A stretch of DNA of 64,000 nucleotides, from positions 36,417-100,416 of the forward strand of contig JBBSYD010000032.1 in NCBI GenBank assembly GCA_038045425.1, given 5' to 3'. The position numbers and the translations under genes were made by a program. This DNA comes from Nanobdellota archaeon (GTDB lineage Archaea; Nanobdellota; Nanobdellia; Pacearchaeales; GW2011-AR1). The notes below the pieces were generated by a model. It ran no database searches. It saw only the letters and a program-made list of their open reading frames with translations, and was not told where the DNA came from. Below are positions 1 to 64,000 of this stretch, piece after piece (within the stretch, counting starts at the first letter, position 1; each line of letters begins with the position of its first letter).

Positions 1-401
1 TTAGTTTTGTATGCTTCTTCAAGAATTTCTTTTATAAATTCATAATATTTCGTGTTTGTAACATCCTTGAATTTGACAATTTTGATAAGTTTTTTCTTTT
101 CTTCAGGCAATTTTTCTACAATTTCTTTTATTTCTTTTTCTTTTTCGTCTCCTTTTCTTAGAGCGACTTTCCATGCTCTTGTTTTGTTATATTTATCTAG
201 AACCTCTAAATTTATGGCTTGAAGTCTGTCTCCAATCACTACAATAATATCTTCTTTTGTATTTTCTAATGCCCAAAGAATATATTTTTCTATATTTTCT
301 TTTGTAAAATATTTATTTCCTAAGCTAATTCCTATCCAGATATTGAATTTTTTGGATTCGACTTCTTCCTTTGTGCAACCCAAGTAGTTTATGATTTTCA
401 T
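1..401 (-). CDS. cyclodipeptide synthase (CDPS)-like protein, N-terminal 133 aa only; the C-terminus lies beyond the window start
   Basis: Reverse-strand ORF starts at ATG 399-401 (MKIINYLGC...) and runs off position 1. The motif IWIGISLGNKYFTKEN matches the AlbC catalytic region ALIGISAGNSYFSQKN (G-x-S catalytic Ser, then N). LWA...DIIVVIGD parallels AlbC LQWA...DVVYVD. Confidence 0.55.
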   Translation of the reverse strand, partial: MKIINYLGCTKEEVESKKFNIWIGISLGNKYFTKENIEKYILWALENTKEDIIVVIGDRLQAINLEVLDKYNKTRAWKVALRKGDEKEKEIKEIVEKLPEEKKKLIKIVKFKDVTNTKYYEFIKEILEEAYKT

Positions 402-475
402 AGAGATATTATAAATTAAGAGGTTATAATATTTGCGGAGGATAAGTTTATTAGTTAATTAAAACTCTTGGAATT

Positions 476-697
476 ATGGAATTTAGTAAATGGGCAGTTG
501 TGGCTGAACTATTTTCGGGAATATGCTTTATGGTTTCGGCATTGTTTTTAAGTGGAATGACTGGGGCAGTCATTGGAACGGATTTTCAACAGAATAGAAC
601 ATATGGATTAGCGTTTTTAGTTTTGGCAGTGTCCGCGGCTTCTTTATTTATTCTCTTTAAAAGAAAGACAAGCAAAGATATTAAAACGTGGAATTAA
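476..697 (+). CDS. small membrane protein, 2 predicted TM helices
   Basis: ORF with two hydrophobic stretches. Confidence 0.4.
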   Translation: MEFSKWAVVAELFSGICFMVSALFLSGMTGAVIGTDFQQNRTYGLAFLVLAVSAASLFILFKRKTSKDIKTWN

Positions 698-707
698 TCT
701 GTTATAA

Positions 708-1613
708 ATGACTATTGGTGATTGGATATTAATATTTTTAGTTGTTGTTTGCTTGGCAGTTTCTGGATTTTTATTTTATTCTCAGATTAGTGCTAAAACT
801 ATAGAGTATAAGCAATTTGTTTCTAATGTTACTGTTAACATGACAAATAGTAGTATTCAATTTTATCCTAATATGAGATTCTCGTCTAGTGATTTAACGT
901 ATAGTCTTGATTCTGGATGTAATGAAAATAGAAAAAAGTCTGCGATTGATGCTATGAAATTATTGGAAAGTGAAATTCCAGTGACGTTTACTCTTGGGAC
1001 TGAAAATCCAGAGATTATTATTGAATGTAGTTCAGAAGAACCTGAAATTGCTGAAAAGAATCATGTAATTGCAGGAGCGGCTAAACCTAATAATATAATA
1101 AATGCAACTAAGTTTTTTGTTATAGAAAATTCTAATATTTCTTTGTATAAGGATGAAAGTTGTGATAGGCCATTGGTGGCATTGCATGAAATGTTACATG
1201 CATTTGGTTTTGACCACAATAGTAATGAAAATAGTATAATGTATCCTATAACTAGTTGTGAAGAGGAAATTGATTTGGATATTATTAATGAGTTGAAAAG
1301 ATTGTATTCGTATGCGAGTTTGCCTGATGTTGTTATTGAAAAAGTTGTTGCTAATAGTTCTGGAAGATATATTAATTTTGAGATAGAAATAGGAAATCAG
1401 GGATTGATTGATGCGAAAAATGTTCAGTTGGACATTGTGTCTTCTGGAGAGAGCGCGAAAGTTTATGAGTTAGAAGATATTGAAGTTGGAAGGAAAAAAA
1501 TACTTTCTGTTCAGAATATTAAAGTTAAAGATGCTGAAAATGTTGAATTTAGAATAATTATGAACGAAGGGGATTTGAATATGGCAGATAATACTGCTAA
1601 ATTATATTCATAA
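708..1613 (+). CDS. membrane-anchored zinc metalloprotease, metzincin-like
   Basis: N-terminal TM helix. HEMLHAFGFDH fits the extended HExxHxxGxxH zinc-binding motif and is followed by SIMYP (Met-turn). Confidence 0.7.
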   Translation: MTIGDWILIFLVVVCLAVSGFLFYSQISAKTIEYKQFVSNVTVNMTNSSIQFYPNMRFSSSDLTYSLDSGCNENRKKSAIDAMKLLESEIPVTFTLGTENPEIIIECSSEEPEIAEKNHVIAGAAKPNNIINATKFFVIENSNISLYKDESCDRPLVALHEMLHAFGFDHNSNENSIMYPITSCEEEIDLDIINELKRLYSYASLPDVVIEKVVANSSGRYINFEIEIGNQGLIDAKNVQLDIVSSGESAKVYELEDIEVGRKKILSVQNIKVKDAENVEFRIIMNEGDLNMADNTAKLYS

Positions 1614-1623
1614 GTTTATCAAA

Positions 1624-1812
1624 AGCACGATGTGCTACCTCGACTTTTAAGTCATGGTTTGTAACAAGCACTCGTGCCATCAAGGACTTCATGTCCTTGA
1701 CTGCCATCGAGAATTTCAATTCTCGAGGTTTGGATGCCAAGAAAACCTTTGGTTTTCTGGCATAGAGAAATCTAAGAAGATTTTCTATGCTCGCGAACGT
1801 TATAACGTTCGT
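1624..1812. other. array of about 7 consecutive perfect hairpins; candidate structured ncRNA or palindrome array
   Basis: gcacgatgtgc; gcactcgtgc; caaggacttcatgtccttg; tcgagaatttcaattctcga; gccaagaaaacctttggttttctggc; catagagaaatctaagaagattttctatg; cgaacgttataacgttcg. Locally raised GC. Overlapped by a minus-strand ORF that is unlikely to be coding. Confidence 0.35.
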
Positions 1813-1832
1813 GACATATAAAAGTTTAAAAA

Positions 1833-2228
1833 GTGGTTTTATTTTGGAGGTGTGTGGCAAGGGCAGATACACGATTAGCATATTATCATTCTTTAGCAGC
1901 AATTCAAAGAGGATTTAAGTCGGATGAGGACAGAAGAGAATTTGTTGCTGAATATCCGGTTATTGCAGGAGAGATATTTTATTATTTAAATGATAGAACC
2001 TTAGGTAAAATGGTTGCTAGAACTTATGCTACGCATCCACGGGCTGAAATGCGGGAGCTTGCAAAGGTTACGAAATTGGTTTTTATGGAAAGAGATAGAA
2101 TTAAGGCTATGAAAGAATCTAGCTTGAGTGTTAGTTTAAATATGAATAGTGTTCCATTGCTTTCTCTTCAAGAAGAGGGAATTGAATTGAGTGAGGAAGA
2201 GAAATTGGATCGAAGAGTTAAGTATTAA
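1833..2228 (+). CDS. hypothetical protein; start uncertain
   Basis: 131-aa ORF flanked on both sides by hairpin arrays. Confidence 0.4.
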   Translation: MVLFWRCVARADTRLAYYHSLAAIQRGFKSDEDRREFVAEYPVIAGEIFYYLNDRTLGKMVARTYATHPRAEMRELAKVTKLVFMERDRIKAMKESSLSVSLNMNSVPLLSLQEEGIELSEEEKLDRRVKY

Positions 2229-2328
2229 ATTATATTTTTTTAATGTGAATTATAACTTGGAAATTATTATTAAATAAAATAGGGATTATTATCTAAGAAG
2301 AGACATTTGTTTAATTGCAAAAGTTTTG

Positions 2329-2510
2329 AGAGAGCAAGCTTTAAACATCAAGAACAAAGTTCTTGAGTGCCTCAAGAAGTTTAATAAACTTCTTTCAGCA
2401 TCGAGGATTTTTGATCCTCGTGGCTTAAAACTTCTACAGGAAGTTTTAAACTTCAAAATCTTTTAGATTTTGAGGTCTAAAGCTTGCAGGGAGCAAGCTT
2501 TAAATATCTC
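2329..2510. other. second array of about 6 perfect hairpins, plus a 20-nt direct repeat (gagagcaagctttaaacatc / gggagcaagctttaaatatc)
   Basis: caagaacaaagttcttg; gaagtttaataaacttc; cgaggatttttgatcctcg; ggaagttttaaacttc; caaaatcttttagattttg; aaagcttgcagggagcaagcttt. Confidence 0.35.
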
Positions 2511-2535
2511 TTTAATCTTGATGATTTGAAAGAAG

Positions 2536-3039
2536 ATGCCAGAAAAAGATGTATTAATAAAAGAGAAGCTTGAGCATGTCGGTTTGTTCGACTATGGAGA
2601 GTTTTATGCTTATGCGTATAATTGGTTTAAGAATGAAAACTATAGTATAGTTGAAAATAAATATACTGAAAAAGCAGGAGGAAGTTCGAGAGATATAGAG
2701 TTTGAATGGACTGCTGGAAGTAAATTAAGTGATTACTTCAAATCTGAAATAAATTTCAAGATTGTAGTTGATGGAATGAGCGATGTAGAAGTCGAGATTG
2801 ATGGAAAGAAGAAGAAGATGAACAAGGGAAGAGTTAGAATGGAGTTCAAGGGAGTTTTGCATAGAGATATTGCTGGAAAGTATGAAAGTACTGGATTTTA
2901 CATGTTTTTAAGAGGAATTTATAATAAATATGTTATTCCTAATAGAGTTGACGTAATGGAAGACAAAGTTAAGGATGATACTCGTGACTTTAAAGAGAAA
3001 TTGAAGGCATTTCTCGAAATGAGTGGAAAGAGAAGTTAA
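2536..3039 (+). CDS. hypothetical protein
   Basis: 167-aa ORF with no recognisable motif. Confidence 0.45.
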   Translation: MPEKDVLIKEKLEHVGLFDYGEFYAYAYNWFKNENYSIVENKYTEKAGGSSRDIEFEWTAGSKLSDYFKSEINFKIVVDGMSDVEVEIDGKKKKMNKGRVRMEFKGVLHRDIAGKYESTGFYMFLRGIYNKYVIPNRVDVMEDKVKDDTRDFKEKLKAFLEMSGKRS

Positions 3040-3115
3040 TTTTTTACATAATATCTATCGTCGACAAATATCTAACCATACAAATATTTATAAAATAAAA
3101 CTATATGTGAATTGT

Positions 3116-4477
3116 ATGAAAAAGATTTTAATTTTAAGTTTAGTGTTATTACTTCTTATAAGTGGAGTTAGCGGATATACTATTTCCAAAGAAATGAAGT
3201 CGGAGGTTATTTTGGCAGAGGTTGGAAATCCAGTTGTTTTTGATTTGACTATTAATGGAGGTGCAGGAGATGATTTTGCAGAGGTTTATTCGTTATTAGG
3301 ATTAAGATTTGATCCTCAGGCAACATTTAATCTTCCTGGAAGTATTACTAAAGAAGTTAAGGCATATGCTGGAAAGGATTATTTGAATCATCCTGGAAAT
3401 TATATTGTAGATTACTATGTTAGAGGTTCTTTGGGGCAGGTAATGGATAGTTTGTCATTTAGAGTTGTTTCTTTGAAGGATGCAATTGCAATAATTCCTA
3501 GCAATTTAGGATATGATGATACTATTATAGAATTAAGCGTACAAAATACTCAAAATGCTTATATGAATGACGTAGTGTTGACTTTTGATTCTGAATTTGG
3601 TGTTTCTCAACAGAAGCTTAGTTTGGAACCATTCGGGAAAGCTAATGTAAGTATCCCTGTGGATGCAAGTAAATCTAAGAAATTATCTGCTGGAAGATAT
3701 ATTATTACTGCTTCTATTGCAATGGAAGATGCAAAAGTTAAGGTTGAAGGTGTTGTTAATTATCTTGAGAAAGAAGGAACTTCTATAGTTACTGAAAAAG
3801 ATGGATTTATCATTAGAACAACTAAGATAACTAAGAAAAATGAGGGAAATGTTCCTGTGCAAGATAAAATTGAAATAAGTAAAGACGTATTGTCTAGATT
3901 GTTTACTACTTTTTCCGATTCTTCCGATAAATCTGAAAGAAGCGGATTAGGAGTTAATTATATTTGGACTAAGCCATTGCAACCAGGAGAGTCTTGGGTT
4001 GTTTCTAGCACAACTAATTATACCTTGCCATTCTTCCTATTGCTTTTGATAGTTGTTGTAGCAGTATTGGTAAATCTCTATTCTAAGACTAATGTTGTTG
4101 TAAGTAAGCAAGTTTCATATGTTAAAACTAGAGGAGGAGAATTTGCTTTGAAAGTTAGAATTGGAGTTAAAGCAAGAAGTCATGTTGATAGAATACAGGT
4201 TATTGATAGATTGCCTGGAATGACTAAATTGTATGAGAAGTTTGGAATAAAGCCAGACAAGATTGATCCTATGACTAGAAGAATATTCTGGAATGTGTCT
4301 AGATTGCAAGCGGGAGAAGAAAGAGTGTTCTCTTATATTATTTATTCAACTGTTAATGTAGTTGGAAGATTTGAATTGCCTGCTACAACTGCAATATATG
4401 AAAAGGATGGAAAGACACATGAAGTTTTATCCAATAGAGCATTCTTTATGAGTGAGATGAGTTCGCAGGAAGAATAA
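3116..4477 (+). CDS. secreted or cell-surface protein with signal peptide and C-terminal TM anchor
   Basis: ATG at 3116 gives MKKILILSLVLLLLISGVSG (signal-like). A hydrophobic helix LPFFLLLLIVVVAVLVNLY lies near residue 330, followed by a further domain. Confidence 0.5.
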   Translation: MKKILILSLVLLLLISGVSGYTISKEMKSEVILAEVGNPVVFDLTINGGAGDDFAEVYSLLGLRFDPQATFNLPGSITKEVKAYAGKDYLNHPGNYIVDYYVRGSLGQVMDSLSFRVVSLKDAIAIIPSNLGYDDTIIELSVQNTQNAYMNDVVLTFDSEFGVSQQKLSLEPFGKANVSIPVDASKSKKLSAGRYIITASIAMEDAKVKVEGVVNYLEKEGTSIVTEKDGFIIRTTKITKKNEGNVPVQDKIEISKDVLSRLFTTFSDSSDKSERSGLGVNYIWTKPLQPGESWVVSSTTNYTLPFFLLLLIVVVAVLVNLYSKTNVVVSKQVSYVKTRGGEFALKVRIGVKARSHVDRIQVIDRLPGMTKLYEKFGIKPDKIDPMTRRIFWNVSRLQAGEERVFSYIIYSTVNVVGRFELPATTAIYEKDGKTHEVLSNRAFFMSEMSSQEE

Positions 4478-4524
4478 GATTTTTATTTCGGAATGTTTAT
4501 AAATAATATTAGTCTTTAGATTAT

Positions 4525-4728
4525 ATGCAAAATGCTGAGTCTAATTATGATTTCTATATGAGCGAGGATCTTAGTTCTTATAGTGGGGAATGGGTGGCGA
4601 TATCAAATAATAAGATAATCTCTCATGGGAAAGATGTGAGAATGGTTGCAAAAGAGGCAATGATTGTTTGCGGGAATAAGAAGTTTTTACTCTCGAAGAT
4701 TCCTTCAAATGAGACATTGATATTTTAA
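4525..4728 (+). CDS. small DUF5678-like protein, partner of the retropepsin-like protease
   Basis: 67 aa containing GEWVAISNNKIISHG. The stop is immediately followed by the protease gene. Confidence 0.45.
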   Translation: MQNAESNYDFYMSEDLSSYSGEWVAISNNKIISHGKDVRMVAKEAMIVCGNKKFLLSKIPSNETLIF

Positions 4729-4730
4729 AA

Positions 4731-5165
4731 ATGACTTTAACTTATAGGTATAAGGAAGTGTATAGAACTAATAATATTCAAACTAGGACTCCTTCCATCC
4801 CTATGACTTTGTCTGGAAAGGGGATTAAATTTGAATTTACAGTCCTTATTGATTCTGGAGCAGATATTTCGGCAATTCCAAAACAGGTGGCTGAATTATT
4901 AGGATTGGATTTATCTGGGAAAAAAGAAGAAACATTCGGAATTGGAGGTTCTGCTTCTGCAGTTTCATCTAATATTCGTATAGATTTTGGAAAAGTTCAT
5001 GAAAAATATTCTGTGGATTTACCAGTTAAAGTAATTTTATCAGATTATGATTTTCCACCATTAATTGGAAGATCTGTATTTTTTGATAAGTTTAGAATAA
5101 CTTTTGATCAAGCTAAGTTTAATATTCATTTGAAAGCTAATACTAACAATAATCTTCTTGGCTAG
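4731..5165 (+). CDS. retropepsin-like aspartic protease
   Basis: LIDSGADISAIP carries the D-S/T-G-A active-site signature and a second GIGG region. Two-gene module with the upstream small ORF. Confidence 0.65.
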   Translation: MTLTYRYKEVYRTNNIQTRTPSIPMTLSGKGIKFEFTVLIDSGADISAIPKQVAELLGLDLSGKKEETFGIGGSASAVSSNIRIDFGKVHEKYSVDLPVKVILSDYDFPPLIGRSVFFDKFRITFDQAKFNIHLKANTNNNLLG

Positions 5166-5287
5166 AATAGTTAATTATATTCGGTAAATCTATTATTTCA
5201 AACAATAACCTTTATATATATATTCCAAAATTGTGAGTTTAAACCCCGCATAGGAAAATATAAATATAGATTATTACTTGTTAATTA

Positions 5288-6094
5288 ATGCATAAAAAGA
5301 GTGAAATAATATTTAGATTAAAAGAGTTAGAAAAGGAATTAGGAAGAAGACCTGTAAAAACAGATAGTCCTTCGCTTTATACCTTGTCAAGAAAATATTT
5401 TGGTACTTGGAATAATATGATGACTGAAGCAGGATATCAATGTAAATTATTTCAAATTCCTGTAACTCCTAAAGAGATTACTTCAGATTTAAGTTATTTT
5501 TTAGGATTAATGTCTACTGATGGGCACATACAAGTAATAAAACAAAGATGGCTGTACCGTGTTATGATGTATACTAGCGAAAAAGAAGAAGTAGAAATGA
5601 TATTAAATATTATTAAAAAGTTGTTTAGTTATACTGCTTCAGTTAGAGCAAGAAAAACAGGATTTTCTAAAAGACCAAATTATGAAATATACATATCTTC
5701 TAAAAAGATTGCATTATTTTTAAATTCGTTAGGAATTCCGATAGGAGCTAAATCCTATAATCTTTTAGTTCCTAAGATGTTCTTTGAGAATAAGCAAGAA
5801 TATTTTTGGGATTATTTAAGGGGAGTCTTTGATGGAGATGGTTCAATTGTTTTTAGTAATAATAATTTTAGCTTTAAAATCTCATCTGGTTCAGTTAGAT
5901 TTCTTGAGGGAATAAATAAGATTCTTATAGAGAAAGGATTTAAGAATTTTAAGATTTCTAAACAAGATGAGTATGTTTGGATTCTAAGAACAAATATAAA
6001 GGAAAATATTAAACAACTATATTCTTGTATTTATAATAATTCTTCGTTTTTTTATCCTCGAAAACAGTTAAAATGGTCTAAGCAGTATATTTAA
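5288..6094 (+). CDS. LAGLIDADG homing endonuclease (double motif) with N-terminal HEAR-like domain
   Basis: LGLMSTDGHI and LRGVFDGDGSI are two LAGLIDADG-type motifs. N-terminal YFGTWNNMMTEAGY resembles the homing-endonuclease-associated repeat. Confidence 0.7.
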   Translation: MHKKSEIIFRLKELEKELGRRPVKTDSPSLYTLSRKYFGTWNNMMTEAGYQCKLFQIPVTPKEITSDLSYFLGLMSTDGHIQVIKQRWLYRVMMYTSEKEEVEMILNIIKKLFSYTASVRARKTGFSKRPNYEIYISSKKIALFLNSLGIPIGAKSYNLLVPKMFFENKQEYFWDYLRGVFDGDGSIVFSNNNFSFKISSGSVRFLEGINKILIEKGFKNFKISKQDEYVWILRTNIKENIKQLYSCIYNNSSFFYPRKQLKWSKQYI

Positions 6095-6111
6095 AAATGT
6101 AAGTTTTTACA

Positions 6112-6271
6112 TAATTACATACCCTCCGTAGCTCAATGGCAGAGCGCCCGGCTGTAGTTAATATAACTAGCACAGACTTTCCATATGGAAACAGGATGAA
6201 GTGCGAACAGAGCATTTTCGTTAGAAAATAGCAGAACCCGGGCTACCCAAGTTCGATTCTCGGCGGGGGGA
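6112..6271 (+). tRNA. tRNA-Tyr (anticodon GTA) with an 89-nt intron after position 37 (intron about 6148..6236)
   Basis: Acceptor ccctccg/cgggggg with C1-G72 (archaeal Tyr identity). U8A9, D-arm gctc-aatggca-gagc, anticodon arm cccgg-ctgtag[intron]c-ccggg, T-arm ccaag-ttcgatt-ctcgg (one mismatch), discriminator A. Confidence 0.7.
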
Positions 6272-6280
6272 TTTTTTACG

Positions 6281-6841
6281 ATGGTTGAAAAAATACTTAC
6301 AACTGAAAAGGAATTGGAACTTGCAGAGTATTATGCACTTAATGGAGGGTTTTCGGAAGAGTATATGAATAGATGCTTGAATAATGCTGAAGATTTGGCA
6401 AAAAAACAGGGGAAAAATATATCTCTGGAATTAAGAAGAATAAGATCTATTTGGGATGAAACTTGTCAAATTCCACAAACTCTAGATATACTGAAAAAAA
6501 TTGCAACACATAGAAAAATTGATATAAATGAAGAAATTAAAAAAGTTGAAGAAAAATTCTGGGGATATTCTTTTAATGATTTACCTGTAATTAAAATTAA
6601 TAAAAAAGAATTTCAAGTTCTTTATGCAATTGCAAGAGATGGAAGAGATAATTTAGAAAGATTAAAAGATTTGTTTGAAGGACAAGTTATTATGAAAATT
6701 CTTGATAAGTTAGAAATGTCGGGATTGATAAAAATAGAATATCGAGACAAAAAGATTTATGGGTTTATGGAAACTACAAAAGGAAATGAATTGTTAGAAA
6801 GTGAAGAATATTCTAAATGGTTTAAGGAATGTGGGGATTAA
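6281..6841 (+). CDS. hypothetical protein, possible C-terminal winged-helix domain
   Basis: 186-aa ORF ending EFQVLYAIARDGRDNLERLKDL...ILDKLEMSGLI. Confidence 0.4.
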   Translation: MVEKILTTEKELELAEYYALNGGFSEEYMNRCLNNAEDLAKKQGKNISLELRRIRSIWDETCQIPQTLDILKKIATHRKIDINEEIKKVEEKFWGYSFNDLPVIKINKKEFQVLYAIARDGRDNLERLKDLFEGQVIMKILDKLEMSGLIKIEYRDKKIYGFMETTKGNELLESEEYSKWFKECGD

Positions 6842-7660
6842 ATGAAGCTTAAAGTAATGCAGTATAATATTTTGCATGGTTTTTATAATCCTCTTCACAA
6901 TAAGGACATGTCTTTTGATTTTGAAGGTGATCGATTAATGGCTGCACAGAAAGCAGTTAAAAAAGAGAATCCTGATGTATTGGTTCTAAATGAGGCATGT
7001 TTTGCTGAAAAAAGTAGATGGAGTATTTTAATGGATTATCCGAAATTGTTTAATTATCCTCATCATTATCATGCTCCTAGCGGTTATGAATGGGGAATTT
7101 CAGTATTATCTCGTTTTCCAATAGTTGAAAGAGAGAACTATAGTCTTCCCAATTGTCCATTTGCTAGAATAACTCTTGACTTGAAAGGCTACAAGTTGGG
7201 ACTAAATGTTTTGCATCCACATCCTACTTTAACTGAAGAGGAAAAAATGAGATTTGTTCAGTCTTCATTAAGAGATATAAAACATCCTTGTTTAGTGGTT
7301 GGAGATTTTAATGCTCTATCAGATGAGGACGACTATAATTTTGATAAACTTTATAGAGGATTTTCTAACTTTGATAAGCATGCTTCAAATACTGTGAAGG
7401 AATTTAAGAAACGATTGCCTATTAGGGCTATACTTGATAAAAGACTAAGAGATACTTTTATTGTTGCTCGTAATCCATGGAATTATACAATTCCGACAGA
7501 CCATTGCTCTAAGAATAAAGATTCTGCTATGAGAATAGATTATATATTTTGTTCAAATGATATTGGAGTGAAAGATGCTTATGTAGTAAAGAATAATTTT
7601 ACTGAAAAAGCTTCGGATCATTATCCTATTGTTGCAGTATTAGATATTAAGAAGAAATAA
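6842..7660 (+). CDS. endonuclease/exonuclease/phosphatase (EEP) family protein
   Basis: Motifs VLVLNEA, VVGDFNALSDED and SDHYPIVAVLDI are characteristic of the EEP fold. Confidence 0.7.
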   Translation: MKLKVMQYNILHGFYNPLHNKDMSFDFEGDRLMAAQKAVKKENPDVLVLNEACFAEKSRWSILMDYPKLFNYPHHYHAPSGYEWGISVLSRFPIVERENYSLPNCPFARITLDLKGYKLGLNVLHPHPTLTEEEKMRFVQSSLRDIKHPCLVVGDFNALSDEDDYNFDKLYRGFSNFDKHASNTVKEFKKRLPIRAILDKRLRDTFIVARNPWNYTIPTDHCSKNKDSAMRIDYIFCSNDIGVKDAYVVKNNFTEKASDHYPIVAVLDIKKK

Positions 7661-7751
7661 AATATTCGATTTATAGATAGGGGGATTTTTTATATAAATA
7701 ATCCCTTGTTTTTTTGGCAATGTTTATTAAGTGAATTAAAGTAAATGCAAT

Positions 7752-7958
7752 ATGAAAAACGATGAATGTATAATATACCTGACAACTAAACGTGGCTCTA
7801 CTCAGATTTACCGCAGAGATAAAAAAGGTTGGACACAAAAAAGTTCAAAAGGCATAGTTCGCAGAATGACTGCAGAACAACTTTTATCTCATTTATTGCC
7901 TCCACTTGCAACTAAGAAAAAAAGTAAAGTAACTATTAAAGTAGAGAGAAAAAAGTAA
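7752..7958 (+). CDS. small basic hypothetical protein
   Basis: 68-aa K/R-rich ORF. Confidence 0.3.
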   Translation: MKNDECIIYLTTKRGSTQIYRRDKKGWTQKSSKGIVRRMTAEQLLSHLLPPLATKKKSKVTIKVERKK

Positions 7959-8267
7959 ACAATCGTTAATTAATTAAAATACAGATTTTAGCAAAATTAA
8001 TCTCCTCTTGGCAAAAGTATTTTTTAGGGTAGTTTTAAATATCCGAGTGTGTTTGAAATAGTATGAAGGACATACCTGGATTGAGTGAAGATGAGCTTTT
8101 GGGAAGAGGAATTAAAGGTAAACCCAAGAAGAAAAGGATTAAGATTATAAAAGACGATGAAGAAATTGTTGTGAGGAAATAATATTTCTAGGAGGGGAAT
8201 TTTAGAAGTAGCGAGTAATACAGCTCTGCTATATATAGCATAATTGCTTGGAAATTATGGACTTAAA

Positions 8268-9695
8268 ATGAACAAATCTAAACTTAATGTTTTTATATTT
8301 TTATTTGCACTAATGGGTATTGCAATTGTGTTATCTATGCAATTTGCTGTTGCGTATAATTCGCCTGCAACTGTAAATCTTGGAACTGCAGGTAATTTTG
8401 TTATATTATCAAAGGCAGGAATAACAACTACTGGAACTACGGCTATTGTTGGAAATTTGGGAGTGAGCCCAATTGATAGTACTGCAATGACTGGATTTGG
8501 TTTGATAGCAGATTCTTCTAATAAATTTTCTACCTCTTCTTTGGTAACTGGAAAGATATATGCATCAGATTATACTTCTCCAACTCCATCTGTTATGACT
8601 AGTGCTGTGAGTGATATGGAAACTGCATACACTAATTCTGCTGGAAGAACTTTACCAGATGCTACTGAATTGGGTGCTGGAGATATTAGTGGAATGACTA
8701 TTGCTCCTGGATTGTATAAGTGGGGAACTGGAGTTCATATTGATAATAGAGGCGTTACTCTTTCTGGAAACTCGAATGATGTTTGGATATTCCAAATATC
8801 CCAGGATTTAACGGTGGATAGTGCTGCAATTATAACTCTAACTGGCGGGGCACAGGCAAGGAATGTATTCTGGCAAGTCGGTGGAGGCACAGGAGTTATT
8901 CTTGGAACAACGTCTGTATTTAATGGTAATATCTTAGCAATAGCTGGAATAGTAATGAATACTGGAGCAACATTAAATGGGAGAGCATTGGCACAAACGG
9001 CAGTCACATTGGATGCCAATATGGTTAGAGTACCTTCAAATTTAGTAGAGGTAATAGTTTCTGATGAGAGAAATAACTCTGAAATAAATAATTCTTCAAA
9101 TTCTACTTCTCGTGAAAATTCGAGTTTAGTTAATGATTCTGTAGTTGTAAATAATCAGGAAAGTAATGGTGGTTCATCTTTAAATGATAATGGAATAGGA
9201 CAAGAATTAAGTCAAAGAATAGAAGAGCTAAGAACTGAATTTAGATATGGAAACTTTACAACTTCTCTGGGAGAGTATTTGAATGTTAGAGAAATTGGCG
9301 CGGGGATAAGAGAGTTAAGGGAAAATAATATTTCTGTTAGGACTAGATTAAATTTAACTAAAGTTGGGAATAATGACTCTAAACTAGAAGTTGAATTAAG
9401 CAATGGAAGAAATGCTGAGATAAAAGTAATGCCTTCTGCTGCATCGGAAATTGCGTTAGCAAGACTTAAATTGAAGGTATGTAATGAAACAAATAATTGT
9501 ACAATTGAATTGAAGGAAGTTGGCAAGGGAAATGATACTAGAGTTGCCTATGAAACTCAGGTTGAAAGACATTATAGGATTTTAGGAATATTTTCAGCAA
9601 AAGCGCAGAACAAGATTCAGATTGATGCAGAAACAGGAGATGTTATTAGCGAGAATAAGCCTTGGTGGGCATTTATAAGTTCAAAGCAAGATTAA
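8268..9695 (+). CDS. secreted DUF3494 (ice-binding-like) family protein with Asn/Ser-rich linker and C-terminal domain
   Basis: Signal/TM at the N-terminus. NLGTAGNFVILSKAGITTTGTTAIVGNLGVSPIDSTAMTGFG matches the DUF3494 consensus (LGTAANFAVLAGS...GDLGVSPG..ITGF). Confidence 0.6.
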   Translation: MNKSKLNVFIFLFALMGIAIVLSMQFAVAYNSPATVNLGTAGNFVILSKAGITTTGTTAIVGNLGVSPIDSTAMTGFGLIADSSNKFSTSSLVTGKIYASDYTSPTPSVMTSAVSDMETAYTNSAGRTLPDATELGAGDISGMTIAPGLYKWGTGVHIDNRGVTLSGNSNDVWIFQISQDLTVDSAAIITLTGGAQARNVFWQVGGGTGVILGTTSVFNGNILAIAGIVMNTGATLNGRALAQTAVTLDANMVRVPSNLVEVIVSDERNNSEINNSSNSTSRENSSLVNDSVVVNNQESNGGSSLNDNGIGQELSQRIEELRTEFRYGNFTTSLGEYLNVREIGAGIRELRENNISVRTRLNLTKVGNNDSKLEVELSNGRNAEIKVMPSAASEIALARLKLKVCNETNNCTIELKEVGKGNDTRVAYETQVERHYRILGIFSAKAQNKIQIDAETGDVISENKPWWAFISSKQD

Positions 9696-10097
9696 AATCT
9701 TAAACCACATTCTAATTCCAACTTTTCCATTTGTTCTGAGGAATTTGCAAATAGGCGAATCATGGGAAATCCTTCTTGATTATCTGAAGTTACGGCTGTG
9801 CCAGCTTGAGCAAGACCATTATCTAAGAAAACGTTGCTTCCAGAAAAAGTATAGTATTTTGTTTCGTCGATTACAGAACCTAAACCTCTTGAAATCGTAG
9901 GAGTTGCAAATAAGTTAATTCTTTGAACCATTGTCTGATATCTTTCAGCAGGTAATTCTTTCAGAACGCCTGAAAGATTTCTAGTATTCGTGATTCCTGT
10001 TGGAGTATAATGCCTTTCTACTAATCCAAGAGCCATGCTCTTTTATCTTTATTTGAGGTTTTTAAATAAATCGGTGAACTAGTTAAGTTTAAGAGAG

Positions 10098-11297
10098 ATG
10101 TGCTTGAATAATATCATGGTAGTATTTGATAAGGGAAGGGCAGTGTTTAAGCATGGGCCTGAAGATTTTATCGTTGAAGAAGTACAATTGGATGGAAAAA
10201 TATCTGAGATTTCTAGTTTGATGTCTGCGTTCGAGAACGCAGTTGTTGATTTTGGTAATTTGAATGTTAATGATAGAAGAGATTTCATTATGTTTGATCT
10301 TGAGAAAATAAATATTGATCATCTTAGCGCGATGAGTGAATTGTCTGAGAAGATTAAAAAACATCCTCATGAGATAGGCTACGGAGGAAGTAAGGATAAG
10401 GTTGCATGGACGTGTCAGAGGATTTCTGTGTTTAATCCTGATATGGAAAAGATAAAAGTATTTTCTCATCCTGGAATAATTCTTAAGAATTTTAGATGGG
10501 GGAAACATAAAATAAAGATTGGAGACTTGAAAGGAAATAGGTTTAGAGTAACTTTAAGAAATTTAGATGGGGCTGCGCTTAAGGTGTTAAGTAGAATAAG
10601 AAATACAGAATATATTCCTAATTTATTTGGAATGCAGAGATTTGGTTCTGTTAGAAATAATAATTTTCAAATAGGAAAATTAATTTTAAAGGGCAAATAT
10701 AAAGAAGCTATTTTTGCCTATCTAACTGGATATGGAGATAAAGAGGGCAAGGAAGTAAGAGATGCAAAGAGAAAATTAAAAGAAGAAAAGAATATTATTT
10801 CTGCAAAGGGTTATTTTCCAAAGGAACTTCATATGGAGCATAGGATAATAGAATATTTAGGTAATAATAAAAATTATTTTCTTGGGGCAATTGGAATGAT
10901 CGGAGAAAAAGTTCTTCTGATTATGTGCCAATCCGTTCAGAGTAGAATATTTAATGAGATTATTGAGAGAGCAATGGAAAGGGGAGTTGCTTCCAATACT
11001 GACTCTCTGGTTATTCCAGGATATGACGTTGGTAATTCGAAGAATAAGTTTGCAGAGATTGAGGAGGAAATTTTGAAAGAAAATGATTTAACTTGGGAGG
11101 ACTTTAGGAATTCGGACATACCTTTTCTAAGCCTAAAGGGGGCGGAGAGAAAAGCATTCCTTAGAGTTAGAGATTTGGAAATAGTTACTGAAGAAGATGA
11201 GATATTTGGGCCTGCAAAGAAAATAGTAATGTCCTTTGTTCTTGATTCTGGAAGCTATGCTACGACTTTCTTGGAATATTTTTTTGAATTGGAATAG
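10098..11297 (+). CDS. truD: tRNA pseudouridine(13) synthase TruD/Pus7
   Basis: PEDFIVEE at the N-terminus and GYGGSKDKVAWTCQRISV (GxKD catalytic Asp motif) are typical of TruD. Confidence 0.7.
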   Translation: MCLNNIMVVFDKGRAVFKHGPEDFIVEEVQLDGKISEISSLMSAFENAVVDFGNLNVNDRRDFIMFDLEKINIDHLSAMSELSEKIKKHPHEIGYGGSKDKVAWTCQRISVFNPDMEKIKVFSHPGIILKNFRWGKHKIKIGDLKGNRFRVTLRNLDGAALKVLSRIRNTEYIPNLFGMQRFGSVRNNNFQIGKLILKGKYKEAIFAYLTGYGDKEGKEVRDAKRKLKEEKNIISAKGYFPKELHMEHRIIEYLGNNKNYFLGAIGMIGEKVLLIMCQSVQSRIFNEIIERAMERGVASNTDSLVIPGYDVGNSKNKFAEIEEEILKENDLTWEDFRNSDIPFLSLKGAERKAFLRVRDLEIVTEEDEIFGPAKKIVMSFVLDSGSYATTFLEYFFELE

Positions 11298-11612
11298 GAA
11301 AAATCTTGATAGGTTACATCAAGTTCATTGATAGATAATCTTAACCTAATAACATATCTTCAACATCAAATCCTTATTCAAATCAAACATTAGATAATAA
11401 TTTTCCAATTGTATTCAAACAGATTATAGAGGATTTGGAAAAACCCTCAAATCCTCTAAGAAGTCCTTTGAAAACCCCATAAAATGTTTTGAAATAGGGG
11501 GTTATTCAAAGTCCTCTATACTATGTATACTAAAATCTAGGTTATTTTTTCATCAAAACCCAAAAATAAGCAAAAGGTAAACACTTAAAAGTCATCTTTC
11601 CCTAGGGGCAAA

Positions 11613-13463
11613 ATGGCGAAGAACGAAAAAAACCCTGTTTTAAAGGAAAATGAAGAAAATCGTCGTGAAAAAGTTTATTTTGATAAAATTCTTAAGATAG
11701 TTGAATCGATTTCGGAAGATGACTTAGCGATTATAAATAAAGTAAAAAATAAAGAATTTGAACCGATAATGGTGCTTAATCTTAAGTTAAAAGCTGAGGA
11801 AGCTGCAAAGCAATCAGAGATAAAAGAATTGATTTCATATCCTATGATTAAAAAGAATTTAGAGTATAACTTGCCGCATCAACAGGAAGGAGCACTTAAG
11901 ATTTTAAGAGATTTGGATGGAAGAGCATTGTTAGCAGATGAAGTAGGTTTAGGAAAAACGATAACTGCGGGAATGGTGTTGAAAGAATGCATTGTTCGAG
12001 GATTTATAAGACGAGCATTGATCCTTACTCCTCCTTCTTTAGTTAATCAGTGGAAGGAAGAGTTGAGTACTAAATTTGAGCTAAATTTTAAAGAAGTAAA
12101 TAATGAAAGGGAATGGGAAAATAGTGAACTCGCGATTGCGTCTATTGATAAAGTTAAAAATTTTAATAACCAAACAAACAAGTTCAAACATTCTGACGCC
12201 CATAATATCTATTGGGATATAATAATAATTGATGAAGCACATAAATTAAAAAATAAAAATACTTTTAGATGGAAATTTGTAGATAAACTTCAAAAGAAAA
12301 GATTACTACTACTTACAGCAACTCCGTTTCAAAATGACTTAATTGAATTGTATAATCTTTTATCTCTTTTAAGAAGAGGACATCTTGGGACTATCAGTGA
12401 GTTTAGAGGAAACTTTTTAGTGAATGGAAATGAAAGACAGCCATTAAATCCTGCGGAATTGAAAAGAAAGCTTTCAGAAGTTATGATAAGGAGAAGACGA
12501 GATGAAGCTAAAGGGATAAGATATATGAAAAGAATTCCAAAGATTCAATCTGTAGAGCTAAGTTGGGCTGAAAAAAGAGCATATGAGGAAGTTTCAGATA
12601 TGTTACTAGTTCATTATCTAGATTTTAATGGAAATCCGATAAATACTTCTTTAGCTATGCATTCTATATTACCTAAGATAACGAGTTCATCTAAGTCTTC
12701 AATTGAATTCTTAGAAAATGTAGGAGCAAATCCAAAGTATCATGAGACTACTAGAAATATTGCTAAAAAAATTGTTGAGCAATTCAAAGGGATGGATAAA
12801 GATACCAAAATAGATAGATTGATAGAATTGGTTAATGAAATAAATAAAAATGAACCTGGGACTAAAATGCTTATCTATACTAAACATCCTATAACTTTGA
12901 AATATATCTCGGAAATATTGAGAAAACAGAAATTTATAATTACTGAATTTAAAGGAGGACTGACTAATAATGAAAAATCTAAGAAAGTTAAGGAATTTAA
13001 GGAGAAAAGTCAAATACTTGTGAGTACTGAAACTGGCGCAGAGGGATTAAACTTTCAATTTTGTCACAACTTGATTAATTACGATCTTCCTTGGAATCCT
13101 ATGGCTGTTGAACAAAGAATAGGTAGACTTGATAGAATAGGACAAAAAAAAGATATCTTTGTGTACAATCTTGCTACCAAGGGAACAATGGAAGAACATG
13201 TTGTTGATTTAATAATAAATAAAATGTGTTGTATTGGGCTGGTTATGGGAGAATTGCCAATTATATTATTTAATATGGGATTAGATTCTAATGGAAAGTA
13301 TGGTTCTAGTAAGTTTGAAGAAAAGATTATGAATGCTTTTCTGAATTCTAAGAATAACTTGGGTAAGTTTGCAGATGAAATTAGTAATGTTGGAAATGAA
13401 ATAAACAAGGGAATAAAAGATTATGAAAAAACTAAGAAATATACTTCGGAGTTGTTGGACTAA
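11613..13463 (+). CDS. SNF2/Swi2 family DNA-dependent ATPase/helicase
   Basis: LPHQQEG, DEVGLGKTI (Walker A), DEAHKLKN, LLLTATPFQNDL and a helicase C-terminal domain (LVSTETGAEGLNFQ, WNPMAVEQRIGRLDRIGQ). Confidence 0.85.
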   Translation: MAKNEKNPVLKENEENRREKVYFDKILKIVESISEDDLAIINKVKNKEFEPIMVLNLKLKAEEAAKQSEIKELISYPMIKKNLEYNLPHQQEGALKILRDLDGRALLADEVGLGKTITAGMVLKECIVRGFIRRALILTPPSLVNQWKEELSTKFELNFKEVNNEREWENSELAIASIDKVKNFNNQTNKFKHSDAHNIYWDIIIIDEAHKLKNKNTFRWKFVDKLQKKRLLLLTATPFQNDLIELYNLLSLLRRGHLGTISEFRGNFLVNGNERQPLNPAELKRKLSEVMIRRRRDEAKGIRYMKRIPKIQSVELSWAEKRAYEEVSDMLLVHYLDFNGNPINTSLAMHSILPKITSSSKSSIEFLENVGANPKYHETTRNIAKKIVEQFKGMDKDTKIDRLIELVNEINKNEPGTKMLIYTKHPITLKYISEILRKQKFIITEFKGGLTNNEKSKKVKEFKEKSQILVSTETGAEGLNFQFCHNLINYDLPWNPMAVEQRIGRLDRIGQKKDIFVYNLATKGTMEEHVVDLIINKMCCIGLVMGELPIILFNMGLDSNGKYGSSKFEEKIMNAFLNSKNNLGKFADEISNVGNEINKGIKDYEKTKKYTSELLD

Positions 13464-14445
13464 AATGAAAGAGTATAATTCTAAAGAGTTTATATTGGAG
13501 TTCTTTAAAGATTGTAAAATTAGTGATAGAAATGGAGTTTTAACTATTGAGGAAGCGCCGAAGGAATTTGAAGAATTTATTGGAAAGAAAGCACCTTATA
13601 GGTTAGTGTTTGATTTTAAGTTACATTCCAAATTTAAAAACTCAGAACTTGTTACTCAAGGAAGTTACTTTTTGATTTCAATAAAAGATTATCTTAGAAA
13701 TAGAGGGCAAACTAGTTTATTAAAGATAAATATTGAACCAGATTTAGAAGAAATTAAATTGAAAGACTTTAAAATTATTGAGATTAATCCTGAAGGATAT
13801 GGATTTTTGTCTGAATTTTCATTTTTGTCTGTTTATCAGTATCTTAATGAGAAGAAACAAGTTATGCATAAATTATTAATTACTGATAATGAATTTTCAG
13901 AATTAGATATGACGAAGTTTAAAATTAACAATGGAAATCCCGAAGAAATTCCTTCCATCGCTTTAGGAAAATCTTATTTTTCAGCTAAAAAAAGATTACA
14001 TTTACAAACAAATAAAGAAATTAAAACAATTAAAAGAGCTTTGAAATTGAAGCTAGAGAAAGAAATTCATAGAGTTAAAGATCATTACTTTAAACAAATT
14101 AAAGAAAAAGATGACGAATTAGAAAGATGCCAGGAGAAAATAAAAATTCTTGAAAGTAAACTTAAGCACACATTTTATGATAGAGATATTCGTATTCTGA
14201 ATAGACTAATTAGGGAATCTGAAGTTAGATTAGAAATGTTAAAGAAAAGAAGTTATAAAGAAAGACTACGTAGTGAGGAGGCGTTTCATATTAATGATGA
14301 AATTGAAAAACATGTTTTGTCTATTAAAAATGTTCTAATTAATACTACCTTGTATTACTATCCTATTTATAGAATATTTGGTGCTAGTAAGGGTAAAAAT
14401 ATTTCGAAAAGATATGATCCTGTGTTTAAGAAATTTATTATCTGA
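13423..14445 (+). CDS. hypothetical coiled-coil protein, overlaps the 3' end of the SNF2 gene
   Basis: 340-aa ORF with a charged coiled-coil C-terminal half. Confidence 0.45.
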   Translation: MKKLRNILRSCWTKMKEYNSKEFILEFFKDCKISDRNGVLTIEEAPKEFEEFIGKKAPYRLVFDFKLHSKFKNSELVTQGSYFLISIKDYLRNRGQTSLLKINIEPDLEEIKLKDFKIIEINPEGYGFLSEFSFLSVYQYLNEKKQVMHKLLITDNEFSELDMTKFKINNGNPEEIPSIALGKSYFSAKKRLHLQTNKEIKTIKRALKLKLEKEIHRVKDHYFKQIKEKDDELERCQEKIKILESKLKHTFYDRDIRILNRLIRESEVRLEMLKKRSYKERLRSEEAFHINDEIEKHVLSIKNVLINTTLYYYPIYRIFGASKGKNISKRYDPVFKKFII

Positions 14446-14540
14446 TAATTATATTGTTATTAATTGCATTTTGAAAATATTATATCTTATTTCTGCTGAA
14501 GATTTCACCCTATAGCAAGACCGCAGGGTATAATGATTAA

Positions 14541-15344
14541 TTACATATTTCTTCTGCGTTCCACTTCTCGCATACAAGCTTGCTTTTTGCTATTGAACAT
14601 ATCATCTATTTTTCCTATTGGATAATTTCCAATGTCCATTCCAAATGAAAGGATTGTATCTGCGATTGCATGTAATTCTTTTTCAAATTCTTCTATTTCT
14701 TCTAGACAAAACATATAATCTGTTGAAACTCCTAATTTTAGATAATGAAAACTTGTTTTATTAGGAAGAATATTTTTCTTTTTATGAAGAAGAAAGTTGT
14801 AGAAAAGGGCTTGACGTTCAAAGCTTTTGTCTTTACTCACACTATTACTTGTTTTGTAATCTAGAATAACGTGGTGTTTGTGAATTTTATCCGTTGCCTG
14901 AAGGTCTATTATTCCTTTTATTCCTATCTTTATATTTTCATTTTCCTTAAGAGGAAAAGTTATTGTTTCTTCAGTTATATGATTTTCGTGTTGGTCAATT
15001 ATGTCTATTCCTTTAATCATAGCATGAATATATTCCATAGGATTTAGGAGATTGCCGTAAATGTCTCCGTGAATATGCAGATTTTGTTTTTCCCATTTTT
15101 TTAGTAAGTGAGAGTATGCTTCGTCTCTATCTAATTCTTTTTTTGCATATTTTTCTAGACATTCGTGAACTATTCCTCCTGAAAGCCCATAGCAAACTGG
15201 AACTGGAGTGTCATCTGGAACTTTGGCAATATATTTTAGATAGAATAACAGAGGACTTTGATAATAGATGTTTAGACTGGAGGGAGATAAATTTAAGGAA
15301 ATTTTACTTTCTCTCTTGGAGGCACCCTCTTTTTCTAATTCCAT
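14541..15344 (-). CDS. PD-(D/E)xK nuclease superfamily protein (RecB/Cas4-like, DUF83-type)
   Basis: N-terminal SPSSLNIYYQSPLLFYLKYI is RecB/Cas4-like. GIIDLQATDK....HHVILDYKTS fits a D...D/ExK core. No clean Cys cluster. Confidence 0.5.
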   Translation of the reverse strand: MELEKEGASKRESKISLNLSPSSLNIYYQSPLLFYLKYIAKVPDDTPVPVCYGLSGGIVHECLEKYAKKELDRDEAYSHLLKKWEKQNLHIHGDIYGNLLNPMEYIHAMIKGIDIIDQHENHITEETITFPLKENENIKIGIKGIIDLQATDKIHKHHVILDYKTSNSVSKDKSFERQALFYNFLLHKKKNILPNKTSFHYLKLGVSTDYMFCLEEIEEFEKELHAIADTILSFGMDIGNYPIGKIDDMFNSKKQACMREVERRRNM

Positions 15345-15595
15345 AGGATTTTGAATAAAATGGGGGTTAAATAGATTTAGATTTATGTCTAGAGGTTAAA
15401 ATAATTTTTGTTGCTTGGTGTTTTTATTTATTTCTTCTTGAGTTTTATTTTCAAGGTCATTTGTTTTTCTTTTAGCTTCAGTGTTTATCTTCTTTAAATG
15501 TTGTGCACTGTCTCTCATGGAATATTTGAGAATAACTAGATTATAAATATGTGTCTTAATATTTCGTGACATGAAAATTATGCTTTGAAATAGAT

Positions 15596-15901
15596 ATGTT
15601 TTTATACAGTAAAATGGGCGGTTTTAGTATGAATAACCGAATAAATTACCTGTCTTCGCTATTACTTGTAGGAGTGAGTAGCTTGATGTTAAGTGGATGT
15701 GTTATCTATAAAATGAGTCCTAAGGAGCAACAGGCAGAATACCAAAGAAAATTAGATGAAACTGATAGTCGTGCAGCTCATAGAAGGGCACAAGATGAAC
15801 AGATGCGAAAACTAGGTATTGTTCCGTATCCAATGAACCCTAATTTTTTGAAAGACATGGAAAGACGAATAAACTTACCTCCTGTTGAGGGAAGTAGATA
15901 A
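15596..15901 (+). CDS. putative lipoprotein
   Basis: LLVGVSSLMLSGCVIYK resembles a lipobox. Confidence 0.35.
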   Translation: MFLYSKMGGFSMNNRINYLSSLLLVGVSSLMLSGCVIYKMSPKEQQAEYQRKLDETDSRAAHRRAQDEQMRKLGIVPYPMNPNFLKDMERRINLPPVEGSR

Positions 15902-15937
15902 AACTCTCTTCTTGAAAAGAATATTTAAATAATATAA

Positions 15938-16195
15938 ATGAGTTATAATTATATGAAAAAGAACGAGGGAATTTGGTTTAAAGCGAAGAATTATGGTTGG
16001 GGATGGTATCCGTGTACTTGGGAAGGATGGTTCGTTATATTGATTTGGGCTATGTTCTTTATTCCAGCAGTTAAAATGATGGATCATGAATGGTTGAAGA
16101 ATTTGATTTTTATATTTATTGCGACAGGAATTCTAATTTTAGTTTGTTGGAAGAAAGGCGAAAAGCCAAGATGGCGTTGGGGAAAATATAGTTAG
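15938..16195 (+). CDS. small membrane protein
   Basis: 85 aa with two hydrophobic helices. Confidence 0.35.
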   Translation: MSYNYMKKNEGIWFKAKNYGWGWYPCTWEGWFVILIWAMFFIPAVKMMDHEWLKNLIFIFIATGILILVCWKKGEKPRWRWGKYS

Positions 16196-16225
16196 ATTTA
16201 AAAATTAAAGTTTTCCTGATTTTTC

Positions 16226-16792
16226 ATGGCAAGTACTGGAATAAGGAAAAATGCAAAGCAAAATCCTAATTGGATGCTCAAGGGGGCAAGAGAGTCTTTA
16301 GGTTTATCTAGGAGCCAAGTTCAGAGAGCAACTGGAGTTAAAATAAAGAATTTACATAATTATGAGTCTCGAGGAGTTGTTCCTTCTCTTGAAACTCAAA
16401 GGAAATTGTGTGCTTTTTATACTGAGCGAGGACAGGTATTATTGCAAGAAGAAGTTTTTCCAGATAGAAATATTTTAGAGGACAGAATTCCTGAAGAAAG
16501 TTTAGTTCCTTTGGAAAAAGTAAATGAAGCTCATCCTGCATTTCAGGTTGAAACTGATCATGTATATGAACATGCAATGTGGGTAGTTGACAGTTTATTG
16601 CCTATGCTAGATGAAAGAAGAAGAAAAGTTATAAGACTAGCATATGGTTTGGAAGATGGAAATGATTATGGTACTGAAGAGATAGCGAGAACTTATTTTG
16701 GTGGAGAAATTACTAGAAGTAGGGTTGGTCAAATTAGAGATAGAGCAATAAAAATTCTGAGTATAAGTGTTACTCCCGATATGCGTTACTAA
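16226..16792 (+). CDS. HTH protein with a sigma-70 region-4-like C-terminal domain
   Basis: RRKVIRLAYGLEDGNDYGTEEIARTYFGGEITRSRVGQIRDRAIKIL matches the sigma-70 r4 pattern. The N-terminus has an XRE-like HTH (LGLSRSQVQRATGV). Confidence 0.5.
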   Translation: MASTGIRKNAKQNPNWMLKGARESLGLSRSQVQRATGVKIKNLHNYESRGVVPSLETQRKLCAFYTERGQVLLQEEVFPDRNILEDRIPEESLVPLEKVNEAHPAFQVETDHVYEHAMWVVDSLLPMLDERRRKVIRLAYGLEDGNDYGTEEIARTYFGGEITRSRVGQIRDRAIKILSISVTPDMRY

Positions 16793-16997
16793 TTCATCCA
16801 AGGCGATTTTTCTTTTATAGTTTCTAGATAAATTGGATTTGGGTTTATGTTTATTGCAAAGAGTGATGAATTCTTTTGGGCGTGTGCTGGAAAAAGGGAT
16901 AAAAACCTGAGTGGAGATGGGGAAAGAAATAAAATTAAGTGGATTATATTCATTTATTTATACAAATGCTTAAAAGTAGAGAATCTGATTAAAGGTT

Positions 16998-17270
16998 ATG
17001 AGTGGAAGAAAATTTCTGGACAAGGAAGCATTTCAAAGATTAGAAACTCAGATTGGTGAGATTCATGATGATATTCTTTTGGGAAGTGGAATGAGTTCTC
17101 CTGCAAGAAAAGAAGTATTGACTGAAGAATTGAGAGGAATTTTTAATAGATATATGTTTATTTCTGGCGAGCATAGCTCTGAAATTTCTCGAGATCAGGT
17201 GGAAGCAGTTAGAGCTAAGTTTTATGAAGCGACTGGTGAAGAGAGACTTCCTTTGTATTCTGGAAATTAG
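16998..17270 (+). CDS. hypothetical protein
   Basis: 90-aa ORF. Confidence 0.3.
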   Translation: MSGRKFLDKEAFQRLETQIGEIHDDILLGSGMSSPARKEVLTEELRGIFNRYMFISGEHSSEISRDQVEAVRAKFYEATGEERLPLYSGN

Positions 17271-17345
17271 GGTAGCAACCTAGTGCAGTAACCACTATGC
17301 CTCTAGAGTTTAGAATACAGTCTGAAACTCTGGGGTTTTAAAAAT

Positions 17346-18110
17346 CTAATTTTCTGCCTTTTCCCATAAATTTTCAAAAATTTCCTTGAAAGTAATTGCA
17401 AAGATTTTATCATTTATAATAAATCCTCTTGGAATGCCAGTAGTTTTAGATGTATGCTGCAAAATTACAAAATTCTTACTAACTGCAAATTCACCCTCAC
17501 TCTCCTTGTTATAATATTTTATTTCAACTCTCCCTGTTTTTTTACGAAGTTTCCCTTCATTCATTGCTCCCTTTGGGAGAATTATTCTTGTATTCACTTT
17601 TTTTGCTACTCTTCTTTTATGTATCTCAGTTATATAAAAATCAGTTAACTGTTCAAAGCTATTTTTAGTTCCGGTTAAAACATCTATACAGTCATTCTTA
17701 TCAATCATAGCCATAGCTTCAAACCAAAGAGATTTTATTCCGTTAATTCCTTCAAAATATTTGTAATTTGTTAAAGCAATATTTTGTTTAGGTAATTTTT
17801 CTAGAGTTTTAATGCTATTATTTATTTTTGATTCTACTAACTCTAGTTCCTCTTTCTTCTTTAAAAACAAAGTACGAACAGTTGAAGGATTATTTGCAAA
17901 ATAAACTCGCGACCCTTTAAAATCTTTGAAACCTATTAAACCCTTAATAAAAAGACTGTTTAAAATATAATAAATCTTGGAGCTAGGAATTTTTAAATTA
18001 TCACATAAGAAACCTGTTTTTGCTTCACCTAATTCAATAAGTTTGACATAAGCTCTAGCTTCATTTTTAGTAAATCCTACTGTTTGCAAGTCGATTAATA
18101 TATCATTCAT
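17346..18110 (-). CDS. TrmB family transcriptional regulator
   Basis: N-terminal LQTVGFTKNEARAYVKLIELGEAKTGFLCDNLKIPSSKIYYILNSLFIKGLI is a TrmB-type wHTH. Confidence 0.65.
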   Translation of the reverse strand: MNDILIDLQTVGFTKNEARAYVKLIELGEAKTGFLCDNLKIPSSKIYYILNSLFIKGLIGFKDFKGSRVYFANNPSTVRTLFLKKKEELELVESKINNSIKTLEKLPKQNIALTNYKYFEGINGIKSLWFEAMAMIDKNDCIDVLTGTKNSFEQLTDFYITEIHKRRVAKKVNTRIILPKGAMNEGKLRKKTGRVEIKYYNKESEGEFAVSKNFVILQHTSKTTGIPRGFIINDKIFAITFKEIFENLWEKAEN

Positions 18111-18166
18111 ACTACTTCTAAGGAGGAGTAGTTAATATTTAAATTTATGTTTTATGGCAGAAAATA

Positions 18167-19232
18167 ATGGAGAACACAAATAAACCGAGTAAGATTGTAG
18201 ATATAATCTGGAATATGAGTCTTGTGTGCCCATGGGATTGCAGTAACTGTTGCGTTGATGCGGTAAATGTAGTTTTTAATCAAAATAGAATAGTTTTAAG
18301 ATCGAATAATCTACAAGAAACTGAACATATATCTCAAAAAAAAAGGACAATCTCCCTTTGATCAGGTAACGAACCTCAGACAGTCGCGTGGAGAAGAACT
18401 CTCTTTTGAAGATAAATTACGAATATTGGAAAATTTAGAGGGTTTTGATGTTCGAATAAATTTTTCAGGAGGAGACCCCCTGGTAGTAAAAGAGAATATG
18501 AGGATAATCCGAAGGGCAACACAATATTTTGGAAAGGATAATCTTTCAATAAGCACAACTGGATATGGGCTATCATTTTATGATCCTAGTTCTATTATTC
18601 CTTTTGTTGGAAGAGTAAAAACTACTTTTGATGCTCCTTCAGATGTTGAAGTACCATATAGACCTAATGGATATAATAAATCTAATTTGGTACAGGGAAA
18701 AAGGTATGCACGAGCAGGAGCATATGTTGTTGTAGAAATTCCAATATCTAGATTTAATCATAATCCGAATTTGATTGAAAATATGTATTCTGAATTACAT
18801 GAAGCCGGTATCAGTGAAGCATATATTATGAAATCATTTCCAGTAGGAAGATGGGTTAAAGGATCTAATCAAATACTGGCTGATAATGAGTATACCAAAG
18901 CAATTGAGATATATAGAAGGCTAGAAAAGAAGTTTGTGAGTCCTAAATTATCCATTCAATATGCGTTGCAAGACGAATTAGTAAGTACATCGTTAGAAAA
19001 ATATATTTATAGAGGTTCTTTCGGAATAACCCCTAAAGGTCTTTTACTTACGAATGCTTGGGCCTTGAAAAATTGTGGTGATCCTTTAGGCGATGAGTTT
19101 GTCTTAGGAGATATGAGGTCAAATCGATTAGAAGAAATTCTCAAATCTCAAAGAGCAAGGGATAGTCTAACAGAACAACGAATTAGGCTAGGTCAAAATC
19201 AAGTAATAAAAAGAGAATTCTTAATAGTCTAA
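18167..19232 (+). pseudogene. radical SAM protein split by a frameshift in an A9 homopolymer (18336..18344)
   Basis: Frame 2 encodes CPWDCSNCC (CxxxCxxC) and ends at 18361. Frame 0 is open from 18300 and continues ...FSGGDPLVV (GGE/DP motif) to 19232. A 1-nt indel in the A9 run would fuse the two frames. Confidence 0.6.
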
Positions 19233-19342
19233 TTTAGTGCATAAATCACAATTATTTTTCAAGTTTTAATTCTCTCTGCTTTTTTATTTATTCGCAATAT
19301 TTTAATAGAAATTTATTAAATGCAATAGTTTTGTCACAGAGA

Positions 19343-20212
19343 TTAATTTGCCCAGGGAGATTTTTCTTTTATAGTTTCTAGATAAATTGAATTTGGAGGA
19401 TGTTGATTGCAAAGCTGAGTAAATTGTGATTTGATTTCTTGATTGGAATGAACTGAAGATTTTGCATTGGTAAATTGAATGAAACAATCAGGATTCTTTA
19501 GAGCTTGCCTGCCGAGCATTATTCCTTTTATGTTCTTTCTGTTTTCTGGAGAGATAAATTGGATTAGCTTATTTAGGTCTTGAGGTGAAGTTATGCCTCC
19601 GTTAAGGACTAGAGGGAGGTTGTATGAGGCAATTTCATTGAGAAGAGAATAATTGTATTCGCTTCTTGAGGATTCTTGGGCGTGTTTGAAATGAATTGTT
19701 ATATTTGTTAGATTGGGATGAATTTGATGAAGATTTTCTAATTCGCTTAGAATCGTAAAGATTTTTCTCTGTTTTACTTCTAGAGCATTTAATCCTAATC
19801 TTAGTTTTATTCCTATTTTGAATTTGTTTTGTTTGAGAAGAGTTGTAAGCAAAGAGATTACTTTTGTTGAACGTTTGATTAGAGCTGGGCCTTGGCCTAT
19901 GTTTATTAAATTATTTGATGGACAGGAACAATTTAATTGAATTCCGTAGATATTATCTTTTTCAGGATGCTCTTTTAATTCTTGTTCTAGTTTTTCTAGA
20001 AATTTTGAACACTCTGTCTCTTTGGAAGTGGCTATTTGAATCCATTGTCTTTGATTTGGAATAGGATAAGTATCAACTTCGTTCCAGGTATTTTTCCGTT
20101 TTATTAAATTTGTTAGACTTAACATTCCTGTGTATGAATCAGTGGCATTTTGACAGAGAGCACGAAATGCCCAGCAAGTTACATTTTCCATTGATGCGAG
20201 GTGGAGTTCCAT
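19343..20212 (-). CDS. dus: tRNA-dihydrouridine synthase (Dus family)
   Basis: LASMENVTCWAFRALC...TGML, GIQLNCSCPSNNL...GPALI and LNGGITSPQD align with Dus motifs (MAGVTD, GxDxNxGCP, NGGI). Confidence 0.8.
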   Translation of the reverse strand: MELHLASMENVTCWAFRALCQNATDSYTGMLSLTNLIKRKNTWNEVDTYPIPNQRQWIQIATSKETECSKFLEKLEQELKEHPEKDNIYGIQLNCSCPSNNLINIGQGPALIKRSTKVISLLTTLLKQNKFKIGIKLRLGLNALEVKQRKIFTILSELENLHQIHPNLTNITIHFKHAQESSRSEYNYSLLNEIASYNLPLVLNGGITSPQDLNKLIQFISPENRKNIKGIMLGRQALKNPDCFIQFTNAKSSVHSNQEIKSQFTQLCNQHPPNSIYLETIKEKSPWAN

Positions 20213-20317
20213 AAGAATAGAAATTAATTAGTGTATATATCCCTTTCTAGATAAGTAATAAATTCAAAGGAAATGTTTAAATAGTATATTAATCAATAGT
20301 TAATATATGTTAACTAA

Positions 20318-20917
20318 ATGGAAATATACCTATATAAGATGAAATCAGAATTAAGTGAAGCACAGAAAATTATCCTTAGACTATTCAGAGAACCGTTGAT
20401 TAGATATAATAGTAGAAATATAAGTCAAGAAGTGGGAATAAGTCATGCTGGAGCATTTAAGATATTAAAGAAATTAGCAGATAAGGATATTGTTAATCCT
20501 GAAAGAATAGGAAGAGCTGTTGTTTATACATTGAATAAGGAAAATCCTCTTTCTTTTAGGGAAGTTGAGATGGCATTGACCATTGAAGCTCAAGAACATA
20601 GAATCTGGCTTGAAGAATTTAAAAGTCTTGAAAATAAATCAGAATTTATTATTTTATTTGGTTCTATATTAGTAAATGAAAAAAATGCAAGAGATATAGA
20701 TTTGTTGGTTGTTGCAAATGAAGATAAGTTTAAGGAAATAAAGGATATTCTTAATGAGAGGAATAAAATACTTAACAAAAAAATACATCTTATTCTTCAA
20801 GAGCAGAAAGATTTTATGTTGGACTTAAACAATAAAAAAGGAGTTATTTGGGGTGCTATTAAGAAAGGCATTGTTTTATTTGGACAAGAGAAAATAAGTA
20901 AGATGGTGATAAAATGA
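20318..20917 (+). CDS. HTH plus nucleotidyltransferase-domain protein
   Basis: N-terminal wHTH. ILFGSILVNEKNARDIDLLVV is a nucleotidyltransferase (G[SG]...D.D) motif. Confidence 0.5.
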   Translation: MEIYLYKMKSELSEAQKIILRLFREPLIRYNSRNISQEVGISHAGAFKILKKLADKDIVNPERIGRAVVYTLNKENPLSFREVEMALTIEAQEHRIWLEEFKSLENKSEFIILFGSILVNEKNARDIDLLVVANEDKFKEIKDILNERNKILNKKIHLILQEQKDFMLDLNNKKGVIWGAIKKGIVLFGQEKISKMVIK

Positions 20918-20937
20918 GTCATTGCAAAAATTAAATC

Positions 20938-20977
20938 TGTCCAGTTTGAGCGAATTTTACCATTGCCTTTTCTAGGA
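20938..20977. repeat. 40-bp perfect direct repeat, copy 1 (tgtccagtttgagcgaattttaccattgccttttctagga)
   Basis: Identical to 21428..21467. Contains the TTG start of ORF 20963. Confidence 0.8.
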
Positions 20978-21373
20978 GTAGTTATAGAGAATTTTGATAA
21001 TCGTTTTATCCTTCCGCAAAATTACCTGCAAAAAGATTTAAATATTCTTGGGAAGCAAAGAATTATGGCAAAGTTATTTTTAACACATGTAGTTTTATCT
21101 GCTCCTGCTGGAACATACTGGACTGATGTTAAGTTTTTAACCCAAGAAGAAGGAAAACCAGGATATCATGTTGGAAGAGAATTAAATGAAACAATTCCTG
21201 AAGAGGAAGTTAGAAAGACTGAAGGAGGAAGAGTTTGGAGATTAGTGGCACCAGTAGAATTAGGTGATAATCAGAATGTATGGTTAGCTCCTAATGAAGA
21301 TAGATATTATGTTTCTGAAAAGGCACCTACTCTTAGATTTGGAGATGAAAAACCTATTCTTGCATTAAGTTAA
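20963..21373 (+). CDS. hypothetical protein, bracketed by the 40-bp direct repeats
   Basis: 136-aa ORF starting at TTG inside repeat copy 1. Confidence 0.4.
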   Translation: MPFLGVVIENFDNRFILPQNYLQKDLNILGKQRIMAKLFLTHVVLSAPAGTYWTDVKFLTQEEGKPGYHVGRELNETIPEEEVRKTEGGRVWRLVAPVELGDNQNVWLAPNEDRYYVSEKAPTLRFGDEKPILALS

Positions 21374-21427
21374 TAACCTTCCAATCGTATTTAATTCATT
21401 TATATTTTAGAAACAAATAATTAAACT

Positions 21428-21467
21428 TGTCCAGTTTGAGCGAATTTTACCATTGCCTTTTCTAGGA
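21428..21467. repeat. 40-bp perfect direct repeat, copy 2
   Basis: Identical to 20938..20977. Overlaps the 3' end of a 53-aa minus-strand ORF (about 21431..21592, MASTAPGAKKKRIDYNVDGAIFDNF...). Confidence 0.8.
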
Positions 21468-21704
21468 CAACTTGAGGGGCGTAGCCCATATTACTACATT
21501 TTTTCATGAAGTTATCAAATATTGCTCCATCGACATTGTAGTCAATTCTTTTTTTCTTTGCGCCAGGTGCTGTTGATGCCATAGATGATTGAGTTAAATT
21601 GGGTATTTAAATATGAGGTTATCTCCTTGAATTAAGTAATTTGAATATGATGCCCTTGAAAAGTTGTAGCTTAATTTTAAATATTTTAGGATATAATCTA
21701 ATTA

Positions 21705-21995
21705 ATGACATTAAATAAAAAAGATAGAAGGCATAGTGGACGAGTGACTCCATTATTAAATAAGGGAATTAAAAAGGAACTTTTGATTGAAGAAGGATTG
21801 GAACCGCAGGATTATTGGGATGACTGGAAAGATTATCGTGATGGTTTTAGAGGAGATAAAGACAGAAAGATGATTAGAAATGAAAATGCTCGTTGGACGA
21901 AATATTTTGACGTTAAAAGATGGAATAAAAAATTGAAAGGATTAATCTCTCGAAGAAGAGTAAGAAAGTTGAAAATAAAGTTTCAAAACCCTTAA
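21705..21995 (+). CDS. hypothetical basic protein
   Basis: 96-aa ORF. Confidence 0.35.
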   Translation: MTLNKKDRRHSGRVTPLLNKGIKKELLIEEGLEPQDYWDDWKDYRDGFRGDKDRKMIRNENARWTKYFDVKRWNKKLKGLISRRRVRKLKIKFQNP

Positions 21996-22019
21996 AAACT
22001 AGGAGAATATAGTAAAAAT

Positions 22020-22310
22020 ATGAGTGAAGAGATAAATAAAATAAAGCAAAAGATAGTTCCAGTGCTTAGAGCACACAAAGTTAGCAAGGCAGGGATTTTT
22101 GGTAGCTATGCAAGAGGAGAACAAAAAAAGAAGAGTGATGTAGATATTTTAGTTGAGATACCTGATGATAGAAGTCTTTTTGGAGTGATTGAATTAAAAA
22201 TCGCACTTGAAAAAGCGTTAAGAAGAAAAGTAGATTTAGTTGAATATGAATTAATAAGAAAAGAGCTCCGAAAAAATATACTCCATGATGAGATACCTGT
22301 GGAACTATGA
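22020..22310 (+). CDS. nucleotidyltransferase (MNT-type antitoxin)
   Basis: GIFGSYARGEQKKKSDVDILVE. A 4-bp overlap with the downstream HepT gene indicates an operon. Confidence 0.7.
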   Translation: MSEEINKIKQKIVPVLRAHKVSKAGIFGSYARGEQKKKSDVDILVEIPDDRSLFGVIELKIALEKALRRKVDLVEYELIRKELRKNILHDEIPVEL

Positions 22311-22642
22311 AAAGAGATTATAGATTATATGTTGATGACATTAGGGCTTGCATTTTGACTATTGAAGATTATTTAAAAGATATTTCAGAAAATGATTTTA
22401 AAAACAATATTGAAAAGCAAGATGCTGTAATTAGAAGAATTGAAATAATTGGAGAAGCAAGTAGAAATATTCCTCGTGCATTAAAGGAAGTAAATCGAGA
22501 TATTCCTTGGGAGATACTTGCTAATTTTAGAAATTATATTGCACATTCGTACTTTGAAACAAGTTTAGATAGGATATGGAAAATTGCAAAGTATGATATT
22601 CCTAAGTTAAAATTGCTATTTAGAAAAATAAGATTAGTCTAG
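22307..22642 (+). CDS. HepT/DUF86 family toxin (HEPN)
   Basis: FRNYIAHSY carries the R-x4-HxY HEPN motif. Confidence 0.7.
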   Translation: MKRDYRLYVDDIRACILTIEDYLKDISENDFKNNIEKQDAVIRRIEIIGEASRNIPRALKEVNRDIPWEILANFRNYIAHSYFETSLDRIWKIAKYDIPKLKLLFRKIRLV

Positions 22643-22687
22643 TCTCCTAATAAATAGTTATTTATACTCTAAATAATATCTGTAATT

Positions 22688-22825
22688 ATGAGTAAGCCAA
22701 AAAATAAGTGTATACAATGTGGAAAGACTATCGAAGGAGATATTAGGTGCAATTCTTGCAAGACAAGGAATAAGCATGCTTCGCCTAATCAGATGAGAAG
22801 GACTTTTAAAGGGAAGAAGATTTAG
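22688..22825 (+). CDS. small zinc-ribbon protein (45 aa)
   Basis: MSKPKNKCIQCGKTIEGDIRCNSCKTRNKH has CxxC...CxxC. Below the ORF-track cutoff. Confidence 0.3.
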   Translation: MSKPKNKCIQCGKTIEGDIRCNSCKTRNKHASPNQMRRTFKGKKI

Positions 22826-22835
22826 AGAATATTTC

Positions 22836-23873
22836 TTATTTCTTTCTTATATTTATATCTAAATGAGGATAGGGTATTTCTATCTTATTCTTATTGAGTG
22901 CATTGTAAATCTTAGTGTTTGCTTCGTCTATTGAGGGCCATCTGTCATCGTAATGACTTACAAAGAAATATAATTTAAAGTTGAGTGAAGATTCTGCCAT
23001 TTCTATAAATCTAACAACTGGTTCTGGAGATTTACAGACTTTAGAAATTGAGGAAACTTCTCTAAGAATTAGTTTCTTTACTTTTTCTATATTTGAACCA
23101 TAGGCTACTGAAAATGGAATTACTACTCTAGATTTTGGTTCTGGAAGAGAAACGTTTTGAATCTTACTTTCTGCAAGTTTAGTGTTTGGAATTATTATTA
23201 ATTCGTTATCGAATGTTCTGATTTTAGTGCTACGAAAACCTACGGATTCTATGACTCCTTTTGTATCTGCATCTATGTATACTAGGTCTCCTACCCTGAC
23301 TGTTTTATCTAGAATCATAGATACTCCTGAAAAGATATTACTGAGAATTGGTTGAAGAGCTAGTGCAATTGCTAAACCTGCGATGCCTAACCCGGCTAAG
23401 AACGGACCTACTTGAACTCCCCAGAAGTCTAAAATATATAGAATTGAGATAACAATTAAAGCTATTTTGAGAGTATTTTGGATTATGGAAACTAATCCGT
23501 CATCTATCTGAGTCTTTGTTTTAGTTATGAATTTTTTAGTTGCGTTGAATATAATTATGTCAAGTACTAAGAATAGTACATAAGCTAAGTTTAGTATTAT
23601 TAATGTTGAAATAGATTTTGACAATATTAAAGATAAAGGGTCTGAGAGAACAAGTTGTTCTAGAGAGATTCTAAGACTTATGAAAAATAACCAAAAGGTA
23701 AGGGGCCAACGAGATTTATTTATTAATAAATCGTCAAGATTAGTTTTTGTTTTTGATGCTGCTTTTTGGGCTATTAAAAAGAAGATAAATAGGGCAAATC
23801 TGAATATTAATAATGTTCCAACTAAAACTGCTAACGCCCGGAGATATTGATTTGAAATAAATTCTTCTAACAT
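22836..23873 (-). CDS. mechanosensitive ion channel, MscS family
   Basis: TM helices followed by GDLVYIDADTKGVIESVGFRSTKIRTFDNELIIIPN (MscS beta domain). Start set to the internal Met (MLEEF...) to avoid overlap with the plus-strand gene. Confidence 0.7.
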   Translation of the reverse strand: MLEEFISNQYLRALAVLVGTLLIFRFALFIFFLIAQKAASKTKTNLDDLLINKSRWPLTFWLFFISLRISLEQLVLSDPLSLILSKSISTLIILNLAYVLFLVLDIIIFNATKKFITKTKTQIDDGLVSIIQNTLKIALIVISILYILDFWGVQVGPFLAGLGIAGLAIALALQPILSNIFSGVSMILDKTVRVGDLVYIDADTKGVIESVGFRSTKIRTFDNELIIIPNTKLAESKIQNVSLPEPKSRVVIPFSVAYGSNIEKVKKLILREVSSISKVCKSPEPVVRFIEMAESSLNFKLYFFVSHYDDRWPSIDEANTKIYNALNKNKIEIPYPHLDINIRKK

Positions 23874-23948
23874 GAAGTTATATGTCTTTAGTGAGCTTAA
23901 AAGCTTTTTGAAAGTAAAGTCTAAAAAGGGGGGTTTACTGATAACTGG

Positions 23949-24260
23949 ATGATAACTGTAACCACTATGGATATACCTGGAAAGAAGATTACTAAGACTT
24001 TGGGAATTGTAAAAGGGAATACTGTAAGAACTAGGTGGATAGGAAGTAATATTGTTGCTGGATTGAGAACTCTTATTGGAGGAGAAATACCTGAATATTC
24101 TGATTTGCTTATTCACGCAAGAGAACAGGCACAGGAAAGGATGGAAGCTGAAGCAAAGAAGATGGGTGCTGATGCAGTTGTGAATGTTAGATTTACTATA
24201 TCTGAAGTTCTGGCAAGTGTTATAGAGATTTTGGCGTATGGGACTGCGGTTAAGTTCTAG
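23949..24260 (+). CDS. YbjQ/DUF74 (UPF0145) family protein
   Basis: MITVTTMDIPGKKITKTLGIVKGNTV...GADAVVNVRF is the typical YbjQ pattern. Confidence 0.6.
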   Translation: MITVTTMDIPGKKITKTLGIVKGNTVRTRWIGSNIVAGLRTLIGGEIPEYSDLLIHAREQAQERMEAEAKKMGADAVVNVRFTISEVLASVIEILAYGTAVKF

Positions 24261-24299
24261 GATATAAATATTTAAGAATATAAGTTTATCAAGAATTTT

Positions 24300-24689
24300 A
24301 TGAAAGTTTTGTTGGCAGTAAATTATAGTCCTGCAACTGGGGCTTTAAGGGATATGATTAATTTAAATAAAGATACTCCAATTATTTATCCTGCGAGAGA
24401 ATATGATTCTAAATTAATGTATAGAGTTTTGAGAGAACATTCTCCATCAAGAGTTTTAATGGATATTAATTATGGATTACCTGGAAAGGTTAATATTTTT
24501 CCTGTAAGAAACACGGCTAAATTGATGAAACTAATTGGATTAGATATACAAACACAATTACTTGGAATAGGCGAAACAGTTGAGCTTGTTAATTTAGTTA
24601 ATGGAATAGGGATTCCTACAATAAGCAAAAGTATAGAATCCGCTAAAAAAATGTCTGCTTTTTTGAAAGGCGTGATGTTGGTTGTTTAA
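24300..24689 (+). CDS. hypothetical protein
   Basis: 129-aa ORF. Confidence 0.4.
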   Translation: MKVLLAVNYSPATGALRDMINLNKDTPIIYPAREYDSKLMYRVLREHSPSRVLMDINYGLPGKVNIFPVRNTAKLMKLIGLDIQTQLLGIGETVELVNLVNGIGIPTISKSIESAKKMSAFLKGVMLVV

Positions 24690-24694
24690 AGTCC

Positions 24695-25165
24695 TTAATC
24701 CAAATTAACAAATTCTGATTTCATTTGTTTTAATGAAGTTAGAGATGTGGTTTTTGAGAATTTGAATCTTTGAATCCAACCTTTTACGACTGCATAATAT
24801 TCATCTATATCTTTCGTTCTTAATTTCACGAGGAGTTCATAGTCTCCAGTGCAAACATCAATACTTTCAACTTTTGGATCTTTTGCAAGTTCCTTGGCTA
24901 CTGTTTCAGGATTTCCATAGCTGTCTATTGAAACGTTAATGAAAACATATGTGCAGTGTCCTTCTCCAATTTTTTTGTAATCGAAAACTGCCTTATAGGT
25001 TTTTATGGCTCCTTCATTTTCCATTCTCTTAATGTTGTAATGAATTGTGGTTGAAGGTTCTTTGAGCTTCTTAGCGACTTGAGAAATTAATGGAGTACAA
25101 TATCCTTCTTTGAATAGTTCTATCAGTCTTGGTTCAATATCTTTCATAATTCGTATAATATTCAA
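24695..25165 (-). CDS. Lrp/AsnC family transcriptional regulator
   Basis: N-terminal HTH_AsnC (RLIELFKEGYCTPLISQVAKKLKEPSTTIHYNIKRMENEG) followed by a RAM domain. Confidence 0.7.
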   Translation of the reverse strand: MNIIRIMKDIEPRLIELFKEGYCTPLISQVAKKLKEPSTTIHYNIKRMENEGAIKTYKAVFDYKKIGEGHCTYVFINVSIDSYGNPETVAKELAKDPKVESIDVCTGDYELLVKLRTKDIDEYYAVVKGWIQRFKFSKTTSLTSLKQMKSEFVNLD

Positions 25166-25240
25166 CTATTTATATACTTTTTGGTGTTTATTCGTATATT
25201 CTACGATTATAACTATATAGGTAATTTTACTTGGAAATGT

Positions 25241-26266
25241 ATGGAAAATGAAATTAATGACTTGAGAATAAAGATAGATAGCATTGACTCTAAGCTTGTT
25301 AATCTTTTGGATGAAAGATTAGAGATCGCTGTTGCCATCGGAGAAATAAAGAAGAAGATGAAACTTGGAGTGGAACAAAATGGTAGAGAGGATAGAGTAC
25401 TTGAAAGAGCAATGACTGCCAAGCATCCTGAATCAATGGTTTCTATTTTTCAAAATATAATGGATTCATCTAAAGTTGAGCAGGCAAAAATGGCAAAGGC
25501 TGAAAATTTTGATATGAATTTGAATGTTGGCGTAATGGGTTTTGGAATGTTTGGGCAATTTCTTGCTAGAAATATAAAATCAAGATGTAACGTTGAAGTT
25601 TGGGATATTGTTGACAAATCTAGAGAAGCTAAAGAATTGGGTGTTAAATTTGTATCATTTGAAAAGATTGCTAAAAATAAAATTGTAATTCTTGCCATGC
25701 CTATGGAATCTGTTGAGGAAATTTTGGATAAACTAAAGAATAAGCTAGAAAAAGGTACATTGGTTATGGATATTTGTTCTTTGAAGGGGTTTGTTTGTAA
25801 ATTAATGAAAGAAAAATTACCTTCTTCTGTGGATGTTTTGGGTACACATCCCCTATTCGGACCTCAGTCTGCTAAATTTGGGATAAGCGGAGCAAAAATT
25901 GTTCTTTGCCCTGTGAAAATTGGAGAGGAAAGACTTTCAAAAGTTAAAGAATTTTGTGAATCTCTCGGGCTTAATGTATTTTTGGCTTCTCCTGAAGAAC
26001 ATGATAAACAAATGGCTGCATCACAAGCGTTGACTCACTTTGTTGGCCAGGCAATAAATCAGAGTGGAATTAAAAGAGTAGAATGGTCTACAAAAACATT
26101 TGATAGTCTTATGAATATTGCAGATATAATTAGGAAGGATTCTCCAGAAATGGTTCGGAATATTCAAACATTGAATCCATTTGCAAAAGATATGAGAAGA
26201 AAATTCATTGATGAAGTTAAAAAAATTGAGACAGAATTAAATTGTTTAGAAGAAAAACATGAGTAA
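25241..26266 (+). CDS. tyrA: bifunctional chorismate mutase / prephenate dehydrogenase (TyrA)
   Basis: AroQ-type CM (LRIKIDSIDSKLVNLLDERLEIAVAIGEIK) followed by an NAD-binding VGVMGFGMFGQ and LGTHPLFGP (prephenate dehydrogenase). Confidence 0.75.
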   Translation: MENEINDLRIKIDSIDSKLVNLLDERLEIAVAIGEIKKKMKLGVEQNGREDRVLERAMTAKHPESMVSIFQNIMDSSKVEQAKMAKAENFDMNLNVGVMGFGMFGQFLARNIKSRCNVEVWDIVDKSREAKELGVKFVSFEKIAKNKIVILAMPMESVEEILDKLKNKLEKGTLVMDICSLKGFVCKLMKEKLPSSVDVLGTHPLFGPQSAKFGISGAKIVLCPVKIGEERLSKVKEFCESLGLNVFLASPEEHDKQMAASQALTHFVGQAINQSGIKRVEWSTKTFDSLMNIADIIRKDSPEMVRNIQTLNPFAKDMRRKFIDEVKKIETELNCLEEKHE

Positions 26267-26739
26267 AAGATTGACAAAAATAGTATATTTGAAAATAATT
26301 GATGAGCCTGAAGTTAGTAAAATAGAAGGAGATAAACGAGGATATTCTGATGGAAAAGGATTGGAAAATCAAGTTGTGAAAGGTAATATCTGCAAACATA
26401 TTGAAATTCTTCCCTATGTTCATGGATTTTGCCCGTTCTGTGATTTGAGAGTAGAATAATAGAAATTACTCAAACAAAAGGTTTAAAAACAATTTATAGC
26501 TTCGAGAAATAACTAAATAACCTTTTAAAAAGATGGCAAAAGACACCAAAAAAAGGAAAGAAGAAGCAGAAGAGTCTGAAGAAGACTTAGATGTATCTTC
26601 CGACAGCTTTAAGGACCTTGAAGAAGACCTCGAAGAAGAAGAGTCTGAAGACGAAGGCTGGTAACGCCTAGTTAAATTTTTATTTTTTAATTAGTTTAGT
26701 AGTTTTAACTTTAGTTTGGAGTTGTTAAAATTATATTAG

Positions 26740-27048
26740 TTAGATGTTTGGATAGTTAGTTATAATTTTAGTTATTTCTGATTGTGGAAGAAGTGCTATT
26801 TCTAATCCTTCAACGCTCCAACCATTGGGAGCGGATTCTCTACTTAGAACTTCTTGAGGATTTACTTTATTTCCAGTTGTTGCATCAAATAGTTGCCTAT
26901 CCGTTCCAATTACTAATAATCGTTCATTGCCTGAAAAATTTTCGTAGTTATAAACTCTAATTGCTCTTCCCGGCCTACATAAACGTTCATTAGCTAAAAC
27001 TTCGCTAAATCCTTCAGGTCCTTTATAAAATGGAGGAGGTTCATACAT
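26740..27048 (-). CDS. hypothetical protein
   Basis: 102-aa ORF. Confidence 0.4.
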   Translation of the reverse strand: MYEPPPFYKGPEGFSEVLANERLCRPGRAIRVYNYENFSGNERLLVIGTDRQLFDATTGNKVNPQEVLSRESAPNGWSVEGLEIALLPQSEITKIITNYPNI

Positions 27049-27353
27049 GGAGAATTTATTTAATATAGGTATTTAAGAACTTATATTGCGATTCTTAGTA
27101 TAAAAAACATAAAGAGCGAGATATAATTGGAAGTTATTATCTGATGTTTGATTGAGATAGTTTAATGTGTTAATAATATTTTATTGCGGGAGCATAGGTA
27201 TTATTGAGTTGGATTTTGTATTGAATTGTTATAATTGTGTTAACTTGGATTTATTGTTTAATTTGATTAAATCTAATTATACTCAATTAGGTAATTATGT
27301 TCTGGATAGTTTAGTATAATTATGTTTAAAAGTTGAAATGCAAGAAGAAATGA

Positions 27354-28940
27354 ATGGTTGGAGAGACTGGACTTTCGGATAATGTGAATAGAACTTTGGG
27401 AAAAGATGCACAGAGAAATAATATCGCGGCTGCGAGAATTGTAGCAGATATTGTAAAGACAACACTTGGACCAAAGGGAATGGATAAAATGCTTGTTGAT
27501 GGTAATGGAAATATAATTGTAACTAATGATGGAGTTACTATATTAGAAGAATTGGATATTGAACATCCTGCCGCAAAAATGATGGTTGATATTGCAAAGA
27601 CTCAAGAGCTTGAAGTTGGAGATGGGACTACTACTGCGGCATTATTGGCTGGAAAATTGCTTGAAAATGCAGAATATTTGTTGGATAAGAAGGTTCACCC
27701 TACAATTATTGTTAAAGGATATAAGAAAGCAAGTGAACAAGCAATTAATTTTCTTAAACAATTGGCAAGTAAAGTGGATGATGATAATATTTTGAGACAA
27801 ATTGCTATGACTGCTATGACTGGAAAGGGAGCAGAAGGACATAAGGAAATTCTTGCAGATATTATTGTAAATGCTGTTAAAACTGTATCAAACGGAAATG
27901 AAGTTTATATTGGTGATATTAATATAGAAAAGAGAAAGGGAGAAAGTATAAGTGAAACTGAATTAATTAGAGGAATTGTTATAGGGAAGGAGAGAGCGAA
28001 TATAGAAATGCCTTTAAGAGTTGATAATGCTAAGGTGTTATTGGTTGATTTTCCAATTGAATTGAAGAATCCTGAAACTGAAGCTAAGATTTCTGTTTCA
28101 AGTCCTGAACAACTTGAGATGTTTATTAGAGCAGAGGAAAATTATATTAGAGATTTAGTGGATAAGATTGTTTTGTCTGGGGCGAGTGTAGTATTTTGTC
28201 AAAAGGGGATTGATGATGTTGCTCAGTATTATCTTGCTCAGGCAGGAATATTTGCTTGCAGAAGAGTAACAAGAACTCAGATGGAAAGATTGGCAAGGGC
28301 TACTTCGGCAAAGATAATCTCGAATGTAAATGACGTTAATTTAACTATTTTAGGAGGAGCAGAGAAAGTTGAAGAGATAAAACAAGGAGATGAGTCTTTT
28401 ATTTATATTAAGGGATGTAAAAATCCTAAGGCAGTTACTATTGTTGTTAGAGCAGGAAGTAATCATGTTATGGATGAATTGGAAAGAGCATTGAATGATG
28501 GAATTGGAGATGTGGTGTCTGCGGTTAAATCTGATGCGGTTGTTGCAGGTGGGGGAGCAATTGAAATGGAATTGTCTAGGGCGTTACAAATATATGCCAA
28601 AAGTATTGGAGGAAAAGAGCAATTGGCAATTGAAGCATTTGCGAAATCTCTTGAAAGCATTCCTGAAACCTTAGCAGAGAATGCTGGGCTTGACCCTTTG
28701 GAAATTTTATCATATATGAGAAAACAACATGAAGCTGGAAATGCAAGAGCTGGATTGAATTTGTTTACTGAAAAAGTTGAAGATACTTTTATAGCTGGAA
28801 TTATTGAACCAGTTAAGGTAAAGAGCCAGGCAATAATGTCTGCGAGCGAAGTTGCTACAATGATTTTGAGAATTGATGACGTTCTTGTTAGAAAACCTGA
28901 ACATGCTAAGCAATTGAAAGAATATGATGAAGATGATTAA
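27354..28940 (+). CDS. ths: thermosome subunit (group II chaperonin)
   Basis: [31 protein letters not shown]...[22 protein letters not shown] and a GGGA nucleotide-binding region. Confidence 0.9.
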
Positions 28941-29017
28941 ATTTAGGGTGTGTATGACAAAAGTATTATTTCTAAGTACACAATAAACCATATAAACACG
29001 CAACACATTCAAAATCC

Positions 29018-30802
29018 ATGGAAAATAAGGAAAGGAGGTATGAGGAACTCATTCAAGAAGCAAAGAACTTTCTCAAATCCAATAGAAAGCATATAGGAGA
29101 ATCAATTCGTACTGGAGAAAGAGTAGTAGTAATCAAGTTCACAACTATCTCAGAATACTCCCCAGATTTAGCAGAAGCAATACTAGAAACCCCAGAACCA
29201 GTAATAATTCTTCTTGAACAAGCAATGGACGAACTTGGATTCATCAAAGACCTAAGAGTAAGATTCTCAGAACTTCCAAAAACTGCTAAAACTAAAGTCA
29301 GAGAAATAAGAGCAAAACATCTTGACCAATTGATAGAGGTAGAAGGAATTGTTCGTCAGATATCTGAAGTTAGACCACAAGTAATTAATGCTAGGTTTGA
29401 GTGCCCAACTTGTGGAGCAATTCTTTCAGTTCGCCAAAGGGATAGAAAATTCGTAAAACCTTCTAAATGTAGTTGTGGTTGTAAATATGATTTTAAATTA
29501 CTATCGAAAGAAATGGTAGATACTCAATATATTGTAGTTGAAGAATCGCCAGATTTGTTAGAATCTGAAAAACAATCTACTGAAATTAATGTTTTACTAA
29601 AAGAGGATTTGGTAGACCCAAAAATGCAGAAATATATAATTCCTGGTAACAAAATTAAAATAATAGGGATAATAAAAGATATTCAGACTCCATTAAAAGT
29701 TGGTTCGAAAACAATCTCCAAAAAGAAGTTTATGATAGAGGCAAATAATATTTTTTCTCTGGAAGAAACGTTTGAATGTCTTCCTCTCAGTGAAGAAGAT
29801 ACTAAGGAAATAAAAGAATTATCCACTGATCCTAACTTATTCAAAAAGCTTGTCGAAAGTATATCTCCCAGCGTATATGGAAAAGAAGAAATAAAAGAAA
29901 CTATTCTTTTGCAGTTATTCGGAGGTGTTGAAAATAAAAAATCTGGTTTAGAATTAGTAAGGGGTGAAATTAATGTTTTACTTGCTGGAGCTTCGGGAGT
30001 TGCAAAAACAACAATTCTTAAATTTGCTTCTTCAATAGCTCCTAAAGGGAAATATTTTCAATGTAGAAGATCTAATGGAAACATTTCTGCAAAAACGATA
30101 AAATATTTTGGTGAATCAAGTTTAGAACCAGGAATAATTGTTCTTTCAAATAATGGAATACTTTGTTTGGATGAAATAGAGGATATTAGTAAGAAGGATC
30201 AAGAATCAATTTATAATATACTGAAGGATCAATCTGTTGAGATACCTAAGGTAGGAACTAAAATTGATTTAAAAATAAATATTGGATTACTTGTAGCAAT
30301 AAGCCCGAAAAAAAGATTTTATAACTGCGTGCCATTTACGGATCAAATTAATATTTCTAAAGATTTACTAAATATGTTTGATATAGTTTTTATAATCCAT
30401 GATGAACCTAATGAACATAATGATGGAGAAATTGCATCTCGTGTTCTTCAAGAGCATAAACAAGAAGTAAATGCTGAGTCTATACCTCAAAAACTATTAA
30501 GAAAATATATATTTTATGCTAGACAAAAGATTAAACCTGTACGAACGGACATTGCAATTAAAGAAATTACCAAATTTTATTCTGAATTAAGACAGAGTAA
30601 CTCTAAATTTTCAGATGTGTATATTAATGTTAGAAATCCAGAGAGTATAATGAGATTAGCTGAGGCACACGCAAGAATGCGACTTTCCAATCAGGTAGAT
30701 TTAGTTGACGCCAGAAAAGCAATAGAATTGTTTACCGCATCTTTAAAAAGTCAAGGTGGGTTAGATCCTGATTCTGCGCTTGAAAAATATCCTGAAAATT
30801 AA
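29018..30802 (+). CDS. mcm: MCM-like AAA+ replicative helicase homolog (divergent, 594 aa)
   Basis: N-terminal C4 zinc finger (CPTCG...CSCGC) and OB region. Walker A GASGVAKTT, Walker B CLDEIED. NMFDIVFII sits where MCM has SRFDLIF, so the arginine-finger R is absent. Confidence 0.65.
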   Translation: MENKERRYEELIQEAKNFLKSNRKHIGESIRTGERVVVIKFTTISEYSPDLAEAILETPEPVIILLEQAMDELGFIKDLRVRFSELPKTAKTKVREIRAKHLDQLIEVEGIVRQISEVRPQVINARFECPTCGAILSVRQRDRKFVKPSKCSCGCKYDFKLLSKEMVDTQYIVVEESPDLLESEKQSTEINVLLKEDLVDPKMQKYIIPGNKIKIIGIIKDIQTPLKVGSKTISKKKFMIEANNIFSLEETFECLPLSEEDTKEIKELSTDPNLFKKLVESISPSVYGKEEIKETILLQLFGGVENKKSGLELVRGEINVLLAGASGVAKTTILKFASSIAPKGKYFQCRRSNGNISAKTIKYFGESSLEPGIIVLSNNGILCLDEIEDISKKDQESIYNILKDQSVEIPKVGTKIDLKINIGLLVAISPKKRFYNCVPFTDQINISKDLLNMFDIVFIIHDEPNEHNDGEIASRVLQEHKQEVNAESIPQKLLRKYIFYARQKIKPVRTDIAIKEITKFYSELRQSNSKFSDVYINVRNPESIMRLAEAHARMRLSNQVDLVDARKAIELFTASLKSQGGLDPDSALEKYPEN

Positions 30803-32208
30803 AATCTTCGTCCGCCGCCTCTAGAACCACCAAAGCTTCTGTTTCCACCAAAACTTCTGCCTCTTGATGAACTTTCTCCACCTCTACTTGAATATCCTCT
30901 GCCTCCACCTCTGCTATCTCTACCGAAACTTTTTCCTCCTGAACTTCCACCTGAACGTCTTTCTCCTCCGCCATATCCTCCGCTTCGAGGTCTGTCGCCT
31001 CCGAATCTTCTTCCTCCTGAACTTGGACGGCCGAATCTTCTCCCATATCCTCCATGCCCGCTGGATTCTTGATCGTCTCTTCTAAAATTAACAAATATCT
31101 TCTCCATGTCTGTTGGCATCTCTACTTTATCGATTTTTATTTCTGGGTCTCTTAGAACATCTCTGAAATTATCATAGTCTCTTACTGAAACGATGTTAAT
31201 AGCAATTCCATCTTCTCCTGCTCTTGCAGTTCTTCCTATTCTGTGAATGTAATCTTTACTGGATGAAGGTAAGTCATAATTGTATACGTGAGAGACGTTT
31301 TTAATGTCTAATCCTCTGGCTGCAACATCGGTACAAACTAAAACTGAGATTCTTTCTGCTTTGAATTTTTCCATAACATAGTTTCTCTTTGATTGACTTA
31401 ACCCGCCGTGAATTGGAATAGCATCAATTCCTTGTTTTTGTAAATTATTTGCTACAAAGTCCGTATTTCTTTGGGTGTTACAGAAAATCATAATCAATCC
31501 GGGATGTTCTTTCTTTAATAGATGAACTAAAAGAGAAAATTTCTCATCTTGAGGAACATCGTAATAGACTTGCTTTAATTTAGTAGGATCTACATATTGC
31601 TCGATTGCTATATATGTTGGAGAGTTCATATATTTCTTTACAAGATGTTCAATGTCTGGAGAAATTGTTGCAGAGAATAACATTGTTTGTCTTTGTTCTG
31701 GACATAATTTGATAATTTTTGTTACGTCATATATGAATCCCATATCGAGCATTCTGTCTGCTTCATCGAGAACAAGAGTTTTTACATGTCTTAAATCTAA
31801 AGTTCTTCTTTCTAGATGGTCAAGAATTCTTCCAGGAGTGCCAACAACTATGTCTGCATCCTGTAGATCATTAATTTGAGGATTTATTCCTGCTCCACCA
31901 TAAATTGCAACTACAAATAATTTTTTATGCTTTGCGAACTTGTGAATTGAATCTGCTACCTGTTCTGCTAATTCTCTTGTTGGGGTGAGAACAAGTGCTT
32001 GAATTCCTTTTCCTCTTTCGGCTTTATCAATTATACTTGCTCCGAATGCTAATGTCTTTCCAGAACCTGTTGCTGAACCTGCAATTATGTCTTTACCCTG
32101 CATCGCTAGTGGAATTGCTTTCTCTTGAATTTCTCGTGGGCCTTCAAAACCTTGATTTTTCAAAGTCAGAGAGAGCTCATCGCTTAGTCCTAATTTCTTA
32201 AATACCAT
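30799..32208 (-). CDS. DEAD-box ATP-dependent RNA helicase with C-terminal RG/G-rich tail
   Basis: Q motif (EIQEKAIP), AGSATGSGKT, DEAD, SAT, HRIGRTAR. C-terminal roughly 90 aa are Gly/Arg-rich. Confidence 0.85.
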   Translation of the reverse strand: MVFKKLGLSDELSLTLKNQGFEGPREIQEKAIPLAMQGKDIIAGSATGSGKTLAFGASIIDKAERGKGIQALVLTPTRELAEQVADSIHKFAKHKKLFVVAIYGGAGINPQINDLQDADIVVGTPGRILDHLERRTLDLRHVKTLVLDEADRMLDMGFIYDVTKIIKLCPEQRQTMLFSATISPDIEHLVKKYMNSPTYIAIEQYVDPTKLKQVYYDVPQDEKFSLLVHLLKKEHPGLIMIFCNTQRNTDFVANNLQKQGIDAIPIHGGLSQSKRNYVMEKFKAERISVLVCTDVAARGLDIKNVSHVYNYDLPSSSKDYIHRIGRTARAGEDGIAINIVSVRDYDNFRDVLRDPEIKIDKVEMPTDMEKIFVNFRRDDQESSGHGGYGRRFGRPSSGGRRFGGDRPRSGGYGGGERRSGGSSGGKSFGRDSRGGGRGYSSRGGESSSRGRSFGGNRSFGGSRGGGRRF

Positions 32209-32381
32209 TGTACTTGTTTTATACGCTATACTTTATTACGAAGAAATAGTGCAATTAAATTGCCTGTTCTTCAAACACATTATATGTATTAATATTATAT
32301 AGATAAAAAGGAGGCTTTTAAAGCTATGCCTTTGAAAATTTAAAAAGTTAGATTTATAATCTTAGTCAAAAAGATATTTTT

Positions 32382-32864
32382 ATGAGTCTGAAAGAAAATA
32401 AGATTAAAAAAGGAAAAGAAAGTTTAGTAGATACTCTCGGAAATATAACTTATCCCCTGATAGTTGGAGGGATTATAGATTATGCTTCAGGTTTAAGAGG
32501 GTTTGGAATTCTTGCTTCTAGGTCTTATGCTACACTGATTAACGTCCCCGCTGGCGCCCCGTATGGAAAATGGAGAAATTTAATATTTAAAGTTACTAAA
32601 ACAACTGATGAAAGTAGCAGAATAAGACAATCTTTAACAGATTTACTTGCGTTTAACAGCTTTCAAGTTCCATTGTATTCAACAGTAATTGCTGTAGGTA
32701 GTTTGATATCTGAAGGAAGTATAAATTGGGAAAAAGTTAAACATGGTGCAGAATATTTAGCAATTACCTCTCCAGTTATTGCTCCGACTATGGGTTTGTA
32801 TATGGATTGGTTAAGAAAAACCTTTAAATTAAAATCTGCACCAGAAAAGGCTAATGTAAGTTAG
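32382..32864 (+). CDS. hypothetical membrane protein
   Basis: 160-aa ORF with hydrophobic segments. Confidence 0.4.
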   Translation: MSLKENKIKKGKESLVDTLGNITYPLIVGGIIDYASGLRGFGILASRSYATLINVPAGAPYGKWRNLIFKVTKTTDESSRIRQSLTDLLAFNSFQVPLYSTVIAVGSLISEGSINWEKVKHGAEYLAITSPVIAPTMGLYMDWLRKTFKLKSAPEKANVS

Positions 32865-32989
32865 ATAAACTTTTATTGAAACTGGCTTTGTCCGATAAGT
32901 AGGTTCTGTCCGAATAGTCAATAAAACTACCCTAGAGGACACAAGGGCGATTAAACCCTTATGAACCCGACTAGGCTACCCGAATATGA

Positions 32990-33193
32990 TTATTTTAGGC
33001 TCTGTAACAGATTTTTAAGATAAGTATATCTCTCAGAACGAGTATTCTTAATAGCTTCATATATACTTTTTGTGTAAGTCTTTCCTTCCAAATTATTATA
33101 GACATAAGTTTCTAATTTCTTCAATAATCTTATTTCTTTTTGTACACTTCTAGCTATTTTCATTATTTTCTTTTTAGCTTCCTTAGTCATCAT
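32990..33193 (-). CDS. small hypothetical protein (transposon cargo)
   Basis: 67-aa basic ORF. Confidence 0.3.
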   Translation of the reverse strand: MMTKEAKKKIMKIARSVQKEIRLLKKLETYVYNNLEGKTYTKSIYEAIKNTRSERYTYLKNLLQSLK

Positions 33194-33420
33194 ATAAAAT
33201 CAATTAGATTTAACTTTAAATTACCTTCCAACCTCTAGGAAGTGGTTAAATTAAAAAGTATATTTCTTACTCTAATAATGTTTATATAATTAGTATACTA
33301 ATTAACATAGGCAGTATGGTATGATGGGCGATATGCTTAATGCCCCCGAAAGGGATTCAACCGCCGAGGTTGCTGAAAGCTCAGACCCCATTAGAGCTGC
33401 CAAATTAGGATTTTTATAAT

Positions 33421-34965
33421 GTGGCAAGTTCAACATTAGGATTTAAGGTGGATGAAGAGAGATTAATAGTTTCTAACTTAAAAAAGTCATTTACTATTAT
33501 TTCAGAATATTCTAACCCAAAACAAAGAATTTTATCTAGACTGGAAATTAAAAAAGAAAGCAAAAAAGTTATTGTAAACTTCTACGCTACGGGCAAATGC
33601 TTGATTCAAGGTAGTGACGGAGAATTATTTGATTCCATTAAGAAGAGTATATTAGATGGTGGATTGGTCGAAATAAAAAATGAAAAACAACAAAAGTTTA
33701 TAGCAGAATTGAATGAAAATGATTTTTATAAAGAAAAAGAATTTATTGTTGGTTTTGACGAAGCAGGCATAGGAGAAACTATTGGTTCTGCAGTTTTCGC
33801 AGCAGTTATACTGCCTAGAGAAATTTTACATATATTTTCAGATTTAAGAAAAGATATTAAGTCTCTTTCTCCTTCTGAATTAAATTATTATTGTGAATTA
33901 ATAAAAAAGAAAGGCATTCGCTATGAGTATATAACTACTTCACCATATGAAGTCTGTAATTCAGGAATTACTAAAAATAGATTAATGGACAGAAAATATG
34001 TTGAATTAATAAGGAAGCTTGCACCGAATCTTAATAAAAATTATATTTTAATGTTAGATGATTATGGTGTAAGGGAAGATATAAGGGAATATTTGAAAAA
34101 CTTAGATAAACAAGGTATTACGTCTATATGCCGAGATAAACTAGACGAATATATAACTGCTTGTAAATTAGCTTCAATTATTGCAAGACATGTAAGATAT
34201 TCTGAAGTTCAAATGCTAGAGAAAAATAATCGTATTTTAATTGAAGGAAAAGAGATAAGTTTTGGAAAAGGAGGAAATGGAGAAGAAACCACTAACTGGC
34301 TTAAACAATTTAGGACTTTGTACCCGACACAAGACTTCCCAGATTTCATTAAAAAAGCATGGAGCAATGTGGTAGAAATAGAAAAGTCCATGCCTAGACA
34401 GGTAATTCCATTATCATTTACTTGCGATGGTTGTAAAAAGTCTTTAAAACGTATATTTGCATATCACACAAAAGATGAAGATAGCCTAAGATTCTATTGC
34501 TCTTTGTGTTATAAGCTATTAGAGAAAAACCTACTAAAAACAAGGGGGTTTCCATATATATTAGCTGATACAAATTCTCTAATAATCGGTACAATAAGCC
34601 ATGACCTTCGATGTTTAACATCTATTTTTGAAGGTTCGAAATTACTTATTCCCTATAAGATTATAGACGAAATCGATACAATAGGAAAAGGCAAGAAATT
34701 AGGAGCACATAAAGAATTGGAAAGATTGAAAGTTCTTGAAACAGAAGGAAAGATAAAACTTCATCATTGTGACTTTGAAGTCACCCACCCATTTGATGCA
34801 GATAAAAAGCTTTACGATTTAATAGCCAAAAATAATAGTTGTGCTCTTATTACTGCTGATAAAAATCTAGCTATTGCAGCTCAAACCAATGATTCTTTTG
34901 TTTTTCATCTTATAAATTATATCCCTGAATCTAAAATAGAATCTGATTCTACGAAATTGAATTAA
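33421..34965 (+). CDS. RNase HIII-like (TBP-like N-domain plus RNase H catalytic domain) fused to a zinc ribbon and a C-terminal PIN domain
   Basis: VIVNFYATGKCLIQGSD resembles the RNase HIII N-domain (ITAYKSGKVLFQG). GFDEAGIGETIGSAVFAAVIL, DIKSLS and CKLASIIARHVR parallel the RNase HII/HIII motifs (DEVG/DEAG, DSK, AASIIAR). CDGCKK...CSLC forms a zinc ribbon. The C-terminal PIN has acidic residues in LADTNSLI, IIDEID and ITADKNLA. Confidence 0.6.
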   Translation: MASSTLGFKVDEERLIVSNLKKSFTIISEYSNPKQRILSRLEIKKESKKVIVNFYATGKCLIQGSDGELFDSIKKSILDGGLVEIKNEKQQKFIAELNENDFYKEKEFIVGFDEAGIGETIGSAVFAAVILPREILHIFSDLRKDIKSLSPSELNYYCELIKKKGIRYEYITTSPYEVCNSGITKNRLMDRKYVELIRKLAPNLNKNYILMLDDYGVREDIREYLKNLDKQGITSICRDKLDEYITACKLASIIARHVRYSEVQMLEKNNRILIEGKEISFGKGGNGEETTNWLKQFRTLYPTQDFPDFIKKAWSNVVEIEKSMPRQVIPLSFTCDGCKKSLKRIFAYHTKDEDSLRFYCSLCYKLLEKNLLKTRGFPYILADTNSLIIGTISHDLRCLTSIFEGSKLLIPYKIIDEIDTIGKGKKLGAHKELERLKVLETEGKIKLHHCDFEVTHPFDADKKLYDLIAKNNSCALITADKNLAIAAQTNDSFVFHLINYIPESKIESDSTKLN

Positions 34966-34967
34966 TG

Positions 34968-37631
34968 TTATAAATTTGAGCTATAAGGTAAAGATTTTAT
35001 ATAATTCTCCATAAATTCCCAATCTGGATTACCTTTTTTGTCTTTTGGTAGTTTAATCTTCATTTTTTTCAGTTGAGAATTAACTATTGCTCTGCCATAG
35101 GAGAATTTATCTTTCATTTCAAAGTTGAATATTGTAATTAGGAACATAGCCACATCTTTTGTAATCTTATTGTCTTTTGTTCTTATAATATTAATCTTAT
35201 TTCCTGTGAAAAATGGTTCTTCTTGGTAAAATGCTCTAACTCCCTCTGCTCCGATTGTTATGCAATCCCCAATTTCAGGTATTTCCTCATCATGTAAAAT
35301 CTTACCAGCATAACCATTATTAAATGCACTACGAGTAATGTAATTAACTCCTCCCATAGAAAACTCTACGTTTACTTTATGAACAGGTGTTCCCAAAGTA
35401 ACATCAAAAATATCATTTACATTAAACTCTTTCCAGTTGTCGGTATTTATCTTTTTGTTTTCGTTCTTTTCAGAATAAATCTTATTCTCATTCAGAATCT
35501 CCATAAAAGTTAATTCGTCAATATTTTTGTCTAAGATATCAAGTTTTAATTTTATCTTGAATATAATGTAGTCTTTTATACTCTTTGTAAAAAGATTAGA
35601 TTCAAGATATGTATAATCTGTCTTGCTGTGTGCCTGAATAATCCACTCATCTCTTTGATTTATTTTAGTTTTAACGAGATGAAAACCATCACTAAATTTA
35701 TCTGGATTATTTAATTCCTCTAAAAGTTTCTTCCTTATATTTGCCCATTTATCCAAGGCGTCAGTTCTACCTCTATTTTTAGATAAAACCAAACCATCAT
35801 CTTCTAAATTATAAAAGACTATTTCTTTATTATTGTGCGGTTTATTTGTTTCAAAAACAGCTATTGCAGTGTGAGTTGTGGCGTTTGGTCTAAACAAGTC
35901 TTTTGGCATATTAATAACACATTTTAAGGTATGCTTTGATAAAATTCTCTCTCTGGTGTCCTCGTCTTGCATATAAGTTGAAAGAGGAGCAATAATCACA
36001 CCAAACCTACTAACTTTGTCTAATAAATTTTCTAAGAATTGGATTTCTTTTTTAGTTGGATTATCTTTATTATCTTCTCCCCCATAAGGCGGATTTATGA
36101 AACCTATTGTCGGAGATATTCCATCTTTTTTAAGATTACCTAAGATTTCATTTGCTTCTTTTGAAAATGAATCTACGTTGAATATCATGGATTTACCATC
36201 TCCTCTAAAAAGCATATTAGATATTGAAAGAGCATACATGGTAGAGCTTTTCTCAAATCCGATTAACTGGTGTTGTTTTATATTTTTAATTAATTCCGCT
36301 TTGTTTCTTATGTTTGATTGATTAATTTCTAAGATTATTTTATTCATAGCAGATATTAAAAATGCTCCAGTTCCACAGCACGTATCAAGTATTACATCAT
36401 TATTCTTTATTTCCACTAGTTCTGTAAATAGTTTAGTTATATGACTTGGTGTTAAAACTATTCCATTTTTCACATTGCTTATTCCTGCATATCTCAAAAA
36501 TTCTTCATAAAATTTACCTAAGATATCATAATTTGTTTCTTTAGAGAATAAGGGAATAACATTTTTATCCAATTCTTCTAAAATTTCTTTTAAGATGTCT
36601 GTATTGTTTAGGTCTTGGTCTGTCTTGATAAAGGATAGTTCATTTGTTAAAACTTCTATTTTGTCCTTTGGTATCTTCTCATCTTTTAATATTTGAGTTA
36701 TTGTAGTTGGAATATTATTTATTATAGTCTTAGGATTCCAACCAATATATCCATCTTTAAAGTCGTTCTTATCTCCTCTGGTAAATAAACAAATCATTAA
36801 ACCGCTAAGTAAAACAGGTCTTTTTTGAGAATCTAAAGAACGAAGTTTATTGTTTATCTTCTTTGAAGATTCAGATACTTCTCTAATCAATCTTTCCATA
36901 TCTACATTTTCAAAAAATGAGAGGTATTCTTCTTCGTTCAATATTTCTTTAGTTTCTATATCTTTTATCTCGTTCTTATTTATAATAAAAGTAGAAATAA
37001 GATGGCTATACAAATCAAGGATATTACCAGATACGGCTATCCCAACAATCTTCCAATTCTTCAAATACTTTCTAGTTGTTTCAGGTAAGCTACTAACATA
37101 AGTATCTGTAAAGAAAGACAGATAATGTTTTATTCCATCTATTGCATAATTTTCAGGGTCGTTTCCTTCTTTAGACTGATGTTGCTTAATTGTATCTTTA
37201 TTTTCAAGCAAAATTATTAATTTGTTTGCTTCATTGATATATAACAAATCTGGCTCTCCACGATTTCCAGTTTTTCTTTTACTTGCTTTATCTAAAATAG
37301 ATTGAATGACTTTATTATCTGTTTTTTTAATATCCCAAGAGTTCTTATATTTTTTATTATCTTTTATAAAATTATATAAAAATATATCTTTCTTCGCTTC
37401 ATTTTTTCTTTCGTTACTCATGTCTTTTCCTCCAAGAATTTCTCTATAAGCTTTTCCACTTTGTCCGATTTGTTTATTGAGTTTTCTTCGCAGAAGTCGT
37501 TGAATCTTTTGAGAGTTTCTGGAGCTAGAGTTACACTTAAATGCCCCTTTTTCACCTCTCCTCTCCTCATAGCTTAATGATAAGTTATTACTTTTTATAT
37601 CTTGCGTATCCATATTATTAATGTTACTCAT
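34968..37631 (-). CDS. Type IIG restriction-modification enzyme (single chain: PD-(D/E)xK endonuclease, gamma-class N6-adenine methyltransferase and target-recognition domain)
   Basis: N-terminal GEPDLLYI...LIILLENKD is a PD-ExK motif. VLDTCCGTGAFLISA is MTase motif I and GFINPPYGG is motif IV (NPPY). The C-terminal roughly 230 aa are HsdS-like TRD. Size and domain order resemble MmeI. Confidence 0.7.
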   Translation of the reverse strand: MSNINNMDTQDIKSNNLSLSYEERRGEKGAFKCNSSSRNSQKIQRLLRRKLNKQIGQSGKAYREILGGKDMSNERKNEAKKDIFLYNFIKDNKKYKNSWDIKKTDNKVIQSILDKASKRKTGNRGEPDLLYINEANKLIILLENKDTIKQHQSKEGNDPENYAIDGIKHYLSFFTDTYVSSLPETTRKYLKNWKIVGIAVSGNILDLYSHLISTFIINKNEIKDIETKEILNEEEYLSFFENVDMERLIREVSESSKKINNKLRSLDSQKRPVLLSGLMICLFTRGDKNDFKDGYIGWNPKTIINNIPTTITQILKDEKIPKDKIEVLTNELSFIKTDQDLNNTDILKEILEELDKNVIPLFSKETNYDILGKFYEEFLRYAGISNVKNGIVLTPSHITKLFTELVEIKNNDVILDTCCGTGAFLISAMNKIILEINQSNIRNKAELIKNIKQHQLIGFEKSSTMYALSISNMLFRGDGKSMIFNVDSFSKEANEILGNLKKDGISPTIGFINPPYGGEDNKDNPTKKEIQFLENLLDKVSRFGVIIAPLSTYMQDEDTRERILSKHTLKCVINMPKDLFRPNATTHTAIAVFETNKPHNNKEIVFYNLEDDGLVLSKNRGRTDALDKWANIRKKLLEELNNPDKFSDGFHLVKTKINQRDEWIIQAHSKTDYTYLESNLFTKSIKDYIIFKIKLKLDILDKNIDELTFMEILNENKIYSEKNENKKINTDNWKEFNVNDIFDVTLGTPVHKVNVEFSMGGVNYITRSAFNNGYAGKILHDEEIPEIGDCITIGAEGVRAFYQEEPFFTGNKINIIRTKDNKITKDVAMFLITIFNFEMKDKFSYGRAIVNSQLKKMKIKLPKDKKGNPDWEFMENYIKSLPYSSNL

Positions 37632-37654
37632 GTTATTTATAGTATTAATATTAT

Positions 37655-38887
37655 TTATATCTTTGCTTCCATCTCAACAATAAAGTCAGGTTTAATTCCT
37701 CTACAAAACATTTCCATAATTACACAGCAGATATTATGGCAAATTACTTTACATAAAACCTCATTTACTTGAGCGTTCCATTTCTTAGAACGAACAGAAT
37801 CGCCAAACTTAGATTTTATCATATACACCGAGGTCTCCGCGTTTGACCTCTGGTGATATGATTGTAAAAATTCCTCATTGTGTAAAGCAAAATAATGATA
37901 AAGTCTTTTCCAGATTCCACCTTTTCGACTTGGAGTAGAATTTATCTTAAATGGAATAAATGCCTTAGTTCCACTATTTTCTATTAACTCTAAATTATCC
38001 CTTGATAAGTAGGCTTTATCCGCACTTAATTCTTGCATATCAAAGAACTCTTTAGCTGTTTGATATAATTGTTTAAGCTGTGGGCAGTCATTATCAAATT
38101 CAGAAGTTATCTTAACGCTGGTAATTCCATTTGTAATTGTTCCAGTAATGAAATGACATTTAACCCATTTTCTTGAACTTATGGCTTTTCCATGCTTGAA
38201 TGAATACCATCTTTGAAAATTAGAAGTTCCAAATCCCGTGCTGTCTATGGCAAATTTCCTATCAATCTCTTTTAGAGGCAAGGCAGTGATTGTTACTAAT
38301 TGGCTAAGTAAATCGGTTAATTCTTCTTTATTGAAATAATCTGACATAGAACTTCTTGGTGTGATACTTTCTATGAAGTTACTTGATTTTGCCTGTTCCA
38401 TATCTGACGTGAATCTTCTACTTGAAAAAGTGGAATAAACTTTGAAAATCATAGAATAAATAGTATCTCTCAAAGAATTTTTAGGTTTACCAAAAGTATA
38501 AGGTCTCTCTTGTATTTTGCTTGTTAAGTCTGCTAGGAGCTTCATAAACAACTCTTTCTCTTTCGTTTGAGCTAGATTATAGTTATGCCAATCTTGAGCG
38601 TAGGTGACCTTCTTAGTAGCGGTTATAGTCACATTACCTTGCTTGTCTACTTCGTGAGTTACTATAAACTCAACTGCCCAAATATGTTTACACTTACATC
38701 CTCTCTCTTTATGGTCTTTGCAATTACATGAAGTATTATCTCCTCTGCTCTTAACAAAGTAAAATCCTGCTCCAGACTGGCTTGGAACTTTCCATCTACC
38801 TTTTTCATCTTGAACTATTCTTGAAGTCTGAGCTATTACTAAGCCTCTTTGTTTTCTTACTTCGATTGGATTATATTGTGTTTCCAT
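37655..38887 (-). CDS. DDE transposase (IS4/IS5-like DDE_Tnp_1) with N-terminal SWIM zinc finger
   Basis: CNCKDHKERGCKCKHIW is a SWIM finger (CxCx(n)CxH). The DDE candidates are AIDSTGF, LSADKAY and RSNAETSVYMIKSKFG. Confidence 0.7.
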   Translation of the reverse strand: METQYNPIEVRKQRGLVIAQTSRIVQDEKGRWKVPSQSGAGFYFVKSRGDNTSCNCKDHKERGCKCKHIWAVEFIVTHEVDKQGNVTITATKKVTYAQDWHNYNLAQTKEKELFMKLLADLTSKIQERPYTFGKPKNSLRDTIYSMIFKVYSTFSSRRFTSDMEQAKSSNFIESITPRSSMSDYFNKEELTDLLSQLVTITALPLKEIDRKFAIDSTGFGTSNFQRWYSFKHGKAISSRKWVKCHFITGTITNGITSVKITSEFDNDCPQLKQLYQTAKEFFDMQELSADKAYLSRDNLELIENSGTKAFIPFKINSTPSRKGGIWKRLYHYFALHNEEFLQSYHQRSNAETSVYMIKSKFGDSVRSKKWNAQVNEVLCKVICHNICCVIMEMFCRGIKPDFIVEMEAKI

Positions 38888-38999
38888 GTTATATTTAGAT
38901 ACCTAATCTATATAAATCTTTCGGTATCTAAAATCTTACTTGGAAGTAGATAAATTAGACACCTAAAAGTTTATAAATCGTAGATACCTAAAATAATTA

Positions 39000-39167
39000 A
39001 TGAAGTTGCAAAAGCAGGTGAGTCGAGTATACAAAGGAGAAGAATACGAGAAATTTTGGATAGTTATACCTTCTAAGCTTGTAAAACTACTTGAATGGAA
39101 GACTGGACAAGATTTAGAGGGCGATGTGAAAGATGGGAAGCTCATAGTTGAAAAGAAGAAAAAATAA
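39000..39167 (+). CDS. AbrB/MazE-like swapped-hairpin small protein (55 aa)
   Basis: VYKGEEYEKFWIVIPSKLVKLLEWKTGQDLEGDVKDGKLIVEK has an SpoVT/AbrB-like pattern. Below the ORF-track cutoff. Confidence 0.4.
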   Translation: MKLQKQVSRVYKGEEYEKFWIVIPSKLVKLLEWKTGQDLEGDVKDGKLIVEKKKK

Positions 39168-39257
39168 GGAGATAAAAATTTAGGTGATGAAAAATAAATA
39201 TTTATTCGGTTAATTCTTAATAAAAATATATTTAAACTGCTGTATCAATCAAATTAA

Positions 39258-39599
39258 ATGAAAGAAGTTGAATTAAGACAAATTATAAAAAATAGAATAA
39301 ATTTTAGAGAAGTAAATGCTAATGTAATGTATAATGGATTTGATATGTCTGGATATAATAATAGTGGTTTTTCTAATTTAGAGATATTAGCTAAGTTTCA
39401 AGATTTAATGAATTTAAATTGTGGAACTGAAAATAGGACTCCAAATCTTCACTTACCTATATTTTGGAAAGGTAGCGGACAGATTATCAAATTAGATAAT
39501 TCTGGAAAATTTGAAGTAATAGAAGAGCTTAATGGAGAAACAACGGAAGACATTATATTCAAAATACTTAAACTGCAAAATACTGCACTTCTTGATTAA
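39258..39599 (+). CDS. hypothetical protein; last gene inside the transposon
   Basis: 113-aa ORF ending 2 bp before the right subterminal repeat. Confidence 0.4.
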   Translation: MKEVELRQIIKNRINFREVNANVMYNGFDMSGYNNSGFSNLEILAKFQDLMNLNCGTENRTPNLHLPIFWKGSGQIIKLDNSGKFEVIEELNGETTEDIIFKILKLQNTALLD

Positions 39600-39720
39600 A
39601 TTTCTGTCCGATAAGTCTTACTTTTTAGCTACTATTCGGACAAAGCCATTGAAACTGCTAGATTTAAAAACCCTGAAAACAATAAGTAAATGTATAAATA
39701 ATTAGGTTTAACTTTTTATT

Positions 39721-41358
39721 ATGATGAATAAATTTAACAAAGGCAAAAGAGGATTTGAACATAAACGAGAGAGACGCGAGTTTAGTATGGATGACTCTCC
39801 TAGACAGGCTAGTGGTAAAGTTACAATAAAAGAGCTTGTTGAAAATCCAGCTATGGCTAAAAGTACAAATCAGATTACTGCTGTGATTAATAGTGTTACT
39901 CAAACTACTGGGCCTTCATTGTTCTCGGTAAGTGATGGAACTGGAACTTTAGTTGTGAAAGCATTTGAAGGAGCAGGAGTTAGAGCATATCCTAATATTG
40001 AAGAAGATGATTGTGTTGAGATTCTATTGACTGTTAAGGAATATCAGGGAATGTTGGAAGGGGATGCAATGAGAATGACTAAGTTAAGTCCTGAAGTTTC
40101 TGAAAAAGTTAAGAAAGCGATTTCCGATATGCAAAGGGCACAGGCACAGGCAAAAGAAATTCCATTTTTAATTAAGAGTAAGGTATTGGATAAATTGAAA
40201 GAAAGTTTTATGAAAGCTGCTACTGAAATTAGATTAGCCATATTTACCAATAGACCAATAATTGTTAGACATCATAATGATGCGGATGGATATTCTTCTG
40301 GATATTCAGTTGAAAGTGCAATATTGCCTTTGTTGATGAAGCAACATGGTGGTTCTACTAAAGCATTGAGAACACACTATAATAGAGCACCAAGTAATAC
40401 TCCATTTTATGACATTGAAGATTCAATTAAAGATTCTAGTCATTCTTTAACTGGACAGGCTAATTTTTCTGAGAAGATTCCATTGGTAGTAATCGTGGAT
40501 ACTGGAAGTTCAGAAGAAAGTTTATTGGGAATTCAACAGGGAAAGATTCATGGAACTGATTTTATTGTTGTTGACCATCACTTTTCTGAGAAAGATGTAA
40601 TAAGTAAAGAAGTACTTGTTCATATTAATCCATTTTTAGTTGGGGAAGATGGAGGAAAGTATTCTGCAGGAATGTTGTGTTCTGAACTTGCTAGATTCAT
40701 TAATCCTGAGGCTTCTGTTGATCATATTCCTGCACTTGCTGGACTTGCAGATATGATTGATAATCCTGAAATTCTTGAGCAGTATATGAAGATTGCTGAA
40801 AATAAGGGGTATAGCAAGCAGTTGATGCATGATATTTCTGCGGTTATTGATTTTGTTTCCACTAAGTTAAGATTTATGGAAGCAAGAGAATATGTGGGAG
40901 TTATGTTTGGAAATCCTATTGCACAGCAGAAGAAATTAGTTAGTTTGCTTGGACCGTATGTTAGAAATTTGGAAAATAAATCGTTGGAAATTGCTAAATC
41001 GGTAGTTAGAAAGGAAGATATTGGGGGAAAGGTTGTTCAGTTCTTGTATATTGAAGAATCATTCTCAAGAGGAGTTTATCCTAAACCTGGAAGAGCTAAT
41101 GGAATGTTGCATGATTTTACATGCAAGGAAGGAAATAAGAAAGTTATTAGCCTAGGAATATTGGGAGATGCAATAACTATGAGAGCAAGTGAAGAATCTA
41201 AGTTTTCAGTTCATGATTTAATTAAGCATTTGCATAAAAGTTTACCTGGAGCATTTGTAGAAGGTGGGGGACATCATCTTGCTGGAGCAATAAGATTTGT
41301 TCCGTCGCAGAGAGAGAATGTTTTGAATGCTATTAGAACTTTTGTTAAAGCTAATTAG
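39721..41358 (+). CDS. RecJ/GAN(Cdc45)-like DHH phosphoesterase with N-terminal OB fold
   Basis: OB-like N-terminus, then DHH motifs IIVRHHNDADGYSSG, VIVDTGSS and IVVDHH, and the DHHA1 GGGH motif. Confidence 0.7.
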   Translation: MMNKFNKGKRGFEHKRERREFSMDDSPRQASGKVTIKELVENPAMAKSTNQITAVINSVTQTTGPSLFSVSDGTGTLVVKAFEGAGVRAYPNIEEDDCVEILLTVKEYQGMLEGDAMRMTKLSPEVSEKVKKAISDMQRAQAQAKEIPFLIKSKVLDKLKESFMKAATEIRLAIFTNRPIIVRHHNDADGYSSGYSVESAILPLLMKQHGGSTKALRTHYNRAPSNTPFYDIEDSIKDSSHSLTGQANFSEKIPLVVIVDTGSSEESLLGIQQGKIHGTDFIVVDHHFSEKDVISKEVLVHINPFLVGEDGGKYSAGMLCSELARFINPEASVDHIPALAGLADMIDNPEILEQYMKIAENKGYSKQLMHDISAVIDFVSTKLRFMEAREYVGVMFGNPIAQQKKLVSLLGPYVRNLENKSLEIAKSVVRKEDIGGKVVQFLYIEESFSRGVYPKPGRANGMLHDFTCKEGNKKVISLGILGDAITMRASEESKFSVHDLIKHLHKSLPGAFVEGGGHHLAGAIRFVPSQRENVLNAIRTFVKAN

Positions 41359-41540
41359 GGGAATTAAACCTAAGGTTTAGGATACATACTTTCCTGTCTT
41401 CGTGAATGTCGGAAGAAAATTGTGAAAACTTTTGCTAAAAAATAATTTAAATCAGAATTTTAGGTAAATCTATATTTATTATATATGTCCAATAATTGGA
41501 TAACCATAATCATTAAATAATCTTTTTTTGAGTAATTTTC

Positions 41541-41957
41541 ATGAATAATATAGAGTTAGTATTACTTCGACATGAAGATGAATATTTGATAAATATTTTT
41601 GTTTTGAGGGTTATTGGAGAGGGAGATAAAATAAAACAAAAGGTTCTTTATGTTGAGTCTAATCCAGTTGGAGCACCTCAAATTTTTCCAATTTGTTGGA
41701 TGAATATGAATTTTGATTCTTCTTGGAATCATTTTTATCAAAAAGATGGAAAAGTGGTCGATTATAAAATGACTCGTGAAGATGCAGTCACTCATGCAGA
41801 AAAAATGATTAGAGATAGTGCTGCTAATTATATCCAAAAAAGGTCAGGAGAATTTGGAAAGATTACATTAGTTGACAATTTATCTCATCCTTCTGGTGGA
41901 GAAACCAATTTCAATCATAGATTCTGGTATACACCTGTTTGGTTCCCTGAAATTTAA
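41541..41957 (+). CDS. hypothetical protein
   Basis: 138-aa ORF. Confidence 0.4.
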   Translation: MNNIELVLLRHEDEYLINIFVLRVIGEGDKIKQKVLYVESNPVGAPQIFPICWMNMNFDSSWNHFYQKDGKVVDYKMTREDAVTHAEKMIRDSAANYIQKRSGEFGKITLVDNLSHPSGGETNFNHRFWYTPVWFPEI

Positions 41958-42233
41958 AGGCTTTAAACTCCATAGTTCACTGCCTCTTTTTTGAACTTAA
42001 AACGCCATAAACCTAAAATGGAGTTGATAGTAGAGGAGCTAAATAATTCTTACTGATAATCTAGTGATTAGATTTAATTTATTTTTACATTTAAATCAAA
42101 ATCCATTTAGAGCATTCAATGAATATTAATTAAATATTCTATTGATGAATTATATAATTAGGGAGGATTCATATAAATTAAATATATCCTTATTTATAAT
42201 CTTATTTTTAAACTGCAGGAGATTTAATTTTCA

Positions 42234-42584
42234 ATGATAAAAAAATTATTAGATTATTTGAGTGGACTTTTAGTTTTGGGAGAAGGATTTAGAGCGCCGG
42301 AGATATCAGGCATTCCTCTCGAAGAAATAAGGAAATATGATTTAAGTCAGTTAAATTTAGTTTTACCAAATTTGATTAATGATTTTAGAGGACAACCATT
42401 TATTGAGAGCGAATTGATGTATCCTAAGTTAGCTTTGGCATTGAGTCGATATGAAGATCTTACTTCTGGAATGTATGTTCAAATAAATAGCAAAACTAGA
42501 AAGATAGAATGGCCCACTCCAGAAGAATTAACGATTCTGGATAGACTGAAAAGTAAACTTGAAGATAAACTGAATGGTAACTAA
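42234..42584 (+). CDS. hypothetical protein
   Basis: 116-aa ORF. Confidence 0.4.
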   Translation: MIKKLLDYLSGLLVLGEGFRAPEISGIPLEEIRKYDLSQLNLVLPNLINDFRGQPFIESELMYPKLALALSRYEDLTSGMYVQINSKTRKIEWPTPEELTILDRLKSKLEDKLNGN

Positions 42585-42633
42585 AACTGCGAGGAAGGAA
42601 GTTTTAAATAGACTTTTTAATCTTGAAAGTTAA

Positions 42634-42748
42634 GCGCTAGTAGTTTAGTGGTAAAACGGCTCGTTGCCAACTCTAGGAGTCTAAAGAACTACAATTGTTT
42701 AGACTAGGTAAAAACGAGCAGTCTCGAGTCCGATTCTCGACTTGCGCA
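42634..42748 (+). tRNA. tRNA-Gly (anticodon GCC) with an intron of about 44 nt at or next to the anticodon loop
   Basis: Acceptor gcgctag/cttgcgc (one U-U mismatch), D-arm gttt-agtggta-aaac, anticodon stem gctcg/cgagc separated by about 44 nt, loop ttgccaa, T-arm tcgag-tccgatt-ctcga, discriminator A. Confidence 0.6.
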
Positions 42749-43290
42749 TAAAATTAATTATTGATTTATTAACAATAGAGATTCTATAAATTCAAAACAT
42801 TTTTCTACTGCTACAATACTAAGTGCGATAAATAATCCAAAGGATAAATTTTTGTCTAATCCTCTTATGCCTACTAGATAAGTTAAACCAAAGATTAGTA
42901 TTAATGAAATTAAAAATACCCATAATTTAGCCTCAACTTTAGTTATCTTCATTAAAGGTTAAATAATTTGATTATTATAAGCTTTTGTTTACTAGAATAA
43001 AAAATTATAAATCGCTAAGATTATTATAATTATCATCATTAAAATTCCTAGTTTTTTAAGAAATTGAACAAACTCTCTATCTTCTAGTATAATCCCTTCT
43101 TTATATGAATAAGAACGTTCATATCTCTCTTTTTCTTTGCGTCTTATTTTTTCTGATTTTTTTTGTTTTCTTTTATCTATCTTGATCATTCGCATATAAT
43201 CATTAGCTCCGTAATCGTTGCCCATATATTTCTGAATCCCATTATTTATTTAAATCTGTCTTTTTATAAATAAATTAAGCTAGAGAATAC

Positions 43291-43533
43291 TTATTCTATA
43301 TTCACACGAATTTTAATACCTTCTGCTGATTTTACATAATAGGTTCCTTTATTATGCTTCTTTCCAGTTGATTTTTCTATTTCTTTTTTTGTCCATTTAA
43401 TACTCGGGCTTTCTTCAGGATAAAACATAACTAAAAGTCGGTCTATAAAATCTATGTTTGTAATTCTTTTAACTTTCATTCCTAGATGAATTAAACCATC
43501 TTCGCCAACAAAGCAACCATTATACTCAGCCAT
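43291..43533 (-). CDS. hypothetical protein
   Basis: 80-aa ORF. Confidence 0.3.
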   Translation of the reverse strand: MAEYNGCFVGEDGLIHLGMKVKRITNIDFIDRLLVMFYPEESPSIKWTKKEIEKSTGKKHNKGTYYVKSAEGIKIRVNIE

Positions 43534-44299
43534 AATAATGTACTTTTTAGTAACTTATATTACTTTCTATATTTATAAAAAGATAGTAGGAATAATTAAA
43601 AACAATGCATTCTCTTAAGATATGTGACTTTTCAGTTTTTTATTAATAAAATTCAAAGAACCATTGAAATTCTGTGTATCATTAAAGATAATCGCTCTCA
43701 TTTTTAAAGGAGGGAGAGATATCCAGTAAAGGAACACCTCTCCCTGTTATTCTATTAAGATTTATAGGATAAACTTATATATAAATATTTGTTTGGAAAG
43801 ATAATGTGCACTAATCTTGTTACTAATACTACTGCTATTTGACATTTTTGTTAAATTGATTTGCAATCATTAAAACCATAAAACAGGTATAAAAAATGAT
43901 TAAATCCTATTTGTTGCTCTTAAATACTTTCTTGCATTTTCCTCAAAATTGTCTCCAAATAGTTTTCTGAATATTTCATTAGTCGCTTTCAATTGAGATT
44001 CTATTAGTATCCTTTGTTGTTCAAACAAGGACTTATCTAAAAGAAGTTTTTCGGCATAAAGTTTCACAAACTCTGAATCTGATATCTCTAAAGTCATGAT
44101 TTATCTAAGAGGAGTTTGTATTTATAACTTTCTAACAAGTCGGGGAGAATGTTTATTAATATGATAAATTATTTGGATACTTAGGAAGATAGTTGCGTAT
44201 TTCTTCTAAGATAAAGAGAATTTGAGCCACAGTAAGCTGAGGAATATTTACTCAAAATGTAATGAATGGGTTTATAAACCGCCTAAAAAGAAAAATTAT

Positions 44300-44668
44300 A
44301 TGACTAAAGCATTACTTGGATTGCATACGAAAGCTATTGCGGTACTTACGGAGGCGTGTCTGCAAAGGAAGGGATATGAAACAGAACAGGTTAAAACTCC
44401 TGTGGAAATGTCAGCGAGAGCAAGAACTGGAGAATATAGTTTGCATATTATGGATTTGAACTTGGGAGTTTCTGGTGCCACAGATATAACTCCTGGAAGA
44501 GAAGTTTATGATTTAGTTAGAGATAGAGTTGGAAGAGGAGAAGCATTATTTTTGGGAATTTCTGGAAGCGTTGAAACTGTAGAATTAGCAGAAAGAGAAA
44601 GAATTCCGGCAATATTAAATACTAACTTATTTAGATGGATAGCTCAATTGCCAATTGTTAAAGCTTAA
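44300..44668 (+). CDS. possible receiver-like (CheY-like) domain protein
   Basis: An Asp in HIMDLNL sits where the receiver phospho-acceptor would be. Weak call. Confidence 0.3.
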   Translation: MTKALLGLHTKAIAVLTEACLQRKGYETEQVKTPVEMSARARTGEYSLHIMDLNLGVSGATDITPGREVYDLVRDRVGRGEALFLGISGSVETVELAERERIPAILNTNLFRWIAQLPIVKA

Positions 44669-44689
44669 AAACTTAAATTTCTGTTTGAA

Positions 44690-44938
44690 TTGATGGGAAG
44701 AAGAAAAACGTTTTTGAAAATACCTGAAGTGGCTGTTATTAAATGCCCTAGTTGTGGAGCTAAGAGTAAAAGAAAAGTGCCTTTGGATGCTTCGCCACAA
44801 TATTTTGATTGTGATAAATGTTCTGCTCACATTCGGACGCCAATTACGGGATGTTGTATAATTTGTGCTTTTACGAATAAAAAATGTGTGCCTAGTTTGA
44901 AAATGGAAGCAATGGCTAAGGGTTTAGAATTAAGGTGA
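44690..44938 (+). CDS. small Cys-rich zinc-finger protein
   Basis: CPSCG...CDKC...GCCIICAF. Confidence 0.4.
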   Translation: MMGRRKTFLKIPEVAVIKCPSCGAKSKRKVPLDASPQYFDCDKCSAHIRTPITGCCIICAFTNKKCVPSLKMEAMAKGLELR

Positions 44939-45514
44939 TGGACCTACTCCTCTGAGTCCTTTGAAATAGAGAGATGCTTCTGGAGTATCAATACCTAGGT
45001 GTGCTAACATCGCATCGAAATCTAATTTTCCGTTTTCAAATAATATAATTTCGGCTTTTCTTTTTAGTTTTTCGTCTAATCTGCCATAATTTTCCTCTAA
45101 ATTCGATAGAGAAAATCTAATAATTCTATGTGCTAGAGAAATGTATTCTTTTGCTCTCATAAAATATGAACCTGGAACGGGTTTAGATAATTCTTCTGTT
45201 ATAGTCCCTACGGTTGCAAGAGTTTCTATACCTTGAACTCTGGAATCTAGAAATCTCTCAGCTATTTCTACTTGTCTTATGGAATTGACTTTTCTAGGGA
45301 AATTATTTCTTAAAATATTAAGATAATAGCGAGTGTTATCCAGTCTTTCTTCTTCAGTAGATAAGGTTTCTAGTTCTCGGCCCAAGATTCTAGCATTTGA
45401 TAGCCAGGAAGAATAATCTTGTTTGCTTGACAAGGGATTTAATTTACTTGCAAGCCTTGCTCTGGTGTTCAATACTATTTGAAAAAAATGTGAATGGGGG
45501 GTGGAGGTTGCCAT
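44930..45514 (-). CDS. hypothetical protein
   Basis: 194-aa ORF. Confidence 0.4.
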   Translation of the reverse strand: MATSTPHSHFFQIVLNTRARLASKLNPLSSKQDYSSWLSNARILGRELETLSTEEERLDNTRYYLNILRNNFPRKVNSIRQVEIAERFLDSRVQGIETLATVGTITEELSKPVPGSYFMRAKEYISLAHRIIRFSLSNLEENYGRLDEKLKRKAEIILFENGKLDFDAMLAHLGIDTPEASLYFKGLRGVGPSP

Positions 45515-45565
45515 GTGTTTTTAGAAAAGGGCAAGGTTTAAAAGATTATTGTTTCAAGAGATTTT

Positions 45566-45796
45566 ATGGGTTTAATTAAGGTTGCTTTTAATTTTGATGA
45601 ACAATCTTTAGCAGAATTAGAAAAAATTAGACTAAGATATGGTTTGAAAACAGTGGAAGAAGCAATAATTACTTCTTTGAGCGTATATCGTCGAGTTATT
45701 AAAGAATATTTACAAGGATATGAAGAATTAGCTGTGAGAAATCCAAAAACGGGTGAAGAAAGAACATTTACGCCTGAGGCTATACTTTGGGGATAA
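45566..45796 (+). CDS. small hypothetical protein, possibly ribbon-helix-helix
   Basis: 76 aa, MGLIKVAFNFDEQSLAELEKIRLRYGL. Confidence 0.4.
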   Translation: MGLIKVAFNFDEQSLAELEKIRLRYGLKTVEEAIITSLSVYRRVIKEYLQGYEELAVRNPKTGEERTFTPEAILWG

Positions 45797-45864
45797 ATTA
45801 GAGCAATAGTTTCTAGAGATCTGGGCAGAAATGTTTATAAGACTAAAAATAAGCAGATAATTAT

Positions 45865-45935
45865 GGCCCATTAGGCTAATGGTAGACCGGTTCGTTTACA
45901 CCGAACATGCGGAGGTCCGATTCCTCCATGGGCCA
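45865..45935 (+). tRNA. tRNA-Val (anticodon TAC)
   Basis: Acceptor ggcccat/atgggcc (perfect), anticodon arm gttcg-tttacac-cgaac, T-arm ggagg-tccgatt-cctcc, discriminator A. The D-stem is imperfect. Confidence 0.65.
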
Positions 45936-45938
45936 CTT

Positions 45939-46517
45939 TTATTTTTTATAATTGCCTGGAAATATAAAATAGGCTGCAGTTCCATCATTTTTTAGGAAAG
46001 GAACTTTATATCCTTCTGCGTCTCTTTCAACTCTATCCTTTAATGGGAAAGGGAATTCAAAAGGTCTCCTGGGTAAATTACTTTCTGCAAGAGAATCAAG
46101 ATTAAATATTTGACCTACTCCAGTTTTAATAGTTTTCATCCTGAATAAATCTCCTTGTTTTTCATATTTGAATTCTACAAACAAATGAGATTCTGGTGAA
46201 ATGTCTATACCTAACCAATAAACTTGCCCTCGCTTATCCGGTCTTTTTATATCCATAGATAATTCCATTCCAGAAACAATGCCTCGATCATAATCAACTA
46301 CCAAGCAAGTCTTATTTGTTAATATTGGTTGGGCATTTCTTTCTTCAGACTGTCTTTTTAGAAAATTATGAGTAAAGATCCATCTATGTTCAACATCGCT
46401 AAATAGAAGAATGTCTAAACGCGCTTCTCCCTGTGGAAGACTTATCTTGTATTCTCTTGGAATTTTTCTTCTCATGTTATTTTCAGAATTAGGCTTCTGA
46501 GGTTGCCATCGCCTCAA
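45939..46517 (-). CDS. hypothetical protein, sole ORF between tRNA-Val and its partial downstream duplicate
   Basis: 192-aa ORF with no recognisable integrase motifs. Confidence 0.45.
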   Translation of the reverse strand: MRRWQPQKPNSENNMRRKIPREYKISLPQGEARLDILLFSDVEHRWIFTHNFLKRQSEERNAQPILTNKTCLVVDYDRGIVSGMELSMDIKRPDKRGQVYWLGIDISPESHLFVEFKYEKQGDLFRMKTIKTGVGQIFNLDSLAESNLPRRPFEFPFPLKDRVERDAEGYKVPFLKNDGTAAYFIFPGNYKK

Positions 46518-46604
46518 AAATCTATAAATTAGTTCATTTTAAAACCTTTCGAATTTTATCCTCTTGTAGATTACAGAACAAGTATACCCTTTTAGTTAGA
46601 GTCA

Positions 46605-46655
46605 TTTACACCGAATGGTCGGGAGTTCGATTCCTCCATGGGCCACTTTTATTTT
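46605..46655 (+). repeat. att-like partial duplicate of the tRNA-Val(TAC) 3' half plus 3' flank
   Basis: tttacaccgaa and cgattcctccatgggccacttttatttt are identical to 45895..45905 and 45918..45945. The middle 12 nt differ. Confidence 0.65.
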
Positions 46656-46696
46656 GTTTTAGTTCAATTTATAAATTGCCAAAGGAAGGTAGTATT

Positions 46697-47584
46697 ATGA
46701 AATTAAATAAAATTATTTCGATATTAGATGAAGAATTTGATGTTGATGAAGTTAATGATGATTGGCATTGGCTTTTTGATGAGATGTTTCTCGAGAAATC
46801 TCTTGGGACGTTTAGAAAGCCTGGGAAAAATACTGGGCTGATGATTGCTAATTCTGACGAGGTTAATAAAATATATACTGCGTTCTCTCCGAGCAGATTT
46901 GTTCTTGAAGAAATAAGAATGCGCGGAATTGTAAATGTTCTTCTTGTGGTAAAACATCCATTTGATTGGGATGGAAGAAGGAATGGGCCGGGATTCTTAT
47001 TTTTTAAGGATGTGGATTATAAATTAATGGAAGGAATGGGAATATCAATATATTCTTTGCATACTCCTCTGGATAAAGATAGAAATGATAAGGTTGTGTC
47101 TACGGCTTATGGATTTGCAAAGAAAATAAAGCTAAAGGTTGAAGAAGAATTTGGAGTTGATGCGAGTAATCCTGATTTGAAAATAGGTTTAATTGGAAAA
47201 GTGCCTGAAAAGAATATTCTTGACTTTGTAGAGAGAATAAATGGAATTTTGGATTATAAAGTTAAATTGAATAAAGTAAATAATGAAGTTGGAAAAGTTG
47301 CAATTGTAACTGGGGGAGGATTTGTTCCAGAAATTGTGGAGCAAGCTAAGGAGAGAGGAGTTAATACTTATATTACTGGGGTAATTACTCCGAATGCTTC
47401 TGAATATGACAAACAAACTTACAAAGAAAAATTTTCTAAGATAAAAAAGCTAGGATTAAACATAATTGGATGTTCTCATTATTTGACTGAAAAATGGGCG
47501 ATGGAATATTCGATACCTTACTTTTCAGATATCTGTAAATCCGAATTTATTGAGGATAAAGAAGCCTGGAACCTTCTTGAATAA
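46697..47584 (+). CDS. Nif3-like dinuclear metal centre protein (DUF34)
   Basis: VAIVTGGGFVPEIVEQAKERGVNTYITGV and LGLNIIGCSHYLTEKWAMEY match the Nif3 C-terminal pattern. Confidence 0.65.
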   Translation: MKLNKIISILDEEFDVDEVNDDWHWLFDEMFLEKSLGTFRKPGKNTGLMIANSDEVNKIYTAFSPSRFVLEEIRMRGIVNVLLVVKHPFDWDGRRNGPGFLFFKDVDYKLMEGMGISIYSLHTPLDKDRNDKVVSTAYGFAKKIKLKVEEEFGVDASNPDLKIGLIGKVPEKNILDFVERINGILDYKVKLNKVNNEVGKVAIVTGGGFVPEIVEQAKERGVNTYITGVITPNASEYDKQTYKEKFSKIKKLGLNIIGCSHYLTEKWAMEYSIPYFSDICKSEFIEDKEAWNLLE

Positions 47585-47893
47585 ATTGTGGACGGAATTA
47601 GTATAAGGAAATCTAGCTTAATAGCTTCAATGCATATCTTCAATATTGAATGAATATTCCTAACCTGTGTTGCCTGGAAGCACATGGTAAATTATATTCA
47701 ATTGTGACAAGGAATAAAAGATTTCGTTAATATCTTTAATTATGAATAAACAGACTTTAAGTCTAAGTGAAGGGAGTACTATTTGTTCTGAAGCCATTAA
47801 CATTGAAAGAGGTGTTGATGGGTTTATTCCGATGGGTTGGTTTTAATAACAAATAACTATTTCCTAGGTGACTACGCTTTCAAAATTATGTAG

Positions 47894-48829
47894 TCACCCA
47901 ATAATCTTTTTGAGGGCTTTATATTCTCGGATAAATAATTTTATTGTTGGTTTAAGATCTTGCCTTTTTTGATATGCTTGTAAGGATTCATAATATTCAC
48001 TTCTATTTTTTAAATCAATGTTCATTGGAGGCAGATTGTGTTTAATTAGAATGTTATTTAGAAGAATTCTTCCGACTCGTCCATTTCCATCTACAAATGG
48101 GTGAATATTCTCAAATTGGTCATGAACTACTGCTGCCAAAATTAGTGCAGGATAGCTATTTCTATTCTTTTCATACCATACAACTAGCTCTTTTAATAAA
48201 AACACAACTCTAAACTGCGGGGCTCCCTCGTGTAATATTTCCCCTAAACTATTTGCAACTACTACTTCCTCTCCAGGTTTTCTAAATTGCCCAGCAAACT
48301 TTTTAGAATTCTTAAAAACAGTTCTATGAATTTCTTTAATTAATTCAAGTGAAATATGCTCTTTAGTTTTTCTAATATGTTTTATAGCTTCATTTACTCC
48401 ATATGCTTCGGCAATGTCATTTTTTGGTTTGTCGGGCCATTTATCATGTTCAAGAACTCCCTTAACTTCAACGCTATTTAGTTCACTTCCTTCAATAGCA
48501 TTAGTATTGTATGTAAACAACTCGGAAAAAGTCTGCCATTGCTCTTCCGATAGATGATTTATGCTAATAGGTATACTTTTCTCAATTTTTTTTACAAAAT
48601 CGATATCTTTGATAGACAGTTCAAATTTTAAGGGATCTTTGATGATATTATACTTTCTAATATCTTCAATAATTAGAACTTCTGCTTTAGCTTTTCTTTC
48701 TTCCAATAATTTTTCATCTAAGTCAGCTCCAAGAAACTTTCTTATTTTATGGACTTTGCTTCCTTCTCTAAATGAATGAGATAAATAATATTTTATCTTC
48801 TTTCCCAATTTTCTTTTCTCTAAATGCAT
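47894..48829 (-). CDS. Fic/DOC family protein
   Basis: HPFVDGNGRVGR is the canonical Fic motif HPFx[DE]GNGR. Confidence 0.8.
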   Translation of the reverse strand: MHLEKRKLGKKIKYYLSHSFREGSKVHKIRKFLGADLDEKLLEERKAKAEVLIIEDIRKYNIIKDPLKFELSIKDIDFVKKIEKSIPISINHLSEEQWQTFSELFTYNTNAIEGSELNSVEVKGVLEHDKWPDKPKNDIAEAYGVNEAIKHIRKTKEHISLELIKEIHRTVFKNSKKFAGQFRKPGEEVVVANSLGEILHEGAPQFRVVFLLKELVVWYEKNRNSYPALILAAVVHDQFENIHPFVDGNGRVGRILLNNILIKHNLPPMNIDLKNRSEYYESLQAYQKRQDLKPTIKLFIREYKALKKIIG

Positions 48830-48985
48830 ACTAATATAATGGGTGACTACATATATAAATGCTTCTAATTAAATGTCTACAAAGAGGATTATGCCTGGGG
48901 AAAAGGGTATTATGCCTCGACCGAGCACACTACTTGTTTTTGCCTAAAGGATAGCTTTAAAGAGTGATTTTTTGTACCTTATTGG

Positions 48986-50287
48986 ATGATGACTAAGTTC
49001 AAAGCGTTGGGATTATCGGATGGAATGATTGAGGCTATTCGGGGAGCTCATTTTACAGAGCCGAGCGAGATACAGGAGAAAACTATTCCTCTTGTTCTTT
49101 CTGGGAAAGATGTTATTGGTAAATCTGCTACTGGCTCGGGGAAAACTCTTGCATTTGGTGCTGGAATTATTGAGAAAGTGCAGAGATATCATGGAATTCA
49201 GGCATTGATATTAACTCCTACTAGAGAATTGGCTGAGCAGATTACTCAAACATTAAAAAAGTTTTCAGGATATAAGGGATTGAATATTGATGAGGTTTAT
49301 GGAGGAGTTTCCATGGGTCCACAAATATCTAAGTTGAGATATGCTGAAATTGTTGTGGGAACGCCAGGAAGAATTCTAGACCATCTGGAAAGAAGAACGC
49401 TGAGATTGAATCAAGTGAAGTATTTAGTATTAGATGAAGCAGATAGAATGTTAGACATGGGATTCATAAAAGATGTTGAAAAAATTATTCAAATGTGCCC
49501 TGTTGAAAGACAGACTTTACTTTTTTCTGCAACTATTTCTGATGATATTGAGCATATCTCTAAAAAGTATATGATTAATCCGGTTAAGATAACTGTTGGA
49601 GACCAGGTCGATCCTGCTCAGTTATATCAAAAGTATTATGATGTTCCTCAGGAAATGAAGTTTTCTCTTCTTGCTTATTTATTGAGATTGGAAAGAAAGG
49701 GAGTAGTAATGGTATTTTGTAATACCAGAAGAAATGTAGACCATGTGACTAGAGCGTTATATCAGAATGGAATTAATGCCCTTGCAATTCACGGAGGATT
49801 AAGCCAAAATAGAAGAAATGAAACTATGGAAGCATTTCATTCTAGAAAAGCATTGATTCTTGTTTGTACTGATGTGGCTGCAAGAGGATTGGATATAAAA
49901 GATGTTTCACATGTTTATAATTTTGATTTGCCGAATAGTGGGACAGATTATATTCACAGAATAGGAAGAACTGCAAGAGCGGGAAAGAATGGAATTGCAA
50001 TAAGTTTTGTAGGAAGTGGAGAACATGGGGAATTTAGAAATATTTCAAGAGATAAGAATTTAGAAATTGAAAAAGTTATGGTTCCTGAAAATATTCATGT
50101 TCTTCCTCATGTGATAAGTGCACCTTCAAGAGGAACAATGGGAAGAGGAAGAAGGGGAGGAGGAAGACCAGTGAGAGGGCATTATGGGGGAAATAGAAAC
50201 TTCCAAAGTGAAGCACAAAAGTATGGACGAGCGAAGAAAAGAACGGATGGGCCGCATAGACGTAAGAAGAATAAGAGAAGATATTGA
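48986..50287 (+). CDS. DEAD-box ATP-dependent RNA helicase with C-terminal RG-rich tail (paralog of 30799..32208)
   Basis: Q motif, GKSATGSGKT, DEAD, SAT, HRIGRTAR. Strong overall similarity to the other DEAD-box gene. Confidence 0.85.
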   Translation: MMTKFKALGLSDGMIEAIRGAHFTEPSEIQEKTIPLVLSGKDVIGKSATGSGKTLAFGAGIIEKVQRYHGIQALILTPTRELAEQITQTLKKFSGYKGLNIDEVYGGVSMGPQISKLRYAEIVVGTPGRILDHLERRTLRLNQVKYLVLDEADRMLDMGFIKDVEKIIQMCPVERQTLLFSATISDDIEHISKKYMINPVKITVGDQVDPAQLYQKYYDVPQEMKFSLLAYLLRLERKGVVMVFCNTRRNVDHVTRALYQNGINALAIHGGLSQNRRNETMEAFHSRKALILVCTDVAARGLDIKDVSHVYNFDLPNSGTDYIHRIGRTARAGKNGIAISFVGSGEHGEFRNISRDKNLEIEKVMVPENIHVLPHVISAPSRGTMGRGRRGGGRPVRGHYGGNRNFQSEAQKYGRAKKRTDGPHRRKKNKRRY

Positions 50288-50291
50288 TTTG
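50236..50291. repeat. 56-bp direct repeat, copy 1 (3' end of the DEAD-box helicase gene plus 4 bp)
   Basis: gaaaagaacggatgggccgcatagacgtaagaagaataagagaagatattgatttg recurs at 53724..53779 with 2 mismatches. Confidence 0.8.
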
Positions 50292-50351
50292 ATGCTACTT
50301 AAGAATACAATCTACCAAAGGGAAATATTAATTTAATAAGGATTTCTAAAT

Positions 50352-50876
50352 TTAGGATTTTCGTGCTCGCTGAACATAAAGAGAATATATTTTATTCTCA
50401 ATTGTTGCAAGTTCCTCGACTCTTTTTAAAAATTCACCAGGATTACAATTAAATCCTACTCGAAGACAAGGAGGTTTTATATCAAATTGTGCCGCTTCAT
50501 CGTATAATCCCGCATTCATCTGCCTTGAATTATGCCAAGATAAAGGAATCGATGTTCTAAAACCGCTTCTGTGGGCGTTATCGATAATCTTCATTAATTT
50601 AGAATCCTTAGCAACCCCTAACAATTCATCAGGAAGAGGATTTAATATATCTGCAATTATTATTCCTTGATTCCCAACAAATGAAAAATAACTTCCTCCA
50701 GATAGTAGCTTGCCTCTCAATTTTAATTGATAATTATCAGATGTGGCCGCGCTTAAAAGAAGGGGTTTACATAATTTAGTGAATCTTTTTGTTCCATCAT
50801 ATACTTCTTGGTCTAAACTATCAAGTTTTTCTCTATCGATTAATGCTAGGAATTTTTGAGGGGTAATATTTCTCAT
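50352..50876 (-). CDS. hypothetical protein
   Basis: 174-aa ORF. Confidence 0.4.
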   Translation of the reverse strand: MRNITPQKFLALIDREKLDSLDQEVYDGTKRFTKLCKPLLLSAATSDNYQLKLRGKLLSGGSYFSFVGNQGIIIADILNPLPDELLGVAKDSKLMKIIDNAHRSGFRTSIPLSWHNSRQMNAGLYDEAAQFDIKPPCLRVGFNCNPGEFLKRVEELATIENKIYSLYVQRARKS

Positions 50877-50970
50877 TGTTTATTTTAAAATAGGGACTAT
50901 AAAAAGATATATGCATTTATATTCTAATTAGATAATTAGTAGTTCTTGTGTCCACATCGAAAGACTTGTG

Positions 50971-51032
50971 AAGCTCCCCACAGCAAGCTTTTGCCTGAGG
51001 GCAAATCCGTCTGCAGACGGAGTGGGGCATCA
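50971..51032. other. GC-rich multi-hairpin element; a second copy of the 14-nt core ccccacagcaagct lies at 51141..51154
   Basis: Outer stem cccca/tgggg. Inner hairpins ttgcc-tgag-ggcaa and ccgtc-tgca-gacgg. The second site also forms a cccca...tgggg stem-loop. Confidence 0.35.
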
Positions 51033-51175
51033 AAAGAATAAAACCTTGTTAGCTTATGCAACAACTTAACTTCATCATACATCAGATAATTATTTCTCTT
51101 AAATTATTTTATTTCTAAATTCTATCCCTGCTTTGCTTTATCCCCACAGCAAGCTATGGGGTATTACGGATAATA

Positions 51176-51541
51176 ATGTCATTACAAATCAAAAGCATTG
51201 AAGATTTAAAAGAAAGATTAAAAACAGATTCTGGAAAAGTTTTACTAAGAGCAATAAATGATGCTGAATTAGAATATTTATTAACGAGTGGTTCGGAAAA
51301 TTTCACTTTTAACAAAGGTACAAATTATGAGATAGGTTATGAGAATTTTATAGGAAATATGGTTGCTAGAGAGGTTAGAAGAAGAAGAAGTGGAACTATA
51401 ATATTAATCCCATTAACTGAATATTCTTCCCATTTTGAAGAAAGAACTTGGCCAGTTTGTAAAGAAACTTTTAGAGGCCAAGTAGAGGTGTTTAATTTAG
51501 AAGACAGAGGGGAAATAGAGCTTAAAGAGTATTTAGGTTAG
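51176..51541 (+). CDS. hypothetical protein
   Basis: 121-aa ORF. Confidence 0.4.
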   Translation: MSLQIKSIEDLKERLKTDSGKVLLRAINDAELEYLLTSGSENFTFNKGTNYEIGYENFIGNMVAREVRRRRSGTIILIPLTEYSSHFEERTWPVCKETFRGQVEVFNLEDRGEIELKEYLG

Positions 51542-51573
51542 GATGTATAGATGAAGTTCATAAAATGTAGATT

Positions 51574-51954
51574 TTATTTTTTAAGAATTTTATATTTAAC
51601 TCCAAAGGGTTTCTTACTATCTATCTGAAATAGGTTAAGCTGAGCGTCACATAATAATTTTCTAGGGTTATGGGAAAAATCTTCAAAAAAACCCATAGGT
51701 TCTTTTTTAACCCACTGCTCTATAATTCCATAATAAACTACCTCAAATTTCTTTCCAAATTTTTCATCAGGTAATCCATCCTTATCTTCATCAATAATTT
51801 CAAATAGTTCTACTTCGAAGAATTCAGAGTCAGTTGTTCCTCGGTCTTTTCCTATTAAATCAATATTTACTTTGTCTAGAAAATCTTTTGTTTTAGGCAA
51901 AACTCTAAAATTTACAGAATACCCTTTATATTTTATAATTTTTTCTTCATTCAT
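51574..51954 (-). CDS. hypothetical protein
   Basis: 126-aa ORF. Confidence 0.4.
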   Translation of the reverse strand: MNEEKIIKYKGYSVNFRVLPKTKDFLDKVNIDLIGKDRGTTDSEFFEVELFEIIDEDKDGLPDEKFGKKFEVVYYGIIEQWVKKEPMGFFEDFSHNPRKLLCDAQLNLFQIDSKKPFGVKYKILKK

Positions 51955-52357
51955 TAAATAAACAATAGTTATAGGTTAATATATTTACCTCTTAAATCAT
52001 AGAAAATATGAACTGACCTGTTCGTAAATATTCTATCATTTTTTTCTATTGGGCTGAATTTGGTCTGAGCGTTTAACACTTTTGACCAAAACAAAATCGT
52101 GATTTATTGTGGCGTTTATACAAGGTACTTAAATAGTTAAGAGTAGTTTAAGATCGTGAGAATCGACCTATATAATCACAAAGAAAGATATCTAAATTGG
52201 AAGAATAATGTTAAATCTATAGAGAATGCAACAAAATAAAATGGTGGAGTGACGTCCTAAAGTGATATAAAATAATAAAGACCTACCTTTTGAATTCTCT
52301 ACCTTGCGATGGAAGTTTAAGTTAAAAAGCCCAATTTATAATTGAGGTTGTTCTTAT

Positions 52358-52423
52358 AAAGTGCTACAAAAAATGTATCACTTAGAAAGTAAAGTGCTAC
52401 AAAAAATGTATCACTTAGAAAGG
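52358..52423. repeat. tandem duplication, 2 x 33 bp (aaagtgctacaaaaaatgtatcacttagaaagt)
   Basis: Two adjacent near-identical units immediately upstream of the likely ATG (52433) of the AAA+ gene. Confidence 0.75.
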
Positions 52424-52432
52424 TTTAAAAAC

Positions 52433-53719
52433 ATGAAAGATTACCCTAAAAATATGAAAAAAGAAGAATTAGACTTTGTCTTATTTGAGCAACAGAAAGA
52501 TTTTGAGGAAGAAGAACCACTTGTAGAAAGAGAACTCACGAAAAAAGCATTGGAATTAATCAATTTGAAACTACCTATAATTGTAACTGGAGTAAGAAGA
52601 TGTGGTAAGTCTTCCTTATTGAAGATAATTAAGAATAAATTATCTCTGAAAAATAAGGAATATTTATATATAAATTTTAACGATGAACGATTTATAGGAT
52701 TTTCTACAGAAAACTTTCAGATAATAACTGACTTTATAGTTGAACAAAAATATAAAGAAAAGTGTTTTCTATTCTTAGATGAGATTCAAGAAGTATCTGG
52801 ATGGGAAAAGTGGATTGACCGAATAAAATCAAAATATCCTATTTTTATTACTGGTTCAAATTCTAGATTATTGAGTAAAGAAATATCTACTATTTTGACT
52901 GGTAGATCGCTAAGCATTGGTCTTACTCCATTTAATTTTACGGAGTTCTTATTATCGAAAAATTTTAACCTAAAAGATTGGAAAATTGATAAGCAAAAGC
53001 AAATTTCTATTCTAACAGAATTTAAAGAGTACTTTGAGATTGGAGGATTCCCAAAAAGAATTTTATCTGGACAAAATATAATCTTGAAAGAGTTATATGA
53101 CCAAATTATTTATAGAGATATTATAAATCGATTTCCAAAAAGCAATGCTAAATCTATAAAAGAAATTTCAGTATACTTATTGTCAAATCCTTCTTCTTTG
53201 ATAAGTGTAAGAAATATGTCTAAAATAACAGGCGTAAAGAACCTCTTAACAGCGAAAGCAATTATAGATTCTTTTGAGAATGCATTTTTATTCTTCTTTA
53301 TCAATAAATTTGATTATTCGGTAAAAAAACAAACACAAAATCCTCGAAAAGCTTACTGTGTTGATAATGGATTTATCGCCTCGCTAGGATTTAGAATGTC
53401 TGATGATAAAGGTAAACTTCTTGAAAATTTAGTAGCTATAGAACTTAAAAGAAGAGAGAAAGAGATATTTTACTATTCAGATAAAAATGAATGTGACTTC
53501 TTAATACGAGAAAATAATAAGATAACTCAAGCAATTCAGGTTTGTTATGATGTAAACGAACAAAACAAAGAAAGAGAATTTAAAGGGTTGGTTGATGCAA
53601 TGAACAAATTTGATTTAAAAGAAGGAATAATTCTAACATACACTCAACAAGAAGAATTAGACTTTGAAGGTAAAAAAATTAAAATGATTCCTGTCTGGAA
53701 GTGGTTACTTATAAAATGA
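52433..53719 (+). CDS. AAA+ superfamily ATPase with C-terminal DUF4143-type domain
   Basis: GVRRCGKSSL (Walker A) and LFLDEIQEV (Walker B), with the usual archaeal ATPase/DUF4143 architecture. Confidence 0.65.
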   Translation: MKDYPKNMKKEELDFVLFEQQKDFEEEEPLVERELTKKALELINLKLPIIVTGVRRCGKSSLLKIIKNKLSLKNKEYLYINFNDERFIGFSTENFQIITDFIVEQKYKEKCFLFLDEIQEVSGWEKWIDRIKSKYPIFITGSNSRLLSKEISTILTGRSLSIGLTPFNFTEFLLSKNFNLKDWKIDKQKQISILTEFKEYFEIGGFPKRILSGQNIILKELYDQIIYRDIINRFPKSNAKSIKEISVYLLSNPSSLISVRNMSKITGVKNLLTAKAIIDSFENAFLFFFINKFDYSVKKQTQNPRKAYCVDNGFIASLGFRMSDDKGKLLENLVAIELKRREKEIFYYSDKNECDFLIRENNKITQAIQVCYDVNEQNKEREFKGLVDAMNKFDLKEGIILTYTQQEELDFEGKKIKMIPVWKWLLIK

Positions 53720-53723
53720 CTAG

Positions 53724-53779
53724 GAAAAGAACGGATGGACCACATAGACGTAAGAAGAATAAGAGAAGATATTGATTTG
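53724..53779. repeat. 56-bp direct repeat, copy 2
   Basis: 54 of 56 identical to 50236..50291. Would encode MTRKRTDGPHRRKKNKRRY if translated. Confidence 0.8.
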
Positions 53780-53979
53780 TTCTTGGTCTGAGCGTTTTCT
53801 TATTTCACGATGACAAAGTTTTTTAGAATTCGGGCGTTGAACTTTCAAGTATCTTAATTCTAACTTTAACAATCGTTCCAGGTTTAAGACTTTTTTCTAT
53901 TAACTTGGATATGACTATAATTGCCTGATTTCCGTGTTTCGCTATTTTCTTAATTAAATTGAATTGTTTATTATTCATT

Positions 53980-54951
53980 TTATGTATTTCCAATTACTTG
54001 TAAAATTATATCTCTTTCTCTTGGTCCACTAGTCTCTATGACAAATACGCTCTGATATTTTCCTAGTTGAAGAAATCCGTTAACTATTGGAATTGCTTGC
54101 GAAGATTCTGAAAATAGACAAATAATGTGCCCTCTTGCATTTTTTGGTTCATCTTTTGGACATTCTGGCCTCAATTCAATATGATCATGTAAGTAATCTT
54201 CTTTATAATTTGCTAATATATCGGCAAACTCGGTAAAATCTTTAATGAGAAGAGGTTCAAATTCATTAATTTTGATTGCTAGAGTGGTATGTTTACTAAA
54301 GATGTTAATCACTCCATTGTTAACTCTATGACTTTCTAAAAAAGAGGCTACTTCTCTAGTTATGTCAATTAATTCAAATTCTTTTTGAGTTTTTATTTTT
54401 AAGATTGTTGAAAATATTCTAAACTCTTCTTTCTTATTATTCTGATCTAAATATTTTTGTAATATTATTTTAAACCAATAGGTGTACTCTTCAGGAGATT
54501 GAGAGATATCTTTTTCAACCTCATCTAAGGAAATCCATTTGTAATCCTCTGCTTCTATTGGATTTAATGAAGGATTACAGTCTGAATATCCGATAAATAC
54601 ATGATCAATCTCATTTTCAGTTAAGCCGTTAGAAAAGTTATGATAATATCTAAAATTAAATATCTCATTTAATTTACAATTTAATCCCATTTCTTCAAAT
54701 AATCTCTTTTCAGCGGCCTCTTTTAAGACTTGTTCTTGTTTGGGATGTCCGCAACAAGCATTAGTCCATAAAGATCCAGAATGATACTTACTTCTATTTC
54801 TCTTTTGTAAGAGCATTTCATTTTTTAAATTGAAAATTAATACAGAGAATGCTCTATGAAGCAGACCATTTTTGTGAACCTTCATCTTTTGCTCATATCC
54901 AATTACTTCGTCTAAGTCGTTAACTAAGACTATTTCATTTTCCCCAGACAT
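53980..54951 (-). CDS. idi: fusion of isopentenyl-diphosphate delta-isomerase type 1 (Nudix) and a YjbQ/UPF0047 domain
   Basis: N-terminal half: HRAFSVLIFN...LLQKRNRSKYHSGSLWTNACCGHP, where WTNxCCxHP is the IDI-1 signature. C-terminal 150 aa: HTTLAIKINEFEPL...HIELRPE...NARGHI...IPIVNGFLQLGKYQSVFVIE follows the YjbQ pattern. Confidence 0.65.
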   Translation of the reverse strand: MSGENEIVLVNDLDEVIGYEQKMKVHKNGLLHRAFSVLIFNLKNEMLLQKRNRSKYHSGSLWTNACCGHPKQEQVLKEAAEKRLFEEMGLNCKLNEIFNFRYYHNFSNGLTENEIDHVFIGYSDCNPSLNPIEAEDYKWISLDEVEKDISQSPEEYTYWFKIILQKYLDQNNKKEEFRIFSTILKIKTQKEFELIDITREVASFLESHRVNNGVINIFSKHTTLAIKINEFEPLLIKDFTEFADILANYKEDYLHDHIELRPECPKDEPKNARGHIICLFSESSQAIPIVNGFLQLGKYQSVFVIETSGPRERDIILQVIGNT

Positions 54952-56011
54952 ATCCGTATTCCTCCCTTAGGTTTACATAAAATTTATTACTATTGAAAAA
55001 TGTCTTTATCATAAACTCCAGTATTGCTCTCTCTGCGCTTGGTCGTATGTTAGATAATAGTTTAATCATCTTATTTCTAAGAAAATTAGAATTTTGTCTT
55101 GCACTATCAAAGCATCTATTCTTGATCATTACTCCCAAGAGCATTTCTTTTTCTTCATTTGAAATCTTCCTATTAGTATATTTTTCTAATGCTATAAATC
55201 TAGAAAGTTCTAGTATTGGAAGTGTTATTGTCCCTTTCTCCAAGTCTCTAAATTGGTCCTTGTAATCTTTGTCCGGATGTTTGGCTATTTCTTTATTCAA
55301 GCAAAAGTCTCCAGCATCATTTATTATTTGTGCACCAGTACCAAAATTCTCGCCTATCTCTCTAAATAATTTAACTTCTTCAACTCCTGCTTCCGCCATT
55401 ATGGCACCCATTGCAAAAGAAGATCCGTAAAACTTACCAGTAATAAGAAGAGTTCTTCTGAAATAATTTTCTATTGCTTTCTGCTTACCATTAATTATAT
55501 CATTATTTTCTATGTTCAATTCATTCAATTCGAAAGCCTGACCTATCTGAATGGCCATATTTGAATCACTAATTTCCTTTAATAGACTTAATTTGATATT
55601 TTCACTAAAGTTTGTTTCAATTATAAGTCTATGAGCTATTTCTCTGGCTACGTGACTAGCTATATGACAAAGTTTTGCTTGCTTTTCGTTTTCAACTTCT
55701 TTCTTATTGTCTAAATGCCAATTTTGATAATAAGAAGCAATATTATAGAACTCTCCTGCAGCGATTGCTTTAAGATGATCTAAAGATATCTCTTTTGTTC
55801 CGCATATTTTAAGAATTGTCAGCACAACTATGTCTCTAAGTCTTCCCCCATTTTGAGCTCTTTTTCTTCTAGCCCCATATAGTTTTTGCATAAACTCTAC
55901 TGTTTCATTGTCTAGTTCTCCGAATATCGGATTTATCGCTAAATCCATTACTTGAGATACTCTCTTTGTAATATCAAGCTTTTCTTCTTCGTATTTTTTT
56001 CTTTGTTCCAT
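54935..56011 (-). CDS. polyprenyl synthetase (trans-isoprenyl diphosphate synthase)-like protein, divergent
   Basis: Helical fold with a second Asp-rich region IINDAGDF. The first DDxxD is degenerate. Start set at MEQRKK (56011) to avoid overlap with the tRNA. Confidence 0.45.
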   Translation of the reverse strand: MEQRKKYEEEKLDITKRVSQVMDLAINPIFGELDNETVEFMQKLYGARRKRAQNGGRLRDIVVLTILKICGTKEISLDHLKAIAAGEFYNIASYYQNWHLDNKKEVENEKQAKLCHIASHVAREIAHRLIIETNFSENIKLSLLKEISDSNMAIQIGQAFELNELNIENNDIINGKQKAIENYFRRTLLITGKFYGSSFAMGAIMAEAGVEEVKLFREIGENFGTGAQIINDAGDFCLNKEIAKHPDKDYKDQFRDLEKGTITLPILELSRFIALEKYTNRKISNEEKEMLLGVMIKNRCFDSARQNSNFLRNKMIKLLSNIRPSAERAILEFMIKTFFNSNKFYVNLREEYGYVWGK

Positions 56012-56023
56012 TTTGATTATTGG

Positions 56024-56096
56024 TAGCAGGTGTTGGAATTGAACCAAACATTTCCAGGATGTAATCCTGGCGGGCTAACCATTACCCCAACCTGCC
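56024..56096 (-). tRNA. tRNA, predicted Val (anticodon TAC), with encoded CCA at 56021..56023
   Basis: Reverse complement reads ggcaggt-tg-gggt-aatggtta-gccc-g-ccagg-attacat-cctgg-aaatg-tttgg-ttcaatt-ccaac-acctgct-a-cca. This gives G1-U72 wobble and one T-stem mismatch. Confidence 0.55.
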
Positions 56097-56196
56097 TATT
56101 TTGATACTATTATATAGTGATAATTATATATAATATGTTTGATTGATATTTGTTATAAAACGCAAGATTTATAAGTATTATTGCTTATAATTCTGT

Positions 56197-57141
56197 ATGC
56201 TAGACTTAAAAGATAAGAAACTGCTATACGAACTAGGGTTAAATGCTAGAATGACTAATAAGGCCCTTGCGAAGAAGATAGCCCTTAGTGAATCTTCTAC
56301 ATTAGGCAGAATAAATAATCTTATCAGACAAGAAATCCTTCTCGGAACACAAACTATAATTGATAACTCTAAACTAGGGTATGAGGGATATAGGATTTAT
56401 TTCAAGTTTTCTTCAACAACTACTCAAGAGGAAGCTAAAATTTTCAATTGGCTGAAGATAAATAAAACTGTATCAGTACTGGCAAAATGTTCTGGTGCAA
56501 TTGATGGAGCTATAATATGCTGGACAAAAGAGAAGGGGGAATTTGAAGAGTTTGTTAATAATTTCAAAGGACATTTTAGGTCTAACTTGGAAGATTTAGA
56601 TATTTCAGTATATTGCGGAACATATCATTTCAGTAGAGATTACCTTTTAGACAGTAAGGCAAAGACTAGAGAAATAATTAAGATTGGTAACAATGGGGTT
56701 GCTAAATATGATGAATTAGATGAAAAAATATTAAGATCCATTTTTGCAGATGCCAGAAAGAGTGTTTTGGAAATCTCTGAAGAGTTAAAACAACCTCCAA
56801 GAACTGTAGCTTTTAGAATAAAACAATTGGAAAAGAAGAAAGTAATTGCAGGATACACTATAAATCTCAATGCTGAAGGAATAGGTTATGAATATTACAA
56901 GCTAAATATTGTTCTTAGTAAAAATATAATTAATAGTGATCTATTAGAATTTGCCATTCATCATAAGAATACAATTTATCTAGACAAAACAATTGGAAAG
57001 TATGATCTAGAGTTAAATGTAGAATTAAAAAGTAAATTAGAACTAAATAATCTAATAAATGAGATAAAGGATAAATTTGGTGGAGTTAAGGAAATGTCTT
57101 GGTTTCAAGTCGAACGATATTTGAAAATAAACTATCTATAA
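56197..57141 (+). CDS. Lrp/AsnC-type regulator with two tandem HTH_AsnC modules
   Basis: Two HTH_AsnC-like segments (KKLLYELGLNARMTNKALAKKIALSESST and DEKILRSIFADARKSVLEISEELKQPPRTVAFRIKQLEKK), each followed by a RAM-like region. Confidence 0.55.
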   Translation: MLDLKDKKLLYELGLNARMTNKALAKKIALSESSTLGRINNLIRQEILLGTQTIIDNSKLGYEGYRIYFKFSSTTTQEEAKIFNWLKINKTVSVLAKCSGAIDGAIICWTKEKGEFEEFVNNFKGHFRSNLEDLDISVYCGTYHFSRDYLLDSKAKTREIIKIGNNGVAKYDELDEKILRSIFADARKSVLEISEELKQPPRTVAFRIKQLEKKKVIAGYTINLNAEGIGYEYYKLNIVLSKNIINSDLLEFAIHHKNTIYLDKTIGKYDLELNVELKSKLELNNLINEIKDKFGGVKEMSWFQVERYLKINYL

Positions 57142-57260
57142 CTAAAAACCAATCTCCTTAAACTATACAAATCCCTCAAAAACACGCTATTTTTCACCCC
57201 TAACTGTATCACTTTTGATATGTTCTTGGTTCGGGCATTTAAACCTAAACCATTTTTAAT

Positions 57261-57794
57261 TTACATCAACTCTTTCTTTAGAACTTTATGTGCGGCATTT
57301 ATCCTTTGAAAACATTCGTGATCGCCATTGGGCATGTCGGGATGATATTTCTTGGCTAGGAGTTTGTAATTCTTGGTGATTACTTCGAAGTCCATTTCAT
57401 CTGGCTTGACACAAAGAGTTACTCTTGCTTCTTTTCTTTGTTCATGGAGATCATCATCTTCGGTGAATTCGCGTACAAAATCGTCTGTAAGTATTTCTTT
57501 AGAAATAAGTCGTTCAACTTCAATTCTTAGAACTTTTTCAATTATTGAAAGGTTTTCAACAAATTTAGACCTGAGTCCATAGCTATATTTTAGATTTCTG
57601 CCTTCGAAATACCAAGAGACTGTAGCAGGATGCTTTTTTTGTGCAACTATTTGCCTAGGAATATCTATGCTATGCCTTTCAACTCCCAATTTTTTTAATA
57701 TTCCTACAATGCTATTCTCAATCTGAGTAGCTCGTCTATTGAATGAATCTCTTATAGTTGGGGGCGCAATTTCATGACCTTTAATCAATACCAT
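57261..57794 (-). CDS. J-domain protein (C-terminal J domain, no zinc-finger or G/F region)
   Basis: DFEVITKNYKLLAKKYHPDMPNGDHECFQRINAAHKVL contains the HPD motif. Confidence 0.6.
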   Translation of the reverse strand: MVLIKGHEIAPPTIRDSFNRRATQIENSIVGILKKLGVERHSIDIPRQIVAQKKHPATVSWYFEGRNLKYSYGLRSKFVENLSIIEKVLRIEVERLISKEILTDDFVREFTEDDDLHEQRKEARVTLCVKPDEMDFEVITKNYKLLAKKYHPDMPNGDHECFQRINAAHKVLKKELM

Positions 57795-57897
57795 ATTAAG
57801 GTAAGTAAAAAAGTCATTTATAAAGCTAAGTCTTGGTAAAAAATGATTTGAATTATCAATGCAATTGTTTATAAGGCATCTTTTAAAAACAATTATT

Positions 57898-58323
57898 ATG
57901 GAAGAAGTAAAAAAAATTACTGAACAAGAATATATTGAACAATTGCAGAGATTGCAAGCAGAATTTGAGAATTTTAGAAAGAGAACTGAATCAGAAAAAA
58001 GAGAATCTTCAAATAATTCAAATGCAAATTTGATACTACAATTATTGGAAGTCCTTGATAATTTTGACCTTGCAGTTAAGCATTCTGCTGACCCTGGAGT
58101 AAAATTAGTGTATGCACAATTTTACAAGATATTAGAAAGACAGGGAGTGAAGCCAGTTGTTGCAGTAGGGAAGTTTAATCCTAAATTCCATGAAGCAATA
58201 ATCAAGGAAGAAGGAGATACCTATGGAACTATTCTACAAGAAATAAAGAAAGGATATATGCTAAATGATAAGCTTATAAGAGCTTCAAAGGTGAAGATTA
58301 CAGTATTAAAGGAGAACAAATAA
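57898..58323 (+). CDS. grpE: GrpE nucleotide exchange factor
   Basis: LQAEFENFRKRTESEK plus a C-terminal beta domain. Its stop overlaps the dnaK start. Confidence 0.8.
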   Translation: MEEVKKITEQEYIEQLQRLQAEFENFRKRTESEKRESSNNSNANLILQLLEVLDNFDLAVKHSADPGVKLVYAQFYKILERQGVKPVVAVGKFNPKFHEAIIKEEGDTYGTILQEIKKGYMLNDKLIRASKVKITVLKENK

Positions 58324-60083
58324 TGAGCAAAATAATTGGAATTGATTTGGGCACGACGTTTTCAGCGGTTAGTGTCATGGAGGGCGGAAAGCCAAAAATA
58401 ATTCCAGATGCAGAGGGAAAGAATACTATGCCTAGCGTAGTTTCAATAAATGGAAATGAGATTGTAGTTGGAGAGTTGGCTAAAAGAGGAGCAGTAGCAA
58501 ATCCGAAAAGTACTATCAGAAGTATTAAAAGAAAAATGGGGACTAAAGATAAAGTCAGTGTTGGACACAAAGAGTTCTCTCCAGAAGAAATATCCGCTAT
58601 GATTCTACAAAAACTGAAGAGAGATGCTGAAGTTTATTTAGGTCAAGAAATAAAAGATGCTGTAATAACAGTCCCTGCTTATTTTGGAGATGCACAGAGA
58701 AATGCGACAAAAGATGCAGGAGTCATTGCAGGACTTAATGTAAAAAGAATTATCAATGAACCTACTGCTGCGGCACTTGCTTATGGTTTAGACAGAGAAG
58801 ATGATCAAACTATATTAGTATTTGATTTCGGAGGAGGAACTTTTGACGTTTCTATTCTAGAACTTGGTGGAGGAGTATTTGAGGTAAAGTCAACAAGTGG
58901 AGATAATTATCTTGGCGGAGATGATATAGATGATTTAATAATTGAATATTTGGCTTCAGAATTCCAAAAGACTAATAATATTGATTTGAGAACTGATTTA
59001 GTTGCTATGCAAGTTCTTAGAAATGCGGCAGAAGTGGCAAAGATTGAACTTAGTAGTTCTCAAGAAACTAAAATAACTCTTCCTTATATTTGCACAGATG
59101 CTTCAGGACCAAAGCATTTAGATTTATCAATGACTAGAGCAACTCTTGAAACTATTTGTGAGCCAATATTTGAAAGACTTAAGGGACCAACAAAACAAGC
59201 ACTTAAAGATTCAAAGCTTGCTAAGATTGACAAAGTTATTTTAGTTGGAGGAAGTACAAGAATACCTAAAGTTAGAAGTATTGTTCAAGAAATTACGGGT
59301 TTAGTACCTGACACATCAATTAATCCTGATGAAGCTGTTTCTTTGGGTGCGGCTATTCAAGGAGGAATTATAAGCGGAGATATAAAAGATATATTATTAC
59401 TGGACGTTACTCCACTTACTTTGGGAATTGAAGTTATGGGAGGATTGCGTGCATCTTTGATTGAAAGAAATACTACTATTCCTACTAAGAAGAGTCAGGT
59501 ATTTACCACAACTATGGACAATCAGCAATCGGTTAATATTCATGTATTGCAAGGTGAAAGAGAAATGGCTGATGATAATATTTCATTGGGTATGTTTGAT
59601 TTACATGGAATTTTACCTGCACCTAGAAGTGTTCCTCAGATAGAAGTTTCATTTGATATTGACACTAATGGTATTGTAAAAGTTTCTGCAAAAGACCTTG
59701 GAACAGGTATAGAACAAAAAATAATTGTTACTGGTGGCTCTTTGACTGAAATGGAAATAAAGAAAATGGTTAAAGATTCTGAGAAATATAGAGAAGAAGA
59801 CCAAAGAAAAAGAGAGAATATAGAAACTAGACAGGAAGGGGAAGCTATAATTCATGCAACTGAAAAAATGATTGCTATGTATAAAGATAAAGTAGATGCT
59901 GACACTATAAACACAATCACAAGAGAAATTGAAGAACTAAAGGTATTGGTTAGGGATAATAATTCAAAAGCAATTAGAATAAAGATACAAAGTCTAGAAA
60001 AAGTTTCGCAAGAAATAGGAATAAAAATATATCAACAGAATGCTGCTGAAGCTGCGAAAAATAAGAAAGTTATTAGTCTTTAG
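58323..60083 (+). CDS. dnaK: molecular chaperone DnaK (Hsp70)
   Basis: [49 protein letters not shown] and [13 protein letters not shown]. Confidence 0.95.
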
Positions 60084-60144
60084 TTAGATTTTCTTGTTTG
60101 AGTGTACAACTTTTTCTGAAATTCGTTGGCTCATGACATAATTA

Positions 60145-60188
60145 CAGAGAATTCTGATAATCGTATCATCCTTTCGCAGAATTCTCTG
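60145..60188. terminator. 12-bp perfect inverted repeat (cagagaattctg ... cagaattctctg) with a 20-nt spacer, downstream of dnaK
   Basis: Perfect reverse-complement pair; candidate terminator or regulatory hairpin. Confidence 0.3.
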
Positions 60189-60328
60189 GACAGGGAACTC
60201 TGTACAAAACATGATACAACCAACAGAATTCCATGTATCTCTATATATTAATTATTTTTTATTGGTTTAAATAAATTTATATTCTAATTAGATAATAATT
60301 ATAAACTGACTGGATTTGCATTTAATGG

Positions 60329-60400
60329 GGCTTCATAGTCTAGTGGTAGGACAAATCTTTCACGTGGATTGGGCAGGGGTTCAATTCCCCTTGGGGCCAT
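60329..60400 (+). tRNA. tRNA-Val (anticodon CAC)
   Basis: Acceptor ggcttca/tggggcc (two G-U pairs), anticodon arm aatct-ttcacgt-ggatt, T-arm agggg-ttcaatt-cccct, discriminator A. The D-stem is short. Confidence 0.55.
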
Positions 60401-60470
60401 TTTAGATTAAAACTGGACGTATCAGGAAAAGAGATAATTGATAAGTTTATAGAATTAGTTTATTCAATTT

Positions 60471-60938
60471 TCAAAAAAGAGATCTTAGATTTCCTAAATA
60501 TACCTTATTTTCTTTAGGATTTCTTAAGTCTTCTGTAGGCGCCCAAGTAGCAAATTCTTTCTGATTTAAATTAAATGGTCCTGGAGAAATATTACAGAAA
60601 ATTGAATCTGGTTCTAATGCAAAACATGAATGCCAAATTCCTCCATTAACTAAGTGATAGTTTGTTCTTTCCCTACTTAATATAAATTTTTCATGAAGCT
60701 TTCCTTGTTTATCAAATGTGACTAGTGCAATACTTCCCCTTATGGGCATCCAAACTTCTTCAGCTTGATGTCTGTGTGGTTGTACATAACTTGCTGGTTG
60801 AATAGCATTATATAGTATCTGAAATCCTTTATAATTTTTATCTGTTAGAGGCATCGCAACTCTTCCTCTTTGTGCGGTTCTTGATTTTTCAACTAATGCA
60901 TCTAAATCATTGTTACTTATGTCTAACTGGTTTTTCAT
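60471..60938 (-). CDS. cupin-fold protein (WbuC-like)
   Basis: HRHQAEEVWMPIRGSIALVTFDKQGK is a cupin metal-site pattern. Sole ORF between tRNA-Val(CAC) and its partial duplicate. Confidence 0.45.
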   Translation of the reverse strand: MKNQLDISNNDLDALVEKSRTAQRGRVAMPLTDKNYKGFQILYNAIQPASYVQPHRHQAEEVWMPIRGSIALVTFDKQGKLHEKFILSRERTNYHLVNGGIWHSCFALEPDSIFCNISPGPFNLNQKEFATWAPTEDLRNPKENKVYLGNLRSLF

Positions 60939-61080
60939 ATAAATTGCTACTAAGAGGGGTTTTTAAATTCTTGCTTTTGTTACTTCTTAATAGTTATAAA
61001 GATAAGTTGTATAAAAATTAGATAAATGCAAGTTAGGAAACAATAAAGAGTATAAAAAAAGATTGAAAACTAATTCATAC

Positions 61081-61120
61081 TTTCACGTGAGGAAGGCAAG
61101 TATCTCCCTTGGGGCCATTT
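61081..61120 (+). repeat. att-like partial duplicate of the tRNA-Val(CAC) 3' half plus flank
   Basis: tttcacgtg (same as 60358..60366) and cccttggggccattt (same as 60388..60402) separated by a divergent 16-nt middle. Confidence 0.6.
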
Positions 61121-61364
61121 ATTCTCTTTTTGACCTTAGAGGTCCAAGGTTAGGAATTATAATTTCTCCAGTTATATGGCTCCTATCTTTTCCAACATAA
61201 ATTCTATTGCCCTCTGCAGATTGAGATACTAAAGCAGAATAATTTTCTAGTGCTCTTCGAATTACTTCCGTTCTAGAAGCCGCGCCAGTTGCTTCCAAGA
61301 GTTCAGCTAAACGGGATTCATCAACGCCAGGTAACTCTAAATTAAATCGATATTTTTTGGGCAT
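61119..61364 (-). CDS. ribbon-helix-helix (CopG/Arc-like) DNA-binding protein
   Basis: RFNLELPGVDESRLAELLEATGAASRTEVIRRALENY has the RHH pattern. The stop abuts the att-like repeat. Confidence 0.5.
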   Translation of the reverse strand: MPKKYRFNLELPGVDESRLAELLEATGAASRTEVIRRALENYSALVSQSAEGNRIYVGKDRSHITGEIIIPNLGPLRSKRE

Positions 61365-61444
61365 AAAAATTCAATTAGGAAGGTGTTTTTAAATGTTCCG
61401 AGTTAAAAGGGAAGATTTATTTAGTATTATCTGAAAGATGAATT

Positions 61445-62086
61445 ATGGATGAAGTATTTTTTCAGGAATTGCGAAAGAAAGTAAAACCTTATTTTATCGA
61501 GGGAGGAAGTCATGCGTTTGATCATGTTGAGAGAGTTTACAATCTTGCATTGAAGTTAGCTAATACTGAGAAAAATGTGGATTTAGATGTGCTTAAGGCG
61601 GCAGTTTTACTTCATGATGTTGCTAGACAAAAAGAAGATAAAAAAGAATGCGAATGCCATGCGGAAGAAGGTGCGAAGATGGCTGAAAAAATTTTGAATG
61701 AGATGAATTTTCAAGAAGATAAAATAAAAAAAGCTTCTTATGCCATTTATGTGCATAGACATAGTAAAGGAATGAAGGCAGAAACGAAGGAAGCTGAAAT
61801 TCTTCAGGATGCAGATAGACTTGATGCACTTGGAGCGATTACAATTGGAAGAATGTTTTCTAGTGGAGGAGAATTAAATCGTCCGTTGTATAATCCTAGT
61901 GTTCCTCTTGGAGATAAATCTGCTAAGTTTGAGACTTCTACTCTTCATGGATTTTATACTAAGATATTCAAGATAAAACCTGAGTGTTTTAATACTGATG
62001 AGGCAAAGAAAATTGCTAAGGGGAGATATAAGTTTGTTGAGGAATTTGTGGATAGATTTTTGAAAGAGTGGAATGGAGAATTATAA
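61445..62086 (+). CDS. HD-domain phosphohydrolase
   Basis: HAFDHVERV...LLHDVAR...DADRLDALG carries the H..HD..D metal-binding residues. Confidence 0.7.
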   Translation: MDEVFFQELRKKVKPYFIEGGSHAFDHVERVYNLALKLANTEKNVDLDVLKAAVLLHDVARQKEDKKECECHAEEGAKMAEKILNEMNFQEDKIKKASYAIYVHRHSKGMKAETKEAEILQDADRLDALGAITIGRMFSSGGELNRPLYNPSVPLGDKSAKFETSTLHGFYTKIFKIKPECFNTDEAKKIAKGRYKFVEEFVDRFLKEWNGEL

Positions 62087-62129
62087 TTAATATTTTTCTA
62101 AAAAATGCGGGCTTCGAAAGGTTTAAAAA

Positions 62130-62540
62130 TTGTTTCAGATGAAGATTTTTAAATGGAAGTCGCTCAGAGCGAGTTCTAAGAAGATTAAAATGACTACCAC
62201 TTCACATATAATTTCAAGCGAAAGAGAATTATTAGCTCTTAAAGGAGATTTTACAGAGTCTGTTAAGGTTACATTTCCTGATGAATCTAGTCCTCCTTTT
62301 TTGAGTGGATGGTATGTTTTTGAGAGATTGCCTGATAATAATTTATTTGTTAGAAAACGCCAAGATAATGGACTAATAGAAATAATAAGTTGTAGAACAA
62401 GATATTTACAATTTGATAGAAATCTGGGAATATTGCCTAATAATCTTTATTATGCCTATAGTCCTATGGGATTAAGAAGCGAGACAGAATATGCCTTAAT
62501 GAAAAAAAGATTAGAAACAATTGGTGAGTGGCGAGAATAA
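62130..62540 (+). CDS. hypothetical protein
   Basis: 136-aa ORF; start uncertain. Confidence 0.35.
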   Translation: MFQMKIFKWKSLRASSKKIKMTTTSHIISSERELLALKGDFTESVKVTFPDESSPPFLSGWYVFERLPDNNLFVRKRQDNGLIEIISCRTRYLQFDRNLGILPNNLYYAYSPMGLRSETEYALMKKRLETIGEWRE

Positions 62541-62878
62541 TATTTTTAATTGAGAATTATGATATTTAAAAAATGTGATATTTCTGATTTGGATGTTTAA
62601 CTGAAAAGTTATCAAACTAGAACTGGAAGATATTGGGCTAAAGAATTAAACTCGTAGGGAACTAAAGATTCTAGTCCTTTGAAAACGAGTTTTTTGTTTA
62701 GATTAGAAATGCCTTCTCTTACTCCTACTCCTGCGATAGACAAAGGGACAACGATTAATGAAGGGGAATAAATAAGAAAGTCTTTGACTTCTTGGAGAAG
62801 GTTAGATTTTTGAGAGTAGGAAATATCTGTATCCATGGATGTTTGATTGATTTTGATTTTTTAAGTTTTATTATGCTG

Positions 62879-63424
62879 TTAAATAGCTAATCCTCTAAGG
62901 AGATAACCGACTCCGAATGCTAAACTTGCTGCAATTCCTCCAATTATTAGCGTTTCCAATGCTGAATGAATTGGATGTTTCTTTACAACTTCTCCTCTAA
63001 TCCACCCTACAAATAAAAATGCAAAAACAGTTAAGATTATCGAATACTTAAATTGATTTGGAAGCAAAGAGGGATAAATTAACGCAAGAAGAAAAGAGAT
63101 AAGCGGAATTAAGCCTATTAACATAAATGAAATAAATGTTGCTAATCCTGTTTTTAGGGGATGTTTGAATTCTGGTTCGTTAGTATCAACTTTATGTAAT
63201 TCGATATGAGACTTATTGGATAAATAATTTGAGACAGCCATAGAAAATCCATCTCCAAAAAGATTTGCAAAACCTAAGATTATAACTATTCCTGGATTGA
63301 GGGATGCTCCGATTGCTCCCGCAACAACTGCAAAGGTAGTAACTGAACCATCAACTCCTCCGTAGACAAATTCTGGAAGATATTTTCTATAGACTCCTGC
63401 GTTTATTCCCCCTTCTGAAGACAT
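62879..63424 (-). CDS. VIT1/CCC1 family (vacuolar iron transporter-like) membrane protein
   Basis: VYGGVDGSVTTFAVVAGAIGA plus multiple TM helices. Confidence 0.65.
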   Translation of the reverse strand: MSSEGGINAGVYRKYLPEFVYGGVDGSVTTFAVVAGAIGASLNPGIVIILGFANLFGDGFSMAVSNYLSNKSHIELHKVDTNEPEFKHPLKTGLATFISFMLIGLIPLISFLLALIYPSLLPNQFKYSIILTVFAFLFVGWIRGEVVKKHPIHSALETLIIGGIAASLAFGVGYLLRGLAI

Positions 63425-63506
63425 AGAAAGAGTAAGGTGATTTGGTATATAAATCTTGCATCAAGTTCCTGGGCATAGTCATATTTAAAAATGAAGATTT
63501 CTGAAA

Positions 63507-63902
63507 ATGAAAATGAGTAGATTTGATGAACTTAAAAAAGACCTTGCTTATTGTTTGATACTTGGAGGAGTTGTTGGTTTGGCTGGATTAACTCGGAAAG
63601 ATTCTCATGCATTTAGTTATAATGGATGTTTGGACAGTATGCCTGGATATGAATGTAGTGTAATAGTTGATAAGAATGGAAGAAAAGTTGAAAGAAAGAT
63701 GATTGCGTTACATAAACTTGAAGATGGAAGAGAGGTTGCTTATGTAACTGCTAATTGGAATTTAGATTCTGGAGCGTGGAATATTCAAACTAATAGAACT
63801 GAGAGAGAAGGAGCAGTAGATAGATGTATTACCCCCGATCTTTGTGATAGAATTTATAGGGAAGCAGTTAGAGCAAAAGAAAAAGCGAATAATATAAAGT
63901 AA
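63507..63902 (+). CDS. hypothetical protein
   Basis: 131-aa ORF with an N-terminal hydrophobic segment. Confidence 0.4.
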   Translation: MKMSRFDELKKDLAYCLILGGVVGLAGLTRKDSHAFSYNGCLDSMPGYECSVIVDKNGRKVERKMIALHKLEDGREVAYVTANWNLDSGAWNIQTNRTEREGAVDRCITPDLCDRIYREAVRAKEKANNIK

Positions 63903-64000
63903 TCTTGATTAAAATTTTAAGGAGGTTAACATGGAAAATATAGGAATATTTGCTTTGATAGTATTGGTTTTTGCTTCGATTAAAATTATTACGATTTTAA

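Follow-up and report, generated by a model that had tools for sequence, protein, structure and literature searches.

How does a tRNA gene come to be followed, within less than a kilobase, by a fragmentary copy of its own 3' half, with a single gene enclosed between the two? The locus that raises this question lies in a metagenome-assembled genome of the Pacearchaeota/Nanoarchaeota (DPANN), recovered from Hainich groundwater (well H43, 0.1-0.2 μm filters). We analyzed a 64-kb stretch of DNA (the window), which is a portion of a 108-kb contig and has a G+C content of ~0.32. NCBI lists proteins of the window under the name 'Nanoarchaeota archaeon', adjacent genes in the window have homologues from Pacearchaeota, and archaeal ribosomal proteins are encoded close by. 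ARAGORN and Rfam identified five tRNA genes in the window, i.e. three tRNA-Val genes, which lie within 15 kb of each other, an intron-containing tRNA-Tyr gene and an intron-containing tRNA-Gly gene. Two of the tRNA-Val genes are followed by one ORF and a partial copy of the tRNA, the same layout that a preliminary description of this DNA had pointed out; we refer to the locus of tRNA-Val(TAC) at 45865 as islet 1 and to that of tRNA-Val(CAC) at 60329 as islet 2 (Table 1), and to their partial copies as fragments 1 and 2.

Table 1. Features of the two tRNA-Val islets and their right flank, in coordinates of the 64-kb window
Feature	Position	Strand	Details
Intact tRNA-Val(TAC)	45865-45936	+	ARAGORN, Rfam
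Islet 1 cargo ORF, 178 aa	45939-46475	-	Conserved all-beta family; only ORF enclosed
Partial tRNA-Val(TAC) copy (putative attR)	46602-46655	+	54 nt, 85% identity, last 28 nt exact; 710 bp downstream
Intact tRNA-Val(CAC)	60329-60399	+	ARAGORN; Rfam RF00005, 59.9 bits, full length; putative attL side; CCA not encoded
15-nt core, copy 1, CCCTTGGGGCCATTT	60388-60402	+	Exact repeat; 2 matches in window, 0.04 expected
Islet 2 body, 680 bp	60400-61079	.	71-nt spacer, WbuC gene, 141-nt AT-rich upstream region
WbuC-family cupin fold metalloprotein, 155 aa	60471-60938	-	TIGR04366, 94.3 bits (cut-off 42); PF19480
Partial tRNA-Val(CAC) copy (putative attR)	61080-61120	+	CTTTCACGTG, 16-nt divergent middle AGGAAGGCAAGTATCT, 15-nt core
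RHH (CopG-type) gene, 81 aa	61119-61364	-	PF01402 RHH_1, 22.0 bits (cut-off 20.5); host-side flank
HD-domain gene	61445-62086	+	PF01966; conserved Pacearchaeota gene, here at the tRNA-Val(CAC) locus

In islet 2, the partial copy is built from two exact blocks. The 10-mer CTTTCACGTG, which runs from the end of the anticodon stem through the loop to the base that opens the 3' strand, is found at 60357-60366 and again at 61080-61089. The 15-nt core CCCTTGGGGCCATTT, which comprises the T-stem 3' strand, the acceptor 3' strand, the discriminator and 3 nt of trailer, has its second copy at 61106-61120. Each block has exactly two matches when both strands of the 64-kb window are considered; the shuffle expectation is 0.05 for CTTTCACGTG and, even with two mismatches permitted, 0.04 for CCCTTGGGGCCATTT, and none of the shuffles reached two matches for either block. 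Both blocks retain their order, strand and register, at an offset of 718-723 bp downstream. The middle between them spans 16 nt in the copy vs 21 nt in the tRNA, i.e. AGGAAGGCAAGTATCT is 5 nt shorter than its counterpart, with about half of the positions matching in an alignment and with the T-arm absent. Identity is bimodal, with 25/25 matches across the two blocks and ~8/16 in the middle, and the 5' half of the tRNA is wholly absent. The recurrence of the anticodon-loop block and the 3' end of tRNA-Val(CAC) ~720 bp downstream, around a divergent middle, had been noted in the preliminary description and is indeed exact in its blocks and beyond chance.

The WbuC gene is the sole ORF between tRNA-Val(CAC) and the partial copy, and its match to TIGR04366, which lies above the curated cut-off, spans profile positions 2-132 of 132, indicating a full-length WbuC protein. 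When 5.8 billion proteins were searched through a word index, we found, besides the protein itself, two homologues, both bacterial-type with 35-36% identity and one of them named Lacunisphaera; within the limits set by the word index, no WbuC protein above 36% identity was found elsewhere. The gene looks as if it had been acquired from bacteria, despite a G+C content of the islet (0.30-0.32) that equals that of its flanks and reveals no composition anomaly, and it is intact and probably expressed. Directly after the partial copy follows the RHH gene, whose stop codon (complement of 61119-61121) overlaps the final 2 bases of the repeated block. The minus-strand cupin-family ORF and the CopG-like gene that had been proposed from an initial inspection are thus both upheld by profile matches (Table 1).

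The bimodal identity bears directly on the origin of the partial copy. An old local duplication of the tRNA gene, in which one copy became a pseudo-tRNA and a gene landed between the copies later, would be in line with the degenerate middle of fragment 2 and its 5-nt deletion, but would be expected to leave uniform rather than bimodal identity, and it does not account for the wholly missing 5' half. Moreover, fragment 1 is absent from a relative with an identical tRNA (see below). Nor would a displaced host half that had decayed uniformly be expected to keep two perfect blocks with a middle in which only about half of the positions match. We consider the local duplication scenario very unlikely. 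Split tRNA genes occur in Nanoarchaeota, and one could imagine that the partial copy works as an RNA, such as the 3' half of a split tRNA or a regulatory element resembling a tRNA. Yet an intact tRNA-Val(CAC) is present, and fragment 2 has no T-arm, yields no Rfam tRNA match and forms no stable hairpin (minimum free energy -1.6 kcal/mol, z = +1.0), which renders a functional RNA extremely improbable and effectively refutes the split-tRNA version.

That tRNA genes serve as integration sites for mobile elements, with partial tRNA copies as attR, is textbook knowledge; tRNA-integrated islands and elements of archaea and bacteria with a partial tRNA copy at attR were reportedly described by Reiter and colleagues in 1989 and by Williams in 2002. 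We suggest that the tRNA and its partial copy probably mark attL and attR, left behind when an element integrated site-specifically at the 3' end of tRNA-Val(CAC), and that islet 2 is a remnant of the integrated DNA. A circular element with an attP resembling the 3' half of tRNA-Val(CAC), stemming from another lineage or from a different tRNA-Val gene, would have undergone recombination with the host tRNA, the crossover lying within the 15-nt core CCCTTGGGGCCATTT. At the left end, the host tRNA would have been left intact; at the right end, the tRNA-like arm of the element would have been joined to the host core and the RHH gene. In the incoming arm, the anticodon loop would have been conserved, the variable region would have differed and the T-arm would have been damaged. 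The present 0.7 kb would most likely represent a larger element worn down by deletion; at most, the islet might be a CIME-like element that is mobile only when a matching integrase is supplied in trans. Islet 1 would have arisen by the same route from an unrelated element. The right-flank host genes were left undamaged by the duplication: the core contains the stop codon of the RHH gene, and fragment 1 is followed by the upstream region of NIF3. In addition, the enclosed ORF is a full-length WbuC gene rather than an integrase fragment, which counts for integration, while the lack of an integrase, of an empty site for islet 2, of a compositional anomaly and of a viral attP (see below) counts against it.

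Islet 1 displays the same organization. In fragment 1, the anticodon loop is conserved while the variable loop and the T-stem 5' strand are divergent. The T-stem 5' strand of the fragment, GGGAG, pairs incompletely with the identical 3' strand, CCTCC, and this loss of full pairing marks fragment 1 as a chimera. As in islet 2, the partial copy has no Rfam tRNA match, and it does not fold into an attC-type hairpin (z = +0.39). The enclosed ORF encodes 192 aa when read from a TTG start and 178 aa from the ATG start used by gene callers, and its stop codon and last two codons sit within the repeated core. The 178-aa protein belongs to a family for which 128 clusters were found at E ≤ 0.001, with identities of up to 46%, and has an all-beta AlphaFold model (pLDDT 88.6). 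The predicted fold has no match in the PDB or among viral folds, nor does the protein match any Pfam, NCBIfam or PHROG entry. It represents a genuine unnamed family and is not a recombinase.

We then asked what the two islets have in common. Both partial copies exhibit the same mosaic, with the anticodon loop kept, the variable loop and the T-stem 5' side divergent (TTCACGTGAGGAAGGCAAGTATCT and ACACCGAATGGTCGGGAGTT being the divergent arms of the two copies) and the 3' core exact (15/15 in islet 2, 28/28 in islet 1), the cores extending 3 to 9 nt beyond the tRNA. This mosaic argues for a foreign tRNA-Val-like attP arm joined to a host core, rather than for uniform decay. The geometry of the islets is nearly identical as well, with 710 vs 718 bp between the repeats, one ORF antisense to the tRNA, a stop codon close to the putative attL and 125-141 nt of upstream sequence beside the putative attR. 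Outside the tRNA-derived parts, no similarity was detected between the islets, with local alignment scores at or below the shuffle mean, and the cargo genes, encoding a WbuC cupin and a member of an all-beta protein family, are unrelated. There is one partial copy per tRNA, neither fragment comes with a 5' half, and no further partial copies with up to three mismatches, and hence no arrays, were found in the window or in L001, which extends ~7 kb beyond the 3' end of the window.

The preliminary description had taken the two loci to suggest a recurrent integration mechanism or a family of mini-integrative elements with tRNA-Val as their target. The layout of an integration footprint, seen twice, agrees with the first part of this idea. 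A tRNA-Val-targeting family is not supported, as the islets are devoid of a recombinase and of shared sequence outside the tRNA-derived parts and carry unrelated cargo. Given that tRNA-Val accounts for three of the five tRNA genes, both occupied sites would be tRNA-Val by chance with a probability of ~0.3, and comparable short 3'-end duplications are found at tRNA-Ser and tRNA-Met genes in unrelated loci. The common core sought in the two att pairs did not emerge either, since the cores differ, with 15 nt vs 28 nt derived from different tRNAs, and the anticipated recurrence of the 155-aa ORF elsewhere was not seen at more than 36% identity among the 5.8 billion proteins.

The closest relative found, a 4.2-kb Logan contig (L091), is collinear with the window in the order 82-aa ORF, tRNA-Val(TAC), NIF3 and DEAD helicase. 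In tblastx segments, identity to the window amounts to 81-91% for its 82-aa ORF and its NIF3, HD and helicase genes, and its tRNA-Val(TAC) is 100% identical to that of the window over 75 nt. Between tRNA-Val(TAC) and NIF3, this contig bears an HD gene and a 76-aa ORF, but neither the 178-aa ORF nor a tRNA fragment. As fragment 1 is missing despite an identical tRNA, it does not represent an ancient pseudo-tRNA that has been conserved, and the corresponding objection, raised in the preliminary description, fails for islet 1. The identity of the intact tRNA-Val(TAC) to that of an islet-less relative also indicates that the intact gene is native and that the divergent arm is incoming. With the HD gene and the 76-aa ORF in the place of islet 1, at least one further rearrangement is needed; L091 is not a clean empty site for islet 1, and at least one further rearrangement has moved genes between the two tRNA-Val loci. 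The HD gene is positioned 7-12 nt after tRNA-Val(TAC) in L091 and in a more distant relative (L011), but 325 bp past fragment 2, beyond the RHH gene, in the window. In an HD-profile scan of metagenome contigs, which yielded 80 loci, a tRNA-Val gene was seen beside the HD gene only in L011.

For islet 2, neither an empty site nor tRNA-Val(CAC) at a comparable locus was found among the relatives examined. Four relatives with DnaK proteins 88-92% identical share only DnaJ-GrpE-DnaK with the window; homology stops at the DnaK stop codon, a tRNA-Val gene downstream of DnaK is absent from all four, and each of them has different downstream genes. Among close relatives, gene order varies near DnaK as well as to the left and right of tRNA-Val(TAC). 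Among GTDB species genomes, the exact gapped att pattern had 0 matches, and searches with the HD protein as an anchor revealed no confirmed relative, the 8-mer patterns being too specific. At the population level, all contigs with the WbuC or RHH protein (10/10, from several samples) carry islet 2; the contigs that were compared are ≥99.98% identical, with no empty site among them. Islet 2 is fixed in the sampled population.

These rearrangements raise the possibility that the islets did not originate from site-specific integration, but that recombination among tRNA-Val genes, or with incoming DNA from a related archaeon, shuffled adjacent segments. Such recombination might have been homologous, homology-facilitated illegitimate, or conducted by a recombinase of relaxed specificity that accepts tRNA-like sites. 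It would fit the shift of the HD gene, which follows tRNA-Val(TAC) in L091 and L011 but resides at tRNA-Val(CAC) in the window, the clustering of the three tRNA-Val genes and the variable gene order near DnaK and tRNA-Val(TAC). In addition, the divergent arms resemble pieces of other tRNA-Val genes; e.g., the middle of fragment 2, GAGGAAGGC-AAGT, is similar to GAGGAAGGCGAAGT in the tRNA-Val of L011. However, the resident tRNA remained intact in both events, the fragments lack the 5' half that would be expected of a recombined whole tRNA gene, and no reciprocal hybrid tRNA is present in the window. Moreover, same-strand copies that extend from the anticodon arm to a few nt past the tRNA are a hallmark of integrase att sites. 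We therefore regard recombination among tRNA-Val genes as unlikely and favor integration at the tRNA 3' end.

The proposed loss of most of the integrated DNA can be compared with other duplications. A tRNA-Ser(GGA) gene (in L019) is followed ~100 nt downstream by a 22-nt repeat of its 3' end, and a tRNA-Met gene (in L083) by an 18-nt repeat of its 3' end 173 nt downstream; such duplications would be expected if the DNA between att sites were progressively deleted. A third islet, likewise without an integrase, is a 3.5-kb insert flanked by a 56-nt direct repeat that duplicates the DEAD-helicase gene at its 3' end, and sits in the same 16 kb as islets 1 and 2. Together, the islets and the short tRNA duplications suggest frequent integration followed by deletion, as expected in a streamlined genome. 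What counts against pure decay is that two remnants of 710 and 718 bp, each with a single antisense ORF, would then have to be a coincidence.

We also looked for enzymes and parent elements that could have been involved. No recombinase is encoded inside either islet, and there were 0 matches to integrase families among 53 window ORFs scanned, including all ORFs of at least 150 aa, three of which had no family match at all. Viral contigs, searched with the att pattern, the WbuC protein and the divergent arm and core of each islet, contained no matching attP; nine 16-mer matches were obtained, all in non-tRNA contexts and attributable to chance. Elsewhere in the window, at 37655-38887, one IS4-type DDE transposase is encoded.

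The near-identical geometry of islets with unrelated cargos (710 and 718 bp, an antisense ORF, its stop near the putative attL) could alternatively reflect a working single-gene cassette, i.e. a 0.7-kb unit of an ORF and a tRNA-like site that is inserted and excised by a recombinase encoded elsewhere, comparable to integron cassettes or CIMEs. Both ORFs are intact, a third integrase-less direct-repeat islet lies nearby and the interval after tRNA-Val(TAC) harbors different genes in the closest relative, all of which would agree with such a unit. However, no candidate recombinase is found in the 64 kb, there is only one unit per tRNA, and the recombination sites share neither sequence nor structure, with fragments that do not fold. 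The match in size may be due to chance, given n = 2. Furthermore, as the WbuC protein does not recur at more than 36% identity among the 5.8 billion proteins searched, the unit is not a recurring cassette, and islet 2 is present in all 10 population contigs, with no empty site among the virtually identical ones that were compared. We consider a working cassette quite unlikely; the matching islet geometry and the relocation of the HD gene between the tRNA-Val loci are loose ends that keep a small probability on a trans-mobilized unit.

A more general proposition, that Pacearchaeota capture single genes as ~0.7-kb cassettes, each made up of one ORF and a recombination site resembling a tRNA half, at tRNA 3' ends with the help of a recombinase encoded elsewhere, seems distinctly doubtful to us. 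If it were true, it would amount to integron-like gene capture in DPANN archaea, with tRNA genes as the docking site, and the capture system would have produced the matching geometry, the third islet and the exchange of genes seen after tRNA-Val(TAC) in the nearest relative. It would also imply an unrecognized trans-acting recombinase in Pacearchaeota, which the present evidence does not require. We read islet 2 as the usual trace of a mobile element that inserted long ago, and it offers no clear evidence for a novel type of mini-element. As such, it provides a concrete case in which a genome-reduced DPANN archaeon would have gained a bacterial-type gene via insertion at a tRNA 3' end. In addition, tRNA-Val genes in this lineage mark borders of gene-order change, and tRNA-like fragments of the kind found here could mislead tRNA annotation.

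How do the islets compare to known systems? In archaea, tRNA fragments are well documented as attR of integrated elements, which measure 9-23 kb (PMC9897764). Like tRNA-integrated islands, islet 2 is bounded by an intact tRNA on one side and by a same-strand 3' repeat on the other, with cargo of putatively foreign type in between, and its repeat extends from the anticodon/T-arm region to a few nt beyond the tRNA. Unlike such islands, it spans 0.7 kb with one gene and no integrase, its repeat is bipartite and it lacks a compositional signal. SSV-type elements are also archaeal and reside in the 3' part of tRNA genes with a direct repeat, but their att site lies inside int, so that int(N) and int(C) abut the repeats, while the islet ORF is a complete WbuC gene; a partitioned SSV integrase is ruled out by the near-complete profile coverage of this ORF. 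Integron cassettes resemble the islets in combining a single ORF with one recombination site and in not containing the recombinase, but the islets have no attC hairpin, no intI/attI and no array, and their ORFs run antisense to the anchoring gene. With unfolded fragments in both islets (z values above) and no array, we rejected an integron attC interpretation.

Closer parallels are found among decayed elements. CIMEs are att-flanked, decayed ICEs or IMEs that have kept attL and attR while losing the genes for integration and transfer; they were defined in Firmicutes, where they lie beside related ICEs whose integrase can act on them (PMC5704250). The islets likewise are small, att-flanked and located at a tRNA 3' end, without recombinase or transfer genes, but they belong to a DPANN archaeal host, and no helper element or integrase was found for them in the window or in viral contigs. 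Genomic islets, finally, are small (<10 kb) horizontally acquired segments beside tRNA genes (PMC2704930), and thus match the present loci in size class, tRNA association and the presence of a single accessory gene, although this term is descriptive and implies no mechanism. Within this spectrum, the islet adds one more case to a type already described, from a lineage that has received little attention.

In both the closest relative found (L091) and a more distant one (L011), the HD-domain gene lies 7-12 nt downstream of tRNA-Val(TAC). In the window, this gene is sited at the tRNA-Val(CAC) locus instead, and the interval between tRNA-Val(TAC) and NIF3 is occupied by a 178-aa ORF and a partial tRNA copy (fragment 1). 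There has been gene movement between tRNA-Val loci.

Gene order differs at further sites. The Fic-domain gene separates NIF3 from the DEAD-helicase gene in the window, while in L091 NIF3 directly adjoins the helicase gene; a Fic gene 64% identical to that of the window is found at another location in L095, one of four relatives' loci with a closely similar DnaK. Downstream of the DnaK stop codon (window position 60084 onward), the DNA is different in the window and in all four of these loci (L095, L097, L099 and L100), and about 6.5 kb present past DnaK in L097 are absent from L100. The region 3' of DnaK is a hot spot where DNA is inserted, deleted or rearranged.

The DEAD-helicase ORF has its final ~50 nt duplicated, with the second copy 3.49 kb downstream as part of a 56-nt direct repeat (copies 96% identical). 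The repeats enclose an AAA_14/DUF4143 ATPase gene and ORFs of 174, 121 and 126 aa that gave no family matches. This segment looks like a third integrated islet of the window, sited in the 3' end of a protein gene; as in the two tRNA-Val islets, no integrase was recognisable within it. A perfect 33-nt tandem duplication is located at the start of the ATPase ORF. An IS4-type DDE transposase gene and the adjoining gene for an 887-aa N6-DNA-methylase-domain protein are additional mobile or defence-type content.

Features in the window and in other loci (window unless stated)
Feature	Position	Strand
LAGLIDADG-type ORF	5288-6094	
tRNA-Tyr(GTA), intron-containing, 150 nt	6122-6271	
N6-DNA-methylase-domain gene	34968-37631	-
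IS4-type transposase gene	37655-38887	-
tRNA-Gly(GCC), intron-containing, 115 nt	42634-42748	
178-aa ORF	45939-46475	-
Fic-domain gene	47894-48829	-
DEAD-helicase ORF	48986-50287	
56-nt direct repeat	50236-50291; 53724-53779	
33-nt tandem duplication	52357-52422	
AAA_14/DUF4143 ATPase gene	52361-53719	
Second tRNA-Val(TAC)	56021-56096	-
HD-domain gene	61445-62086; L091 1900-2532; L011 6001-6642	
tRNA-Ser(GGA) 3'-end duplication	L019 about 4410-4540	-
tRNA-Met 3'-end duplication	L083 about 4820-5010	-

The second tRNA-Val(TAC) gene is far in sequence from that at 45865, and of the three Val genes in the window it alone has an encoded CCA end. The presence of two genes for one isoacceptor in a small genome suggests that one of them is foreign. 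The tRNA-Tyr(GTA) and tRNA-Gly(GCC) genes, both overlooked by a default ARAGORN run, were detected with Rfam and ARAGORN in intron mode; the LAGLIDADG-type ORF directly precedes the tRNA-Tyr(GTA) gene. Short tRNA 3'-end duplications occur at two other loci, with a 22-nt repeat (GTGTGGGCGTTTTAGAATCGAA) ~100 nt past tRNA-Ser(GGA) in L019 and an 18-nt repeat 173 nt past tRNA-Met in L083, and with next to no content between the copies.

The 178-aa ORF is a member of an unnamed protein family, about 180 aa in length, with 128 clusters at E<=0.001. AlphaFold gives a confident all-beta model for it (pLDDT 88.6). Comparison of this predicted fold with the PDB and with viral folds gave no significant matches, and the family may represent an undescribed fold family.
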